Positions 1-64,000 of a stretch of 64,000 bases of DNA are shown here, in pieces (the stretch's first letter is position 1; each line of letters starts with the position of its first letter). Under the pieces are notes generated by a model that worked only from the letters and a program-made list of their open reading frames with translations, ran no database searches and was not told the DNA's origin. The stretch covers positions 241,964 to 305,963 of the forward strand of contig CAVONF010000005.1 in the NCBI GenBank assembly GCA_963697275.1, written 5' to 3'. The translations under genes were made by a program, and so were the position numbers. Source of the DNA: an uncultured Chloroflexia bacterium (GTDB lineage: Bacteria > Chloroflexota > Limnocylindria > Limnocylindrales > CSP1-4).

Positions 1-393
1 GCCAGCGGCAACCCCGGGTAGCCACCCCCGCTGCCCATATCGAGCAGGGCCGCCCCTGGCGGCAACAGTTCGCTCAGCCGCGGCACGACGCTTAACGAAT
101 TCACAGACATGCCGCCGGGCGACCTCAGCGGGCGCGCGGATGGCGGTCAGATTGATGGCCCTGTTCCAGTCGCGCAGGAGTCGCGCGTGTGCCTCATAGC
201 TGCGTCGTGCCGGTGCTGAGCCAGCCGCAGCAGCCGCCAGTCCCAGCTCGAGCAGTCCCGCCGTGAGGGCAGCCTCGAAGTCCTCGCCCAGCGGTGCCAG
301 GACCCAGGGATCGACGGGCAGCTCCGGGCGTGGCGTGGGGTCTCTGGCCTCTGGCATGGACGGCTCTTCCTCGGTCCGGGCCGGGCCGGACAT
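1..393 (-). CDS. rsmG: 16S rRNA (guanine(527)-N7)-methyltransferase RsmG/GidB, 5' part; runs off the window, one frameshift near 100
   Basis: Manual translation gives LLRDWNRAINLTAIR...RRH and then LLDMGSGGGYPGLPLA, both RsmG motifs. The start could also be 420. Confidence 0.85.
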   Translation of the reverse strand, partial: MSGPARTEEEPSMPEARDPTPRPELPVDPWVLAPLGEDFEAALTAGLLELGLAAAAAGSAPARRSYEAHARLLRDWNRAINLTAIRAPAEVARRHVCEFVKRRAAAERTVAARGGPARYGQRGWLPGVAAG

Positions 394-662
394 GGGTGCG
401 CCGGGAGCGACCCTCCTCATGGCCGGCTCGCGGTCGTCGTCGCGAACTCGTTACCCGGGCCAAAGCCGCTCCCGGCGTCGGAACGTTCCTCGCACCCAGG
501 CGTTTCAGTCTTCCGCCGCCCGGACGATCGTCTCGCGCGGATCTCTCCGCACGTCGTCCCGGGCCGCGTTACCGTACTCCGCCTCTGCACGACACCACAC
601 AGGGCACCGCGTGGTGCAGGGGTCGGAAGTGTCCGCGCGGTGCGCTGCGCGCGTCAACCCGG

Positions 663-704
663 TTATCCACGAATCGTGGTGCCTGCAGGCACCGTTGTGG
701 ATAA
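663..704. promoter_or_regulatory. Inverted pair of DnaA-box-like 9-mers around a palindrome
   Basis: TTATCCACG (663-671, 1 mismatch to TTATCCACA) and TGTGGATAA (696-704, perfect reverse complement) flank the palindrome GGTGCCTGCAGGCACC (678-693). Confidence 0.5.
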
Positions 705-760
705 CCGCGATCGCGCGTGGAGGACACGCCGGCCGCTGGCACGAGGCCAGGCTGCGCGCC

Positions 761-1120
761 CTAGGGCTCCGCGGTCGGGCGAGCCGGTCGCGCCGGCCGG
801 CCCATGCTGCGGCGCAGCACCTCCATCACTTCGTCGGTCACGACCTCGGTGTCTCCCGACTTCGCGGCCCGGATCAGGCACCCGTGCACGTGGTCCTCCA
901 GCAGCAGCATCGTCACCGCATCGACCGCGGCGCGCAGCGCTGCGGTCTGCTGCATCACGTCGAGGCATCGTTCATCACGCTCGATCATGCGGGCGATGCC
1001 GCGCACCTGGCCCTCCATGCGTGCCAGGCGGCGCAGCATCTGGGCGCGGTCGCGGGTGTAGGGTCTTGGCTGCCGCGCTGCGCTGCGTCTTCTCGGGGTG
1101 CTGCCGGCCGGGCTGACCAC
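761..1120 (-). CDS. csoR: CsoR/RcnR-family metal-sensing transcriptional repressor
   Basis: RRLARMEGQVRGIARMI...RCLDVMQQ...LLEDHVHGC with the C-H-C ligand pattern. GGGAGG Shine-Dalgarno upstream. Confidence 0.9.
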   Translation of the reverse strand: MVSPAGSTPRRRSAARQPRPYTRDRAQMLRRLARMEGQVRGIARMIERDERCLDVMQQTAALRAAVDAVTMLLLEDHVHGCLIRAAKSGDTEVVTDEVMEVLRRSMGRPARPARPTAEP

Positions 1121-1143
1121 CGTTCCTCCCTGCTGTCCGTCGA

Positions 1144-1161
1144 ATACTGGGAGGGAGTATA
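1144..1161 (-). promoter_or_regulatory. CsoR/RcnR-type operator overlapping the csoR -10 box
   Basis: ATACT-GGGAGGG-AGTAT is an inverted repeat around a G-tract, like the RcnR/CsoR TACT-G6-N-AGTA site. It overlaps TATACT on the minus strand. Confidence 0.75.
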
Positions 1162-1193
1162 ACGCCGCGCGACCCCGGCGGCCGCCGCGGCGC

Positions 1194-1613
1194 TCACGGT
1201 GCCGCCGGGCGCTCGGCGAGCAGCTCCAGGACGCCCCACGTCGCCAGGGCCATGCCCCCGCCGGCCAGCCACGACCCCGGCGCGTCCAGGGGCGCCAGAC
1301 TGCTGCCCTCGGTGCCCACCAGCCTGAGGACCTCGCTGCTGAAGCCGATCAGGGCGACCAGCAGCAGGGCCACATAGGCAGCGGGGCGGTCGAGACCGGC
1401 ACGGCCGCTCTTCGTCGTGTACGGCAGCACGATCAGGGCCAGCATCGCCACTGCAGCCACGAACATGACCACGCCGCTGCCGTCGAAGCCGCTGGCCGTC
1501 TCCGCCGCGAGCACCACGCCCCCGACCTTGAGCCAGGCCAGGGGCATGGAGCAGATGGCCAGGCTGGCGCCGAGGGCGATGAGCGTCCGTCCTCGACCGA
1601 GGCCCCGCCTCAC
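1194..1613 (-). CDS. Hypothetical membrane protein (about 4 TM)
   Basis: 139 aa hydrophobic ORF with a GTGA overlap with the hpt stop. Confidence 0.75.
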   Translation of the reverse strand: MRRGLGRGRTLIALGASLAICSMPLAWLKVGGVVLAAETASGFDGSGVVMFVAAVAMLALIVLPYTTKSGRAGLDRPAAYVALLLVALIGFSSEVLRLVGTEGSSLAPLDAPGSWLAGGGMALATWGVLELLAERPAAP

Positions 1614-2167
1614 TCGCCGCCGTAGACCTCCGGTCTCAGAACGCCGATGTAGGGCAGGTTGCGGTAGATCTCGTCGTAGTCGAGCCCGTAGCCGATGACG
1701 AAGCGGTCGGGGATCTCGAAGCCGCAGTAGGTGATGTCGATCTCGACCAGCCGCCGCGCCGGCTTGTCAAGCAGGGAGCAGATGTGCAGGCTGCGCGGCT
1801 CCTTGCCGCGCAGGTACTCGGTCAGGTAGTTGAGGGTCAGGCCGGTGTCGATGATGTCCTCGACGATGAGGACATCCTTGCCCTCGATGGAGGAGGAGAG
1901 GTCCTTGAGGATGCGCACCTGGCCGGACGTCTCGGTCGCACCACCGTACGAGGAGACCTCCATGAGGTCGATGCGCACGGGGATGGTGATCGAGCGCATC
2001 AGGTCAGCCATGAAGGGCAGGGCGCCCTTGAGTACGCTCACGAGCGTGACCTGCTTGTCGGCGTAGTCGGCCGAGATCCGCGCGCCCAGCTCGGCCACCT
2101 TGGCCTGCAACGTGGCCTCGTCGATGAGGACCTCGGCGACGTCCTTCTCCAGTGCTGATGCGGGCAT
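1610..2167 (-). CDS. hpt: Hypoxanthine phosphoribosyltransferase
   Basis: VLKGA, VSSYGG, VLIVEDIIDTGLTL (PRPP motif), FVIGYGLDY. Confidence 0.97.
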   Translation of the reverse strand: MPASALEKDVAEVLIDEATLQAKVAELGARISADYADKQVTLVSVLKGALPFMADLMRSITIPVRIDLMEVSSYGGATETSGQVRILKDLSSSIEGKDVLIVEDIIDTGLTLNYLTEYLRGKEPRSLHICSLLDKPARRLVEIDITYCGFEIPDRFVIGYGLDYDEIYRNLPYIGVLRPEVYGGE

Positions 2168-2213
2168 CCGCTCCGCTCCTTCTTGTTGTGCTGTGGTTCC
2201 GGCTCGTGCCCGG

Positions 2214-2663
2214 TCAGCCGCTGGCTGGACTGCCGCTGCGAGCTGCCGCGCTCGCGCCGGCCGGGGCCGTCATGTCCCGTTCGGCGGTGTCGCGCCTGGG
2301 GGGTGGCTGGCCGTCGATGCCGATGAGTGAAGCCGCGGCGTCCAGTCGCCCGTACTTGAGCAGCAGGGCCCGAAAGTCGCGGGCGTAGAAGAGCTTGATA
2401 CGCACCATCGGGTAGAGCTCGCGGAGGTGCCGCAGCTTGCGGTTCTTCTTGCGCACGAGGCTCTGTTTGAGCGTCGTCAGCTCGACGTACATCTCCAGGT
2501 CAGGCAGGTAGAAGTCCGGCGCGAAGGACTCCACGACGACCCCATCGCTGTTCCAGCGGATGGGGAAGACGTGCGGTTCGTAGAGCCACTCGACCTTGTA
2601 GTAGTCGAGGATGCGCGCCAGCTCTGCCTCGCTGGCGTGGGCGAAGCGGGGGCTCGGGTTCAA
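2214..2663 (-). CDS. Conserved hypothetical protein, PD-(D/E)XK nuclease-like
   Basis: SE..LA..LDYY.VEWLYEP...FAPDFYLP...YVELTT, followed by a basic KKNRK helix. Confidence 0.7.
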   Translation of the reverse strand: MNPSPRFAHASEAELARILDYYKVEWLYEPHVFPIRWNSDGVVVESFAPDFYLPDLEMYVELTTLKQSLVRKKNRKLRHLRELYPMVRIKLFYARDFRALLLKYGRLDAAASLIGIDGQPPPRRDTAERDMTAPAGASAAARSGSPASG

Positions 2664-3019
2664 CGCGCCTCCCCGCGGAGCCGGGCGATGAGCTGGTGCA
2701 CGTCTCCGCTGAACCCGTCCAGCAGGGCGTGGGCATCGAGCACGTCGTCGACGCTGATGGGCGGCGCATCGGCAACGGCGGTCTCCGTCGGGGGACCGCT
2801 CCGGACCAGCTCGCCGCCTTCGAGCGTGGCCACATCACCATCGACCTGGATGGTCACGATGGCGACCGCCTGTGAACCGCAGTGGGGGCAGGACAGGTCC
2901 ACGAAATAGAGCTCTTCGCGCTGGGCGATGAGCCGGATGTGCGCCTCTCCGTAGGGCTGTCCGCAGGCGGCACAGCCGAAGGAAGCCAGTTCGCTCGTCA
3001 GCCAGCGCTCAGCGTCCAT
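2660..3019 (-). CDS. Zn-ribbon-like hypothetical protein
   Basis: CAAC...CPHC pair. Its stop overlaps the next start. TACACT lies 6 nt before the ATG. Confidence 0.75.
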   Translation of the reverse strand: MDAERWLTSELASFGCAACGQPYGEAHIRLIAQREELYFVDLSCPHCGSQAVAIVTIQVDGDVATLEGGELVRSGPPTETAVADAPPISVDDVLDAHALLDGFSGDVHQLIARLRGEAR

Positions 3020-3161
3020 GCCACCAGTGTACGGCGCGTGTCATGCGCTGAGGTTCCGGCGGCGTTCCATCCTGGTGGCGAAGCACACCCTCGCCTCCCT
3101 TGCACCTGCCGTGCGTGGTATACCGTTGCGACCCAGCACCACAGGGGAGGATGAACGTTCG

Positions 3162-4028
3162 ATGGGTTACTCGACCAGGCGCAGCAGCGCCATCGCAGCC
3201 GCGTCGCTGCTGATGCTGACCCTGGCCGCCACACCGGCGGCCGCCCAGGACGAGGCCACGGAGGCAGACGGCCACCTGGCCCGCATCCTGGAGGCCGGTG
3301 TCATCCGCATGTCCACTGACCCGGCCTATCCGCCGCAGTCCGAGCTGGTCAACGGCGAGATCGTCGGGTTCGACATCGACGTCGGTCGCGAGATCGCGAC
3401 GCGCCTGGGCGTCGAACTGACGCTGGAGACGCCGGATTGGGCCCTCGTGTCGGCGGGCTCATGGAGCGACCGCTGGGACTTCAGCGTGGGCTCCATGACC
3501 ATCACCTCGACGCGCCAGGACGTGCTCGATTTCACGCAGCCGTACTACTACACCCCGGCCCAGATGGCCGTCCACGTCGACACGGGCATCAGCAGCGTGG
3601 ATGGCCTGGCCGGCAAGACCATCTGCATGGGCGAGGGCACGACGTACCTGGAGTGGATGAACGGCACGCTCGACTTCGGGACCGAGACGCCGGAAGTCGC
3701 CCCGCCGGAGGGTGCGGTCGCCGTGACCCGCACGACGGACCGCGACTGTGCCCAGGAGTGGGGTCTTGGGCGCCAGGATTTCGAGGGCTGGCTGTCGTCG
3801 TCCACGACCGTGCAGTCCGCCATCGACGATGGCCTGCCGGTCATCCCCGTCGGTGAGCCGATCTTCTACGAGCCGCTCGCTGTCGCCTTCGACAACACCG
3901 TCGAGGATAACGACTCGCTCGTGGCAGCCGTCGATGCCATCGTCGGCGAGATGCACGAGGATGGCACGCTCCGCGAGCTGAGTCTCAAGTGGTACGGGCT
4001 GGACCTCACCGAGCCGCCGGAAGAGTAG
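3162..4028 (+). CDS. Polar amino-acid ABC transporter substrate-binding protein
   Basis: Signal peptide ending AAA|Q, STDPAYPPQS...GFDIDVG...D..GSMTIT..R...DFTQPYY. GGGGAGG SD upstream. Confidence 0.93.
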   Translation: MGYSTRRSSAIAAASLLMLTLAATPAAAQDEATEADGHLARILEAGVIRMSTDPAYPPQSELVNGEIVGFDIDVGREIATRLGVELTLETPDWALVSAGSWSDRWDFSVGSMTITSTRQDVLDFTQPYYYTPAQMAVHVDTGISSVDGLAGKTICMGEGTTYLEWMNGTLDFGTETPEVAPPEGAVAVTRTTDRDCAQEWGLGRQDFEGWLSSSTTVQSAIDDGLPVIPVGEPIFYEPLAVAFDNTVEDNDSLVAAVDAIVGEMHEDGTLRELSLKWYGLDLTEPPEE

Positions 4029-4140
4029 CCCGGTATCCACGTGCTCGCAGCGGGGTGTCTGACCGCTCCGCTGCGGGCGGGTCCACCAGGGGCCTGACCG
4101 GGCAGGACCCGGCAGGAACGTCGGCGGGGGCCACCTAGGG

Positions 4141-4941
4141 ATGTCCGGCACCGCTCCGATCGTCGCCCAGATCGCCGCAGAGGATGGCCGGCGGCGGCTG
4201 CGCTTCCGCACGGCCTTCGCCATCACCTGGGCCATCCTCATCGGGGGCTTCTCGCTGTGGCTGGTCTCCATCGATCGCTTCGATGTCGACTTCATCCTCG
4301 CGCAGGCTCCCTACATCCTTGCCGGCGCGCCACTGACGGTCTTCATCTCCGTCTTCTCCATCGGCCTGGCCATCGTCTTCGCCCTCGTCGGGGCGATGGG
4401 CCGCATCTCCCGGAGCGCACCGATCTATGCGGTCGCCACGCTCTACGTCTCGGCGGTGCGGGGCACCCCGCTCATCTTCCAGATCCTCTTCGTCTACCTG
4501 GCCCTGCCGCAGCTCTTCCCGGAGGCCGCACGTGTGCCCGGCATCGTGCTCGGCGTCTTCGCCCTCGCCTTCAACTACGGCGCCTACCTGACCGAGATCT
4601 TCCGGGCTGGCATCGAGGCCGTGCCGCCCGGACAGCGGGAAGCGGCCCTGGCGCTGGGCCTGAGCCAGCGGCGCATCATGAGCCGCATCGTCCTGCCGCA
4701 GGCCATCCGCATCGTCACGCCGGCCATCGGCAACGAGTTCATCGCCATGATCAAGGACTCGGCGCTGATCTCGTTCATCGGCGTGCAGGAGCTGCTGTGG
4801 CGGGCCAAGACCATCGGCACGGCCAACTTCCGGACCCTCGAGACCTTGCTCCTGGCGGCGGGCGTGTACTGGATCCTGACCATGGTGTTCTCCTACTTCC
4901 AGGAGCGGCTGGAGCGTCGCATGGCGCGAGGTGATCGCTGA
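4141..4941 (+). CDS. Polar amino-acid ABC transporter permease
   Basis: RGTPLIFQ, AYLTEIFRAGI..VPPGQREAALALGL (EAA motif), IKDSAL. Confidence 0.95.
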   Translation: MSGTAPIVAQIAAEDGRRRLRFRTAFAITWAILIGGFSLWLVSIDRFDVDFILAQAPYILAGAPLTVFISVFSIGLAIVFALVGAMGRISRSAPIYAVATLYVSAVRGTPLIFQILFVYLALPQLFPEAARVPGIVLGVFALAFNYGAYLTEIFRAGIEAVPPGQREAALALGLSQRRIMSRIVLPQAIRIVTPAIGNEFIAMIKDSALISFIGVQELLWRAKTIGTANFRTLETLLLAAGVYWILTMVFSYFQERLERRMARGDR

Positions 4942-5816
4942 TGGTGGCCCTGGGCGAGGTCGTCCTCGAGGCGACGGACATCGAGAAGTACTTCGGCTCC
5001 CACCACGTACTGCGGGGGGTCAGCCTGGCCGTGCGCCAGCACGAGACGGTCATGCTCATCGGCCGGTCCGGTTCGGGCAAGACGACGTTCCTGCGCTGCC
5101 TGAACTTCCTCGAGGAGCCCACCGTGGGGACGGTGGCCATGGGTGACCTGCGCATCGAGGCCGATCCACTCCAGCGAGCCGGGCGAAGCCGCTCCCGGGA
5201 CATCCGCCAGCTCCGCCAGCAGACCGGCATGGTCTTCCAGGAGTTCAACCTCTTCCCGCACATGAGCGTGCTCGACAACTGCATCGAGGCGCCAGTGAAC
5301 GTGAAGGGTGTACCCAGGAGCGAGGCCATCGCCAACGCCGAGCGCTACCTCGAGAAGGTGCAGCTGCTGGACAAGCGCAACGAGTATCCGGCGCGGATGT
5401 CCGGGGGCGAGAAGCAGCGTGCCGCCATCGCCCGAGCACTGTGCATGGAGCCCCAGGTGCTCTTCTTCGATGAGCCCACCAGCGCGCTCGATCCCGAACT
5501 CATCGGCGAGGTCATCGTGGTCATGGAGCAGCTGGCGCACGAGGGCGCCACCATGATCGTGGTCTCCCATGAGATGGCCTTCGCGCGGGAGGCCGCCGAT
5601 CGCGTCCTCTACCTGGAGGGCGGCGTGGTGGTCGAGGAGGGGCCCCCGGAGCAGGTGCTCGACGAGCCCAGGGAGGAGGCCACCAAGCAGTTCCTGCGGC
5701 GCTTCCTCAGCGAGGGCGCGAGGGCGCCAACGGTCGATGAACCGTACCCGGTGGACCCGTTCGTGGGCCGCTCCGGCGGTGGCGGCAGCAGGCACGGCCA
5801 CGGCGGCGGGGGATAG
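4941..5816 (+). CDS. Polar amino-acid ABC transporter ATP-binding protein
   Basis: GRSGSGKTT, MSGGEKQR, FFDEPTSALDPE, HEM. Confidence 0.95.
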   Translation: MVALGEVVLEATDIEKYFGSHHVLRGVSLAVRQHETVMLIGRSGSGKTTFLRCLNFLEEPTVGTVAMGDLRIEADPLQRAGRSRSRDIRQLRQQTGMVFQEFNLFPHMSVLDNCIEAPVNVKGVPRSEAIANAERYLEKVQLLDKRNEYPARMSGGEKQRAAIARALCMEPQVLFFDEPTSALDPELIGEVIVVMEQLAHEGATMIVVSHEMAFAREAADRVLYLEGGVVVEEGPPEQVLDEPREEATKQFLRRFLSEGARAPTVDEPYPVDPFVGRSGGGGSRHGHGGGG

Positions 5817-5906
5817 CCGGCCCGCGTGGAGGGTCAGGCACCTGGGAAGCCGCCCGGTGGGAGGTCGTCCGCCTGGGCAGGCTCAGGCCTTGCCCGGGGC
5901 GTGGCG

Positions 5907-6079
5907 TTCCTGCCAGTCACGTATCCGACCGGTTTGACAGCCGACCGACCCGCGTTGGAACGGCCACGCCAATGGCTGACCCCCTCGGGCGATCCACGTT
6001 CGTGCCAGTGCAGCAGGCAGCACGTCCATGCCCGGACGGTCCGTTATGTGACTGCCACGCAAGATGTGCCTGTCACGCA
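5907..6079. repeat. REP/BIME-like intergenic element, copy 1
   Basis: Inverted motifs TTCCTGCCAGTCACGTAT (5907) and TTATGTGACTGCCACGCA (ends 6061), internal degenerate copies at a 91-92 bp period, and an extra right motif at 6062-6079. Homologous to 32946-33100. Confidence 0.7.
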
Positions 6080-6155
6080 AGTGCGCGGAGCCGCGCGTGC
6101 CCGCGACGGCGCACCGTGCCAGCGCACCATGTCACCGCTGCCCCTGCGGAGCGGT

Positions 6156-6870
6156 CTATATCTCCCCCAGGTAGGAGCGACGCACGTCCTCGTTGGCAGC
6201 CAGCCCGGCAGCCGAGTCGGCCAGGATGATGCGACCCGTCTGGAGCACATACCCACGGTCTGCGATCGCCAGGGCCTGGCTGGCGTTCTGCTCCACGAGC
6301 AGGATGGCGGTCCCCTCGCGGTGGATCTGCTGGATCGGTCTCGAAGATGAGCTCCACCAGGTTCGGGGCCAGGCCCATGGAGGGCTCGTCAAGGAGCAGG
6401 ATGCGCGGCTTGGCCATCAGGGCGCGACCCATGGCCAGCATCTGCTGCTCGCCACCCGACAGCGTGCCGGCGATCTGCCCGGCACGTTCCTTGAGCCTCG
6501 GGAACATGCTGTAGGCGCGCTCGATGCCGGCCTCCACGGCCGCCTTGTCGCTGACCGAATAGGCTCCCATGCGCAGGTTCTCTTCGATGGTCAGCCGGGC
6601 AAAGACGCGCCGGCCTTCGGGGACCTGGACGACGCCGAGGGTGACGACGTCATGGGCCGCCACCGTGGTGAGGTCGGTGCCGTCGAAGAGCAGCCGCCCG
6701 CTGCGCGGCCGGATCAGCCCGCTGATGGTGTTCAGGGTGGTGGACTTGCCGGCGCCGTTGGCCCCGATGAGCGTGACGATCTCGCCGTCATCGACGGTCA
6801 GGGAGATGCCCCGCACGGCGTGGATGTTGCCGTAGTAGGTGTTCAGGTCGGTGACTTCGAGCAGGGCCAT
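6156..6870 (-). CDS. livF: Branched-chain amino-acid ABC transporter ATPase (frameshift near 6340)
   Basis: GANGAGKST, VPEGRRVF, LSGGEQQMLA, DEPSMGLAP. The C-terminal LLVEQNA..AL...VRRSYLGEI is in a second frame. Confidence 0.93.
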
Positions 6871-6872
6871 GG

Positions 6873-7761
6873 TCAAGCCTCAACGTCCGGCTTCGAGGCC
6901 GGCCCGTGCGCAGCTGGCTTTGCCGAGGCTCCGTCCGCTGCCTCGCCGCCCACCGCTTCTGCTCCTCCCGCCGCCTCCTCGTCAGCAGCGCGCTCTGCGG
7001 TACCCTTGCCCAGGTAGGCCTCGATGACACGCTGGTCGCGCTGGATCTGGGCAGGCGTGCCCTCGGCGATGCGCTGGCCGTAGTCGAGCACGGTGATGCG
7101 CTCGGAGATGCCCATCACCACGCGCATCTCGTGCTCGATGAGCAGGATGGTGATGCCCCGTTCGTCACGCAGGCGGCGGATCAGCGCCGTCGTCTCGGCG
7201 GTCTCGGCGGGGTTCATGCCCGGCGGTCGGCTCGTCGAGCAGCAGCAGGCGTGGTCTGGTCGCCAGGGCACGCGCGATCTCGAGGCGGCGCTGGTCGCCG
7301 TAGGGCAGGCTGGACGCCTGAACCTCGCCCTTGCCCCCCAGGCCGACGAAGTCGAGCAGCTCCAGGGCCTCGGCCTCGGCCGCCCGCTCTTCCTCGCGCT
7401 GGCCGCGCGTGCGCAGGATGGCCCGGACCCAGCCGGTCACGAAGTGCTGGTGCGCGCCGACGAGCACATTCTCGAGGGCGGTCATGCCCTTGAAGAGCCG
7501 GATGTTCTGGTACGTGCGCGAGAGACCCAGGTGGGCGATGCGGTCCGGACGCAGCTGGTGGATGGGATGACCGTCCAGGACGATGCTGCCCTCGTCGATC
7601 TGGTAGAAGCCGGCGATGCAGTTGAAGAACGTCGTCTTGCCGGCGCCGTTGGGCCCGATGACGCTGACGATGGCGCCCTCGTCCAGGTTGAAGTCGAGCG
7701 CGTTGACGGCCAGCAGGCCGCCGAACCGCTTGGTCGCGTTGGCGATCTCCAGCAGCGCCAT
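6873..7761 (-). CDS. livG: Branched-chain amino-acid ABC transporter ATPase (frameshift near 7225)
   Basis: KRFGGL, GPNGAGKTT, LPYGDQRRLEIARAL, DEP|GMNPAE, IEHEM, VIEAYLG. Confidence 0.93.
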
Positions 7762-7764
7762 GGC

Positions 7765-9493
7765 CTACGAGGCCTCCGTGGTGGCGTCCAGGGGCAGGGC
7801 CGCGGTGGCTGGTTCGCGCGCCGTGCATCTCGCGACGTCCGATCCGCGACGGCCACAGGCCCTCGGGCCGGAAGCGCATCATCACCATGAGCACGATGCC
7901 GTAGAACAGGAAGCGGTACTCGGAGAACTCGCGGAACAGCTCCGGCAGCCCGATGAGCACGATGGCACCGAGGACGACGCCGGGGATGCTGCCCATGCCG
8001 CCGACGATGACGATGGCGGCCACGTTGATGGAGACCAGGATGTTGATGCTGCTGGGGAAGACGGCCCCGATGAGGCCCGCGAAGATGGCGCCGCCGAGCC
8101 CGGCGAAGGCGGCGCCCAGCATGTAGGCCAGCACCTTGGTCTGGACCAGGTTCACGCCCAGCGCCTCGGCGACGTCCTCATCCTCACGGATGGCCAGCCA
8201 GGCCCGACCCAGCCGGGAGCCTCGCAGCCGCCAGGCCACGAAGGCGACGATGGCCGCACAGGCCAGGGCGATGTAGTAGATCTGGACCGGCCCGTTCAGG
8301 AAGTCCGTGACCGCCGTGGCGATGGGCGGCGGGATGTTGAGGATGCCCTGCGGCCCACCGAGCCAGGGTTTGAGCAGGTCGGACTTGACCAGGATGGCGA
8401 TGATCTCACCGAACCCAAGGGTGGCGATGGCCAGGTAGTCACCGCGGATACCCAGGATGGGCAGGCCCAGGAAGACACCGAAGGCCATGGCCGCGAGGAT
8501 GGCGAAGGGCACGGCGAACCAGAAGGACAGGTCGGCGATGCCGAATCGGCCCCGTGGATGTCAGCAGGGCGACGGTGTAGGCGCCCGACCGCGAAGAAGG
8601 CCACGAAGCCCAGGTCGAGCAGACCGGCCAGGCCCAGCGTGATGTTGAGGCCGAGGCCCATGAGGATGTAGAGCGCGATCAGCGCCACCGCCTGGGCCAC
8701 GAAGGAACCCATGCCCAGGGGCAGCCACAGGATGAACAGCAGGAGCACGCCCGACAGCGGGATGGCCGCCCGCTGCCGCTGCTGCTGCGGCATGCGACGG
8801 ACGCGTTCCCGGATGCGGAGGGTCTCCCAGGTGAGGTAGGCGACCGTGGTCACGGCGATGGTGATCGAGTGCGCCGGTCGGTGTCAGGCCTTCGGACGCG
8901 AACAGCGTCCGTGCCCACTCTGACAGCGGACCGGTGAGCATCGGCTGGCGCAGCAGCCCCGCGAACAGCCCCAGGGCCACGACGGCCATGAGGTTGGCGA
9001 TGATGAGATTCCGCGCCAGGCGCGGGAGCAGGGCCAGGATGGCCGCCCGCCACACCCAGGTCAGTGCCGGCCAGCGCCGGGATCCAGAAGCCGTTGACGA
9101 CCGGGTCGCTGCCGAAGGTCAGGACCTCGAACAGCTCGGGGGAGGCGTTGGGCAGGAAGGAGCGCAGGTTGACGACCGTGCTCAGGAGGATGAACCCGGT
9201 CAGGAAGGCCCCGCCGATGAGCCCGCCAGCCCACCACCGACGATGCCCGGCAGCGTGCCGGCCGGCGCCCGCTGCGTGGCCACGCAGCCGCCGATCAGGC
9301 CGGTGAGCGCCAGTGACATCTGGCCGAGCGAGACGACGTCCTTGACCAGTGGCCGCCCTGCCGAAGACGGGCACGATGCCGACCACGCAGAGGTAGATGG
9401 CCACGGCGCCCGCGATGAGCCCGACGCTGATGGACACCGCGCCAGGCATCGAGGCGGCTGGTCGTGCGGGGCGGCGGCATCGACCGCGGTCAT
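7765..9493 (-). CDS. livM: Branched-chain amino-acid ABC permease with extended N-terminal membrane region (several frameshifts)
   Basis: GLGLNITLGLAGLLDLGFVAFFAVG, RGDYLAIATLGFGEI, GRAWLAIREDE, FRPEGL. Confidence 0.85.
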
Positions 9494-10600
9494 GCGCGTG
9501 CCTTCGAGAGTCGCTCGCCCAGGATGCCCTGGGGTCGGAAGATGAGCACGAGGACGAGCAGCGTGAAGGCGATGACGTCCTTGAGCTGGTTCGGCGAGGG
9601 CACACCCAGCGCCTTCGAGGAAGAGGATGGGTCCGACCGATTCGACCTCGCCCAGGAACATGCCGCCGAGCATGGCGCCCGGGATGTTGCCGATGCCGCC
9701 CAGCACGGCCGCGGTGAAGGCCTTGATGCCGGGGATGAAGCCGCTGAAGAAGTTGACCTGGATGAAGATGAGGCCGAAGAGCACGCCCGGCAGCACCGGC
9801 CATGGCGGCGCCGATGGCGAAGGTCATGACGATGGCGCGGTCCACGTTGATGCCCATGAGCGCCGCCGTGGGAGCGTCCTCCGAGACGGCGCGGATGGCC
9901 GTGCCCAGCTTGGAGCGCATCGCGAAGACGTACAGGCCCACCATCATCAGCAGCGCGGAACCCACGACCACGACGTCCAGCCACTTCAGGCGCAGCGCAC
10001 TCGGCGATGGGCAGCGTCCACCGGCTCCGAGAGGATGGTCGGGACGGATAGGCGAAGACGCCGACTCCGACGATGCCCTCGCACGCGTGTACTGCAGGAA
10101 GAACGAGGCGCCGATGGCCGCGATGAGCAGCACCAGGCGCGGCGAAGCCGCGCAGCGGTCGGTAGGCGATGCGCTCGATGAGCACGGCCACGACGACGGC
10201 CACGAGTGGCGGCCACGAGCATCATCAGCGCGATGGAGATGATCGAGGCGATCGGGCTGGCGTTCAGGAACCCGATGTTGTTCAGGAAGGTGGCCGTGAA
10301 GTAGCCGGCGAAGGCGCCGATCATGAAGACGTCGCCGTGGGCGAAGTTGATCATGCGCAGGATGCCGTAGACCATCGTGTAGCCCAGGGCGATGAGCGCG
10401 TACACGCCGCCGAGCGAGGCGCCGTCGACGAGCAGGTCGACCCAGGTGTCGACGGAGTACTTGCCCGCGGACAGGGTCAGGTATGAGCCGACGACGATGA
10501 CCAGGACGACCACGATCCGGAACGTCCACAGGAACGCGGCGATGGCAGCGTCGAGCGCCCGTTCGGTGACCTTCGTGCTTGCGGCTGCGCCGAAGTCCCT
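9490..10600 (-). CDS. livH: Branched-chain amino-acid ABC permease (several frameshifts; start approximate)
   Basis: YALIALGYTMVYGILRMINFAHG, GTAIRAVSED...LMGIN, KAFTAAVLGGIG, FRPQGILG. Confidence 0.88.
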
Positions 10601-10731
10601 CGGCGCGGGCGGTGGTCGGTCTCGGCTCGCCGTCTCCCTCCCTGCAGGCGACTCGGGACTGGCGAGCGAGCCGGGCGGAGGACCGCCCGGCTCGCTGCTT
10701 CATGCCTGTGCGATCGTCAGGAGCGTCGTGC

Positions 10732-11971
10732 TCAGGGCCAGATCGGGCGCTGCCGGCGGCCAGCTGCCGTCGATCTCCGCCTGGCCGAGCTGGTACACCG
10801 CGATGAGCGGTGCACCGCAGTCGCCGAACTGCGCTGCAGGACAGGACGCCGGTCACGCCCTGGTAGTCGGTGGTCGCGTAGATGGCGTCGCGGAGGGCGC
10901 CCTTGGGCACGTAGAGCGGTGCCGTCCTCGCCCTCGACCGCGACCTGTCTCGATGGCGTTGAGGAGGATGTTGGTGGCGTCATAGCCGTGGGCGTGGAAC
11001 GCCTGCGGCGGCTTGATGCCGAACTTGGCCTCGTACTTGGCCAGCAGGTCGGCGTAGCCTGCCTGGAAGGCGCTGAAGTTGGGGCTGGACAGGTACATGT
11101 CCATGGCTGCGGCAGGGCCGGCAGCCTTGACGAAGTCCGCGGAGAACATGCCGTCCGAGCCGATGAGCACGACGTTCTCGAGGCCGGCGACTTCCTTGCT
11201 CTGGGCGGTCATGAAGCCACCCTCGGCGGTGAAGATGGGGTAGTAGATGACCTCGGGGCCGGCCGCCGCGACCGCCGTCAGCACCGGCTTCATGTCCGTC
11301 TGGCCCTTCTGGACGGCCTCCTGGACGACGATCTTCGCCACCCAGGGCGGCGAACTCGTCCGCGAAGACCTGCTACGAGCGCCTCGCCGTAGGCCGAGCC
11401 GTCATGGATGGTGGCGGCCTTGGTCAGCCCCAGCTCGTTGTACACGAACTCGGCGACGGCCTTGCCCTGGAAGGCATCGCTGTGGGCGGTGCGCAGGTAG
11501 CCGGCGTACTCGGGCCGCGATCGGGTGCGGTCAGCGCCGGGCGGGTGTTGGATGGCGAGATGGTGGTCAGGCCCGCGTTCGTGAGCGTGGCGATGCCGCC
11601 GACGGTCTCGTCCGAGCAGGCCGAGCCGATGAGGCCCACGAGCGGTCGGGTTGGAGGCCAGCTTCTGGGCCGCCGTGGCGCCGCCCTCGGGCGTGCACAG
11701 GGCGTCCTCGGTGATGATCTCGATGGGATGACCCTTGATCTCGTTGTCGCGGTCATCGGCCGCGATCGAACATCGAGTTGATCCAGTCCTGGCCGAGCGA
11801 GGCGTCCGGCGCCGGACAGCACACCCCAGCCGGCGATGACGACGGGCTCACCCGCCGGGATGGTCGACCACGCCGAGCGGGTCCTCGGGTGCCTGTGCGA
11901 CAACGGGCGCCGCGACCGCGACGGCCAGCAGGCCTGGCGGCAGCGAGGACGCCAAGGCTCTTCTTCATCAT
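10732..11971 (-). CDS. livK: Branched-chain amino-acid ABC substrate-binding protein (several frameshifts)
   Basis: MMKKSL signal peptide, GLIGSACSD, ISPSNT, AHGYDATNI, YQGVTG. Confidence 0.85.
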
Positions 11972-12329
11972 GGGTACTGGTACTCCTCCTTCTGGTCTGC
12001 CGTGCCTGTCGAGCGACGGTCAGTCGGTAGCCACTCCGTACGGGCGCTCGTCTCGAGTGGACGACTGCTGGCTACCCGCCACCAGGCACTGCGGCCGGCG
12101 GCCCTGCGACATGTCCATTCCCGAACGAGCGGACCGCACGGATCCGTGGCCGCTCAAGCGTGGCGACATGATAGACCGCCCTGCCGGGCGTGCAAGGTGA
12201 CACTGTGGCTGCGGCTCGGTTACGTGCTGAGCGTGCCAGACGCGGGCGGCCAGCCTCTGCCCGTGCGTGCTGTTGACCGGATGCACCACCCGGGCCCGGT
12301 CCACGGCACACGCGCAGCCCTGAATCCGA

Positions 12330-12359
12330 AACGGTCGGAGTCGATCGACTCCGACCGTT
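12330..12359. terminator. Perfect 30-bp palindrome (terminator or operator)
   Basis: AACGGTCGGAGTCGATCGACTCCGACCGTT equals its own reverse complement. A second hairpin, CACCGGCC...GGCCGGTG, lies at about 12373-12393. Confidence 0.6.
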
Positions 12360-12399
12360 CCTGATGTGATGCCACCGGCCGCGAGGGCCGGTGGGAGTC

Positions 12400-12537
12400 C
12401 TAGGCGGCCGGCGACTCCGCGGCCGCGGCCGGCGACTCGGCCGGAGCCTCCGTGGCCTCGTCGTTGTTGTTACAGGCGACGACGGCGAAGGCGAAGAGGA
12501 GTGCTGCGAACAACCCGGCGATGCTCTTGAGTTTCAT
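12400..12537 (-). CDS. Small (45 aa) putative lipoprotein
   Basis: MKLKSIAGLFAALLFAFAVVA|C lipobox, acidic Ala/Pro tail, strong AAGGAGG SD. Confidence 0.75.
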   Translation of the reverse strand: MKLKSIAGLFAALLFAFAVVACNNNDEATEAPAESPAAAAESPAA

Positions 12538-13052
12538 GGGTCTTGATCCCTCCTTGACGGATCCACGGCTGCGACGGCGCGTACGCCGGCGATAGATGAG
12601 GGCTCGGCCCGATGTCCGGCTCTCGCGGCTGCGGGAGCACTCCCTCGGCTCGATGCCCGATGTGGTGTCACCCAACCATGGGGGCACGCTCACGGCAGAC
12701 GCACCGTGAAGTATGATAGCTCTGCGCGTTCTGGATGCAAGATGCCCCGAGCGCCCCTGGCGTGTGCGGACAGTGGCCCCTCGTGGTGGCCCTGGAACAC
12801 CCGGTGCGGCGCGCTCGAGGACCGTCACAGCCTTCGCGGCCACATGGCGACTTCTATCCAGGCGCGGCCAGTCGCGATCAGACGCCCGCTGACTGTACAG
12901 ACCGGGTTGTCACATGGAGACCGACACATCAGCAACGACCGGACCCGATACCCGCGATGCGCGATGGGCACTGCCCGTGGACGCGACCTTCGCCTTGAGT
13001 GTCCAACCACGCTGAGCCGCACCTCGCGGCTCGCCACACACAGGAGTCCTGC

Positions 13053-14823
13053 GTGAGCAAGAACGTCGCCGTCTTCGTGGACGTCGCGAACATCTTCTAT
13101 GCGGCCAAGGCCGCTGGCGTCGACATCGACTACGTCACCCTCTTGAAGTCGGCCACTGCGGGTCGCGATTTCGTGCGCGCCTACGCCTACACCGGTCTCG
13201 ATCCGGAGAACGAGAACCAGCGTCAGTTCCACGGCTTCCTCGCCCGTAGCGGCTACAAGGTCGTCAGCAAGGACATCCGCAAGTACGGCGACGGCCGCAT
13301 CAAGGCCAACCTGGACATCGAGCTGGTCGTGGACATGATGCGCATGGCGGACAAGCTCGACATCGCCGTCGTGGTTTCCGGAGACGGCGATTTCGCACCG
13401 GCCATCTACGCCGTGCAGCAGCAGGGCGTGCGGGTCGAGGTCATCAGTTTCCGCGGCAACACCAGCAGTGACCTGATCGATGCCGCGGATGTCTTCATCG
13501 ACATCGCCTCCGTGGCCAAGGTGGAGAAGGGCGTCCGCAGCGGTCGCCGCGTGGCGGCCGAGGGCGACCTCTCGATGACCGAAGTCCCGGACAAGGAATC
13601 CGGCGTCGTGCCGCGCCGCCGTCGCCGTGACACCGAGGAGAAGCCGGAGCGCGCGGAGAGGCCATCGCGCCGACGGGGTAGCCGCGATGTGGCTACCCGC
13701 GCACCGGAAGCTCCCACGGTCGAGGCCGAGCCAGCGTTCGTGGCCGGACTGGTTGCCCTGCCTGGCGAGAGACTGTCCGGCCGGGTCGCGCCCGTGGAGT
13801 TGCCGCTCGAGGCACCCGACGAGGGTGTACCTGGCGATGCCGTGGCGACGACAGCTACGCCCGATGAGGCATCCGCGGAGGAGGGTCGTCGCCGTCGCCG
13901 GCGACGTGGTGGCCGCGGCCGCGGCCGTGGGACCCGCGACACCGAGGTGACCCAGACGCCACCCCTGGATGCGGATGCCGACATGTCGGCATACCCGGAC
14001 GAGGTGCCCATCCTGCCGCAGCACTCGAGCTTCGGTTCGGTCTGGGACAGCCAGATCGGGGTCGCCCCAGCCGGGCGTCCCGTCAGTGGCCCGGGCCCGA
14101 GCCAGGACGAGGTCTTCGAAGAGGATCTCGAGGCCGAGCCCGACGTGCCCGAGTACCTCATCGCTGAGAAGCGCCAACAGGATCGTCGTCGTGGTGGACG
14201 CGGCGGCCGCAGTGGCGGCTACCGCTCGGCCATCGACCGGGAACGCTACGGGGTCGGCTCCCGCTCCGGATACCAGCGCGGCCCCGGCCGTGCCGGCCCC
14301 AGGAGCTCCCGGCCCAGCAGCCCCGGACGAGCTTCGGTGCATGCCATGGAACCCATCGAGCAGACGCCCGGCGGTGACCCCTGGAGTGAGGTGCCGCCTG
14401 AGGTCCAGGAGCTGCTTCGGGCGGAGCTGGCTCGACGTCAGGGCAGCAGCGGCAGGCCTGCCGGCGGGGGCGACAGCCCCGCCAAGGCCAGCAGCACCGA
14501 GCCGGCCGCTGCCGTCGCGCCGGAGGCTCCGGCCGAGGAGGCCAAGCCCAAGCGCACGACGCGCCGGCGCAGCCCCGCCAAGGCCAGCAGCGCCGAGGCG
14601 GCAGCTGCCGTCGCGCCGGAGGCGGCCGAGGCTCCGGCCGAGGAGGCCAAGCCCAAGCGCACGACGCGCCGGCGCAGCCCCGCCAAGGCCAGCAGCGCCG
14701 AGCCGGCCACTACCGTCGCGCCGAAGGCTCTGGCCGCCGGAGGCTCCGGCCGAGGAGGCCAAGCCCAAGCGCACGACGCGCCGGCGCAGCCCCGCCAAGG
14801 CCAGCAGCGCCGAGGAGGCCTAG
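13053..14823 (+). CDS. NYN (LabA/DUF88) domain protein with a long disordered C-terminal tail (frameshift near 14730)
   Basis: VAVFVDVANI...KANLDIELVVD...VVSGDGDFAP...VEVISF...ADVFID. The tail is rich in R, G, E and P. Confidence 0.9.
14474..14820 (+). repeat. Intragenic tandem repeat (about 96-112 nt, three units plus a partial)
   Basis: Encodes SPAKASS..AVAPEAPAEEAKPKRTTRRR. Unit starts at about 14474, 14570, 14675 and 14787. Confidence 0.9.
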
Positions 14824-14827
14824 GTCG

Positions 14828-15958
14828 TTGGCCTCCGGCAGCACCGCGGCGGCGGTGACGCATGGGGGTCTGTTCGTGACACGCGGTCACCACGCGGCCA
14901 GCAGCGCTGTCGCTCGTGCCATCCGCAGCGAGCACCCGCCGCACGCCCTCCTCATCGTGGGCCCGCGTGGTGTGGGCAAGACGACGCTGGCTCTGGATCT
15001 GGCGGCCGGGCTGCTTTGCCTCGACGACGATCCGGGAGCGCGTCCCTGTCGCGATTGCACGGCCTGTCGCAAGGTCGTGGCCGGCAATCACCCCGACCTC
15101 CACCTCCTCCGACCCGAGGGTGCGGGTGAACAGATCCGCATCGGCCAGGTGCAGCAGCTCAGCTCGGAGCTGGCCCTCACGGCCATGGAGGGTCGGTTCC
15201 GGGTCGCGGTCATCAGCGCTGCCCATCGTCTCAACCCGGACGCGCAGAACGCACTGCTCAAGACGCTCGAGGAACCTGGCCCGGCGACGTGCCTGGTGCT
15301 CTGTGCCGATGACGCCGCGCCACTGTTGCCCACCGTGCTCTCGCGAGCCGCGCGCCTGCGCATGGCACCGCTGCCCATCGAGACCCTCACCGAGCTGCTC
15401 GTAGCCGAGGGCCACGCCGATCCGGCACCCGCCCGTGCGCTGGCCATCGCCGCCGGCGGACGGCCCGGCCTGGCCATCACCCTCGCGACGGCAACCGCAG
15501 ACGCCGCTGGCCCGGGCGCGCATCGGCTCGTGTCCTGCTCGATCGCTCGTCAGCGCCGACCGGCGCACCCGTCTCTCGGCAGCCGGGGACCTCATCGCCG
15601 ACGCCGTCGTCCTCGATGCCGGCATGCGCGGGGAGGTGCCGTCCTCCGGGGCGCGCCTCCAGCCGCTCGAGCGGCGCCGCGCCGTCCAGCTCATCATCGA
15701 GGTCTGGCGGGACCTGGGTCGCGATCTCGCCGTCGCCACACTGGCCGGCCGCGGTGCCGTCCGTGACCTCGACCAGCTCGACGAGCTGATCGAGACGGGT
15801 GCCCGCGTCGACACGGTGGCGCTGCACGCGTTTCCTCGACCGACTTGACCGCCTCATGCTTGCCGTGGAGGGCTACGCCAGTCCGGAGTTGACTTCGACC
15901 TCCTGCTGCTGGCATGGCCGCGTCGCAGTCGATCGGGCGCTGCCCGGCGCGTGCGTGA
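14828..15958 (+). CDS. holB: DNA polymerase III delta' subunit (frameshifted)
   Basis: HALLIVGPRGVGK, PCRDCTAC..V..GNHPDL, AQNALLKTLEEP, LLPTVLSR. Confidence 0.9.
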
Positions 15959-16268
15959 GTGCCCCGACGGATGGCTACGAGACGTCTGGTCGCCTTCGTC
16001 CACGGCTTCGTCCAGGGCGTGGGATACCGCTGGTTCGTCCAACGGGAGGCTTCGCACCTGCGACTCGATGGCTGGGTCGCGAATCGCTCGATGGCAGCGT
16101 CGAGGTCGTCGCCGAAGGGCGCGGAGGAGCGTCTCGAGCGCCTGGTCGTCCGCCCTCTGGGAAGGGCCGCCGCGGCCGACGTCAGCAGCGTCGAGGTCCA
16201 CCATGAACCGGCCCGAGGCAACCTTCTGGGCTTCGCTCATCCGCAGCGGAGCGCATCGCGGCGACTGA
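15955..16268 (+). CDS. acyP: Acylphosphatase (frameshifted)
   Basis: VHGFVQGVGYRWF...GWVAN|DGSVEVVAEG...EGP across frames. Confidence 0.88.
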
Positions 16269-16336
16269 GTGCCGGCCGGTCCGGTGGTGACCGGGACGCT
16301 TCGCTCGACGCGGCCCCCGCTGCTATCGTGACGCCG

Positions 16337-19300
16337 ATGGATTTCCGCATCGCCCGGTCCGGCACGCGACCGCTACGGCTTCGAGGAGCATCTCTTCTCC
16401 ACGGACGGTGAGGCCATCGTCATCGAACCGAGCACGCGCCATGGCCCTCGCGGAGCGGTTCGTGAGCGAGTGACGCGATCGCGCCCGAGCCGCCTCGGAG
16501 ATCGCCGCCATCGGACTCATCCACGAGCTCGGGCATCGTGCCGTGGCCGTGGAGCGGCGCGGCGATCCTCGCGCTGGCGGGCCCATGGCGCGCGGTCTGT
16601 CGGCGCTCGATAGCCGGCTCGGCTGCGAACGCGTCGACAGGCGGCCTGGCCACCTTCGAGACCGCGTTCCCTGCGCTGCCCGGTCTACCACGAGGAGCTC
16701 TCGCGTGGCGGAATGGCTGGCCCGGCGACAAGGGCCCGTTCCTGGCCGGGAGGCAGCCCTCGAGGAACTCGTCCTCACCCGCCTCGGTGCTCGCAACCCG
16801 GCTGCGGCCGCGTATCGTGAGCTGACCGACGACTCGTACCCTGTCACAGCCGCCGCAACAGCGCCTCATCGAGGGTCTTGGCGGCGATGACCTTGAGCCC
16901 GACGAACCCGAGCGTGACCGCAAGGCCCCCGCTCGCACCCTCATGGTCCGCCTGCGCGAGCCCATCCTGGCGGCGCCGCATTCCCTGGCCGCCCAGCTGC
17001 GCTGGATCCGCCTCCACTGGGCGGGCTGGCTCGATGATGCCGACCTGCTCCACATCGACCGCCAGCTGGGCCTGCTCGACGAGATCGAGCGGGCCGCCTG
17101 GCTGCGCGCCCGGCGCGCCCCGGGGAGCGGAGACCATGCCGATGCGGCGGCACTGGCGGGCTTCGGCGGTCTCGACGAGGAGCCGGAGGCCTTCAGCCAG
17201 GACCGCGACTGGATGGCCGAGCTCGTGCTCGTCGCCAAGTCCACCTACGTCTGGTTGGCGCAGCTGTCGCGCACCTACCAGCGCGAGATCTCGCGCCTCG
17301 ACCAGATCCCCGACGAGGAGCTCGACGAGCTGCGCTCGCGGGGCTTCACCGGCCTCTGGCTCATCGGGCTCTGGGAGCGCAGCGCCGCCTCGCGGCGCAT
17401 CAAGCAGATGCGCGGCAACCCCGATGCCATGGCTTCCGCCTACTCGGTCGCCGACTACCGCATCGCCGATGAGCTGGGTGGCGACGACGCCTGGCGCGAA
17501 CCTGCGCGACCGCGCCGCCGCCCGCGGCATCCGCCTGGCTGCCGACATGGTGCCCAACCACATGGGCATCGATTCGCGCTGGGTGGTCGAGCACCCGGAG
17601 CGCTTCATCTCCTCTCCCTACCCACCCTTCGAGGCCTACACCTTCAGTGGCGAGGACCTGTCGCCCGATGAGCCGCGTGGTCATCCAGCTCGAGGACCAC
17701 TACTGGGATCTCCTCCGACGCCGCGGTCGTCTTCAAGCGCATCGACCAGGGCAGCGGCGAGACGCGCTACATCTACCACGGCAACGACGGCACCAGCTTC
17801 CCCTGGAACGACACGGCGCAGCTGGACTACCTGCAGGCCGACGTGCGCGAAGCCGTCATCGGCCAGATCCTCGAGGTCGCGCGCCGCTTCTCCGTCATCC
17901 GCTTCGACGCCGCCATGGTGCTGGCCCGCCGCCACATCCAGCGGCTCTGGTATCCGCTGCCCGGCCACGAGGCCGGCATCCCCTCGCGCTCGACGGCGGC
18001 GCTGCCTGCCGCATGAGCTGCGCCGCCGCATGCCCGTCGAGTTCTGGCGCGAGGTCGTCGACCGGGTGGCCGCAGAGGTGCCGGACACGCTGCTCCTGGC
18101 CGAGGCCTTCTGGCTCATGGAAGGCTACTTCGTGCGCACGCTGGGCATGCACCGCGTCTACAACAGCGCCTTCATGCACATGCTGCGCGACGAGAAGAAC
18201 GCCGAGTACCAGCAGGTCATCCGCGAGACCGTGTCCTTCGATGCGCGCATCCTTGGTCGCTACGTCAACTTCATGAACAATCCCGACGAGCGCTCGGCCA
18301 TCGACCAGTTCGGTAGCCATGACAAGTATTTCGGTGTCGCGACGATGCTGGCCACGCTGCCGGGCCTGCCCATGTTCGGACATGGCCAGGTGGAGGGCTT
18401 CAGCGAGCAGTACGGCATGGAGTTCCGCCGCCCGCAGCGGGACGAGCGGCCCAACGAGGGCCTCGTCGACCGCCATCGCCGCGAGATCTTCCCGCTCCTG
18501 CGCCAGCGCTGGCGCTTCGCCGGCTCGAGCGGCTTCCGTCAGCTCAGCGCCGTCGACGGATCCGGCGAGGTGCCCGACGTGTTCGCCTACGCCAACCGCG
18601 CCGAGCATGGACCGGCCGACGCCGGCGAGCGTCGCTCGCTGGTCGTCTACCTCAACCGCTATCCGCGTGCCCACGTTCGCGTGCCCGGCGTGGCCGAGGC
18701 GCTCGGCCTCGGGAACGACCCGGACGGCTTCCTCATCCTGCATGACCAGCGCAGCGGCCTGCGACTACCTGCGCCAGATGCGCGACCTCCGGGAGCACGG
18801 CCTGGAGCTGTCGCTCGATGGCTACGCCTGCCACGTCTTCCTCGGCTTCGAGGAGGTCTCCGACGCTGACGGCGCCGGCTGGGCCGAGCTCGCCTTCCGC
18901 ATCGGGCTGGGAGGCGTGGCCGACGCCCGGCTGGCCCTGCGCCGCCTGCGCGACGAGCCCGTGCGCGAGGCCATCGCGGCCATCTTCGCGACCCGCGCGG
19001 TGCAGGAGGCGTTCCTGCCCGAGCCGGCCAGCGATGCCGACACGCAGCATGGAGCCGACGCTGCGCGCGCCGGCTTGTCCGGGGCCATCGACCGCCTCGT
19101 GGCCGTGACCGGCTGTGGCGGCGACACCGTGAGCATCGCCTTCGACCTGTCGCAGCGGATCGGACGGGCCCGTGCTGTGCGCCCCCGACTGCTCGCACAG
19201 GCGGTGGCTGGCTGGGCCATCTTCGACGCCGTCGCCCAGCTGGCCTGTGAGGCTGACGTCACCAAGACGGTGCTGGCGTTCGACGAATGGGACGCCGCCG

Positions 19301-19677
19301 CCGCCGTCAGCGACCTGGCAAGGCGCGCCGGCAGCGCCGATGCGCAGGCCTGGCGGGTCGTCGAGCTGACCCGCGCGCTGCTGACCCTGGCGCCCGGCGT
19401 GCTCGCGGAGATGGCTGCGGGCGATGGACTGCCGGGCGCCTGGTTCGCGTCGCCGGCCGTCCGCCTGGCCAGCGGCTGGAACGAATGGCAGGGTGCCACC
19501 TATCTCCGCCAGGAGGCCTGGGACGAGCTCATCGACGCGCTGGCGGCGCGGGACCTCCTGCTCGACCTGGATGGTGCCGAGGTCGCAGCCACCGAGCTGA
19601 AGCGCCGTGCCGCTGCGGCCGGCTATCGACTGGATGGGGAGGGGCGCGAGGCGGACCCGGTGCAGCCCGAAGCGTGA
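16337..19677 (+). CDS. Large alpha-amylase (GH13) family protein (multiple frameshifts)
   Basis: [53 protein letters not shown]. Confidence 0.88.
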
Positions 19678-20377
19678 GCAGCGATCGCCTCGGCGATCTG
19701 GTCGCGGACATCGTCACCTGCGAGCGCTGCCCGCGACTCGTCGCCTGGCGCGAGCAGGTGGCGCGCACCAGGGTCGCCCGGCACCGTGATGCGGTGTACT
19801 GGGGCCGGCCCGTGCCCGGCTTCGGGGATCCCGATGCGCGCCTGCTGCTGGTCGGCCTGGCTCCGGCCGCACACGGCGGCAACCGCACCGGTCGTGTCTT
19901 CACGCGGCGACAACCCGGGTGGCTCCGGCGAGCTGCTCTTCGAGGCGCTGCACCGCGCCGGCTACTCGCCGCGGCCTCGCTCGCTGCGGACCTGGAGACG
20001 GCCTCGTGCTGCCGGACGCCTACATCGCGGCCGTCAACCGCTGTGCGCCCCCGGCCAACAAGCCCACCACGCAGGAGCGCGACGCCTGCCTGCCCTTCCT
20101 CGTTCGGGAGCTGCGATCGCTGGCATCGGTGCGCGTCATCCTGGCGCTGGGCGGCTATGCCTGGGACGCGATCCTCCGGGTGCTCGCGGGCGAGGGTCAT
20201 CAGGTCTCGCCCAGGCCCCGCTTCGGACACGCTGCCGAGGCGCGGGTCGGGCCCTACACGCTCCTGGGCTGCTATCACCCCAGCCAGCAGAACACCTTCA
20301 CTGGCCGGCTCACGATGACGATGCTGGACCGGGTGCTGGAGCGTGCTGAAGGACTCGGCGACGACACCGGCGGCTGA
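19674..20377 (+). CDS. udgB: Uracil-DNA glycosylase, family 5 (UdgB-like; frameshifted)
   Basis: [49 protein letters not shown]. Confidence 0.92.
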
Positions 20378-20548
20378 TGCTGCGCGCTGCGACCGCGGCG
20401 GCCCTCCGTGCCTCGGGCCCGGCCAGTCTCAGTGCCGTGGATCTATCGGTATGTTCGGTGGTGTATATTCGATCGCAGGTCGATGAAGGGGGAGGGTGCG
20501 TGTGCTCTCTGGGGGGCTCGGCCAGAGCCTCAGCAAAGGAGAGCACTG

Positions 20549-21756
20549 GTGGGATCACGAAACGGAGTGTCGATGTTCGGCGCGGCCGCCCTGGTGGCCG
20601 CGCTCGCCGTTCCGGCTGCCGCCCAGGGCACCCTTGGTGGAGGTGCTGGCCGAGGGGCTGAACGCACCACGAGGGTTGGCTGTCGCGGCGGACGGCAGCA
20701 TCTATGTCGCGGAGGCGGGCACGGGTGGTGACGACCTGCACGGGCGAGGGCGGCGCGCAGGTCTGCGAGGGCCTGACCGGGGCCATCAGCCGCATCGCCG
20801 ACGGCTCGGCCGCTCCGGTCGTGACCGGGTTGCCCTCGGTCTCCCTGAGCGGTGGCGCAGAAGTAGTGGGTCCGTCGGACGTCGCCTTCATCGATGACGT
20901 CAGCTTCTTCGTGACCCTCAACCTCGGCGGCGATCCCGCGGAGCGCGCGGGCATGCCCGAGGAGCAGCAGTCCGCCGGATGGCTGCTCAAGGCCTCGACG
21001 GACGGTACCTCGGAGCCCTTCTCGGACGTCGCCGCCTTCGAGTCGAGCGACAACCCGGAGCCGACCATGGTCGATTCCAACCCCTACTCGGTCGCGGTCG
21101 TGGACGGTGGCGCTGTCGTCGCCGACGCGGGCGGCAACTCGCTGCTCAGGGTGGATGAGGCCGGCGCCGTGTCGCTCATCGCGGCCTTCCCGCCCACGAT
21201 GCACGAGTTCCCGGCCGAGCTGCTGGCGGCCATGGGCCCGCCTCCCGGCGAGGAGGGTGAGATCGCGGCCGAAGGCGAGGCCGCAGCCGCCGAGGGCGAG
21301 GCCGCACCCGAGGGTGAGATGGTCCCGCTCCCGGTCGAGTCCGTCCCGACCTCGGTGGTGGTCGGACCGGATGGTGCGTTCTACATGGGCCAACTGACCG
21401 GCGGCCCCTTCCCCGTGGGTGGCGCCTCGGTCTGGCGCGTCGACCCGGCCACCGGTGAAGCCACCCAGTACGCGACCGGGTTCACCAACATCATCGACAT
21501 CGCCTTCGGCCCGGACGGCACCCTGTACGTGGCTGAGATCGTCCACGAGGGCCTCATGACGGTATTCGCGGGCGGTGGTGCTCCGATCGGTGCGATCCTG
21601 GCTGTCCCGCCCGGTGGTGGTGACCCCCAGATCCTCGCCAACGACGAGCGTGTCATGGCCCTCGGCGGCATCACCGTGGGTGATGATGGCGCGATCTACG
21701 CGTCGGCCGGCACGCTCATGCCCGGCGGCGGATCGGTGCTCAAGATCACCCCGTAG
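20549..21756 (+). CDS. ScyD/ScyE-family secreted beta-propeller protein, paralog 1 (frameshifts near the 5' end)
   Basis: Signal peptide, GLNAPRGL, YVAEAG, DSNPY, VADAGGN, VPTSVVVGPDGA.Y.GQLTG.PF. Confidence 0.85.
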
Positions 21757-21781
21757 ATTCCACCGTCCCGCGAGACCGCGT

Positions 21782-21811
21782 CACGACCCGCCCACGGCCG
21801 GGCGGGTCGTG
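21782..21811 (+). terminator. GC-rich hairpin after ScyD/E paralog 1
   Basis: CACGACCCGCCC-acggcc-GGGCGGGTCGTG. Confidence 0.7.
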
Positions 21812-21846
21812 TGATCCGTGTCGGCTCCCGAGGGTCTGAGCGAGGC

Positions 21847-21930
21847 TCAGCCGCCCCCGCTGGCGAGATGGCGGAAGTCGGGCCACAGCGAGAGTCGATG
21901 TCCGGTGCGAAGGTCAGCAGCAGCCTGACG
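21847..21930 (-). pseudogene. Relic 3' end of a sulfotransferase gene
   Basis: Reads VRLLLTFAPDID-SLWPDFRHLASGGG*, compared with VRLLLTFAPHIDLSLWPNFRHLASAGE in 23356-24228. Confidence 0.8.
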
Positions 21931-22076
21931 AAGATGGTTTAACGAGCTCTTCATCCGGCGTGGCGTAGTACGTGTGCGTGGTCCCTGGACCACGGGGCTC
22001 CATCCTCTGCCCCACATCCCCCCAAAGAAGCCTTGGCGATCGCAACGCGGTCGTCCAGGGGTGACAAGGAGCTCAC

Positions 22077-23282
22077 ATGAGATCTCGTACTGCTATCTCG
22101 GTGTTGGGACCGCCGCCCTGGTGGCCGCCCTCGCGGCGCCCGTAGGTGCTCAAGGGCCGACCATCGAAACGCTCGCCGAGGACCTGGCGGCCCCGAGGGG
22201 CATCACCATCGGACCGGATGGTGCGGTGTACGTCGTCGAGGCTGGCGCTGGCGGCGACACTTGCATGGACACCGGCGCCAGCGAGGGCCCGCAGCCCGGC
22301 CAGATGTGCTACGGCCCCACCGGTGCCGTGACACGCATCGCTGATGGAACCGTTGAGAAGGTCATCGACGGGCTGATCTCGGCAGGTTCCGGCCCGGAGG
22401 TGGGCGGCGTGTCCGACATCTCCTTCATCGACGACCAGACCTTCTACGTCATCGCCAACCTCGGCGGCGACCCCGCATCTCGGGCCGACCTGCCGCCGGA
22501 GATGGCCGATCTGGCCGGCCGGCTGCTCCGAGGGAACCTCGACGGCAGCATCGAGACGGTCGCCGACGTGGCTGCCTTCGAGACGGACAACAACCCCAAT
22601 TCGGCCGACCTGGGCAGCGAGCTCGACTCCAACCCCTACTCGGTGGCGACCATCGACGGTGGCGCCGTCGTCGCCGATGCCGGCGGCAACGACCTGCTCA
22701 TGGTCGACGACAGCGGTGCGGTCTCACTGGTCGCCGTGTTCCCCTCGCGCCAGTTCGAGTTCCCCAACGAACTGCTCGCAGCCATGGGTGGGGCCCCGGA
22801 GGGTGAGGGTCCGCCCCCCGGTGATGAGGCACCCGCCGAGGGTGGCACGACGTCCATTCCCGTCCAGGCCGTGCCCACCTCGGTGGTCGTGGGCCCCGAT
22901 GGCGCCTACTACGTGGGCCAGCTCACCGGTGGTCCGTTCCCGGTCGGCGGTGCCTCGGTATGGCGTGTCTCGGCCGACGGCGAGGTCACCGAGTACGCCA
23001 CTGGCTTCACCAACATCATCGATCTCGGCTTCGGGCCGGACGGCACGCTCTACGTGGCCGAGCTCGACCATGCCGGGCTGATGGACTTCTTCGGTGCAGG
23101 CAACGCTCCGGTGGGAGCGGTCCTCAGCGTCCCACCGGGCGGCGGGGAGGCCCAGGTGGTGGTCAGCGACGAGCGCGTCATGGCCCCTGGTGGCCTCACG
23201 GTCGGAGACGACGGGGCCGTCTACGTCTCGACCGGCACACTCATGCCCGGCGCCGGAGCGGTCGTCAAGATCGACCCCGTAG
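22077..23282 (+). CDS. ScyD/ScyE-family secreted protein, paralog 2 (frameshifts at both ends)
   Basis: AAGGAG SD, APRGI, YVVEAG, DSNPY, ADAGGN, VPTSVVVGPDG. Collinear with paralog 1. Confidence 0.85.
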
Positions 23283-23305
23283 CGCCTCCGCGCTTCGGCA
23301 CTACC

Positions 23306-23338
23306 GGGACGGCTCGCCCAGCCCTGGGCGGGCCGTCC
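23306..23338. terminator. Hairpin between convergent genes
   Basis: GGACGGCTCGCCCAG-cc-CTGGGCGGGCCGTCC. Confidence 0.65.
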
Positions 23339-23355
23339 TTCCGATCGGCGGCTGC

Positions 23356-24228
23356 TCAGGTGCTCTCGACCTCTCCAGCGGATGCGAGGTGGCGGAAGTT
23401 CGGCCACAGCGAGAGGTCGATGTGCGGTGCGAAGGTCAATAGCAGCCTGACATCCTCGGCCAGGGAATCGACCAGGTCGGGTGGCTCATCGAGCACGGCC
23501 GGCGAGGGCCGCTTGCGGCTGACGTTGACCCGCTTGCCCAGGATCTCCGGGTCCGGCAGCCAGTCGGGCAGGCCCAGGAACTCGAGCGTGCGCCGGTACT
23601 CGCCGGCTGGGTCCATGAGGCACTGCTCGAACTGCAGGATGAGCAGCTGCTCCCGGCCGAAGGCCTCGATGTAGGGACGCAGGGCGAAGCCGTAGAAGGA
23701 GCGGGCGTAGGCATCCTTGCGGCCGGCCCACAGGTTGAGGCGCTTGCCGCGGAGCTCCTTGCGCTTCTGCCACTGACCCACGCCGGAGCGATAGCGCTCC
23801 ACCGGGTCGCGCAGCAGGACCAGCAGCTTGGCGTCCGGCGCAAGGGCCTTCATCGTGTCGGAGACGCCGGGGACGCTCATGTAGCGAGGCGTCCACTCGC
23901 CGGCCAGTTTGCCCTCCGGTCGCGGGAAGTAGCGGTAGTAGGACTCGCGGTCCTTCTCGAACATCGGCCGCCAGCCCAGGCGGCTGAGCTGGTGGGTCTC
24001 CTTCAGTTCCCCGACCACGTCGGGGTGCCGGGCGATGAGCTTCCACCAGCGCGTCGTGCCGGCCTTCTGGACGCCGATGCCGATGTAGTCGGGCGGCCCG
24101 ATGGTCCAGCCTCGGGGGATCGGCGGCGGCTCCTTGCCGGCTGCCGTGCGGGGTTTGCCGGTGGGCTTCCTGCCGCCCGCCCGTGCGCCGGGTCGGATGA
24201 GGCGCCTGAGGCGTCGAGCCAGGCTCAT
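23356..24228 (-). CDS. Sulfotransferase family protein
   Basis: 5'-PSB loop GVQKAGTT, GEWTPRY, 3'-PB motif LLRDPVERYRS. Confidence 0.88.
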   Translation of the reverse strand: MSLARRLRRLIRPGARAGGRKPTGKPRTAAGKEPPPIPRGWTIGPPDYIGIGVQKAGTTRWWKLIARHPDVVGELKETHQLSRLGWRPMFEKDRESYYRYFPRPEGKLAGEWTPRYMSVPGVSDTMKALAPDAKLLVLLRDPVERYRSGVGQWQKRKELRGKRLNLWAGRKDAYARSFYGFALRPYIEAFGREQLLILQFEQCLMDPAGEYRRTLEFLGLPDWLPDPEILGKRVNVSRKRPSPAVLDEPPDLVDSLAEDVRLLLTFAPHIDLSLWPNFRHLASAGEVEST

Positions 24229-24342
24229 CGAGCGGGTCCGGGCCGACGCTTGGCCATGTCGATCCCTCGGTGTCGGCGGCGGGTTTCCATGGCCCGGAGT
24301 GTGCCACGACGCGGGTCGGGCGTGCCGCCCTAGACTGACGCG

Positions 24343-25632
24343 GTGATGCGACGAGTCCGTTCCGTCCTCGGGTTGTTCGGGCGCTACCCGGACTTCTCAC
24401 GCCTGTACGCCGCCCTGCTGGTGGGCTTCGCTGCCGACTGGTTCGCCACCGTGGCCCTCGTCGACCTGGTCCTCGACACGACCGACTCCGCGCTCGCGGC
24501 GGCGTTCATCCTGGTGCTTCAGTCCGCTCCCTTCCTGCTGGCCACGCCGGTGGCAGGCATGCTGGCTGACCGCCTTGATCGGCGCAAGCTGCTCGTGACC
24601 GCCAGCGTCGCGCGCGGCCTGGTCTGCTTCGGCCTGCTCCTGGCGGTGGACGCGGACACCGTCTGGATCGCCTTCGCCGTGGTCGCCCTGCTGTCCCTCT
24701 CCGCGGCCTTCTTCGAGCCCACGGTCTCCGCCTCGCTGCCCAACCTGGTCGACCGCGAAGACCTGCCCACGGCCAACGCCCTCCTGGCCGCCGCTTGGGG
24801 CACCATGGTCGCAGTGGGTGCTGCCGTGGGCGGCGTCGTGGCGGCGACGGTCGGCCGGGAGGCCACGTTCATGGTCTACCCGGCGCTCTTCTTCCTCTCT
24901 GCCGGCCTGACCTGGACCGTTCGCCGCTCGCTGCGTGAGTCGGATATCCCGCCCACGGCCGAGGACGCGCCGCTCGGCCTGCGTGGGCTGCGCTCGACGC
25001 TGAGCGTCACCTGGGACCTGGCCCGCAGCGACCGCGCCATCTCCTCGTTGCTGCTCACCAAGGTGACCTTCGGGGTCGCCGTCGGCATCATCGGCATGCT
25101 GGCCATCACCAGCGACCAGATCTGGGGTGCCGGAGAGCTCGGTGTCGGGCTGCTCTTCGCGGCTCGTGGTCTGGGCGCCCTCGTGGGACCCTTCGCCGCA
25201 AGACGCTTCGCCACCGATGACCGCGCCCGCATCCTCCACGGCATCGGCATCGCCTTGCTGGTCTTCTTCGGCGGCTATGCGCTGCTGCCGCTGTCGCCAG
25301 GGATCGTCGTGGCCGCGTTCTTCGTGTTCGTGGGCCATCTCGGCGGCGGGGCACAGTGGACCCTCTCCACCTTCGGGCTGCAGCGAGCCTCTCCGGATCG
25401 CATCCGTGGCCGGGTGCTCTCGGTCGACTTCGGCATGGCGCTGGCGGCCTCGTCCCTGTCCACGCTGCTGGCGGGCTGGCTGGCCGGCGTCATCGGGCCA
25501 TTGCCAACGCTGTACGTGATGCTCTCCCTGCTGGGCCTGAGCGGTGGCATCTGGTACCTGTGGACGCGGCCGATCCGCTCTCGACCGGCCACGCTCGAAG
25601 CGACCCCCCAGTCCGTCGAGGTGGCCGGATGA
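24343..25632 (+). CDS. MFS transporter
   Basis: About 12 TM, GMLADRLDRRK motif A, RGRVLS. TAGACT lies 6 nt before the GTG. Confidence 0.92.
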   Translation: MMRRVRSVLGLFGRYPDFSRLYAALLVGFAADWFATVALVDLVLDTTDSALAAAFILVLQSAPFLLATPVAGMLADRLDRRKLLVTASVARGLVCFGLLLAVDADTVWIAFAVVALLSLSAAFFEPTVSASLPNLVDREDLPTANALLAAAWGTMVAVGAAVGGVVAATVGREATFMVYPALFFLSAGLTWTVRRSLRESDIPPTAEDAPLGLRGLRSTLSVTWDLARSDRAISSLLLTKVTFGVAVGIIGMLAITSDQIWGAGELGVGLLFAARGLGALVGPFAARRFATDDRARILHGIGIALLVFFGGYALLPLSPGIVVAAFFVFVGHLGGGAQWTLSTFGLQRASPDRIRGRVLSVDFGMALAASSLSTLLAGWLAGVIGPLPTLYVMLSLLGLSGGIWYLWTRPIRSRPATLEATPQSVEVAG

Positions 25633-25657
25633 GGCGCCGTCCGCGGTGCTGCCAGTG

Positions 25658-26494
25658 CTAGCCGGGCAGATCGCGCCGCTCGAAGGCCAGCACGGCGGCT
25701 GCCGACGGCACCGTGGTGAGGGCCACCAGGATGACGATGGAGCCCCAGTCGGCACCGTTGGCCAGAGGATCCGAGCCGTTGTAGTGGTACCACGGTGAGA
25801 GGCGGCTGAGGGCCTCGAGCGACCCTGCCAGTGGCAGGAACGAGGCCACGATGTAGACCACGAACGCGACCGCTGCGGCCAGCAGCATGCCCACCATGCG
25901 CCGGCCCGTGAGTACGGCGATGAGCATGGCCAGGCCCCCGGTGGCGGCGCACAGCAGCGCCATGTGGAGCGTGATGGCAGCCAGGTTGGCGGCCGGGACG
26001 GGCAGGTCGCCGATGATGATGCCCAGCCAGGTGCCCGCGGCCATGAGCAGTGAGGCCAGCGCGACATGAACGAGCATCGCCACGGCCTTGTCTACCCCGA
26101 TGCGCCGACGGCTGACCGGGTTGGCCACGAGCAGCCCGACCGACCGGGCCTCCATCTCCCCCGCGAAGGCCTTGGCGCCCGAGGCGATGGCCACGTAGAT
26201 GACGACCGCGGGTGCCATGATCGAGAACATCTCGCCGCTGATGAAGCCGGCCGGCGTGGTCATGTCAACGCCGCCGACCATGGCCACGAGCTCCGGGGGC
26301 ATCAGCTCCATGAAGTCGAGGAGGCTGCCCCGGACCGACGTGTACATCGGTCCCAGCACCATGCCCATGAAACCCAGGAACGCGCCGGTCAGCAGCGCCA
26401 GCGGCGTGCGGTCGGCCACGCTCTTGGTGAACGTGTTGGCCAGGGCGATGCGCTGGTGCGGGCGTGCCCCGAGGACGCTGTGCTCGGTGGTCAC
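25658..26494 (-). CDS. ABC-2 type exporter permease
   Basis: AGEME...LLVANPVSRRR, LSPWYHY, FERRDL. Confidence 0.88.
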   Translation of the reverse strand: MTTEHSVLGARPHQRIALANTFTKSVADRTPLALLTGAFLGFMGMVLGPMYTSVRGSLLDFMELMPPELVAMVGGVDMTTPAGFISGEMFSIMAPAVVIYVAIASGAKAFAGEMEARSVGLLVANPVSRRRIGVDKAVAMLVHVALASLLMAAGTWLGIIIGDLPVPAANLAAITLHMALLCAATGGLAMLIAVLTGRRMVGMLLAAAVAFVVYIVASFLPLAGSLEALSRLSPWYHYNGSDPLANGADWGSIVILVALTTVPSAAAVLAFERRDLPG

Positions 26495-26498
26495 ATCG

Positions 26499-27284
26499 TC
26501 ACCCCTTCAGGTCCCGCCGTCGCAGCCCCACCACGCTGACGCCGAAGAACGCGGCCGCCAGCGCCAGGGTAAGCGCCAGGAGCACGATGTCGACGCCGCC
26601 GTGCAGGGGGTCAGCGCCGACGTAGAGGTGCCAGGGTGAGTACCGCGCGAGGTCGGAGAGGCCCTCGACGACCGGGAGCCAGGTCGAGGCCACGTAGGAG
26701 AGCACACCCACGAGCGCGGCCACGCCGATGCCGATGGTCGATGAGCCCGTCCAGGCTGCCGCGGCGAGCGCGAGGGAGCCGAACAGCACGGCGAACGCTG
26801 CCAGATGGATGCTGGCGGCGAGGATATCCTGGCTGCTCAGGTCGATGCCCACGAGGCCGGCCATGACCTCGATGCCCAGCCACAGCATCGCCACGATGAG
26901 CACGGCGCCCGCCGCGGCCACGAGCGCCTTGGTCACCAGTACGCGCGTCCGGCTCAGCGGGTTGGCCAGCAGCAACGGCAGCGTCCTCGCCTCTTCCTCG
27001 CCCACGGCGGCGCTGCTGCCCATGCCGATGGCATAGACGAGCAGCACCAGCGGCCCCATCAGCGTGAACAGCGCGGTCCCGACGAGTCCGGCCACGCTGC
27101 TGGCGTCATCGCCGTACACGACGGCGATCCAGTCAGGCATGGACTCGAAGAGGTTGATGTACTCATCTCCGAACGAGGAGTAGGCCGGCAGCGCGATGAC
27201 GATGAGCACCAGCAGCACCACGATGGCACTGACCGTCCACAGTGCGGCGTCGCGGATGCTCTTGGTGGTGATGCCGGCCAGCAT
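26499..27284 (-). CDS. ABC-2 type exporter permease
   Basis: VGEEEARTLPLLLANPLSR, YSPWHLY, RRRDL. Confidence 0.88.
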   Translation of the reverse strand: MLAGITTKSIRDAALWTVSAIVVLLVLIVIALPAYSSFGDEYINLFESMPDWIAVVYGDDASSVAGLVGTALFTLMGPLVLLVYAIGMGSSAAVGEEEARTLPLLLANPLSRTRVLVTKALVAAAGAVLIVAMLWLGIEVMAGLVGIDLSSQDILAASIHLAAFAVLFGSLALAAAAWTGSSTIGIGVAALVGVLSYVASTWLPVVEGLSDLARYSPWHLYVGADPLHGGVDIVLLALTLALAAAFFGVSVVGLRRRDLKG

Positions 27285-27287
27285 GGA

Positions 27288-28218
<931 letters not shown>

Positions 28219-28584
28219 TCTGTGCCTCCCTGTCGGGGTCCTGCCAACTGCCGAAGGCATCCACTCGACGGGCACTGCGGCCCGCCGTCACGCACCCCCG
28301 TTCCGGGATGACGCCGTTGGTACAGCGGGGTTCGGTCCAAGTGGCTCTGGGGGCTCGTCCGTCTGCGCTCCCCGCGCTCTGCCGGCGGGCTATGCTGCAG
28401 GGCGCCGATGCCCCGCTGGACCCTCCCGAGTCAGAGCCCCGCCAGGGCCAGGACCGCCTGCCCATGACCACGGGAGGCTACGGCACCGCCGGGCCCATCC
28501 TGCCTGGTCGCCGGCCGGGCGACCGGCGGGTCCGCGTCGGACGCGAGAAGCCCCGGGAGTACCAGGTGGCTGCCTCCCAGGCGC

Positions 28585-29916
28585 GTGCGTCGGCCGCCCT
28601 CGCCGGCCTTCGTGCTGGTGCGCGGCTTCGCCATCCTCATCGCGGTGGGGACCGTGCTGCTCATGCTCCCCATCGCCTCGCGCTCGGGTGACTGGACCTC
28701 CGCCATCGACGCGCTCTTCACCGCGACATCGGCCGTCTGTGTGACCGGCCTGGTCGTCCTCGACACGGGCACCTACTGGGGTCCCTTCGGCCAGCTGGTC
28801 ATTCTGGTGCTCATCCAGCTCGGTGGCCTCGGCTTCATGACCGCCTCCACCCTGCTGCTCTTCCTGCTCGTGGGACGCCGTACCGGCCTGCGCGACCGTG
28901 TACTCGTGCAGGCCTCGGTGGGGACGCCCGACCTGGCCAGCGCCACGGCCGTCCTGATTCGTGTGGCGCTCTTCACAGCCGTCCTCGAGATCGGCGGCTT
29001 CGTGCTCCTCTCGCTGGCCTTCCTGGGAGGCGGGCAGGACCTCCTGACCGCGCTGTGGTGGGGCCTCTTCCATGCCGTCTCGGCCTTCAACAACGCGGGC
29101 TTCGACATCGTCGGCAGCTTCCGGAGCTTCACCGGCTATGCCTCCGACCCCCTCGTCCTGGGTATCCTGGCCGCGCTCTTCGTCCTGGGTGGACTGGGCT
29201 TCGCCATCGTGGGTGATGCGGCCTACAAGCGGCGCTGGAGCCGCCTGGCCCTGGAGAGCAAGGTGGTCATCCTGACCACGCTCGTCCTGCTGCTCGGCGG
29301 GACCATCGTGATCGCCCTGCTCGAATGGTCCAACCCGGCCACGCTGGGTCCGCTCCCGCCGGCCGAGCGCATCTGGAATGCCGCCTTCACCTCAGCGACG
29401 GCGCGCACGGCGGGCTTCAACTCCATCGACACCGGAGCCCTGCTCCAGTCCTCGCTGGCGATCATCGCGGCGCTGATGTTCATCGGCGGGGCCTCGGGCT
29501 CGACGGCCGGTGGCATCAAGGTCAACACCTTCAGCGTGCTGCTCATCGCCATCGTCTCGGCCATCCGCGGTGACGCCATGGCCACGGCGTTCGGCCGACG
29601 AGTGCCGCACGAGATCGTCTACCGCGCCTTCGCCATCGCCCTGCTGGCCATCGCCGTCGTGTTCGTCATCACCGTCGGGCTGACGCTGACCACGGACGTC
29701 TCCCTGCTGGACCTGGCCTTCGAAGCCGTCTCTGCCTTCGGCACCGTGGGCCTCAGCACCGGTGTCACGCCGGATCTCTCACCGGCCGCACGACTGCTCC
29801 TGACGGTCACGATGTTCGCCGGTCGACTGGGACCGCTCACGCTCGTGCTGGCCCTCGCGGCGAGAGCCCGTCCGCTGCCCTACCAACCCGCCTCAGAAGC
29901 GTTGCGCATCGGTTGA
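28585..29916 (+). CDS. ktrB: TrkH/KtrB potassium uptake membrane subunit (start may be further upstream)
   Basis: ATSAVCVTGL, IQLGGLG, SAFNNAGF, RTAGFN, GSTAGGIK, SAFGTVGLS. Confidence 0.93.
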   Translation: MRRPPSPAFVLVRGFAILIAVGTVLLMLPIASRSGDWTSAIDALFTATSAVCVTGLVVLDTGTYWGPFGQLVILVLIQLGGLGFMTASTLLLFLLVGRRTGLRDRVLVQASVGTPDLASATAVLIRVALFTAVLEIGGFVLLSLAFLGGGQDLLTALWWGLFHAVSAFNNAGFDIVGSFRSFTGYASDPLVLGILAALFVLGGLGFAIVGDAAYKRRWSRLALESKVVILTTLVLLLGGTIVIALLEWSNPATLGPLPPAERIWNAAFTSATARTAGFNSIDTGALLQSSLAIIAALMFIGGASGSTAGGIKVNTFSVLLIAIVSAIRGDAMATAFGRRVPHEIVYRAFAIALLAIAVVFVITVGLTLTTDVSLLDLAFEAVSAFGTVGLSTGVTPDLSPAARLLLTVTMFAGRLGPLTLVLALAARARPLPYQPASEALRIG

Positions 29917-29935
29917 CCGGAAAGGAGTCGGAGAC

Positions 29936-30583
29936 ATGGGGACATCTGTCCTGGTGGTGGGCCTGGGTCGTTTCGGCACGGCCGCGGCCCTGGAGCTCAT
30001 GTCGTTGGGCCACGAGGTTCTCGCAGTGGACCACGACGCCACTCGCGTCAACCGCATCGCCCCACAGGTCACCCACGCCATGGAGCTCGATGCCAGCGAT
30101 GCCGCCAGCCTGAAGTCGATCGGGGCGGCGGACTTCGTGCACGCCATCGTCTCCATCACCGGTTCGCCGGAGACGAGCATCTTCGCCGTCATGGCGCTCA
30201 AGAACCTGGGCGTCAGGAATGTCATCGCCAACGCCGCCTCCGAGCTGCACGGCGCCATCCTGCAGAAGGTCGGAGCGGACCGGGTCGTCTACGCGGAGCG
30301 CGAGATGGGCAGCCGCATCAGCCACGTGCTGAGCGTTCCCTACGCGCTGGACTACCTCGACGTGGCACCCCATTTCGGCATCGTCAAGATCCAGCCCCCG
30401 GACCCGTATGTGGGTCAGACGCTGCTCCAGCTCGACCTCCCGGGACGCTTCGGCCTGACGCCGATCGCGCTCCGGCGTGGCAACAAGGTCACCGTCATCC
30501 CCAGTCGCGAGGAGATCATCCAGGCCACCGACGAGCTCATCCTGCTGGGCCGCGATGACCGCCTCGACGAGTTGGGTGGCTAG
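29936..30583 (+). CDS. ktrA: TrkA/KtrA RCK regulatory subunit
   Basis: VGLGRFG Rossmann motif, VGADRVV..EREMG, RCK-C domain. Confidence 0.92.
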   Translation: MGTSVLVVGLGRFGTAAALELMSLGHEVLAVDHDATRVNRIAPQVTHAMELDASDAASLKSIGAADFVHAIVSITGSPETSIFAVMALKNLGVRNVIANAASELHGAILQKVGADRVVYAEREMGSRISHVLSVPYALDYLDVAPHFGIVKIQPPDPYVGQTLLQLDLPGRFGLTPIALRRGNKVTVIPSREEIIQATDELILLGRDDRLDELGG

Positions 30584-30590
30584 CTCGAGC

Positions 30591-30944
30591 TCAGCAGGTC
30601 ACGTGCAGGATGGCCTGGACCTGGTCGTCGGGCACGTCAGCGAGCAACCGGCAGGCATCGCGCGTGGGCAGGGCCACGATCTCCACGCCGCGCCGCCTGG
30701 CCTCGGCGTAGACCTCGTCCATGATGGGCAGCTGACCTGAGGCGCCGGTGCCGACGATGAGGCGCCCGCCGGACCACGGGATCCGCTCCTCGGCCGACAG
30801 AGGTGTGTGGCCGAAGTCTGCCTGATAGCGCTTCGATGGCTTCTTGCTGCGCTTGCGCACGACCCCAGCGTCGATGACCAGGTCGTGGTCGTAACGGCGA
30901 CCTGCGACCTCGATCAGTCCGAAGCTGACGAGCCGTGCCTGCAT
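30591..30944 (-). CDS. Mth938-like domain protein
   Basis: SFG.I...G..Y.HD, LIVGTGASG, C-terminal LHVTC. Confidence 0.8.
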   Translation of the reverse strand: MQARLVSFGLIEVAGRRYDHDLVIDAGVVRKRSKKPSKRYQADFGHTPLSAEERIPWSGGRLIVGTGASGQLPIMDEVYAEARRRGVEIVALPTRDACRLLADVPDDQVQAILHVTC

Positions 30945-31007
30945 GCTCGATCGACCCCCGTGCCTATCCGGCCGAGTACCATGCCGGCGATGGCAGCACG
31001 CTGAGCT

Positions 31008-31083
31008 TGGCGCGCCCGGCGGGACTCGAACCCACGACCTTCTGCTCCGGAGGCAGACGCTCTATCCGCTGAGCTACGGGCGC
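31008..31083 (-). tRNA. tRNA-Arg(CCG)
   Basis: GCGCCCGTAGCTCAGCGGATAGAGCGTCTGCCT-CCG-GAGCAGAAGGTCGTGGGTTCGAGTCCCGCCGGGCGCGCCA. Confidence 0.97.
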
Positions 31084-31138
31084 AACGCATGGCGCCTCGT
31101 GCGCCACCACGGAAGTCTCGCGGTCGGACCGCGAACCG

Positions 31139-31420
31139 TCAACCGCACTCGGGCGCTGTGTCAACGGGCGCCGTGACGACGACCGTCCCCCGCATCGAGG
31201 GATGGAGGGCACAGAAGTAGTCGAAGGTGCCAGCGCTCTCGAAGCTCTGCGTGAACTCGGCGCCGGCTCCCATGCTCCCGGAGTCGATGGCCCCCGCCGT
31301 CGCGGTTACCGTGTGGTCGAAGGGGTCATCGTTGCGCCAGGCTACGGTCGCACCGACCGGCACCTCGATGCTCTCCGGCTGGAAGGTCAGGTCGATGATC
31401 AGGACCGCCCCGGCATGGTC
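31139..31420 (-). CDS. Cupredoxin (plastocyanin/amicyanin-like) domain; 5' end unclear or truncated
   Basis: [25 protein letters not shown]...DSG...[19 protein letters not shown] carries the H/C/H/M type-1 Cu ligands. Confidence 0.75.
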
Positions 31421-31479
31421 GGCCTCGGGGCCTCGGATCGCGGGTGGGCTCCTCTCAGAACCTGCAGTACAGTCCAGCC

Positions 31480-32886
31480 ATGAGTGACCAGACCGGCGGG
31501 ACCACCCGCACCGAGACCGATTCCATGGGCGCCGTCGAGGTCCCGGCCGACCGCTACTGGGGTGCCCAGACGCAGCGCTCGTTGCACCACTTCGCCATCG
31601 GTGATCCCCGAGCCGAGCGGATGCCCATCGAGATCGTCCACGCCATGGGCCTGCTCAAGCTGGCCTGTGCCCAGGTGAACCTGGCTGCGGGCCGCCTCCC
31701 CGGCGATATCGGTCCGCTCATCATCCGGGCTGCCGAGGAGGTCACGGGCGGGACGCTGGACGAGCATTTCCCGCTGTACATCTGGCAGACGGGCTCCGGC
31801 ACCCAGACCAACATGAACGCCAACGAGGTCATCTCGAACCGGGCCATCGAGCTGGCCGGCGGCGCCCTGGGCAGCAAGAAGCCGGTGCACCCCAACGACC
31901 ACGTCAACATGGCGCAGTCGTCCAACGACACCTTCCCTACCGCCATGCACATCGCCATCGCCTCGCTCGTGCAGGGCAGCCTGCTGCCCTCGGTCACACG
32001 CCTGCGTGATGCGCTGGCGGGGCGTGCCCGCGAGTTCGACGACATCGTCAAGATCGGGCGGACGCACCTGCAGGACGCGGTGCCCTTGACGCTGGGTCAG
32101 GAGTTCAGCGGCTACGTGGCGCAGCTGGATGCCGGCATCGAGCGCCTGCACGCCGTCCAGCCGGGTCTCTACGAGCTGGCCATCGGCGGCACGGCCGTGG
32201 GCACCGGCCTGAACGCACCGGCCGGCTTCGGCGAGGCGGTCGCGGCCGGCATCGCCGACCTGTCCGGACTGCCGTTCGTGAGTGCCCCCAACAAGTTCGC
32301 GGCGCTGGCGGCACACGACGCGGTCGTCTTCGCCAGCGGCGCGCTGGCCACGCTGGCCGCGAGCCTCACCAAGATCGCCAATGACCTGCGCTGGCTGGCC
32401 AGCGGTCCGCGCTCCGGCCTCGGTGAGCTGTCGCTCCCGGAGAACGAACCGGGTTCGTCGATCATGCCCGGCAAGGTGAACCCCACGCAGGCCGAGGCCA
32501 TGACCATGGTCGCGGCACAGGTCTACGGCAATGACGCCGCTGTGAAGTTCGCCGGCTCGCAGGGCAACTTCGAGCTCAACGTCTACAAGCCGGTCCTGGC
32601 CGCCAACGTCATCCGCTCGACCCGACTTCTGGCCGACGCCTGCGACAGCTTCCGCGAATTCGCGGTGGAGGGGCTGACGGTAAACCGCGAACGCATCGCC
32701 GAGTTGGTGGCCCGCTCGCTCATGCTGGTCACGGCGCTCAGTCCCAGGATCGGCTATGACCGCGCCGCCGAAGTGGCCAAGAAGGCCCATCACGACGGCT
32801 CCACACTCAAGGAGGCCGCCCTGGCCCTGGGGTACGTCAGTGCCGACGAGTTCGACGAGCTGGTGCGCCCGGAGCGCATGGTCTAG
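31480..32886 (+). CDS. fumC: Class II fumarate hydratase
   Basis: [39 protein letters not shown]. Confidence 0.97.
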
Positions 32887-32945
32887 GTCCAGGGCCGGCG
32901 GTGCGCCTTGGGGTCCGTCCGGCCTGAGGCCACTCGACCCCCCTG

Positions 32946-33100
32946 TGCCTGGCAGTCACGTGATCGACCGGATCGTCGGTCAGGTGCCGCCCACATGACT
33001 GCAGCGCACACTGTTGGTGTGGCGGCACGATCCCTGTTCCTGGCACGCACATCTGGTGCGATCCCGGGCCAGGGCACGCCGGTCATGTGACTGGTACGCA
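32946..33100. repeat. REP/BIME-like intergenic element, copy 2
   Basis: TGCCTGGCAGTCACGTGA ... TCATGTGACTGGTACGCA, 155 bp, with internal copies ending at 33008 and starting at 33037. Confidence 0.7.
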
Positions 33101-33316
33101 CGCGAGGCTTCTCAGGATGCCGGTCCCGGGCGCCACTGCTGAGACTCGCGGGCGCAGCGAGGTCGAAACGCCGGGACCAGGCCGGTACCGCGACGATGGC
33201 TCGTCCTGCTGGAGGCCAGCGGATGGGGACTGTCTCAAGGCCCGATCTCCTGGTGTCACGCGGTGCCGGCGGGCGGCTGTCGGGCGGTGCCATCCTGACA
33301 GGTCCCCGGAATCGAG

Positions 33317-33484
33317 GCGACCCCGCCGAAACGGGGTCGCTTTAACTGTCCCGGCTTGACCAGAAGTGAACTCCTGATCGTCTGCCACGTCGCAAGGGCA
33401 TCTATGACGCCGGCTTCACCGGCTACCCTAACCCAACCTACCCATGACCTTGCGCCTAGGTCAGTAGTGCTGTCGAGCAGCACG
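33317..33484 (-). ncRNA. Candidate structured small RNA (about 170 nt), family unknown
   Basis: TTGAGT-N18-TACTAT promoter (33520-33491), five consecutive hairpins, a G-rich linker, and a terminal 9-bp GC hairpin (33317-33340). Confidence 0.6.
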
Positions 33485-33632
33485 CGCCAGATAGTAGCCG
33501 CACTGCAGCCTGTAACTCAACCCCTATATGCACGCTGCATGGTTGAAGATTTCGTAACATTCGGGAATCGCCGCCCCGCCCCCTCGAGGCCGTGGACTCG
33601 GCGTGCTGGTGACGTGGCGCGATCCGTCCCGC

Positions 33633-34337
33633 TCAGCCGGCCACGCGCAGTGCTTCGGCGAGGTCGATGCCGCCCGTGAAGAGGACCTCGCCCAGGATCA
33701 CGCCCCGCACGCCGGCATCGCGCAGCTCCCTGAGCCCATCGATGCGGCTGACGCCACCGGCGACCAGGATCTCGGCGTCGAGTCCGCTGGCGAGTCCGGG
33801 GATGACGGCAGCCGCACCATCGGCGGGCAGATGCGAGAGGACGAAGCGCCGCACTCCCGCCGCGTTCAGTTCGAGGACGAGTCCGGCGAGCGTGGGCTGG
33901 CGCCGGTGTCGCCACGGGTAGCCACGCAGGCTCTCCGGACGGGCGTCGAGCCCGACAGCCAGCCAGTCGCGGCCGATGCGCAGGCAGTCAGCCAACCGGA
34001 CGTGGTCCTCGACCACCGCCCACAGGGGCATCACCACACGGGTCGCGCCGGCTGCGAAGGCGATCTCGATCTGCTCCGGTCCATCGACCCCACCGGCCAG
34101 CTGCAGCGGCTTGGCGACCGCGCGCGCGACCGCGCCGATGGCCTCGAGATTGGCCGGGCTGCCCTGCCGTGCTCCATCGAGATCGACCAGGTGGATGGCC
34201 GGTGCGCCTTGGGCCACGAGAGACTCGGCGATAGCGGCCGGCCGGTCCGTCGGTGTCCCCGCCCCGGTCGATGCTCCCGGCCACCACACCAGCCGGGAGC
34301 GTCCGGCCTGGATGTCCAGGCTGGGGATGACCTGCAT
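33633..34337 (-). CDS. Divergent HisA/HisF-family TIM-barrel protein
   Basis: VIPSLDI..G, IHLVDLDGA, LQLAGGV, VGLDAR, VAGGV....L..L...GV.GVILGE.LF. Confidence 0.8.
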   Translation of the reverse strand: MQVIPSLDIQAGRSRLVWWPGASTGAGTPTDRPAAIAESLVAQGAPAIHLVDLDGARQGSPANLEAIGAVARAVAKPLQLAGGVDGPEQIEIAFAAGATRVVMPLWAVVEDHVRLADCLRIGRDWLAVGLDARPESLRGYPWRHRRQPTLAGLVLELNAAGVRRFVLSHLPADGAAAVIPGLASGLDAEILVAGGVSRIDGLRELRDAGVRGVILGEVLFTGGIDLAEALRVAG

Positions 34338-36031
34338 CAGCGACCGCTACCGGACCCGGGCCGGGTGGCCCCGCCGCCCTCGCCGGCAAGGAGTCGGCGG
34401 TGGAACGAGACCGGCAGGCTGCCCGAATAGAGCAGGGCATCGTGGAAACCCTTCAGCGAGAACGCCGCGCCATGGCGGGCCCGCTCAGCGTCGCGCAAGC
34501 GAAGCAGCAGCACCTTGCCGAGCAGGTACGAGAGGTTGTAGCTGGGCGTCTGCGTATAGCGGTGCACCTCTGCCTGCGCCACCGGCCGCTCGAAGCGGGT
34601 GTGCTCGACCAGGAAGTCCACGGCCTCGTCGACGCCGATCTCGCCCCGATGGAGGCGGATGTCGAGGACGATCCGGGCGGCGCGCCAGATGGCGTCGGTG
34701 GCCACGATGACGCGTCGGGCGGGTGTGTCCTCGAAGCCCTGTTCGAGCATCATCTGCTCGCAGTACATGGCCCAGCCTTCGTGGAACTCCGGCGCGTCCG
34801 TGAGCAGCCGAGCCGGCGTCGGCGAGGCCAGCGCGGCCGAGAACTGAAGGTGATGGCCCGGGTAGGCCTCGTGGACGCTGGTGTTCACGATGGATGACCA
34901 GTTGTGCTCCAGCATCGCGCGCCGGTCGCCGTCCACCGAGGGCGTGACGATGTAGACACCCCGGATGGGCCGGTCGAACGCGGCTGGCTCGAAGTAGGCC
35001 GCCAACGGGACCAGGCTGCGCATGTGCACCGGCGTGGGCAGCACCTCGATGACGTCGTCCGCGGGCAGGGTCGCCAGGTCGTGCTCCGCGATGAAGCTCC
35101 GCGCCCGCAGCATGGCGTCGCGGTAGCCGGCCAGGGCGGCCTCGAAGTCGGTCGGGCCAGCGGCCTTGACGCGGTCCACCACGTCAGCTTCGCTGAGACC
35201 CGGGTCGATGGCCCGCCCGGCCTCCCGCCGGTATCGATGCATGGCTTCGAGCTGCTCCCAGCCGATGGCCAGGATGGCCCCACTGTCGAGGCCGTCGAGC
35301 GCGCGCAGGCCGATGAGCTGGTCGAAGGCCTCGCCCCCGAGGGCGAAGTCGTCGCTGGCGCCATCGAGCGTCGAGCCGACCCAGGTCGCGTAGTCAGCGA
35401 GCCCGTGGCGGGCTTCGCGCGCCGCCTTCTCGAGACGGGTCAGCGCAGCACTCCCGGCCCCCCAGTGCCGCTGTGCCGCGGTCACGATCTCCTCGATGAG
35501 CCTGGGCAGATCGCCGGCGGCGCGGATCTCCAGCTCGTTCCAGAGGCGCACCGGGCGGCTCCCGAGGCGATCGCGCGCTTGCCGCAGCGCCGTGGGCACG
35601 GCCTCCAGCCGGAGCGTCAGGGATTCGAGCCGTTGGTCGAGGGGTGCGAAATCGCGCGCCAGCAGCAGGAAGAGGGCGTCGCCGATCTCATGAACGGCCG
35701 AGGCACGGCGTTGCCAGCCGCGGATGACGTCCGCTTCGAAATGCCGCAGCCGAGCGCCGTGGAGAGCCACGTCCCGCTCGAAGCGCGACGCCTCCGACAG
35801 GGTCGTCGGAGCGACGAGTTCGAGGTCGCTGATGAAGCGGGCTTCGGCGGCCATGTCGGCTTCCATGGCCGCCCGTGAGAGATCGGCCAGCCGACCGTCG
35901 TAGGCGTGGACGCCCAGGTAGGTGGCGTGGCTCGGCCACGTCTCCATGAGGGCATCGAAGCGCGACCGGATGAGTGCCTCGAGCCGTCCGTCGGCTTCGA
36001 CCGTGCTCGCGGACGCCTGGTCCTCGTTCAT
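34337..36031 (-). CDS. DUF885 family protein
   Basis: ATYLG.H.YD, HEAYPGHHLQ, EGWAMYCE, RAAR..LD..LH, RYTQTP..NLSY.LG. Confidence 0.9.
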   Translation of the reverse strand: MNEDQASASTVEADGRLEALIRSRFDALMETWPSHATYLGVHAYDGRLADLSRAAMEADMAAEARFISDLELVAPTTLSEASRFERDVALHGARLRHFEADVIRGWQRRASAVHEIGDALFLLLARDFAPLDQRLESLTLRLEAVPTALRQARDRLGSRPVRLWNELEIRAAGDLPRLIEEIVTAAQRHWGAGSAALTRLEKAAREARHGLADYATWVGSTLDGASDDFALGGEAFDQLIGLRALDGLDSGAILAIGWEQLEAMHRYRREAGRAIDPGLSEADVVDRVKAAGPTDFEAALAGYRDAMLRARSFIAEHDLATLPADDVIEVLPTPVHMRSLVPLAAYFEPAAFDRPIRGVYIVTPSVDGDRRAMLEHNWSSIVNTSVHEAYPGHHLQFSAALASPTPARLLTDAPEFHEGWAMYCEQMMLEQGFEDTPARRVIVATDAIWRAARIVLDIRLHRGEIGVDEAVDFLVEHTRFERPVAQAEVHRYTQTPSYNLSYLLGKVLLLRLRDAERARHGAAFSLKGFHDALLYSGSLPVSFHRRLLAGEGGGATRPGSGSGR

Positions 36032-36057
36032 GTTCCCCCCTCCCGTGTCGGGTCTGC

Positions 36058-37155
36058 TCAGACCGTGACCGCGGCGAGCCCGGATGACCGCAGTGCCTGT
36101 CTCGCGGCCTCCAGCGCCCGCTCGATGTCGGCCGCCTCGATGCCGTAGTGCGTCAGGGCGCGGATGTGGCCGTGGCTGTACTCGATGCAGTCGACGCCTC
36201 GCTGCCTCAGTTCGGTCATGAACGCCGCTCGAGCCGTCAGCCGGTCCTGGCCGGGACGTGGGCGCACCCCGAAGACGACGTAGTTGGTGACCACGCGCCT
36301 GGGATCGAGGTCGGTGATGCCGTCCAGCGCCGCCAGCCCCTCGGCCAGCAGGCGCGCGTTGCGGTGATCCTCCGCGAGCCGCTCGATCATGCCCGCGGGA
36401 CCCTCCCGGAGGGCGACCAGGCCGGCCGCTGCCAGCACGCCTACCTGGCGCATGCCGCCGCCGACCAGCTTGCGGGCCCGCCGCGCGCGCTCGACAAAGT
36501 CGCCGCTGCCGACGACGATCGAGCCGACGGGGCAGGCCAGTCCCTTGGAGAGGCAGAAGGTGGCGCTGTCCGCGTCGGCCAGCAGTCTGTGGGCCGGGGT
36601 GCCCAGCGCGACCACGGCGTTGAACAGCCGTGCCCCGTCGACGTGGAGGGGCACGTCGTGCTCGTGGGCGACCGCAGCGACGGTGCTCGTGTACGCGGCC
36701 GTGAGCGGCTGGCCCATCGAATGGGCGTGCGTGTTCTCGAGCATGACCAGTGCCGTGGGTGGCTCGTGGATGTCGTAGGGGTCGCGCATCGCCGCGCGGA
36801 TGGCCTCGATGGCCATGGTGCCGTCCGCCTCGGCCGACACCGGCCTGACGGTGGCGCCGCTGACGACGGCGTGCCCCCCGGCCTCGTCGAGGATGACGTG
36901 TGACTCCGCCTCGGCCACGATCTCACCGCCGCGTGGCACGTGGACCATGTGGGCCACCAGGTTGCCCATCGTGCCGCTGGCAACGAACAGGGCAGCCTCC
37001 TTGCCGGTCAGCTCAGCAGCGCGCTCCTGGAGCGCGTTGACGGTGGGGTCGTCGCCGAAGACGTCATCGCCGACCTCGGCCGCGGCCATGGCTCGGCGCA
37101 TCTCGGGGGTCGGCTTGGTGACGGTGTCGGATCGCAGGTCGATGAGGTCGGGCAT
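36058..37155 (-). CDS. ltaE: Low-specificity L-threonine aldolase
   Basis: [47 protein letters not shown]. Confidence 0.95.
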
Positions 37156-37223
37156 GAGATCGAGCATAGCGACGCTCGCCGCCAGACGTGCCGGGCCACT
37201 CCCTGCTACTCTCCCTCTTCGCG

Positions 37224-37300
37224 GGACCCGTGGTGTAGCGGCCTAACATGCCAGCCTGTCACGCTGGAGATCGCCGGTTCGAATCCGGTCGGGTCCGCCA
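37224..37300 (+). tRNA. tRNA-Asp(GTC)
   Basis: GGACCCGTGGTGTAGCGGCCTAACATGCCAGCCT-GTC-ACGCTGGAGATCGCCGGTTCGAATCCGGTCGGGTCCGCCA. Confidence 0.97.
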
Positions 37301-37361
37301 GGTCCGGCTTCGCCGACCTGTCCCATCCTCCGTGCCCACCCCGCAGAAGCGACGAGTCGAG

Positions 37362-39165
37362 ATGCGCGACGCTGCCACCGACCCCCGACGAGCCGAGCTG
37401 GTCTCCAGGCTCCTGGTGATGGTGCTGGCCGGCCTCTTCCTCTTCGGCCTCCTCGGCTTCGCAGCGGCGGTGCTCGATGCGGGCGATGCGCGTTCATCGC
37501 CCCCGGCGCGCCCCTCACTCCCGCCCGACGCTGTCGCGCTGGACGACGCTGTCACGCTCGCGGAGGAGCAGGCGCCCCGCATCGCCGAGCAGGCGCCCCG
37601 CATCGCCGAGCAGGCGCCCCGCATCCTGCTTGCCCTCGCCGAGGAGCCTGTGGCCACGGCCTCTGCGCCGCCCATCGACCGATCCACGGCCGCCCAGGCA
37701 GGGTCCAGCCCTCCGCCGGCCAGCATGGCTCCCGCCGCCAGCGACGTCAGACTCTTCGTGACCGAGCAGGTGATGCCTGTGGTCCCGGTGGTGCGCTTCT
37801 GGTCCACGCTGGAGGGCCTCCCCAGTCGCGGCATCGTCCGCGCCCTGGAGACCGGCAAGCTGCAGGGTGTTGGACGCATCGTCGTGGCGGACGGCATCGC
37901 CGATGCGCTGGCCGCTGCGCTCGGGATCGAATTGCATCCGGATGTCGTTCGCGGCGACGTGGAGGCTGTCCGCCGCGCCATCCGCCGTGGCGGATTGGGG
38001 TTGCTGCCGGCCACCGACCTTGCGCCGTCGATGCGCTCGCTCCGGATCGACGGTCGTGCGCTGGTGGGCAACGACCGCGTGAAGCGCCTGGCCGACTGGC
38101 CGCTCAGCGTCACGCAGCAGCTCGCCGAAGGCGAGGGCTGGGACGCAGTCCCGGACGTGGGTGCTGGTGGCAGGCGGGGACTCCTTCACCGATCGCGGCG
38201 TCTACGACTCCGTGGTGCGCCGGGGCAGGGGCGTGGACTACCCCTTCGACGGTGGCAGCGCGCGTGTCACCGGCCAGGTCTGCTGTGACCCGGTCTTCAA
38301 CGACAATCTCGTGCCGCGCTACGAGCTCACCGGCAACAAGGGTGTCGTGCGCCGTCTCTTCAAGGACGCCGAGCTCGCCATCGTCAACCACGAGATGCCG
38401 GTCACCGACGACTGGGGCTTCCACCGCAGCGGCCTGCGCTTCTCGGGCAAGCCCGAGCTGACCAGCATCTTCGTGCGCGCCGGCATCGACTGGGTCTCCC
38501 TGGCCAACAACCACATCAAGGACTACGGCGCCAAGGGCATCGCGGACTCGCGCCGTATCCTGCGCCGCTACGGGCTCGGTTTCGGTGGCGCCGGCAGGGA
38601 TCTCGAGCAGGCACGCCGCATCAGCTATCTCGACGCCGGCGAGACCCGTCTGGCCATCATCCCCTGCGTCGGCGTGGTGCCCTACTCGTGGGCCGGACCG
38701 CGCGACAGTGGCGGCACACCCTGCCTCGATCGCTACCTCGTGCCCGACATCAAGAAGGCCTCGCGCAAGGCCGACGTGGTCCTGGTCTTCCCGCACTGGG
38801 GTGTCGAGTACACGCGCCAGCCGCTGCCGTCACAGCGCAAGCACGCAGCCCGCTGGGTGAAGGCCGGGGCAGACCTCATCCTCGGTGCCCACAGCCACGT
38901 GGCCGGCGCCATCGAGGACATCGACGGCCGCCCGGTCCTGTACTCGCTGGGCAACCTCATCTTCGACCAGCACTGGTCCACGAACACGATGGAGTCCGCC
39001 CTGGTGGAGGCGACCTTCCACGGCGACCAGCTGGTCGAGCTTCGGCTCTGGCCGTATGTCGTTCACGCGCAATCACAGCCGAACCTGCTCGATCCAGCCA
39101 GCGCTGAGGGTCGCCGCCTGCTCAGGCAGGTCAGGGACGCCTCCGCCGCCTGGCTCGACTGGTAG
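37362..39165 (+). CDS. CapA/PGA_cap family metallophosphatase with N-terminal TM anchor (frameshift near 38150)
   Basis: AGGD, NHE.P, SLANNH..DYG..G, HWGVEY, GADLILGAHSH, YSLGNLIFDQ. Confidence 0.88.
37566..37626 (+). repeat. In-frame 21-nt tandem repeat (about three copies)
   Basis: GAGCAGGCGCCCCGCATCGCC repeated, encoding EQAPRIA. Confidence 0.9.
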
Positions 39166-39215
39166 TCAGGGCGGCGCGCCATTCGCTCCGTGGGAAGCGA
39201 CCTGGCGCTCTTCGA

Positions 39216-40061
39216 CTACGCGAGGCCGACCTCCCGAGCCGTCGGCCACAGGCCCAGGTCGAGGCTGGGGACCAGCTCCGGGAGCTGGGCGAGGTCCGGT
39301 GCGTAGCCGTCGAGGAGTGCTGCTCGCAGGGATGGAGCGGGCTCGTACCTGGCCCGTGTCGTGGGGTTGACCTCACCCCGGAAGGCAGCCGCCTCCGGCT
39401 CGAACGCGTCCAGGCCCAGGAAGGCGTAGGTGCGCGCCAGCTGCTGCGGCGGGTCGGCCCGGCAGGCTTCGTACTGCCCGATGAAGACCTGCCCGGCCGG
39501 GAAGGCGTTCATGACCCGACGCAGCTGCGGGGCGTAGAGGCCGCGCTGGAACGCGCCCTGGATGTCGCGGTGACCGAGCGGGTCCCGCGAGGTCGCGAGC
39601 TGATGCGTCAGGCCGGAGCGGAAGCGTTCCACGGGGTCGCGCAACAGGATGAGGATGCGCGCGTCGGGAGCCGCCCGCGCGATGAGCTCCGGCGTCCAGA
39701 AATCGATGAGGTAGCCGGGCGTCCATTCACCGGCGACCGAGCCCGGAGGGCGCGGGAAGTGGCGCCAGTAGCGCTGCACATCGGCCTCATCGAAGGACTC
39801 CTCCCAGGCGCGATCGAAGAAGTGCAGCTCCTTGGGCTGTCCACCGCTGCTGACGACGTCGGGATGGCGGGCGATCAGGGCGTTCCACCAGGACGTGCCC
39901 GCCTTCTGGGCACCGAGTCCCACGTAGTGGGGCGGTCCGGTCTGCCAACCCGGCGGACACGGCGGCGGGTCCGGCGGACCCGGTGGCCTGGGTCCGCGCC
40001 AGCGGTACCATGCCCGCGAGCCTCGCACGGCGAGGCGTCGCGCTCGTGCCCGGAGGGTCAC
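39216..40061 (-). CDS. Sulfotransferase family protein
   Basis: GAQKAGTSWW, KELHFFD, GEWTPGY, LLRDPVERFRSG. Confidence 0.88.
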   Translation of the reverse strand: MTLRARARRLAVRGSRAWYRWRGPRPPGPPDPPPCPPGWQTGPPHYVGLGAQKAGTSWWNALIARHPDVVSSGGQPKELHFFDRAWEESFDEADVQRYWRHFPRPPGSVAGEWTPGYLIDFWTPELIARAAPDARILILLRDPVERFRSGLTHQLATSRDPLGHRDIQGAFQRGLYAPQLRRVMNAFPAGQVFIGQYEACRADPPQQLARTYAFLGLDAFEPEAAAFRGEVNPTTRARYEPAPSLRAALLDGYAPDLAQLPELVPSLDLGLWPTAREVGLA

Positions 40062-40097
40062 GAGTGGGTCCGCCGCGTCACGCCGCAGCTCGGAGGA

Positions 40098-40870
40098 TCA
40101 CGCCGGGGCTCGCCACAGCGACAGATCGAGGTCGGGGAGCAGGGCGGCCAGGCGCTCGTTCTCCGGGGCGTAGTGGCGAGCCAGCTGTTCGGTCTGCCGC
40201 GCACTCAGGATGACCTTGGGGCCACGTGACTCGTTGACCCGCTGCGCCAGGTCGATGCCCGGAGGATCTCCGGCGGCAGCCCGATGAACTCGAGGGTGCG
40301 TGCCAGCTGTGCTGCCGGGTCGGCGACGCACTGCTCGTACTGGAGCACCAGCACCTGCTCGCGGGGGAAGGAGCGCCATAGTCGCAACAGCTGGTCCGCG
40401 TAGAGGCCGCGGTTGAAGGCTGCGTTGGCTGCCGCGCGCGCGGTCGCACCGACGGTGAAGCGGTTCTCGGCGAGGGTGCGGCCGGAGCGGAATCGCTCCA
40501 CGGGGTCACGCAGCAGCACCAGCAGGTGCGCGTTCGGTGCGGCCTGGCGGAGCAGTGGCGGCGTCCAGGCGTCGAGCATGTAGCCGGGCGTCCACTCGCC
40601 GCTGAGGTGGCCCTCTGGTCGGGCGAAGAGCGTGTGATAGCGCTCGATGTCACCTGGCCCCAGGCCGCGCTCCCAGAGCCCGTCGAAGAAGTGCACTTCC
40701 TTGGGGGTGGTCGGGTCGCGGAAGACCCTCGGGTGCTGGTTGATGAGGCTGTCCCACCAGCTGGTGCCGGAACGGGCCGTGCCCACACCCACGTAGTCGG
40801 GTGGTCCGGGCCGGGCGTCCTGGTGTGCTGCCGTCGCGTGGGGCTGCCAGGCGTGCTGCTGGGACTGCAT
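40098..40870 (-). CDS. Sulfotransferase family protein (frameshift near 40265)
   Basis: GTARSGTSWW, KEVHFFD, GEWTPGY, LLRDPVERFRSG, DLDLSLW. Confidence 0.87.
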
Positions 40871-40956
40871 CGGCCTGATGATAGGTCGGCACGAGCGGCA
40901 TCAGCGTCCCTCGCGCGTTCGGAGTGGCAGGCCACCGGGGGCGGCAGCCACACGAA

Positions 40957-40990
40957 GAACGGCCCGGCCCCTGCTGGGGCCGGGCCGTTC
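40957..40990 (-). terminator. Intrinsic terminator downstream of Flp pilin 1
   Basis: GAACGGCCCGGCCCC-tgct-GGGGCCGGGCCGTTC, followed by TTC on the minus strand. Confidence 0.8.
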
Positions 40991-41029
40991 CTTCGGCTCT
41001 TTGTGAGCTCAGGGCAAGGGCACGCTTGC

Positions 41030-41238
41030 TTATGCCCCGCTACTGTTGAGCACGCTCCCGATACTCGAGAGGATGTCGTTGATCGCGCCGCCCGAGGAAC
41101 AGCAGTGCGGCGACCGCGAGGATCGCGATGAGCGCCAGGATCGAGCGCGTACTCGGCGAGCCCCTGGCCCTCCTCGTCGTTGCCCGACTCGAACCGCTCG
41201 CGAACCAGGTAGTACTGATTCAGAAGGAACGCGACCAT
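41030..41238 (-). CDS. flp: Flp family type IVb pilin (two frameshifts)
   Basis: EEG|QGLAEYAL-ILALIAILAVAALLFL-GGAINDILSSIGSVLNSSGA*. GGAGG SD upstream. Confidence 0.88.
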
Positions 41239-41332
41239 TCGATGGTCCTCCGTTTCTTGTGGCTCCCCGCCGCGACGGGTCGCCGGATGGATGAATGCGC
41301 TCGGGACCCAGAGTGGGACCCGTGCATGACGG

Positions 41333-41360
41333 ATGCTACAGCCCCGTCACCGGCTGTCAA
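41333..41360 (-). promoter_or_regulatory. Sigma70-type promoter of Flp pilin 1
   Basis: TTGACA-N16-TAGCAT. Confidence 0.6.
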
Positions 41361-41515
41361 TCAGGACGCAGATGCTGGGGTGCAGGCTGGCAACACGTCC
41401 TCAGTGACGTCGATGATGCTGTCGCCGCATGGCGTCGTCCATGGCACCTCTGGGGCCCTGGACCGGGACCTTCGGCGGGGTCTCGGGCCAGTCGGATGGG
41501 GTTGGGTGCGGTCCC

Positions 41516-41701
41516 CTACTCGGACAGAACCGCCTCGTCGACGCGACCCCCGATGAGCGAGATGAGGTCGGCCACGGCATCGCCGAGGAAGACGAATGAG
41601 AGAGCCGTGACGACCACGATGAGCACGAGCACCAGCAGCAATTCGAGCCGGTGCTGATCACCCTCCTGGTGACGTCCCAGCAGCATCGCCAGGAAGCGCA
41701 T
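41516..41701 (-). CDS. Flp-like small pilin with a degenerate cleavage motif
   Basis: QEGDQHRLELLLVLVLIVVVTALSFVFLGDAVADLISLIG has pilin-like size and hydrophobic helix. Confidence 0.6.
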   Translation of the reverse strand: MRFLAMLLGRHQEGDQHRLELLLVLVLIVVVTALSFVFLGDAVADLISLIGGRVDEAVLSE

Positions 41702-41778
41702 GGCTACCCTCAAGCGACAGGCCTCACATCCTCGCTCGGACGCTTGTCATCTCCGCCCACCCGGGCCCTCCGGCGGGT

Positions 41779-42174
41779 CTACTCGCCGATGACGGACCAG
41801 ATGAAACCCATGAAGATGAAGATGCCGGCGAAGAGGCCGATGAGGGCCGGGACGCCGACGGTGTTCACCTCGAGGTTCAGGCTGGCCAGGAGTCCCATCG
41901 AGGCTGCCCAACCGATGATGAGTGCCAGGAAGAGGTACTTGGCGTTGACCGTCGTGATCGCCTGCACCCACGCTGTGCGACGACGCTCTGGTGTGATGAG
42001 GATGATGAGCAGCAGGCTCACCATGAAGGCGCCCAGCAGGACCCCGCCGCCGAAGCCGATGAACTGGCTCTTCTCGAGCTCCGTCCTGAAGGCGCCGTAC
42101 AACGAGAAGACGACCACGCCCAGCAGCACGAAGGCGAGGACGTAGCCGAGCATGCGCAGTCGTTCCCAGGTCAT
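41779..42174 (-). CDS. Hypothetical membrane protein (4 TM)
   Basis: 131 aa hydrophobic ORF with an internal repeat (FIGFGGGVLLG / LIGLFAGIFI). TAGACT lies 9 nt before the ATG. Confidence 0.75.
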   Translation of the reverse strand: MTWERLRMLGYVLAFVLLGVVVFSLYGAFRTELEKSQFIGFGGGVLLGAFMVSLLLIILITPERRRTAWVQAITTVNAKYLFLALIIGWAASMGLLASLNLEVNTVGVPALIGLFAGIFIFMGFIWSVIGE

Positions 42175-42307
42175 GGCGCCCGGAGTCTAGCAAACGGCCG
42201 CGTCGTCGGAGCAGGCCACCAGGTGACGACGAAGGCAGACACCATGTGCCAGGCGCAGCATCCCACCGCGACGGCTGCGGCTGGGACCGAACGCGGCGAT
42301 GAGTGGG

Positions 42308-42571
42308 CTACGGGAGGTTGTCGACGACGTTCCTGATCTCGGAGCCGATGGGGTCGGCCAGCACGCTGGAGAGTTGCAGACCGAAGAACGCCAGCGCAGC
42401 GATGGCGACGATGGCGATGAAGGCCAGGATGAGCGCGTATTCGGCCAGGCCCTGGCCGCGCTCGGTGTCGGAGCGCGTCGTGCGTGCACCGACCCAAGCG
42501 ACGTAGATCATGGTCGCCAGCTGTGCCAGTCCGGTCGTTACGTCCCCCACTCTGGTTCGTAGCTTGTCCAT
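42308..42571 (-). CDS. flp: Flp family type IVb pilin
   Basis: ERG|QGLAEYALILAFIAIVAIAALAFFG. GGAGAG SD upstream. Confidence 0.9.
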   Translation of the reverse strand: MDKLRTRVGDVTTGLAQLATMIYVAWVGARTTRSDTERGQGLAEYALILAFIAIVAIAALAFFGLQLSSVLADPIGSEIRNVVDNLP

Positions 42572-42993
42572 GTGCCGGTCTCTCCGATGATGGACGAGCC
42601 GACCACGATGTCGTCCTGCCTCTCCTCGCCGCACCGCCGCGGAGAGCCATCGCGGCGAGGACCGATCGCCTCTCCTGGCAGCCACCCGGGATGATGATGA
42701 AGACGACGGGTACCTGCCCGGAAGATCACGCCGGTGGACAGGGTCAGGGGCGACACGCTCGGTCTGTGCCCCTGTCGATCGTATGCAGCTGTCCGGGGAT
42801 GGATGGAATACGCCGGATCCGCAGCCGGGGCCACGATGGCCACGCGGGTCCAGGCAATGGCAACGTAGCGCGTTCGCGGCGCCGCCGATATGGCACTTAT
42901 GAGCCACGAAGGTCGGTGTGTCAAGTCACCAGGCGGCCCGGACCGGAGAAAGTGGTGCGTCGGGGTATCATCGCCGCCCACGCAGGAGCGACA

Positions 42994-44559
42994 GTGGACG
43001 ATACGAACCGACACGACGACTGGGTCAACCCGCGGGACCCCGCCCGGGCCCTGGGGCCGGATGGGCGGCCCGCCCGCAGCCGGCGCGCCCCCTACTACGC
43101 CGATGTCCCCGACGAGCAGTGGGATGACTGGCGCTGGCAGCTCTCCAACCGCGTCAACGACCTCGAAACCTTCGCGCAGATCCTGGAGCTCACCGACGAG
43201 GAGCGCGAGGGCCTGGGCGCGCCGGACAAGTTCCGCGTCGACATCACGCCCTACTTCATCAGCCTCGTCGACCCGGCCGACCCGGACGACCCCATCCGCC
43301 GCCAGGTCATGCCCCTCGGTCGTGAGCAGGAGGCCTTCACGGCCATGATGGAGGACTCGCTGGCCGAGGACCGCCACTCGCCGGTGCCCGGGCTGGTCCA
43401 TCGCTACCCCGACCGCGTGCTCATGCTGGTGACGACGCAGTGCGCCTCCTACTGCCGCTACTGCACGCGGTCGCGCATCGTGGGTGACGCGGCGCAGAAC
43501 TTCAACACGCGTGACTTCGAGGCGCAGCTGGACTACCTGCGCCGCACGCCCCAGGTGCGTGACGTGCTCCTCTCCGGCGGGGACCCGCTGACGATGGCGC
43601 CCAGGCTGCTCGAGCGCATCCTGCGCGGGCTGCGCGAGATCCCGCACATCGAGATCGTGCGCATCGGCACGCGCGTGCCCGTGTTCATGCCGCAGCGTGT
43701 CGACGACGAGCTCTGCGACATGCTCGCCCGCTACCACCCCTTCTGGATGAACCTGCACTTCAACCACCCCAACGAGATCACGCCGGAGGTCTCGCGCGCC
43801 GTGGACAGGCTGTCCCGCGCCGGCATCCCCATCGGCAACCAGTCGGTGCTGCTGGCCGGGGTCAATGACTGCGTGCACATCCAGCGCTCACTGGTGCACA
43901 AGCTGGTCGAGAACCGCATCCGGCCCTACTACCTCTACCAGTGCGACCTCGTCGAGGGTTCTGGCCACTTCCGGACCCCGGTGGGCAAGGGCCTCGAGAT
44001 CATCGAGGGCCTGCGCGGGCACACCAGCGGCTACGCCGTGCCGACCTACGTCATCGACGCACCGGGTGGCGGCGGCAAGATCCCGGTCATGCCCAACTAC
44101 CTCATCAGCTACTCGGACCACAAGGTCGTGCTGCGCAACTACGAGGGCTACATCACCACCTACGAGGAGCCCCTCGACTACCAGCCCCACGAGCGCGGCA
44201 AGTGCTCGTACTGTCGCACCGAGCGTTCCGAGCCCGGCCAGCGTGGTGTCCACGGACTGCTCCAGGGCGATGCCATGTGGATCGAGCCGGCCGGCTTCGC
44301 CGAGATCCACAGTCGCGGCAACGTCGAGCAGCACCGCCTCCAGGCGCCGGAGAAGTGGGTGCCCTACGGCGTGGGGGCCATCGAGGGCCAGTCCGCGGCG
44401 GCGTTGCCGGCGCTGGACGCAGGCACAGCCATTCCCGGCCAGCCGTTGCCGGCACAGCTGCCCGCGCACAGCCATCTCCGAACCGGGGGCCAGCGACGGC
44501 GACGGCAGCGCCGCACCCGCCTATGGTCCCGGCGAGGAACCACGGCCGCGCGAGGGTGA
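42994..44559 (+). CDS. kamA: KamA-family radical SAM lysine 2,3-aminomutase (3' end may be frameshifted)
   Basis: WDDWRWQL, HRYPDR, CASYCRYC, LLSGGDP, PYYLYQCD, DAPGGGGKIP. Confidence 0.93.
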   Translation: MDDTNRHDDWVNPRDPARALGPDGRPARSRRAPYYADVPDEQWDDWRWQLSNRVNDLETFAQILELTDEEREGLGAPDKFRVDITPYFISLVDPADPDDPIRRQVMPLGREQEAFTAMMEDSLAEDRHSPVPGLVHRYPDRVLMLVTTQCASYCRYCTRSRIVGDAAQNFNTRDFEAQLDYLRRTPQVRDVLLSGGDPLTMAPRLLERILRGLREIPHIEIVRIGTRVPVFMPQRVDDELCDMLARYHPFWMNLHFNHPNEITPEVSRAVDRLSRAGIPIGNQSVLLAGVNDCVHIQRSLVHKLVENRIRPYYLYQCDLVEGSGHFRTPVGKGLEIIEGLRGHTSGYAVPTYVIDAPGGGGKIPVMPNYLISYSDHKVVLRNYEGYITTYEEPLDYQPHERGKCSYCRTERSEPGQRGVHGLLQGDAMWIEPAGFAEIHSRGNVEQHRLQAPEKWVPYGVGAIEGQSAAALPALDAGTAIPGQPLPAQLPAHSHLRTGGQRRRRQRRTRLWSRRGTTAARG

Positions 44560-44601
44560 GCCGACGGCGTCGGCACACGGAGAGCTCCTCTAGGGCTCGG
44601 C

Positions 44602-45087
44602 ATGGGCTTCCTGCGTCGATGGCTGGGCGGCTCGGACGATGGTCCGGATCGCGCGCCGGCCGAGCCCCAGGGCGACGACGACGCCGAGTGGTGCGTCGCC
44701 CACGAGGCCACCTTCGACGCCAACGCGGACCGCCATCGCGTCACGCTCTGGCTTCGCCTCCTGGGCGCGGATTTCGACAACGAGCGTGAGCAGCAGCGCG
44801 TCTTCGCGCTCGAGAACCGCGTCATGCGTGCCCTCGACGAGTCGGGCGCGGGAGAGCACGACACCAACTCGCTGGAGCCCGGCTTCTTCGCCATGCGCCT
44901 CGTGGGCGAAGACGCCGACGCCATCGTGGCGGTCGTGCTGCCGCTGCTGGCGGAGGCGCCGCCGGGCTCCTACATCGCGGTGCGGCGGGGACCCGCGGGC
45001 AGCGCCGAGGACCGGGTCGAGATGCGTGCCAACGCCGAGGAACGAGCGACCGAGGCGCCGGCCCCGCAGCCACCCGCTCGTCACTGA
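44602..45087 (+). CDS. Hypothetical protein
   Basis: 161 aa ORF, translationally coupled (TGATG) to the next gene. Confidence 0.7.
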   Translation: MGFLRRWLGGSDDGPDRAPAEPQGDDDAEWCVAHEATFDANADRHRVTLWLRLLGADFDNEREQQRVFALENRVMRALDESGAGEHDTNSLEPGFFAMRLVGEDADAIVAVVLPLLAEAPPGSYIAVRRGPAGSAEDRVEMRANAEERATEAPAPQPPARH

Positions 45088-45501
45088 TGCAGCTTCGGAC
45101 CGTCCCGGGGCTCCCCGATCCACACGTCCAGCCACCCGTGGTGGCCGCGGTCGGCGACCCCTTCGCCGACCTCCGCGTGGTGCACCTGCTGGCCCGCGTC
45201 CCGCGTGGTGAACCGGTCCGCATCCGCGACATCGTCGAGCGGCTCGATGCCGAGCACCTGGACTGGTCATTCTCGCGGCCGGTGGTCATCGCCGCGGTCG
45301 TCCAGTTGCAGGCGAACTGGCGGGCTGACTACCGCAGCAGCGATGGCATCGTGCTCGCGGGAGGGGCCGGCCGGCCCGGAGCTGCTCATCGAGGACAGCA
45401 GTCGTGTCGATCCCTGGATCGTGCGCCAGGTCGAGCGGCTTCGCGCCGCGTGCCAGGAACAGCTGCGCCGCTTCTCGATCGACGAGGCAACCGCGCCCTG
45501 A
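45087..45501 (+). CDS. Hypothetical protein, winged-helix/ScpB-like (frameshift near 45360)
   Basis: Two ORF halves join at GIVL|EGPAGPELLIED. Confidence 0.65.
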
Positions 45502-45519
45502 GCTCGGGTCGGGGCAGCC

Positions 45520-46590
45520 TCAGCCGCGCGCCCGGTAGATCGCCTCGAGGATCTCGATCGCCGGCTCCAGCGGGGCGTGCCAGATGTTGGTCAGGAAGAC
45601 GTAGGCGAAGCCTGCGTCCGGATCGATCCAGAGCCGGCCCCCGGAGATGCCGCCGTGCGTGAATGCGCGGCTCGAGCCCGGCCAGCCCGGCTGCGGTTTG
45701 CGCCAACCCAGCCCCTGCCGGACCGCCTGCGCCCGTCCGTCGGCGTCCAGATAGGTGAGGCCCTCGGTCTGGTCCCGGCCCATCTCATCGATGGCCGCCT
45801 GGGTGAGCACCCGGGTGCCGGGCTGGCCGTCACTCACCGGGAGGAGCGCCCGGCCCAGGCGCAGCAGGTCAGTCAGCGTCCCGAAGAGCCCGCCGCCGGG
45901 CAACTGGGCGCGGCTCAGGAAGCGCAGCAACAGCTCCTGGGTCAGCCGGTTGTCGAAGCGCGAGCCCTGCACGGCCACGAGACGGGATCGCTGGGGGCGC
46001 GGGTCGAAGATGGTGTCGGTCATGCCCAGCGGCCGCGTCAGGCGACGCTGCAGCGCCACGGGGAAGGGCCAGCCACTGAGGCGGACCATGACCTCGGACA
46101 GCAGCAGCCAGGCCGCGGAGTTGTATTCGTAGCGGCTGCCGGGCGGCCAGGCCGGCCGGCTGGCCAGCACGTACTCGAGCGAGCGCTGGTAGGTGGGCCG
46201 CTCATGTCGCAGCGTCTCCACGGAGATGTCCGGCAGCCCGGACGTGTGCGTGAGCAGGTGCCAGGCAGTGACGTCCTCGCGGCCCTCACCGTCGAACGCG
46301 GGCAGGTACCGCGCCAGTGGAGCCTGGATGTCGAGGCGACCCTCGTCCACGTACTGCATGATCGCGGTCGCCACGATGGCCTTGCTGATCGAGGCGAGGA
46401 AGAAGATGGTGTCCTCGGCGACGTGCGACACCGGCCCGCTGGCCACGCCGCTGGCCGAGCGACCCGCCGCATCCACGACCCCGAAGACGATGCTGGGCAG
46501 GGTGCCGGCGCTGACGTGCCTGGCTGCCACGGCCCTGGCGCGGCCGAGGTCCAGGGCGGCCACATCGGTCGTCGCTGCGGGAAGGCTCAT
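45520..46590 (-). CDS. Serine hydrolase, beta-lactamase-like family
   Basis: FLASISK (SxxK), LLTHTSGL, YEYNS, HGG.SG...WIDP. Confidence 0.92.
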   Translation of the reverse strand: MSLPAATTDVAALDLGRARAVAARHVSAGTLPSIVFGVVDAAGRSASGVASGPVSHVAEDTIFFLASISKAIVATAIMQYVDEGRLDIQAPLARYLPAFDGEGREDVTAWHLLTHTSGLPDISVETLRHERPTYQRSLEYVLASRPAWPPGSRYEYNSAAWLLLSEVMVRLSGWPFPVALQRRLTRPLGMTDTIFDPRPQRSRLVAVQGSRFDNRLTQELLLRFLSRAQLPGGGLFGTLTDLLRLGRALLPVSDGQPGTRVLTQAAIDEMGRDQTEGLTYLDADGRAQAVRQGLGWRKPQPGWPGSSRAFTHGGISGGRLWIDPDAGFAYVFLTNIWHAPLEPAIEILEAIYRARG

Positions 46591-46609
46591 CGGGGCCGAT
46601 GATAGGGTC

Positions 46610-47012
46610 GTGACCCGGGACGAGTACGTGAGCGAGGTTCGGCGCCTCATCGCTGAGGGCGAACGCCTGCAGGCGCGCCCCTCGCTGGGGGCGTTGCGCA
46701 CCTGGATCGCCGTGTCCGACGAGCTGCTGCGCACGGCCTGGGGGTCCATGGACCGCTACCACCTCTCCTGGCTGATGGTCGGCCGGCCCGCCGGTGCCGT
46801 GCGCGGTCGGGCCATGACTCCCGATGAGGAAGCCGACTACGTGCGCGAGGTGGCTGCCGCCAAGACGGCGGCGCTGCGGATGAGCCTGCGCGCCGTGGAG
46901 GAGGACGCGATGCCCTTCGTCGGGGAGGCGCCGGACCAGCGGTCGTCGACGTCGGCCTCGAGCGGCCGCGGTAGCGTCAGGTCCGCTGTGGCCTGCGGGC
47001 GAGCACCGTGTA
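46610..47012 (+). CDS. Hypothetical protein (3' end uncertain)
   Basis: VTRDEYVSEVRRLIAEGERL...AWGSMDRYHLSWLMVG is protein-like. It is divergent from the hydrolase. Confidence 0.6.
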
Positions 47013-47505
47013 GAGCGCCGCACCGACCCACAGCACCAGGCCCGCCAGCTCCAGCAGCCCGAACTGCGGCGACAACCAATCAAGGAAGGGTGTGCCCTCG
47101 ATGCGCTCAAGCCAGGTCCGCGTCGAGCCGGGCAGGATGGCCATGGCCAGGAGCCACGTGAAGACCAGGCCCAACAGCCACCCCCCGAACCCCAGCGCGA
47201 CCGGCCAGCACCGGCGACGCTCTGGCGAGGAGTGGCGACGCGCCGGCCCGACGCACGAACACGCCGATGCCCCAGCCGCCCAGGAAGGCGACGACCAGCG
47301 AGCCCGGGCCCAGCTCGAGGATACCGCGCAGGACCGCCCACCCCGCAGCCGCCAGGAGGGCCACGAGCGGCCGCTCCGGCGAGCGCGATGAGCGGCGCCC
47401 GTCGCGCTGGCGACCCCTCGGTCCCGCCGCCCACGATGCGGTGCCAGCTGCCGCGCGGTGCTGGGGATCGCGTTGCTCGCCCGGTTCACGCATGGGGCCG
47501 CTCAT
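46977..47505 (-). CDS. Hypothetical membrane protein (frameshifted)
   Basis: Hydrophobic segments GWLLGLVFTWLLAMAIL and LELAGLVLWVGAALY. TACAGT lies 6 nt before the ATG. Confidence 0.6.
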
Positions 47506-47560
47506 GGCACCACTGTAGCCGTGCTGCTCTCGCGCGCAGTCGCTAGACTGAGGCGCGCTC

Positions 47561-48068
47561 ATGCCGCACCCTGCTCTCGGACTCCCGCCCTCGGACGCCC
47601 GCGCCGGCCACCCGGCCGTCGCCGCGCGACTGCGTGCCGCCGCGGATCGTCTGCCGGGCGCTGGCGCTCGAGGCGGCACTGCGCATCGACCCCACCCTGC
47701 GAGACCGCTACGACGAGCTGATGCTGCGCCGCTTCCTGCGCGACTACGACCGCCACATCGAGCAGCTCGCGCGGGCCGTGGCCACCGGCTGAGGAGCGCT
47801 TCGTGGTCGTCTACGGCGAGACGCTGGTGCCCACCTACCGGCGACGCGGCGTACGCATGAACGACGTGGTCACGCTCGTGCGAGGACTGGAGGAGGCGGC
47901 CGTCTCGCTCGGACCTGCCGCGGAGGCGGATGCCATCCGTGAGCCCATGACCGCCTGGATCGAGCGCCTGCGCCGCCACCGCCGTCTGCCCGGCGATCAT
48001 GCCGGCAACAAGGCGTGCCCGCTTCATCTGGAAGGGCGCCGGTCTCGGCGACGACACGGTCGTCTGAT
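47561..48068 (+). CDS. Hypothetical globin/phycobiliprotein-like helical protein (frameshifted)
   Basis: Joined frames read ...DRYDELMLRRFLRDYDRHIEQLARAVATG..FVVVYGETLVPTYRRRGVRMNDVVTLVRGL... Confidence 0.65.
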
Positions 48069-48410
48069 GACCATCAAGTGGGTCAAGTCCGACCCGTTGG
48101 TGATGAACGGCGAGCCCTTCTGCTACGGCACGCGTCTGACGGTGCGCAACCTGCTGGAGATGCGCGCCAACGGCCTGACGCCGGCCGAGATGCTGGCGGA
48201 GCACCCTGAGCTGCGGCGGGTCGGCATCGCCGAGGCCTTCCTGCTACGCCACCGAGCACCGGGAGCGCTACGCGGCGTTCTTCGAGGCGGACGGTAGTCC
48301 TGCGGGGACCCGGCTTCCAGCCCGCCGAGGCAGCACCGCTGCCGGAGCACCTGCGTGCCTCGCCGGGCGTGGTCAGCCCCGCTGGCTGACGCTGAGACCG
48401 TCACCGCCTG
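48068..48410 (+). CDS. DUF433 domain protein (frameshifted, end approximate)
   Basis: SDPLVMNGEPFCYGTRLTVRNLLE...GLTPAEMLAEHPEL..GIAEA. Confidence 0.82.
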
Positions 48411-48476
48411 AGCGGACTGCCGCTGGCCCGGCGGCGGCCGTGTCGCCCGTCTGACCCGGTGTAGGATGTCGCGACG

Positions 48477-48839
48477 ATGTCACGACCCCAGACCATCGAG
48501 CGCAGGACTCCATCGGGCCGACCATCGCGCCCTCCTCGGACACGCCCGCCATCGACCCGGTCGCTCGCTCGCGTGAGCTGGCCGTCCTCGACGCGCTGCG
48601 CTCGGTCGTGGATCCCGAGATCGGCATGAACGTGGTCGAGCTCGCGCTCATCAGGCAGGTCATCCTCGGCGACGAGCTGACCGAGATCAAGATGATCCTG
48701 ACCACGCCCTTCTGCCCCTACGCCGGCTCCATGATCCAGCAGGTCAAGGAGGCGGCGGAGGAGGTCGAGGGCCACGACGGTCAAGGTCACCCTGCTGGCC
48801 GAGCGCTGGGATCCCCGCGACGCCGGCCTGACCTGGTGA
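48477..48839 (+). CDS. Metal-sulfur cluster assembly factor (DUF59/SufT/PaaD-like; frameshifted)
   Basis: LRSVVDPEIGMNVVEL, MILTTPFCPYA, ERWDP. Confidence 0.88.
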
Positions 48840-48863
48840 GCCGGCAGCCCGCACGCAGCTGAC

Positions 48864-49500
48864 GTGAACGATCCGCGCACGGCAGCCCCCCGCGTTCGCA
48901 TCGCCGGCAGCGCTGTGGCCACCGGCAAGGGCGACGACGGCACCACCGGTCTGCTCTACGGCGGCCGCATCGCCAAGGACGACGCTCGTGCCGAGGCCTA
49001 CGGCACCATCGACGAGGCTGTCGCCTGCCTCGGCCTGGCCCGGGCGGAGCTGGGCGTGCTGTCTGCCCAGGGCCGGCTGCCCGAGGCGCTGTCGCACCTC
49101 GGCGAGTCTGCTCCTGGGCCTGCAGCGCGAGCTGTTCGTGGCCGGCGCCGAGCTGGCCACGAACCCCGATGCCTGGGACCGACTGCGCGACGGCGAGACG
49201 CGCGTGGACGAGGCCATGCTCAGCGCCCTCGAGGACCGGCTTCGCGCCGCCGAGGCCGCCGTGCACATGCCTCGCGAGTTCATCGTCCCGGGCGCGAGCC
49301 GCCTCTCGGCGGCCCTCGAGGTCAGCCGCACGGTGGTGCGCCGCGCTGAGCGCCGCGTCATCGCGCTGGACCATGATCGCCTCGTGCCGGGCGCCTGGCT
49401 GATGCCGTACCTCAATCGACTGGCCGACCTGCTGTGGGTGCTGGCCCGACTGGCCGAGCAGGCCGAAGGCGGCGTCAGCACCCCTTCGAGAGCCACCTGA
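48864..49500 (+). CDS. pduO: PduO-type cob(I)alamin adenosyltransferase (frameshift near 49110)
   Basis: TGKGDDGTT.L..G.R..KD..R.EAYGTIDE, FIVPG, RTVVRRAER, YLNRLAD. Confidence 0.92.
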
Positions 49501-49632
49501 GCCGCGAGGGCCCGAGCCTGGCTGGGGGCGAGTCCGGAGGCCTCGCTGGTGCTCCGCCGGGCCATCTGCTCGCCGCTCGCTAGACTTATCCCCGTTCCCC
49601 CTGGTGTGGACCGCGAAAGGACATCGACGAAC

Positions 49633-50413
49633 GTGAACCCCTACGACACTGACCCCATCAACCGAACACAGGCGCCCCCGAGCGGCCAGGTCTCGGGCGG
49701 TCAGCCCACCGTCACGCCGCAACACGCTGCGTGAGCAGGCCTTCGTGACCACCGCGCCCCGCGAGGGCTTCCTGACCGGCAGCTTCGTGTGGATGTTCGT
49801 CGGCGTGCTGCTGTCAGCCGTCTCCGCCGGCTTCGTCATGAGCAACGAGAACCTGCCAGCGCAGGTCGTCGACATGTGGCTGTTCCTGCTTCATCGGCCA
49901 GCTCGGGCCTGGTCATGGCCATCAGCTTCCTCATCCAGCGCATCTCGCCCGTCGTGGCGCTGGCGCTCTTCTTCGTCTACGCCCTGACCATGGGCCTGAC
50001 GCTGGGCGTCATCGTGCTCGCCTATGTCGGCACCATCGGCATGTCGGGCGTGGTCTCGGCCTTCGCCGGGGCGGCGGCCATCTTCGGCGGCGCGGCGGTC
50101 TACGGTGCCGTCACCAAGCGCGACCTGACCAGTCTGCGCGGCATCCTCTTCATGGGGCTGCTGGGCCTCATCGTGGTCATGTTCGTGCAGCTCTTCTTCT
50201 TCGCCGACAGCAGCATGGCCAGCCTGCTCATCGGCATCGTGCGGCGTGGTCATCTTCACCGGTCTCACGGCCTGGGACGTGCAGCGCCTCAAGAACGGCG
50301 CCATGCCCAACATCAACAAGGACTCCGCCACCGTGCTCGGCGCGCTGGCCCTCTACCTCGACTTCATCAACCTGTTCCTGTTCATGCTGCGGATCTTCGG
50401 CAGCAGCCGCTGA
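49633..50413 (+). CDS. Bax inhibitor-1/YccA family membrane protein (frameshifts)
   Basis: FVWMFVG, YGAVTKRDLT, LTAWDVQRLK, GALALYLDFINLF. Confidence 0.9.
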
Positions 50414-50452
50414 TCCGTCACGGGGCCCTCGCCGATCAAGGAGGGGACCGCC

Positions 50453-51700
50453 ACGAGCGCACCGAGCAGCACGCCACTGGGTCCACCCGCGGCCCGGGCC
50501 GATGTCGCCGTCATCGGGGCGGGCATCGTGGGGCTGGCCACGGCATTGCGGCTGCTGCAGCGCCGGCCTGACCTCCGCGTCGTCATCCTCGAGAAGGAGC
50601 CTTCCCTGGCGGCGCACCAGACCGGCCACAACAGCGGCGTGGTCCATGCCGGGCTCTACTACGCTCCGGGCTCGCTCAAGGCTCGCCTGTGCCGGGAGGG
50701 CAAGCGTGAACTCGAGGCCTACTGCGAGGAGCACGGCGTGGCCATCGAGTGCCCCGGCAAGCTGGTGGTCGCGACCGATCCTTCGGAGCTGCCCCGCCTG
50801 GCCCGACTCCGCGAGCGAGCCACGGCCAACGAGGTGCCCGGCTTGGAGGAGGTCGGCCCCGAGCGCATCCGCGAGCTGGAGCCACACGCCATCGGCATCA
50901 GGGCCCTGTGGAGCCCGGGCACGGGTGTGGTCGACTTCGTCGAGGTCGCCCGCGCTATCGCCGCCGACGTGACCGGACGGGGAGGCATCATCGAGACCTC
51001 GCGCGCCGTCGAGGGCATGCAGCGCCATGGTCGGGACCTGATCATCAGGACGGTGCGGGGCGACCTGGTCGCACCGCGGGTCATCGCCTGTGCCGGCCTG
51101 CAGGCCGACCGCATCGCGTCGATGCTCCCTGAAGAGGGGTCTCACGGACCCCGCATCGTGCCCTTCAGGGGTGACTACTACACGCTGACAGGGGAGGCCA
51201 GGCACCTGGTGCGTGGCCTCATCTACCCGGTGCCCGACCCGCGCTTCCCGTTCCTGGGCGTGCACCTCACGAGGGGCATCGATGGCCGTGTGCTTGCCGG
51301 TCCCAATGCCGTGCTGGCCACGGCCCGGGAGGGCTATCGTCGTAGCGAGTTCTCGCTGCGCGACGTGGCCGACACGCTCACTGCTGCGGGCTTCTGGCAC
51401 CTCGCACGCCGCTACTGGCGGGTGGCTGCGGCAGAGATGTGGCGCGACTGGTCCAGGCGCGCCTTCCTCGCCCAGCTGCGTCGCTTCGTGCCCGACCTGG
51501 GCTCACAGCACCTGGTGTTCGGTCCCTCCGGTGTGCGCGCCCAGGCCCTTGGACGCGACGGGACGCTCGTGGACGACTTCCTGCTCGGCGGCTCGGACCG
51601 GGTGCTGCACGTCTTCAACGCCCCCTCACCGGCCGCGACCTCCTCCCTGGCCATCGGCCGGGTCCTGGCGTCCGAGGCCATCGACCGATTCGGCCTGTGA
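50453..51700 (+). CDS. lhgO: L-2-hydroxyglutarate oxidase
   Basis: DVAVIGAGIVGLATA, HQTGHNSGVVHAGLYY.PGSLKA, IYPVPDP..PFLGVH, NAPSPAATSS. The start position is inferred from the SD. Confidence 0.92.
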   Translation, partial: TSAPSSTPLGPPAARADVAVIGAGIVGLATALRLLQRRPDLRVVILEKEPSLAAHQTGHNSGVVHAGLYYAPGSLKARLCREGKRELEAYCEEHGVAIECPGKLVVATDPSELPRLARLRERATANEVPGLEEVGPERIRELEPHAIGIRALWSPGTGVVDFVEVARAIAADVTGRGGIIETSRAVEGMQRHGRDLIIRTVRGDLVAPRVIACAGLQADRIASMLPEEGSHGPRIVPFRGDYYTLTGEARHLVRGLIYPVPDPRFPFLGVHLTRGIDGRVLAGPNAVLATAREGYRRSEFSLRDVADTLTAAGFWHLARRYWRVAAAEMWRDWSRRAFLAQLRRFVPDLGSQHLVFGPSGVRAQALGRDGTLVDDFLLGGSDRVLHVFNAPSPAATSSLAIGRVLASEAIDRFGL

Positions 51701-51774
51701 GCAGGTCGCGACGTCCGGGCAGGCGGGTTGCGTGTACGCTGTCATGACCATCCGCTGTACCTCGAGGTCGTGAC

Positions 51775-52665
51775 ATGACGTGGGAATCGCAGGGTCCCGC
51801 GGTGCCGCCGGATCCACGCTGGAGTGGTGAGCAGCAGCCATCGGGGTGGCAACCACCACCCCCGGGCTACCAACCCCCGCCCCAGGGCTACCAGCCACCG
51901 CCGGGCGGCTATCCTCCGCCTCCTCCACCCGGCTATCCGCCGGCGCCCGGCGGCTACCCGCCACCTCCAGGCGGCTACCCCCCGCCTCCGGGCTATCTGC
52001 CGCCAGAGCCCGTGTGGCAACCGCCACCGGCCTATCCGCTGGCCCCGGATGCCTACCCCGTCAACGTCTCCTATGACCGCGAGGCGCGCATCAACCGCCT
52101 CTGGGGTGTTCCCCTCATCGGTGTCGTGGTCCGCCTCATCCTGCTCATCCCGCACCTGCTGCTGCTGTTCCTGGTCGCCATCGTGGCTGCCTTGCTGATG
52201 CTGGTGGCGTGGATCCCGGTGCTGCTGCTGGGCCGCTTCCCGGGCTGGGGCTATCGCTGGATCGGGGGGCTGATGGGCTGGTTCACGCGTGTGCAGGCCT
52301 ACTACCAGCTCCTGACGCCGACCTATCCGCCCTTCTCGCTCGCCGGCGAGGAGCACCCCGTCAGCGTGCGTTTCGACGAGGGCGTGCGCATCAATCGCCT
52401 CTGGGGCATCCCCGTCATCGGCCTCCTGGTGCGCTGGCTCCTGCTCATCCCGCACCTTGTCGTGCTCTGGCTGGTGGGTATCGTGGTCGCCTTCCTGCTG
52501 TGGTTCACGTGGGTGCCGGTGCTGTTCCTGGGTCGCCAGTCCGACCTCATCTACACCGTGGTCGGCGGCTATAACCGCTGGCTCTTCCGGGTCCTGGCCT
52601 ACGGATACCTCATGGTCGACCGCTACCCGCCCTTCTCGTTCGGAGAGGATGACCCGCGACTATGA
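51775..52665 (+). CDS. DUF4389 membrane protein with Pro-rich N-terminus
   Basis: GYPPPP repeats followed by two copies of INRLWG.P...R..L.IPH...YPPFS. Confidence 0.85.
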   Translation: MTWESQGPAVPPDPRWSGEQQPSGWQPPPPGYQPPPQGYQPPPGGYPPPPPPGYPPAPGGYPPPPGGYPPPPGYLPPEPVWQPPPAYPLAPDAYPVNVSYDREARINRLWGVPLIGVVVRLILLIPHLLLLFLVAIVAALLMLVAWIPVLLLGRFPGWGYRWIGGLMGWFTRVQAYYQLLTPTYPPFSLAGEEHPVSVRFDEGVRINRLWGIPVIGLLVRWLLLIPHLVVLWLVGIVVAFLLWFTWVPVLFLGRQSDLIYTVVGGYNRWLFRVLAYGYLMVDRYPPFSFGEDDPRL

Positions 52666-53174
52666 CCGATCCCGACCAGACGCGCGACAACGGAGCCCCC
52701 GAAGGGACCGGCACGCCCGATGAGCTGGAGGGCGTCATCGAGGCCGCCGAAGCGACCCTGGCCCGCAAGCCCGAGGTGGACTATCTGCTGGTGGCTGACC
52801 GGGCCGAGGTCGTCAACGGCAAGCTCTACCTCATGGGCGGCAGCTGGGATCGCATCCAGCCACCAGCGTTCCCGCATCGCATGATGCTGGGCATCGCTCT
52901 TGGTGTGCGCATCCCTTTCGCCCACACCGATGCCGAGCACCGGGTCGCCATCGAGCTCCAGCACGAGGGCTCGCGCCTCATCGGCTTCGAAGCCAAGCTC
53001 ACCACGGGGCGTCCACCCGGCATGGCCGGCATGGACATGCTCGTGCCCATGGCCTTCAACGTGCCCCTCGCCATCCCCGCCGAGGGCCAGCTGGTGCTGC
53101 GCGCTTCGGTCGATGACCGCGCCCCGCGGCGCCACGAGATCAAGGTCACGCAGCGGCCGCAACGGCAGGGCTGA
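52662..53174 (+). CDS. Conserved hypothetical protein (DUF6941-like)
   Basis: LLVADRAEVVNGKLYLMGGSWD. ATGA overlap with the upstream gene. Confidence 0.75.
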   Translation: MTDPDQTRDNGAPEGTGTPDELEGVIEAAEATLARKPEVDYLLVADRAEVVNGKLYLMGGSWDRIQPPAFPHRMMLGIALGVRIPFAHTDAEHRVAIELQHEGSRLIGFEAKLTTGRPPGMAGMDMLVPMAFNVPLAIPAEGQLVLRASVDDRAPRRHEIKVTQRPQRQG

Positions 53175-53246
53175 CGGCGACGCCAGCCTGATGACGACGG
53201 CCCGCCTGACGGCGACGCCAGCCTGATGGCGACGGCCCCCTGACGG
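53171..53246. repeat. Short intergenic tandem repeat (about 35 nt x2, built from 17-18 nt subunits)
   Basis: CTGACGGCGACGCCAGCCTGATG(A/G)CGACGGCCC occurs twice, plus a partial CTGACGG. Confidence 0.85.
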
Positions 53247-53488
53247 AGGGCAGCAGCGTCCTATCCTCTGTGATGAGTCAGGGCGCTGACGGCCGAGGAC
53301 GGAGCGCAGCCACCGGCACCCCTTCGTCCACCGTGCCCGAACGACGCCTTCGGTCGGACCCTCACCACGATGGGGGCTGCTCGGGAGCCATCGCCCGTCA
53401 TCGTGCCGCCCGACCGATGCGGCCCACCCGTCTCCCGACGGCCAGCACGGACGCGGGGATGCCTACGGCAGGGGGTGACCTGCCGTCG

Positions 53489-53544
53489 TTGACGAGCCGA
53501 GGCTCGCCGGTCTAGACTTAATCCCGACGAAATGAGTCAGGATT
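53489..53544 (+). promoter_or_regulatory. Sigma70 promoter with an IscR/Rrf2-type operator
   Basis: TTGACG-N18-TAGACT, immediately followed by the 25-bp AATCCCGAC-GAAATGA-GTCAGGATT (53520-53544), which resembles the IscR type-1 site. Confidence 0.8.
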
Positions 53545-53600
53545 GTCGGTTCGCGCCGCGCCAGCGGTGACCCCAGCGATCCGATCACAGGAGATCCTCG

Positions 53601-54157
53601 TTGCGCAGCACCGTCCCGACGTCGGGAGCCCTCCATTTCTCCACGCGTGGGGAGTACGGCGTCCGCTTCATGGTGGAGCTGGCACGACACTACGGCAGCG
53701 GTCCTGTGAGCCTCTCCGAGATGGCCGAACACGAGTCGCTGCCGCGGCCGTACCTCGAGCAACTCGTGGTGAGCCTGCGCGAAGCCGGCTTGGTCGATCG
53801 AGCACTCGCGGCGCCCACGGCGGCTACGAGCTGGCGCGCGACCCGGCCCTCATCCGCATGGGTGAGGTCGTCACGGCGCTGGAGGGCCCCATCGCCCCGA
53901 TGGTCTGCGCCAGCCAGGACCCGCATCCTGCCGAGATGTGCGAACGGGTGGGCTACTGCACCGTCGACCGCTTGTGGCGGCGCGTCCGCGATGCCGTCGT
54001 CGCAGCGCTGGACTCCACGACGCTCGAGGAGCTCGCCCAGCCGAGATCCGGCCATCCGGCCCATCCTGGCGGCCGACCCAGCCACTCCGAAACGGCCCTG
54101 GTGGCCGTTCGTCCACTCCGATCACGACCCGCCAAGGAGCCCATCGCGCAGCCATGA
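53601..54157 (+). CDS. Rrf2-family Fe-S regulator, IscR-like (frameshift near 53795)
   Basis: STRGEYGVRFMVELA, YLEQL...LREAGLV, STRGAHGGY, three Cys (C..C..C). Confidence 0.9.
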
Positions 54158-55071
54158 CCAACGACACCGCTACCCTGCCCGCCACGGCCGCAACGGAGGC
54201 CACCGCCGACGACCGCGTGCTGCTGATCCGCGACCTCCACGTGGTCCCGGCCGCGGATCCGCAGCGTGAGATCCTGCGTGGCATCGACCTTGAGGTCCGC
54301 AAGGGCGAGGTCCACGCCATCATGGGCCGCAACGGCTCCGGCAAGACGACCCTGGCCTACGCGCTCATGGGCCACCCGGCCTACGAGGTCACCCGGGGCG
54401 AGGTCATCTGGAAGGGTGTCGACGTGCTCTCGTTGAGCCCCGACAAGCGCGCCCGGCTGGGCCTCTTCCTGGCCTTCCAGTACCCCACCGCGGTCCCGGG
54501 CCTGTCCGTGGCGTCCTTCCTGCGCACCGCGCTCAACGCGCGCCGCCGCGGACTGGAAGGTGGCGACAGCGAGATCGACCCCTCCGATCCCACGCGGGGC
54601 GGGATCAAGATGGCTGACTTCCGCAAGCTCATGCGCGAGAAGATGGCGCTGCTCAAGCTCGACGATTCCTTCGCTGGTCGCTACGTCAACGAGGGCTTCT
54701 CGGGCGGCGAGAAGAAGCGCCTGGAGATGCTCCAGATGGCCATCCTGGAGCCGGAGTTCGCTGTCCTCGACGAGACCGACTCGGGTCTCGATATCGACGC
54801 CCTGCGTATCGTGGCTGAGGGCGTCAACGCGCAGCTCAGCCCCGACCTCGGCGTGCTGCTCATCACCCATTACCAGCGCCTGCTCAACTACATCACCCCC
54901 GACCAGGTCCACGTGCTGGCCCACGGCCGCATCATCGCCTCGGGCGGCAAGGACCTGGCGCTGCGTCTCGAGGAAGAGGGCTATGCGCCCATCCTCCGCG
55001 AGGCCGGCTTCGACACGCATGCGCTCGATGAGGATCCCGAGGTCGAGCACCTCGAAGTGCTGGAGGACTAG
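54154..55071 (+). CDS. sufC: Fe-S cluster assembly ATPase SufC
   Basis: HAIMGRNGSGK, LFLAFQYP, VNEGFSGGEKKR.E, LDETDSGLDIDA, ITHYQRLL. Confidence 0.96.
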   Translation: MTNDTATLPATAATEATADDRVLLIRDLHVVPAADPQREILRGIDLEVRKGEVHAIMGRNGSGKTTLAYALMGHPAYEVTRGEVIWKGVDVLSLSPDKRARLGLFLAFQYPTAVPGLSVASFLRTALNARRRGLEGGDSEIDPSDPTRGGIKMADFRKLMREKMALLKLDDSFAGRYVNEGFSGGEKKRLEMLQMAILEPEFAVLDETDSGLDIDALRIVAEGVNAQLSPDLGVLLITHYQRLLNYITPDQVHVLAHGRIIASGGKDLALRLEEEGYAPILREAGFDTHALDEDPEVEHLEVLED

Positions 55072-55111
55072 CCGGGCCGGCTCTGCCGACCAGAACGCTG
55101 AAGCAAGACGC

Positions 55112-56377
55112 GTGGACACCCCGACCCCCCTCGACCCCCAGGCCATCCGCGGCGACTTCCCCATCTTCGAGCGAGACTTCGGAGGGCGTCGCCTGGCCTA
55201 CCTCGACAGCGCCGCCACGGCCCTGAAACCGAGTCCCGTCATCGCCGCCGTCTCCGACTACCACCGCCACTACAGCGCCAACGTCCACCGTGGCATCTAC
55301 ACCATCGGCGAGGAGGCCACCGCCGCCTACGAGGGCGCCCGGCAGAAGGTCGCCCGCTTCATCAACGCACCTGATGCGCACGAGGTCGTCTTCGTGCGCA
55401 ACGCCACCGAGGCCATCAATCTCGTCGCCTACGCCTGGGGCCGCCACAACATCGGCCGCGCTGACACCATCGTCCTGACCGAGCTGGAGCACCACTCCAA
55501 CCTGGTGCCCTGGCAGCTGCTGGCTCAGGAGAAGGACGCCGACCTCGAGTTCGTGCCCTTCGACACCGAGGGGCGCCTGCTCATGGACTCCTGGGAGGTG
55601 CTCCTTCGCACCCGGCCCCGGCTGGTGGCCTTCACCCACAAGTCGAACGCGCTGGGCACGCTTTCGCCAGTCAGGGAGATGGTCCGGCAGGCTCACGCCG
55701 CCGGCGCCCTGGTGCTCGTCGACGGCGCCCAGGCCGTGCCGCATCAGCCAGTGGACGTGCAGGACATCGGCGCGGACTTCTACGTCTTCTCCGGCCACAA
55801 GGTGCTGGCGCCGCCCGGCTCCGGGGCGCTGTGGGCCAGACGCGAGCTGCTCGAGGCCATGCCCCCGTTCATGAGCGGCGGCGAGATGATCAGCTCCGTG
55901 CACCTGCGCCACACCACCTTCAACGAGGTGCCCCACAAGTTCGAGGCCGGCACGCCGGACGTGGCCGCGGCCATCGGCCTCGGGGCCGCCGTGGACTACC
56001 TCTCCGCCGTGGGCATGGATCGCGTGGCTGCCCATGAGCAGGCCCTGACCGCCTACGCCCTGGAGATGCTGCCGCGGGAGGTCCCGGGCATCCACATCCA
56101 CGGCCCGCGTGAGGCCGCTGAGCGCTCCGGCATCGTGACCTTCACGCTGCCCGAGGCGCACCCCCACGACATCGCCACGCTGCTGGATCGCGAAGCCGTG
56201 GCCATCCGCGCCGGCCACCATTGCACCCAGCCCCTGCACGACCGGCTGGGCGTGCCGGCGACGGCGCGCGCCTCCTTCAGCGTCTACAGCGACCGCGACG
56301 ACCTCGATCGCCTCGCTGTCGGCCTGCGCGGGGTGCAGCGCATCTTCGGCAGCAGACCGGTCGCCGTTCCTTCCTAG
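55112..56377 (+). CDS. sufS: Cysteine desulfurase SufS
   Basis: YLDSAAT, NVHRG, EHHSN, DGAQ, SGHK, FEAGTP, RAGHHC. Confidence 0.96.
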   Translation: MDTPTPLDPQAIRGDFPIFERDFGGRRLAYLDSAATALKPSPVIAAVSDYHRHYSANVHRGIYTIGEEATAAYEGARQKVARFINAPDAHEVVFVRNATEAINLVAYAWGRHNIGRADTIVLTELEHHSNLVPWQLLAQEKDADLEFVPFDTEGRLLMDSWEVLLRTRPRLVAFTHKSNALGTLSPVREMVRQAHAAGALVLVDGAQAVPHQPVDVQDIGADFYVFSGHKVLAPPGSGALWARRELLEAMPPFMSGGEMISSVHLRHTTFNEVPHKFEAGTPDVAAAIGLGAAVDYLSAVGMDRVAAHEQALTAYALEMLPREVPGIHIHGPREAAERSGIVTFTLPEAHPHDIATLLDREAVAIRAGHHCTQPLHDRLGVPATARASFSVYSDRDDLDRLAVGLRGVQRIFGSRPVAVPS

Positions 56378-56412
56378 AGTCCCGCCACCGCATCAGGTAC
56401 CCTGCACAGCCC

Positions 56413-56811
56413 ATGGACGACCTCTACCGCGACGAGATCCTCGAGCACTACCGCCAGCCCCACAACTTCGGGACGCTGGAGCATCCTGATGCCGTCCATG
56501 AGGGCCACAACCCTCTCTGCGGCGACCGCATCACCATGATGCTGTCGGTTACGGAGGACGGGACCATCCGTGAGGTCGCCTTCAGCGGTCGTGGGTGTGC
56601 CATCAGCCAGGCCTCAGCCTCGCTGCTCACCGACGAGATCAAGGGCCGCAACGTCAGCGAAGTGGGGGCCATGACCAACCAGGACATCCTGGATCTGCTG
56701 GGTATCGAGATCAGCCCGGCCCGCCTCAAGTGCGCTCTGCTCTCGCTGGATACGCTGCAGCGAGCCCTCCGCGATCGGGACGCTGCCGAGGTCAGCCCGG
56801 CCGGCAGCTGA
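56413..56811 (+). CDS. sufU: SufU/IscU-type scaffold or sulfur transferase
   Basis: YRDEILEHY, NPLCGD, GCAISQASAS, ARLKCALL. Confidence 0.93.
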   Translation: MDDLYRDEILEHYRQPHNFGTLEHPDAVHEGHNPLCGDRITMMLSVTEDGTIREVAFSGRGCAISQASASLLTDEIKGRNVSEVGAMTNQDILDLLGIEISPARLKCALLSLDTLQRALRDRDAAEVSPAGS

Positions 56812-56869
56812 CCAGGCGGCCGGCTCACCCCCAGCCACGCTCGATCCACCAGGGAGTCGCATCGTCACC

Positions 56870-58055
56870 ATGACCAAGTCCTATCCCGGATCTCCTCCGC
56901 GAAGCCCGCGCCACGGTGCGCGAGCTGAGCACGGCCGAGACGGAGCGGGCGGCCCAGGCCGGCGCCACCATCGTCGATGTCCGCGAGGCCAGCGAATGGG
57001 AGCAGGGTCACATCAGCGGCGCCCGGCACGTCTCCAAGTCCTACATCGAGCAGGAGATCGAATCGGTCGCGCCGGACCGCTCCGTGCCGGTCGTCCTCTA
57101 TTGCGCCGGCGGCATCCGCTCGCTCTTCGCGGCACGCACGCTCCTCGACATGGGCTACCGTGACGTCGCCTCCATGCGCGGTGGCTTCCAGGCCTGGAAG
57201 TCCGAAGGCCGGGCCTTCACGCAGCCCCGGGTCCTGAGTGCGGAGCAGAAGCAGCGTTACTCGCGACACCTGCTCATCCCGGAGGTCGGGGCGGCCGGCC
57301 AGGTCAGGCTGCTCGATTCGAGGGTCCTCTTCATCGGTGCCGGCGGCCTGGGTTCGCCGGCCATGCTCTACCTCGCCGCGGCCGGGGTCGGCACCATCGG
57401 CGTCGTCGACTTCGATGTCGTCGATGCCTCCAACCTGCAGCGCCAGGTCATCCACCGCAGCGATCGCGTGGGCATGAAGAAGACGGAGTCGGCGGCGCAG
57501 ACGATCGCCGAGCTCAACCCTGATGTCCACGTCGTGTCCCACGAGGAGGTGCTCGGCGAGGACAACGTCGATCGCCTCATCGACGGCTACGACCTCATCA
57601 TCGACGGCACGGACACGTTCGAGACGCGCTATACGCTCAACGACGCCGCCGTGCGGGCCGGCATCCCCGTGGTGCATGCCTCGGTCTTCCGCTTCGAGGG
57701 CCAGCTCACGGTGTTCCAGCCGCACGAGGGTCCCTGCTACCGCTGCCTGTACCCCACGCCACCACCACCGGAGCTGGCGCCGGGCTGCTCGGTGGCCGGC
57801 GTGCTCGGCGTCGTGCCCGGTGTGATGGGCCTGCTCCAGGCCACCGAGGGCCTCAAGGTCCTGCTCGGCATCGGCGATCCGCTCGTCGGCCGGCTACTCA
57901 TCTACGACGCCCTCGACGGTGCCTTCAGCGAGCTCCAGCTGCGACGTGACCCGCATTGCCCCGCCTGCGGTGACGGCGACGCCGTCGGCCAGGCGAGTGA
58001 CGGGGTCTTCGCGCTGCCGACCCCGACGACGACTCCGATGGAGGTGAATGCATGA
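56870..58055 (+). CDS. moeB: Rhodanese-MoeB/ThiF fusion sulfur-carrier adenylyltransferase (MoeZ/MoeB; frameshift near 56890)
   Basis: N-terminal rhodanese (DVRE..EW..GHI.GA, YCAGGIRS), RYSRH, GAGGLGSP, SNLQRQ, CYRC, CPAC. Confidence 0.93.
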
Positions 58056-58327
58056 CCGCGGTCCGGATCCCGCCCGTGCTGCGCGCGCAGGCCGACAACC
58101 AGAAGCGGGTGGAGGTCAGCGGGGCCACGGTCGGCGAGGCGCTCGACTCCCTCCTCGGGCAGTACCCCGGCCTGCGTGAGCAGGTCTTCAGCGCTGACGG
58201 CACCCTGAACCGTTTCGTCAACGTCTACGTCAACGGTCGCGACGTCCGCTATGAGCAGGAGCTGGCTACCCCGGTCGGCGAGCACGACGAGGTCATCCTC
58301 CTGCCGGCCATGGCCGGGGGTCGCTAG
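58052..58327 (+). CDS. cysO: Ubiquitin-like sulfur carrier (CysO/MoaD/ThiS family)
   Basis: VRIPPVLR, FVNVYVN..DVR, C-terminal LPAMAGG-R. Confidence 0.88.
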   Translation: MTAVRIPPVLRAQADNQKRVEVSGATVGEALDSLLGQYPGLREQVFSADGTLNRFVNVYVNGRDVRYEQELATPVGEHDEVILLPAMAGGR

Positions 58328-58339
58328 GGGTACCGCCCG

Positions 58340-59359
58340 GTGACGGCCACCCACGAGCGGCTTCCCGGCACAGAGATCGATCGGCTGCGTCCGCATGCGC
58401 ACGGCGGCAGTGCGCGACACGGTGGGCGCTTCCCGTCCATCGTTGACGCCATCGGCTTCACGCCGCTGGTGGAGGTGCCCAACGTCTGTCCCAATCCCAA
58501 CGTGCGCCTCTACGCCAAGCTCGAGTTCATGAACCCCACCGGGTCGGTCAAGGACCGCGTCGCCAAGTACCTCATCGAGGACCTCGAGCGCTCCGGTCGG
58601 CTCAAGCCGGATTCCATCATCATCGAGCCCACCAGCGGGAACACCGGCATCGGCCTGGCCATGATCGCCCGGCGCAAGGGCTATCGCGTCGCGGTCGTGG
58701 TGCCGGACAACGTGACCATGGAGCGACGGCAGCTGCTGGCGCTGTTCGGGGCCGAGGTCATCGACTCGCCCGGGCACCTGGGCTCCAACGGCGCGGTCGC
58801 GCTGGCCAAGCACCTTGTGGCCAGGGACGACCGCTTCGTGATGCCCTACCAGTACGGCAACCCGGCCAATCCCCTTGCCCACGAGGAGACCACGGCCGAG
58901 GAGATCATCGCCGACTGCCCCGAGGTCGACGTCTTCGTGGCCGGCCTGGGCACCGGGGGGACGCTCATGGGCGTGGGGCGCCGCCTGCGCCGGCACAACC
59001 CCGACGTGCGCATCTACGCGGCCGAGCCACTGCCCGGCGAGCGTGTCCAGGGCCTGCGCTCCCTCGACGAGGGCTTCATCCCCGAGATCTTCGACCCCTC
59101 GGTCCTCGACGGCAAGCTGCTGGTCTCCAACGGCCAGGCCATCGAGGCGCTGCGCGAGCTGACCGAGAAGGAGGGCATCTTCGCCGGCGTGTCCTGCGGT
59201 GCGGTGCTGGTGGCCGCCAGGCAGGTGGCTCGCGAGATGGAGCGCGGCACCATCGTGGCCCTGCTGGCCGACGGTGGCTGGAAGTATCTCAGCGAGGACA
59301 TCTGGACGCGTGACCTCGATGCCGACGAGGACGTCGTCGACAGCCTGAACCTGTGGTGA
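58340..59359 (+). CDS. cysM: PLP-dependent cysteine synthase, CysM type
   Basis: KLEFMNPTGSVKDR, EPTSGNTG, QYGNPAN, GLGTGGT, ADGGWKYLS. Confidence 0.92.
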   Translation: MTATHERLPGTEIDRLRPHAHGGSARHGGRFPSIVDAIGFTPLVEVPNVCPNPNVRLYAKLEFMNPTGSVKDRVAKYLIEDLERSGRLKPDSIIIEPTSGNTGIGLAMIARRKGYRVAVVVPDNVTMERRQLLALFGAEVIDSPGHLGSNGAVALAKHLVARDDRFVMPYQYGNPANPLAHEETTAEEIIADCPEVDVFVAGLGTGGTLMGVGRRLRRHNPDVRIYAAEPLPGERVQGLRSLDEGFIPEIFDPSVLDGKLLVSNGQAIEALRELTEKEGIFAGVSCGAVLVAARQVAREMERGTIVALLADGGWKYLSEDIWTRDLDADEDVVDSLNLW

Positions 59360-59557
59360 GATGGCTGCGGCGGCCGGCGAGCGAGCCGCCCCCCCGATCG
59401 GCGGCTGAAGCCCCGTCCCCGGATCGCGTGCGCTCTTCGGCCGATGAGCCCGCCATGGCCGGCGATGTCATGGTGCCCGGCGTGGAGTCCTGGCAGCAGG
59501 CCGCCGACAGCGGCGCGGCTGCGCGAGTGGCAGCCGGTGCCGTGACAGGGCCGGCCG

Positions 59558-60025
59558 GTGACGGTAGCAGGGTCCGCCGACGCCCGCCCGCCCGGGCCGC
59601 CATGGACGCCCGCCTCCGCCGCGCTGCCGCGCCCGCTCCGCGAGGAGCTCATCGACTGGTTGCGCGGCACCCTCCCGAACGAGGGCTGCGGCCTGCTGGT
59701 GTCGGACCGCGTGGCCGAGGAGGGTGGCGTGCCGACCCGGTTCGTGGGCATGCGCAACGCCGCCGCCTCTCCGTATCGCTATCTCATGGACCCTGAGGAG
59801 CAGCTGCGGGTGCTGCTCGAGATCGACGATGCCGACGAGGTCGTGTGGGGCATCGTCCATTCGCACGTGGCCTCGCCGCCGTATCCATCCCCGACCGACA
59901 TCGGCCTGGCCGCCTACCCGGACGCGCTGTACCTGCTCTGCTCGTTCGCGAGCGAGCCGCCGGAGCTGCGGGCCTGGACCATCGTCGCCGGTGCCGTCAA
60001 CGAGGTCGTGCTCGAGCGCGTCTAG
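59558..60025 (+). CDS. mec: JAMM/M67 metallopeptidase (Mec+-like); may extend upstream to about 59353 through a frameshift
   Basis: PNEGCGLL, HSHVASPPYPSPTD (JAMM motif). Confidence 0.9.
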   Translation: MTVAGSADARPPGPPWTPASAALPRPLREELIDWLRGTLPNEGCGLLVSDRVAEEGGVPTRFVGMRNAAASPYRYLMDPEEQLRVLLEIDDADEVVWGIVHSHVASPPYPSPTDIGLAAYPDALYLLCSFASEPPELRAWTIVAGAVNEVVLERV

Positions 60026-60095
60026 CACGGCCGGCCCGGAACGGTCCTGCCCAGCGGCGTACACTCTCGGCCTAGCCGTTCAGGGGAGTGCAGAG

Positions 60096-60588
60096 ATGAG
60101 TCAACTGCTGGTCATCACCTTCGGAGAGCGCGAGACGGCCGGCCTGGCGGCTGAGCGGCTCAAGGGCCTCGAGAAGGCACACGGGGCGGACCTGGCCGAC
60201 ATGGCGGTCGTGGAGAAGGACGCCGACGGCAAGATCCACGTCCACCACGGCATCGACCGGACCACTGCTGTCGGTGCCGTCGGCGGCGGCGCCCTCGGCC
60301 TGCTCCTGGGGCTGGTGTTCTTCCCGGTCGCCGGCCTGGCCATCGGCGCCGCGGTCGGCGGGCTCATCGGCCGCTCGCTCCATCAGAACATCGACAAGAA
60401 GCTCGTCGAGGACGTCACCGCCGACCTGACCGAGAACACCTCGGCGCTCTTCGTGCTGGGCACCGGCAACGCCTCCGCCGTGATCGGCGCGCTGGAGCCC
60501 TTCAAGGGCAGGGTCTACCAGATCCACGCTCGATCCGGAGGCCGAGGCGCAGATCCAGGCGGCCCTCGACCGCCAACCGCGGGAGTAA
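60096..60588 (+). CDS. DUF1269 membrane protein (frameshift near 60525)
   Basis: D.AVVEKDADGK.H, GAVGGGALGLLLGLVF glycine zipper, TSALFVL. Confidence 0.85.
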
Positions 60589-60610
60589 CGCCCGCGCGCC
60601 CAGCGCCCCC

Positions 60611-61058
60611 TCACTCCTCGCCGATGTCCTCGTTCCAGACGTCGGGGTAGCGCTCGATGAACTGGGCCATGAGGGCCTTGCACTCGGCCGAAATCGAGGT
60701 TCACGACCTCCACGCCTCGCGAGCGCAGGTAGTCCTCGCCGCCCATGAAGGTCTCGTTCTCGCCGACGACCACGCGCGGGATGCCGTAGAGCAGGATGGC
60801 GCCCGTGCACATGTCGCAGGGCGAGAGCGTCGTGTACATCGTGGCGCGCCGGTAGACCGAGGCGTGCAGGCGGCCGATGGACTCGAGGCAGTCGGTCTCG
60901 CCGTGGCGGATGACGCTGCCCTGCTGGACGCGTCGGTTGTGCCCCGAGCCGAGCACCTTGCCGTCCGCCACGAGGGCCGCGCCCACGGGCACGCCGCCCT
61001 CGGCGAGTCCCTGCGCCGCCTCGTCGACGGCGATCTTCATGAAGGCCTGGTCGTCCAT
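60611..61058 (-). CDS. Cytosine/nucleoside deaminase, yeast-type (frameshift near 60695)
   Basis: EGGVPVGA, HNRRVQ, HGE, LSPCDMC, ...PDVWNEDIGEE*. Confidence 0.92.
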
Positions 61059-61107
61059 GTGCTCCTCCTTGAGCGTTCTCGGCAGGATCGATGCGGGCGG
61101 TCGGCGA

Positions 61108-62022
61108 TCAGGTGCGACGGTACGCCTTCAGGTAGGCGCCCGGGTAGGGCACGTTGCGGCCGGACAGTGCCAGCGCCACGATGACCACGATGTACGGCAG
61201 CGCCAGCATGATCTCGTTGGGCACGTCCTCGAAGCCGGGCGTGATGCGCAGTCGCAGGCCCAGCGAGAAGACGGCCGCGAAGACCAGCGCCCCGAGCACG
61301 CCCCGGAAGATGCGCCAGCGCCCGAAGATGACGAGGGCGATGCAGACCCAGCCGCGGCCGGCGATGATGTCCAGCGTGAAGGTGCCCAGCATGGCCAGGG
61401 TGATGAAGGCGCCGCCGACAGCCATGAAGGCGCCGCCGATCATGAGCGCGATGTAGCGGATCCGGAAGACGTCGATGCCGGCCACGTCGGCGGCCTCGGG
61501 GTTCTCGCCGACGGCACGGATGGACAGACCCAGTGGCGTCCTGCCCAGCACCCACCAGGCCGCCGGCACCACGACCAGGAAGGCCAGCCAGGTCAGCCCG
61601 TACTGGTTGGCGATCGTGCCGATGTCGCCCAGGCCGGCCAGCGGATCCCAGAGTGGCATAGGCTCGATGCGGCTCAGGGTGGTGCCCGTGAAGATGAGCC
61701 GGTTGGCGAACTCCGACACGCCGATGAGGCCGATGGTGAGACCCAGACCGCTGACGTGCTGGTTGGCCCCCAGCGTGACCGTGAGCAGCGCCATGAGCGC
61801 CCCGGCGATGAGACCCACCACGATGGCGCCGACCAGCCCGAGCCAGGCGTTGCCGGTGTGGAAGGCCACCGCGAAGCCGAAGAAGGCGCCCGCGTACATG
61901 GTGCCCTCGATGCCCAGGTTCAGGACCCCGGCGCGCTCGGTGTAGGTCTCGCCCACCGTGCCGTAGACGAGGGGCGTGGCGTTGCGGAAGGTGGCAGCCA
62001 GGATGTCGGCGAAGAAGGTCAT
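61108..62022 (-). CDS. Nucleoside/purine ABC transporter permease
   Basis: ERAGVLNLGIEG, NQHVSG, RAVGENP.AA, GRGWVCIALVIFGRW, LPY. Confidence 0.92.
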   Translation of the reverse strand: MTFFADILAATFRNATPLVYGTVGETYTERAGVLNLGIEGTMYAGAFFGFAVAFHTGNAWLGLVGAIVVGLIAGALMALLTVTLGANQHVSGLGLTIGLIGVSEFANRLIFTGTTLSRIEPMPLWDPLAGLGDIGTIANQYGLTWLAFLVVVPAAWWVLGRTPLGLSIRAVGENPEAADVAGIDVFRIRYIALMIGGAFMAVGGAFITLAMLGTFTLDIIAGRGWVCIALVIFGRWRIFRGVLGALVFAAVFSLGLRLRITPGFEDVPNEIMLALPYIVVIVALALSGRNVPYPGAYLKAYRRT

Positions 62023-63164
62023 GTCGGCGGACCTTCCGCGCGCCTGGTGCCTTCCGGCTCGTCGGGTGTCGGCTCGCCCTCATCGGGCGGCCGTTCCTCC
62101 TCGCGGCTGGCTCGCCTCCGGTACAGCGCCAGGGCGCCGATGACTACCAGGAGCAGCGTGCCCTGCACCACTGCGCCCAGCTGCGAGGGGATCTGCAGGC
62201 TGCGCACGGCCGATGAGGCGCCCACCGAGAGGTCGCCCAGCAGCAGGCCGGCCAGCAGCACGCCGGGCATGGTCAGCCCGCCCAGCATGGCGACGACGAT
62301 GCCGGTGTAGCCGAAGCCGGGCGAGATGCCGGCCGTGAGCCGGAACTGGATACCGGCCACCTCGCTGACGCCGGCCACGCCGGCCACGGCCCCGCTGATG
62401 AGGGCCACGCGCAGGAGCGTCCGCTCGACCTTGATGCCGGCGAAGCGGGCACCGTGCGGCGAGAGGCCCACGGCGCGCACGCGCAGTCCGGTGGCGGTGC
62501 GGCTCAGCACCCACCAGGCGACCACGATGATGACGATGGCGATGACGAAGCCGAGGTGCAGGCGCGACTTGCCCAGGAAGGGCAGGAACAGGCCCAGGCG
62601 CGGGAACTCCGCAGCCTCGGCGATGCGCGGCGATTCCGGGAAGCCGGTCTCGGGATCGGTCCACGGACCGTGCAGCAGTGCCTCCACCAGCAGCAGCGCC
62701 ACGGGGTTGAGCAGCAAGGTGGTGACCACCTCGTCGATGCCCAGGCGCACCCGCAGCAGGGCCGGCACCAGCGCCCAGGCAGCCCCCGCGAGGGCGCCCG
62801 CCGCGATCATCAGCGGCAGCACCACGATGGACGGCCAGCCGTGCACGACCTGGCCGATGCCGGCGGCGGCCACCGCACCCATGAGCAGCTGGCCCTCCAC
62901 GCCGATGTTCCAGTAGCCGGCGCGGAAGGCGATGGCCACCGCGGCGCCCGCGAAGAGCAGCGGCGAGGCCACGTTGAGGACCTCCCACAGCGTGAACTCG
63001 CGGGTCAGCGGCTGCACGAAGTAGGCGAAGTAGCCGTCGATGGGGCTGGCACCGGCGATGAAGAAGGCACTCCCCGTCACGGCCAGCACGGCCACCAGCG
63101 CGCCGACGACGATGACGCCGGCACGGCCCAGGCGCGTCTCGGCGGTGCGCCGGGCTTCGAGCAT
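62019..63164 (-). CDS. Nucleoside/purine ABC transporter permease
   Basis: FRAGYWNIGVEGQ, DEVVTTLLLN, RAVG, GFGYTGIVVA. Confidence 0.92.
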   Translation of the reverse strand: MLEARRTAETRLGRAGVIVVGALVAVLAVTGSAFFIAGASPIDGYFAYFVQPLTREFTLWEVLNVASPLLFAGAAVAIAFRAGYWNIGVEGQLLMGAVAAAGIGQVVHGWPSIVVLPLMIAAGALAGAAWALVPALLRVRLGIDEVVTTLLLNPVALLLVEALLHGPWTDPETGFPESPRIAEAAEFPRLGLFLPFLGKSRLHLGFVIAIVIIVVAWWVLSRTATGLRVRAVGLSPHGARFAGIKVERTLLRVALISGAVAGVAGVSEVAGIQFRLTAGISPGFGYTGIVVAMLGGLTMPGVLLAGLLLGDLSVGASSAVRSLQIPSQLGAVVQGTLLLVVIGALALYRRRASREEERPPDEGEPTPDEPEGTRRAEGPPT

Positions 63165-63201
63165 CACGCGGGGCCTCCTGGCCCCGGCCGGCCACCCGGG
63201 G

Positions 63202-64000
63202 TCACGCTGCCACCTGGCCCCGGCCGGCCATGAGCATGCCCAGCTGCTCGGGGTCGGCCTGGGCGGCGTCCATGCGGCCGACGACGCGGCCCTCGTAGAG
63301 CACCACCACCCGGTCGGAGAGCGAGAGCAGCTCGTCGAGGTCCTCGGAGATGAGCAGGATGGCGGCGCCGTCGCGGCGGCGTGCCAGGATCTCCTCGCGT
63401 ACGTACTCACTGGCGCCGACGTCCAGCCCGCGCGTCGGCTGCGAGACGATGACCACGCGGGGATCGCGCGAGAGCACGCGCGCCAGCAGCACCTTCTGGA
63501 TGTTGCCGCCCGACAGCGTCGCCACGCGGTCGCCCGGCTGGGCCCTGATCTGGTAGCGCTCGATGAGCTCCCGGGCGTGCGCGTCGATGCGTCGCCGATC
63601 CAGCCGGCCCCCGACGGTGAAGTCATCGATGTGTTCGAGGACCAGGTTCAGGGAGACGGGCAGATCGAGTACCAGGCTGGCATGGCGGTCCTCGGGGATG
63701 CGGCCCACGCCGGCCGCCATGACCACCCCGGGCTCGGCCCCGGCCAGTTCCTGGTCGTCCACCTGGATCGAGCCAGCGGTCACCGGCCGCATGCCCGAGA
63801 GCACCTCGGCCAGCTCGGTCTGGCCGTTGCCGGAGACGCCGGCCACGCCGAGGATCTCGCCGGCATGGACCTCCAGCGAGACGTCGTGCAGCGCCGCCAG
63901 GCCGTGCGAGCCGCGGGCCGAGACGCCCTGGACCCTGAGGCGTGCCTCGCCGTCGCCCCAGATGGCCTCCTGCTGCCCCACCCCGAACGTCGGCCGGCCG
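63202..64000 (-). CDS. Nucleoside/sugar ABC transporter ATP-binding protein, 3' part (runs off the window)
   Basis: GVAGVSGNGQ, IPEDR, LSGGNIQK, QPTRGLDVGA, ISEDLDE. Confidence 0.92.
   Translation of the reverse strand, partial: GRPTFGVGQQEAIWGDGEARLRVQGVSARGSHGLAALHDVSLEVHAGEILGVAGVSGNGQTELAEVLSGMRPVTAGSIQVDDQELAGAEPGVVMAAGVGRIPEDRHASLVLDLPVSLNLVLEHIDDFTVGGRLDRRRIDAHARELIERYQIRAQPGDRVATLSGGNIQKVLLARVLSRDPRVVIVSQPTRGLDVGASEYVREEILARRRDGAAILLISEDLDELLSLSDRVVVLYEGRVVGRMDAAQADPEQLGMLMAGRGQVAA

Follow-up and report, generated by a model that had tools for sequence, protein, structure and literature searches.

Evidence for an undescribed stand-alone structured RNA with an invariant G-rich core in Candidatus Limnocylindria

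Here, we analyze an intergenic region within the window, i.e., the whole 64,000-nucleotide stretch of DNA from an uncultured Chloroflexia bacterium (contig CAVONF010000005.1 of assembly GCA_963697275.1). As an earlier note made from the sequence alone had stated, the region lies between a convergent fumC on the plus strand, which ends at 32886, and a His_biosynth (hisA-like) gene on the minus strand, which ends at 33633, with no gene downstream of the element. The relatively AT-rich patch that had been noticed here corresponds to a G+C content of 0.56-0.63 over 33300-33600, compared to about 0.70 in the flanks. On the minus strand, from ~33483 to 33306, the region harbors an RNA gene of ~175 nt with a -35/-10 promoter and a hairpin terminator, which is almost certainly a real, stand-alone, and previously undescribed gene for a structured non-coding RNA. 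A 181-nt stretch folds with an energy of -80.4 kcal/mol (z = -3.0), as low as none of 200 shuffles. The transcript span is based on the covariance-model match, which covers the same range as the conserved block. The element is single-copy in the window's own genome, where similar sequence elsewhere amounts to chance-level short matches. The following features frame its transcription.

33515-33520, minus strand: -35-like box TTGAGT, based on the sequence and on homologue upstream regions
33491-33496, minus strand: -10 box TACTAT (TANNNT type), which aligns across the genus
33306-33484, minus strand: putative transcript of ~175-179 nt, with a predicted start near 33484/33483 and a predicted end just past the terminator
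33308-33340, minus strand: intrinsic-type terminator, a G+C-rich hairpin of 9-10 bp followed by the tail CUCGAUUCC, based on covariation

The promoter is present as first described, with 18 nt between TTGAGT and TACTAT and the 5′ hairpin of the RNA beginning seven bases past TACTAT, and its boxes are kept in homologues. TANNNT is located just 5′ of the RNA in 116 of 124 distinct homologue upstream regions; 109 of these 116 boxes end 0-5 nt ahead of model position 1. TTG is found 17-19 nt 5′ of the -10 box in 103 of the 124 regions. Near-consensus boxes are also apparent in two of the families considered below, f2 and f4. A simple consensus scan of the window element called 0 promoters and 0 terminators; the promoter has 8 of 12 consensus matches here and the tail has too few U. 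The terminator hairpin itself (GCGACCCCG/CGGGGUCGC, 33340-33317) is among the best supported parts of the structure: in a model-fitted alignment of 79 sequences, changes in both partners occur at each of its nine pairs, and the paired cells amount to 99.7%. In relatives, U-rich tails, richer in U than that of the window, follow this last hairpin on the RNA strand. The suspicion that the closing hairpin mainly serves plus-strand termination is thus not sustained, and the terminator is, as far as sequence comparison can tell, the RNA's own. On the minus strand, transcription would be initiated near 33484/33483 by a sigma-70-type promoter that belongs to the RNA itself and would end near 33310 at a hairpin terminator, likewise the RNA's own.

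Expression of the RNA is indicated by assembled contigs from four RNA libraries (4 studies), which cover 33299-33503 and nothing else within 33150-33750. One run yielded short contigs with a word depth of 20-847 that are confined to 33371-33466, with sequencing adapter joined ~5 nt beyond 33466, and two low-depth contigs extend 23-30 nt past the predicted ends, into sequence unlike that of the window. Contigs of the four runs gave no cover on 33150-33296 or 33507-33750, where contigs cannot prove absence. As such contigs give no strand, ends, or level, expression is indicated rather than mapped, and the start, end, and strand of the transcript are predictions.

No known housekeeping RNA accounts for the element, which agrees with what had been concluded from its architecture. 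Rfam 15 reports only two tRNAs in the whole window. In permissive scans of the window, f2, and f4 versions of the element, the best scores reached 17-22 bits against thresholds of 35-95 and derived mainly from the terminator hairpin; no family reaches half its threshold at the element and no riboswitch model matches. ARAGORN and Rfam together detect no tRNA, tmRNA, SRP RNA, or RNase P RNA at the locus, and the SRP RNA, RNase P RNA, and tmRNA are each encoded elsewhere in five of five genomes. A literature search on non-coding RNAs and riboswitches of Limnocylindria and on structured non-coding RNAs of Chloroflexota, with supplementary files outside its scope, returned nothing on this RNA. Searching with the RNA's motif strings yielded, in the portions of the sources that were accessible, unrelated primers and oligonucleotides only.

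A coding function was considered because a GTG-initiated open reading frame of 75 aa (33256-33483) overlaps the element and is open in the window. It is extremely improbable that this or a shorter frame is a small protein gene. None of the small open reading frames overlapping the element has a Pfam match, and no reading frame is preserved: same-genus relatives differ by 1-nt indels within the 75-aa frame, the RNA lengths of 132 homologues fall into all three modulo-3 classes (60, 43, and 29), and a linker in the central loop differs by 1-3 nt between families. Substitutions track base pairing and not codons, and the frame extends 50 nt beyond the conserved block.

The element is widely conserved among relatives. 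A BLAST search with a 301-nt query gave a match in 59 of 61 related genomes, including 34 of 36 from the same genus and 24 of 24 from a second family with genomes of 1.0-1.4 Mb. The conserved block extends from ~33560 to ~33300 in 22 of 29 loci of the genus. In the seven more distant genus loci, its first position is 33483 in five and 33500 in two, and its end falls at 33268-33319. Conservation therefore sets in with the initial base of the 5′ hairpin or slightly before it and ceases shortly after the last hairpin. It is stronger in the element than at the end of the neighboring coding gene.

A covariance model of the full RNA matched 141 of 151 genomes of the order with one copy each (family f1, 100 of 108; f2, 40 of 42). 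Across the class, it matched 96 of 151 genomes, with 47 of 50 in f4, which represents a second order (45 of 48 without G246 and G264, two genomes flagged as unpublished), none of 49 in f3, and none in the single f5 genome. The model found nothing in 136 genomes of other Chloroflexota classes. A second model restricted to the core gave the same distribution, with none of the 49 f3 genomes matched, except for one 28.5-bit match outside the class in genome G284. We judged this match to be due to chance; by eye, the site resembles the terminus of an open reading frame with A+T-rich DNA behind it. The bare G-motif occurred outside the class in 1 of 355 genomes, and a reversed control pattern in 3 of 401. 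An exact-motif scan of 185,579 species genomes (one per species) found at least 120 stretches, and all 80 among the matches listed fit the model. With few exceptions, the listed loci are labeled as Chloroflexi/Chloroflexota, Candidatus Limnocylindria, or Limnocylindrales. Four contigs under other taxon labels (L143, L145, L148, and L155) share kilobases of flank with Chloroflexi/Limnocylindria loci, as does L132, which is labeled 'bacterium' only; a fifth other-taxon contig, L168, shares only ~600-700 nt, the RNA included. We conclude that the RNA represents a new family among the orphan structured RNAs of bacteria, a category already known, and is so far confined to Candidatus Limnocylindria (Chloroflexota).

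The only conserved neighbor is a same-strand cyclophilin gene upstream, present in 13 of 15 loci and often accompanied by a DUF885 gene and a His_biosynth gene beyond, and it is missing at the corresponding place in the window. Relatives of this cyclophilin are found in every family except f5 (0 of 1), with lower identity in f3. As cyclophilins thus also occur in the RNA-less f3 and are missing here in the window, there is no clean co-occurrence signal. In five f3 genomes, neither a cyclophilin gene nor the full G-loop motif was found downstream of either of the two DUF885 paralogues. Downstream of the RNA no gene is conserved among the 15 loci: the next identified gene converges in eight, as does fumC in the window, and a same-strand gene follows in four. 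This supports the earlier view that the element is not a riboswitch leader.

The frequent cyclophilin neighborhood, together with one RNA-library contig that runs past the predicted start and the T-run on the plus side of the closing hairpin in the window, could point to a cis element of the upstream operon, i.e., a 3′ untranslated region or bidirectional terminator of the cyclophilin/hisA-like genes. We consider this highly improbable. A conserved -35/-10 pair separates the upstream stop codon from the RNA, conservation sets in at the predicted start in the genus's more distant members, and both the window and one other genus have a different upstream gene with the RNA unchanged. Furthermore, ~130 nt of covarying structure precede the terminator on its 5′ side, and fumC stops 430 nt away from the terminal hairpin, with no plus-strand gene ending nearby.

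The secondary structure supported by covariation comprises a 5′ hairpin (P0), a closing helix (P1), a rod formed by P2 and P3, and a variable hairpin (P4), with the following parts in the window.

33467-33483, minus strand: P0, 5′ hairpin GUGCUG/CAGCAC, all 6 pairs changed on both sides among 79 sequences
33458-33465, minus strand: 5′ strand of P1, ACUGACCU, which pairs with 33352-33345 and closes the three-way junction
33444-33454, minus strand: 5′ strand of P2, CGCAAGG-U-CAU, which pairs with 33401-33391
33424-33443, minus strand: invariant G-rich loop strand GGGUAGGUUGGGUUAGGGUA
33409-33423, minus strand: P3, short clamp hairpin GCCGG-UGAAG-CCGGC, 100% of cells paired and 4 of 5 pairs compensated
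33402-33408, minus strand: short loop strand GUCAUAG (consensus GUSAWAG) opposite the G-rich strand, near-invariant in three families
33391-33401, minus strand: 3′ strand of P2, AUG-C-CCUUGCG, on the same basis as the 5′ strand
33358-33379, minus strand: P4, variable peripheral hairpin GAUCAGGAG-UUCA-CUUCUGGUC, 8 of 9 pairs changed on both sides
33345-33352, minus strand: 3′ strand of P1, GGGACAGU, within the invariant GCCGGGACAG, based on comparison of relatives and covariation

Three alignments support this fold. In a MAFFT alignment of the full RNA (n = 32), 90.2% of cells are paired and the covariation score is 0.290, compared to 0.108 for the best slid-partner control. None of 500 shuffles reached this paired fraction or covariation score, and two of five covariation measures fell within the range of the shuffles (both-side-changed pairs, 88 of 500; further pair types, 86 of 500). 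The 68-nt core, aligned in the same way (n = 32), has 94.8% of cells paired and a covariation score of 0.332 (best slid control 0.065), with 8 of 15 pairs changed on both sides, and none of 500 shuffles reached any of the measures. A model-fitted alignment of 79 distinct loci from the motif scan, which leans towards the structure because it was fitted to the model, gave 90.5% paired cells, a covariation score of 0.437 (best slid control 0.081), and both-side changes in 36 of 47 pairs. The top 11 mutual-information pairs are all annotated pairs. In the core, 25 G-U pairs face 2 A-C pairs, which fits transcription from the minus strand. A small three-pair GGC/GCC helix at the base of P4 was unsupported in the 79-sequence alignment.

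The individual helices illustrate how sequence has drifted under preserved pairing. P1, in which ACUG-A-CCU pairs with GGG-A-CAGU, has four of eight pairs changed on both sides among the 79 sequences and is also predicted by the single-sequence minimum free energy (MFE) fold; where the window's genus has ACUG..CAGU, other genera have GCUG..CAGC and f2 has AGCUGUUC/GAYCGGCU. P2 has 6 of 10 pairs changed on both sides and 95.9% of cells paired in the core alignment, and one genus carries a fully compensated 9-bp version (CGUGAUCAU/AUGAUCACG). P3 changes from GCCGG/CCGGC to GUCGC/GCGAC in f2 and to AGCGG/CCGCU in f4, and its loop is UGAAG or UGCAG, CUUUAG, or GAAA depending on the family, the GAAA loop being that of f4. 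The periphery is more fluid. P0 is present in f1 and f4, and the f2 RNA starts without it; P4 is shorter in f2, where it has a conserved 10-nt loop, and is absent from f4, where P2 is extended into a long rod, so that the overall shape is a three-way junction in f1 and a rod in f4. Among the six hairpins proposed from the window sequence, four are borne out by covariation, whereas TGACCT/AGGTCA and TGCC/GGCA are present in the window but not kept in relatives, their bases belonging to P1 and P2. The central claim of the earlier note, an unannotated stand-alone structured RNA with its own promoter, is upheld by the conservation bounds at start and terminator, the covarying helices, and the RNA-library contigs.

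P2 and P3 clamp an asymmetric internal loop, in which a G-rich strand of 20-22 nt faces an opposite strand of 7 nt. The G-rich tract that had attracted attention in the window (33443-33424) reads GGGUAGG-N(1-3)-GGGUNAGGGUAG, and all of its G are invariant across 32 diverse sequences; variation is limited to the 1-3 nt linker after GGGUAGG and to one base in GGGUNAGGG. Both loop strands are essentially invariant across the three RNA-bearing families, and their surroundings vary or are lost. Mutual information reveals no tertiary partner of the loop, since the loop columns do not vary. With four G-runs (GGG, GG, GGG, and GGG), arranged as GGG-UA-GG-N(1-3)-GGG-UNA-GGG, the strand matches the run and linker pattern of a quadruplex, but the second run of two G allows at most two quadruplex tiers. 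The proposed G-quadruplex found no support in energy calculations: ViennaRNA with G-quadruplex energies left the MFE unchanged and placed no quadruplex in four representatives or in the core.

The tract had also been proposed as a pairing seed, as in a base-pairing regulatory RNA whose exposed G-rich tract would recognize C/U-rich sites in mRNAs. Such a role would be in line with a stand-alone RNA running from promoter to terminator and with its long conserved stretch outside Watson-Crick helices, and the tract is indeed unpaired in the centroid fold. We nevertheless regard it as quite unlikely. Exact Watson-Crick words complementary to the 24-nt tract, counted without G-U pairs in the window's genome alone (62.6% complete), were fewer than for shuffled tracts at k=9 (25 vs 141), k=10 (6 vs 30), and k=11 (2 vs 5.5) and about equal at k=12 (1 vs 0.9). 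Hfq (PF17209) was detected in none of 81 class genomes by a search whose control gave a signal in 5 of 14. It is also unusual for a seed that ~40 nt on both strands of a loop should be identical across two orders. With both loop strands invariant and P3 kept as a helix only, its loops differing by family, the core resembles a structured module rather than a seed.

The unchanging G-rich core suggests that the RNA binds a conserved cellular partner. We tentatively favor, at somewhat less than even probability, the view that the RNA acts in trans and that its folded core serves to dock a conserved protein. Briefly, the asymmetric loop would fold into a specific non-canonical module to which a conserved partner in the cell, most likely a protein, would dock. 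Acting in trans, the RNA would either contribute the RNA moiety to a ribonucleoprotein or serve as a sequestering regulator, and its action would run neither through linear seed pairing nor through control of a downstream gene. A protein is favored as partner because both strands of the loop stay fixed as the clamp helices and the periphery diverge, because the gene survives genome streamlining, and because no regulated gene lies behind it. No RNA-binding protein gene adjoins the RNA, and RRM proteins, like Hfq, were found in none of the 81 class genomes.

An invariant internal loop between covarying helices equally fits a small-molecule aptamer. In the main alternative, the RNA is a stand-alone aptamer: the G-rich loop, P2, and P3 would jointly bind a small molecule or cation, perhaps by means of a G-quartet core, and the bound or free state would alter the action in trans or read-through. 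Some riboswitch-containing small RNAs act in trans. The anatomy is reminiscent of riboswitch aptamers, with invariant loop strands between covarying helices, a dispensable and variable peripheral stem, and a terminator directly behind; of the four G-runs' linkers, one varies by 1-3 nt in length and another in identity, and in four of the 15 loci a same-strand gene lies behind the RNA. Unlike riboswitches, however, the RNA has no conserved regulated gene, with the next gene convergent in the window and in 8 of 15 loci, it belongs to no aptamer class recognized by Rfam, and no alternative antiterminator pairing was seen, as judged by eye only. A quadruplex, limited to two tiers, is absent from the MFE folds, and a plain quadruplex would not require that the UA and U-A linkers and the opposite strand of 7 nt be invariant. 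We consider a ligand- or ion-sensing aptamer unlikely, though it is the main rival of the preferred protein-docking RNA. G-quadruplex aptamers selected in the laboratory, with a quadruplex stacked between two helices, provide a structural analogy only: they share the four G-runs, short linkers, a single strand between two A-form helices, and one length-variable linker. They differ in that the present RNA is a natural gene with a two-G second run, invariant linkers and an invariant opposite strand, and no quadruplex predicted by the energy model.

6S RNA is the only universal housekeeping RNA unaccounted for, and its model (RF00013) has no match at the locus, in the five genomes, or in any of 151 class genomes. 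The RNA could accordingly be the lineage's divergent 6S-like RNA that binds RNA polymerase holoenzyme, for which its size, single copy, strong promoter, and near-universality would fit. The silence of RF00013 means little, as the model gave a signal in only 4-5 of 14 control genomes, and it extends to all five families, including the RNA-less f3, so that the distributions of 6S RNA and the new RNA are not shown to be complementary. 6S RNA is a rod with paired 5′ and 3′ ends, a large two-sided central bubble, and long flanking helices, which binds the RNA polymerase holoenzyme and serves as template for product RNAs. The RNA described here resembles it in size, in being single-copy and near-universal in its lineage, and in being apparently strongly expressed, but has a different fold: its ends are not paired with each other and there is no closing stem, its loop is strongly asymmetric (20-22 vs 7 nt), the apical helix beyond is only 5-6 bp long with a small loop, and the RNA has its own terminator. 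A 6S-like function is hence very unlikely.

The closest counterparts of the RNA are found among orphan stand-alone structured bacterial non-coding RNAs such as the raiA motif RNA and OLE RNA, both of which are Rfam families. Like these, it has a lineage-wide, single-copy gene with a promoter and a terminator of its own, its helices covary around loop and junction nucleotides that are invariant, and no downstream gene is conserved. Unlike these, it occurs in Limnocylindria, a lineage represented by metagenome-assembled genomes only, and its core is a clamped, G-rich, asymmetric internal loop; there is no similarity in sequence or model to either of them. A bolder proposal, which we consider improbable, is that the invariant loop represents a natural module with quartets or with another new tertiary fold, used to sense a cation or metabolite, or else that it provides the RNA component of a ribonucleoprotein new to bacteria; the RNA would then constitute a separate housekeeping RNA class that is kept even in the streamlined 1-Mb genomes of freshwater Limnocylindrus-type bacteria.

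Limnocylindria are abundant in soils, groundwater, and lakes, and we know of no work on their RNA biology. Near-universal presence in single copy, a near-consensus promoter, and an unchanged core form a pattern that is usual for RNAs with a basic role. A new Rfam family would improve the annotation of Limnocylindria genomes, and the core would be of wider interest if it indeed turned out to be a natural module of the quadruplex or ligand-binding type or to belong to a new ribonucleoprotein. The RNA-bearing genomes examined are all metagenome-assembled, and the compact motif of ~68 nt can be made and probed in vitro without culturing. Across two orders, the RNA is present in roughly nine of ten genomes, including genomes of ~1.1 Mb.

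The gene order upstream of the RNA is common to three families and runs from DUF885 through, in some arrangements, a His_biosynth gene to one or two cyclophilin genes and then the RNA itself (window 33633-36031, loci L054-L113). In the window's genus, the cyclophilin gene is absent from its usual place upstream of the RNA. A search of the window's own genome (G000) with a cyclophilin from f2, one of the families carrying the RNA, returned a single match at E ≤ 1e-20, located at C5:532606-533055. On the other side, about 420 nt (window 32887-33305) separate the fumC stop codon from the terminator of the RNA. This stretch has a coding-like G+C content of about 0.70 and contains several ORFs of 90-136 aa, none of which had a Pfam match, and its DNA is not conserved in most relatives within the genus.

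The RNA also occurs on contigs titled Steroidobacteraceae, Polarisedimenticolia, Anaerolineaceae or Sulfomarinibacteraceae (L143, L145, L148, L155, and L168). Kilobases of flanking sequence resemble Chloroflexota/Limnocylindria loci in L143, L145, L148, and L155; in L168 this similarity is limited to about 600-700 nt. The taxon labels or the binning of these five contigs look wrong.

No 6S RNA was detected in any of 151 genomes of the class by a search with the Rfam model RF00013, which matches only 4-5 of 14 control genomes. Either the 6S RNA of this class is very divergent, or it is absent.

In one RNA-library run (X15), high-depth contigs joined to sequencing adapter stop about 5 nt beyond position 33466 (window 33466-33471), which puts the end within the 3' arm of the RNA's first hairpin, P0 (33467-33483, minus strand). 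Either processing at the 5' end of the RNA or the library preparation itself, as an artefact, could have produced it.

At the f2 loci L031-L048, the loop of P4, the variable peripheral hairpin, is conserved as the 10-nt sequence UGACUUGUUC, which repeats the CUUGUUC present near the 5' end of the same RNA. The G-rich loop (33424-33443, minus strand) shares a 12-nt identity, AUGGGUAGGUUG, with G000 C1:121729-121740, at the 5' end of what appears by eye to be a tRNA gene whose variable arm is long; shuffled tracts give 0.9 such 12-mers, so chance alone would account for one. In some f2 genomes (L031, L032), an apparent tRNA gene, likewise judged by eye, starts no more than about 25 nt past the terminator, so that the RNA there sits amid stable-RNA genes.
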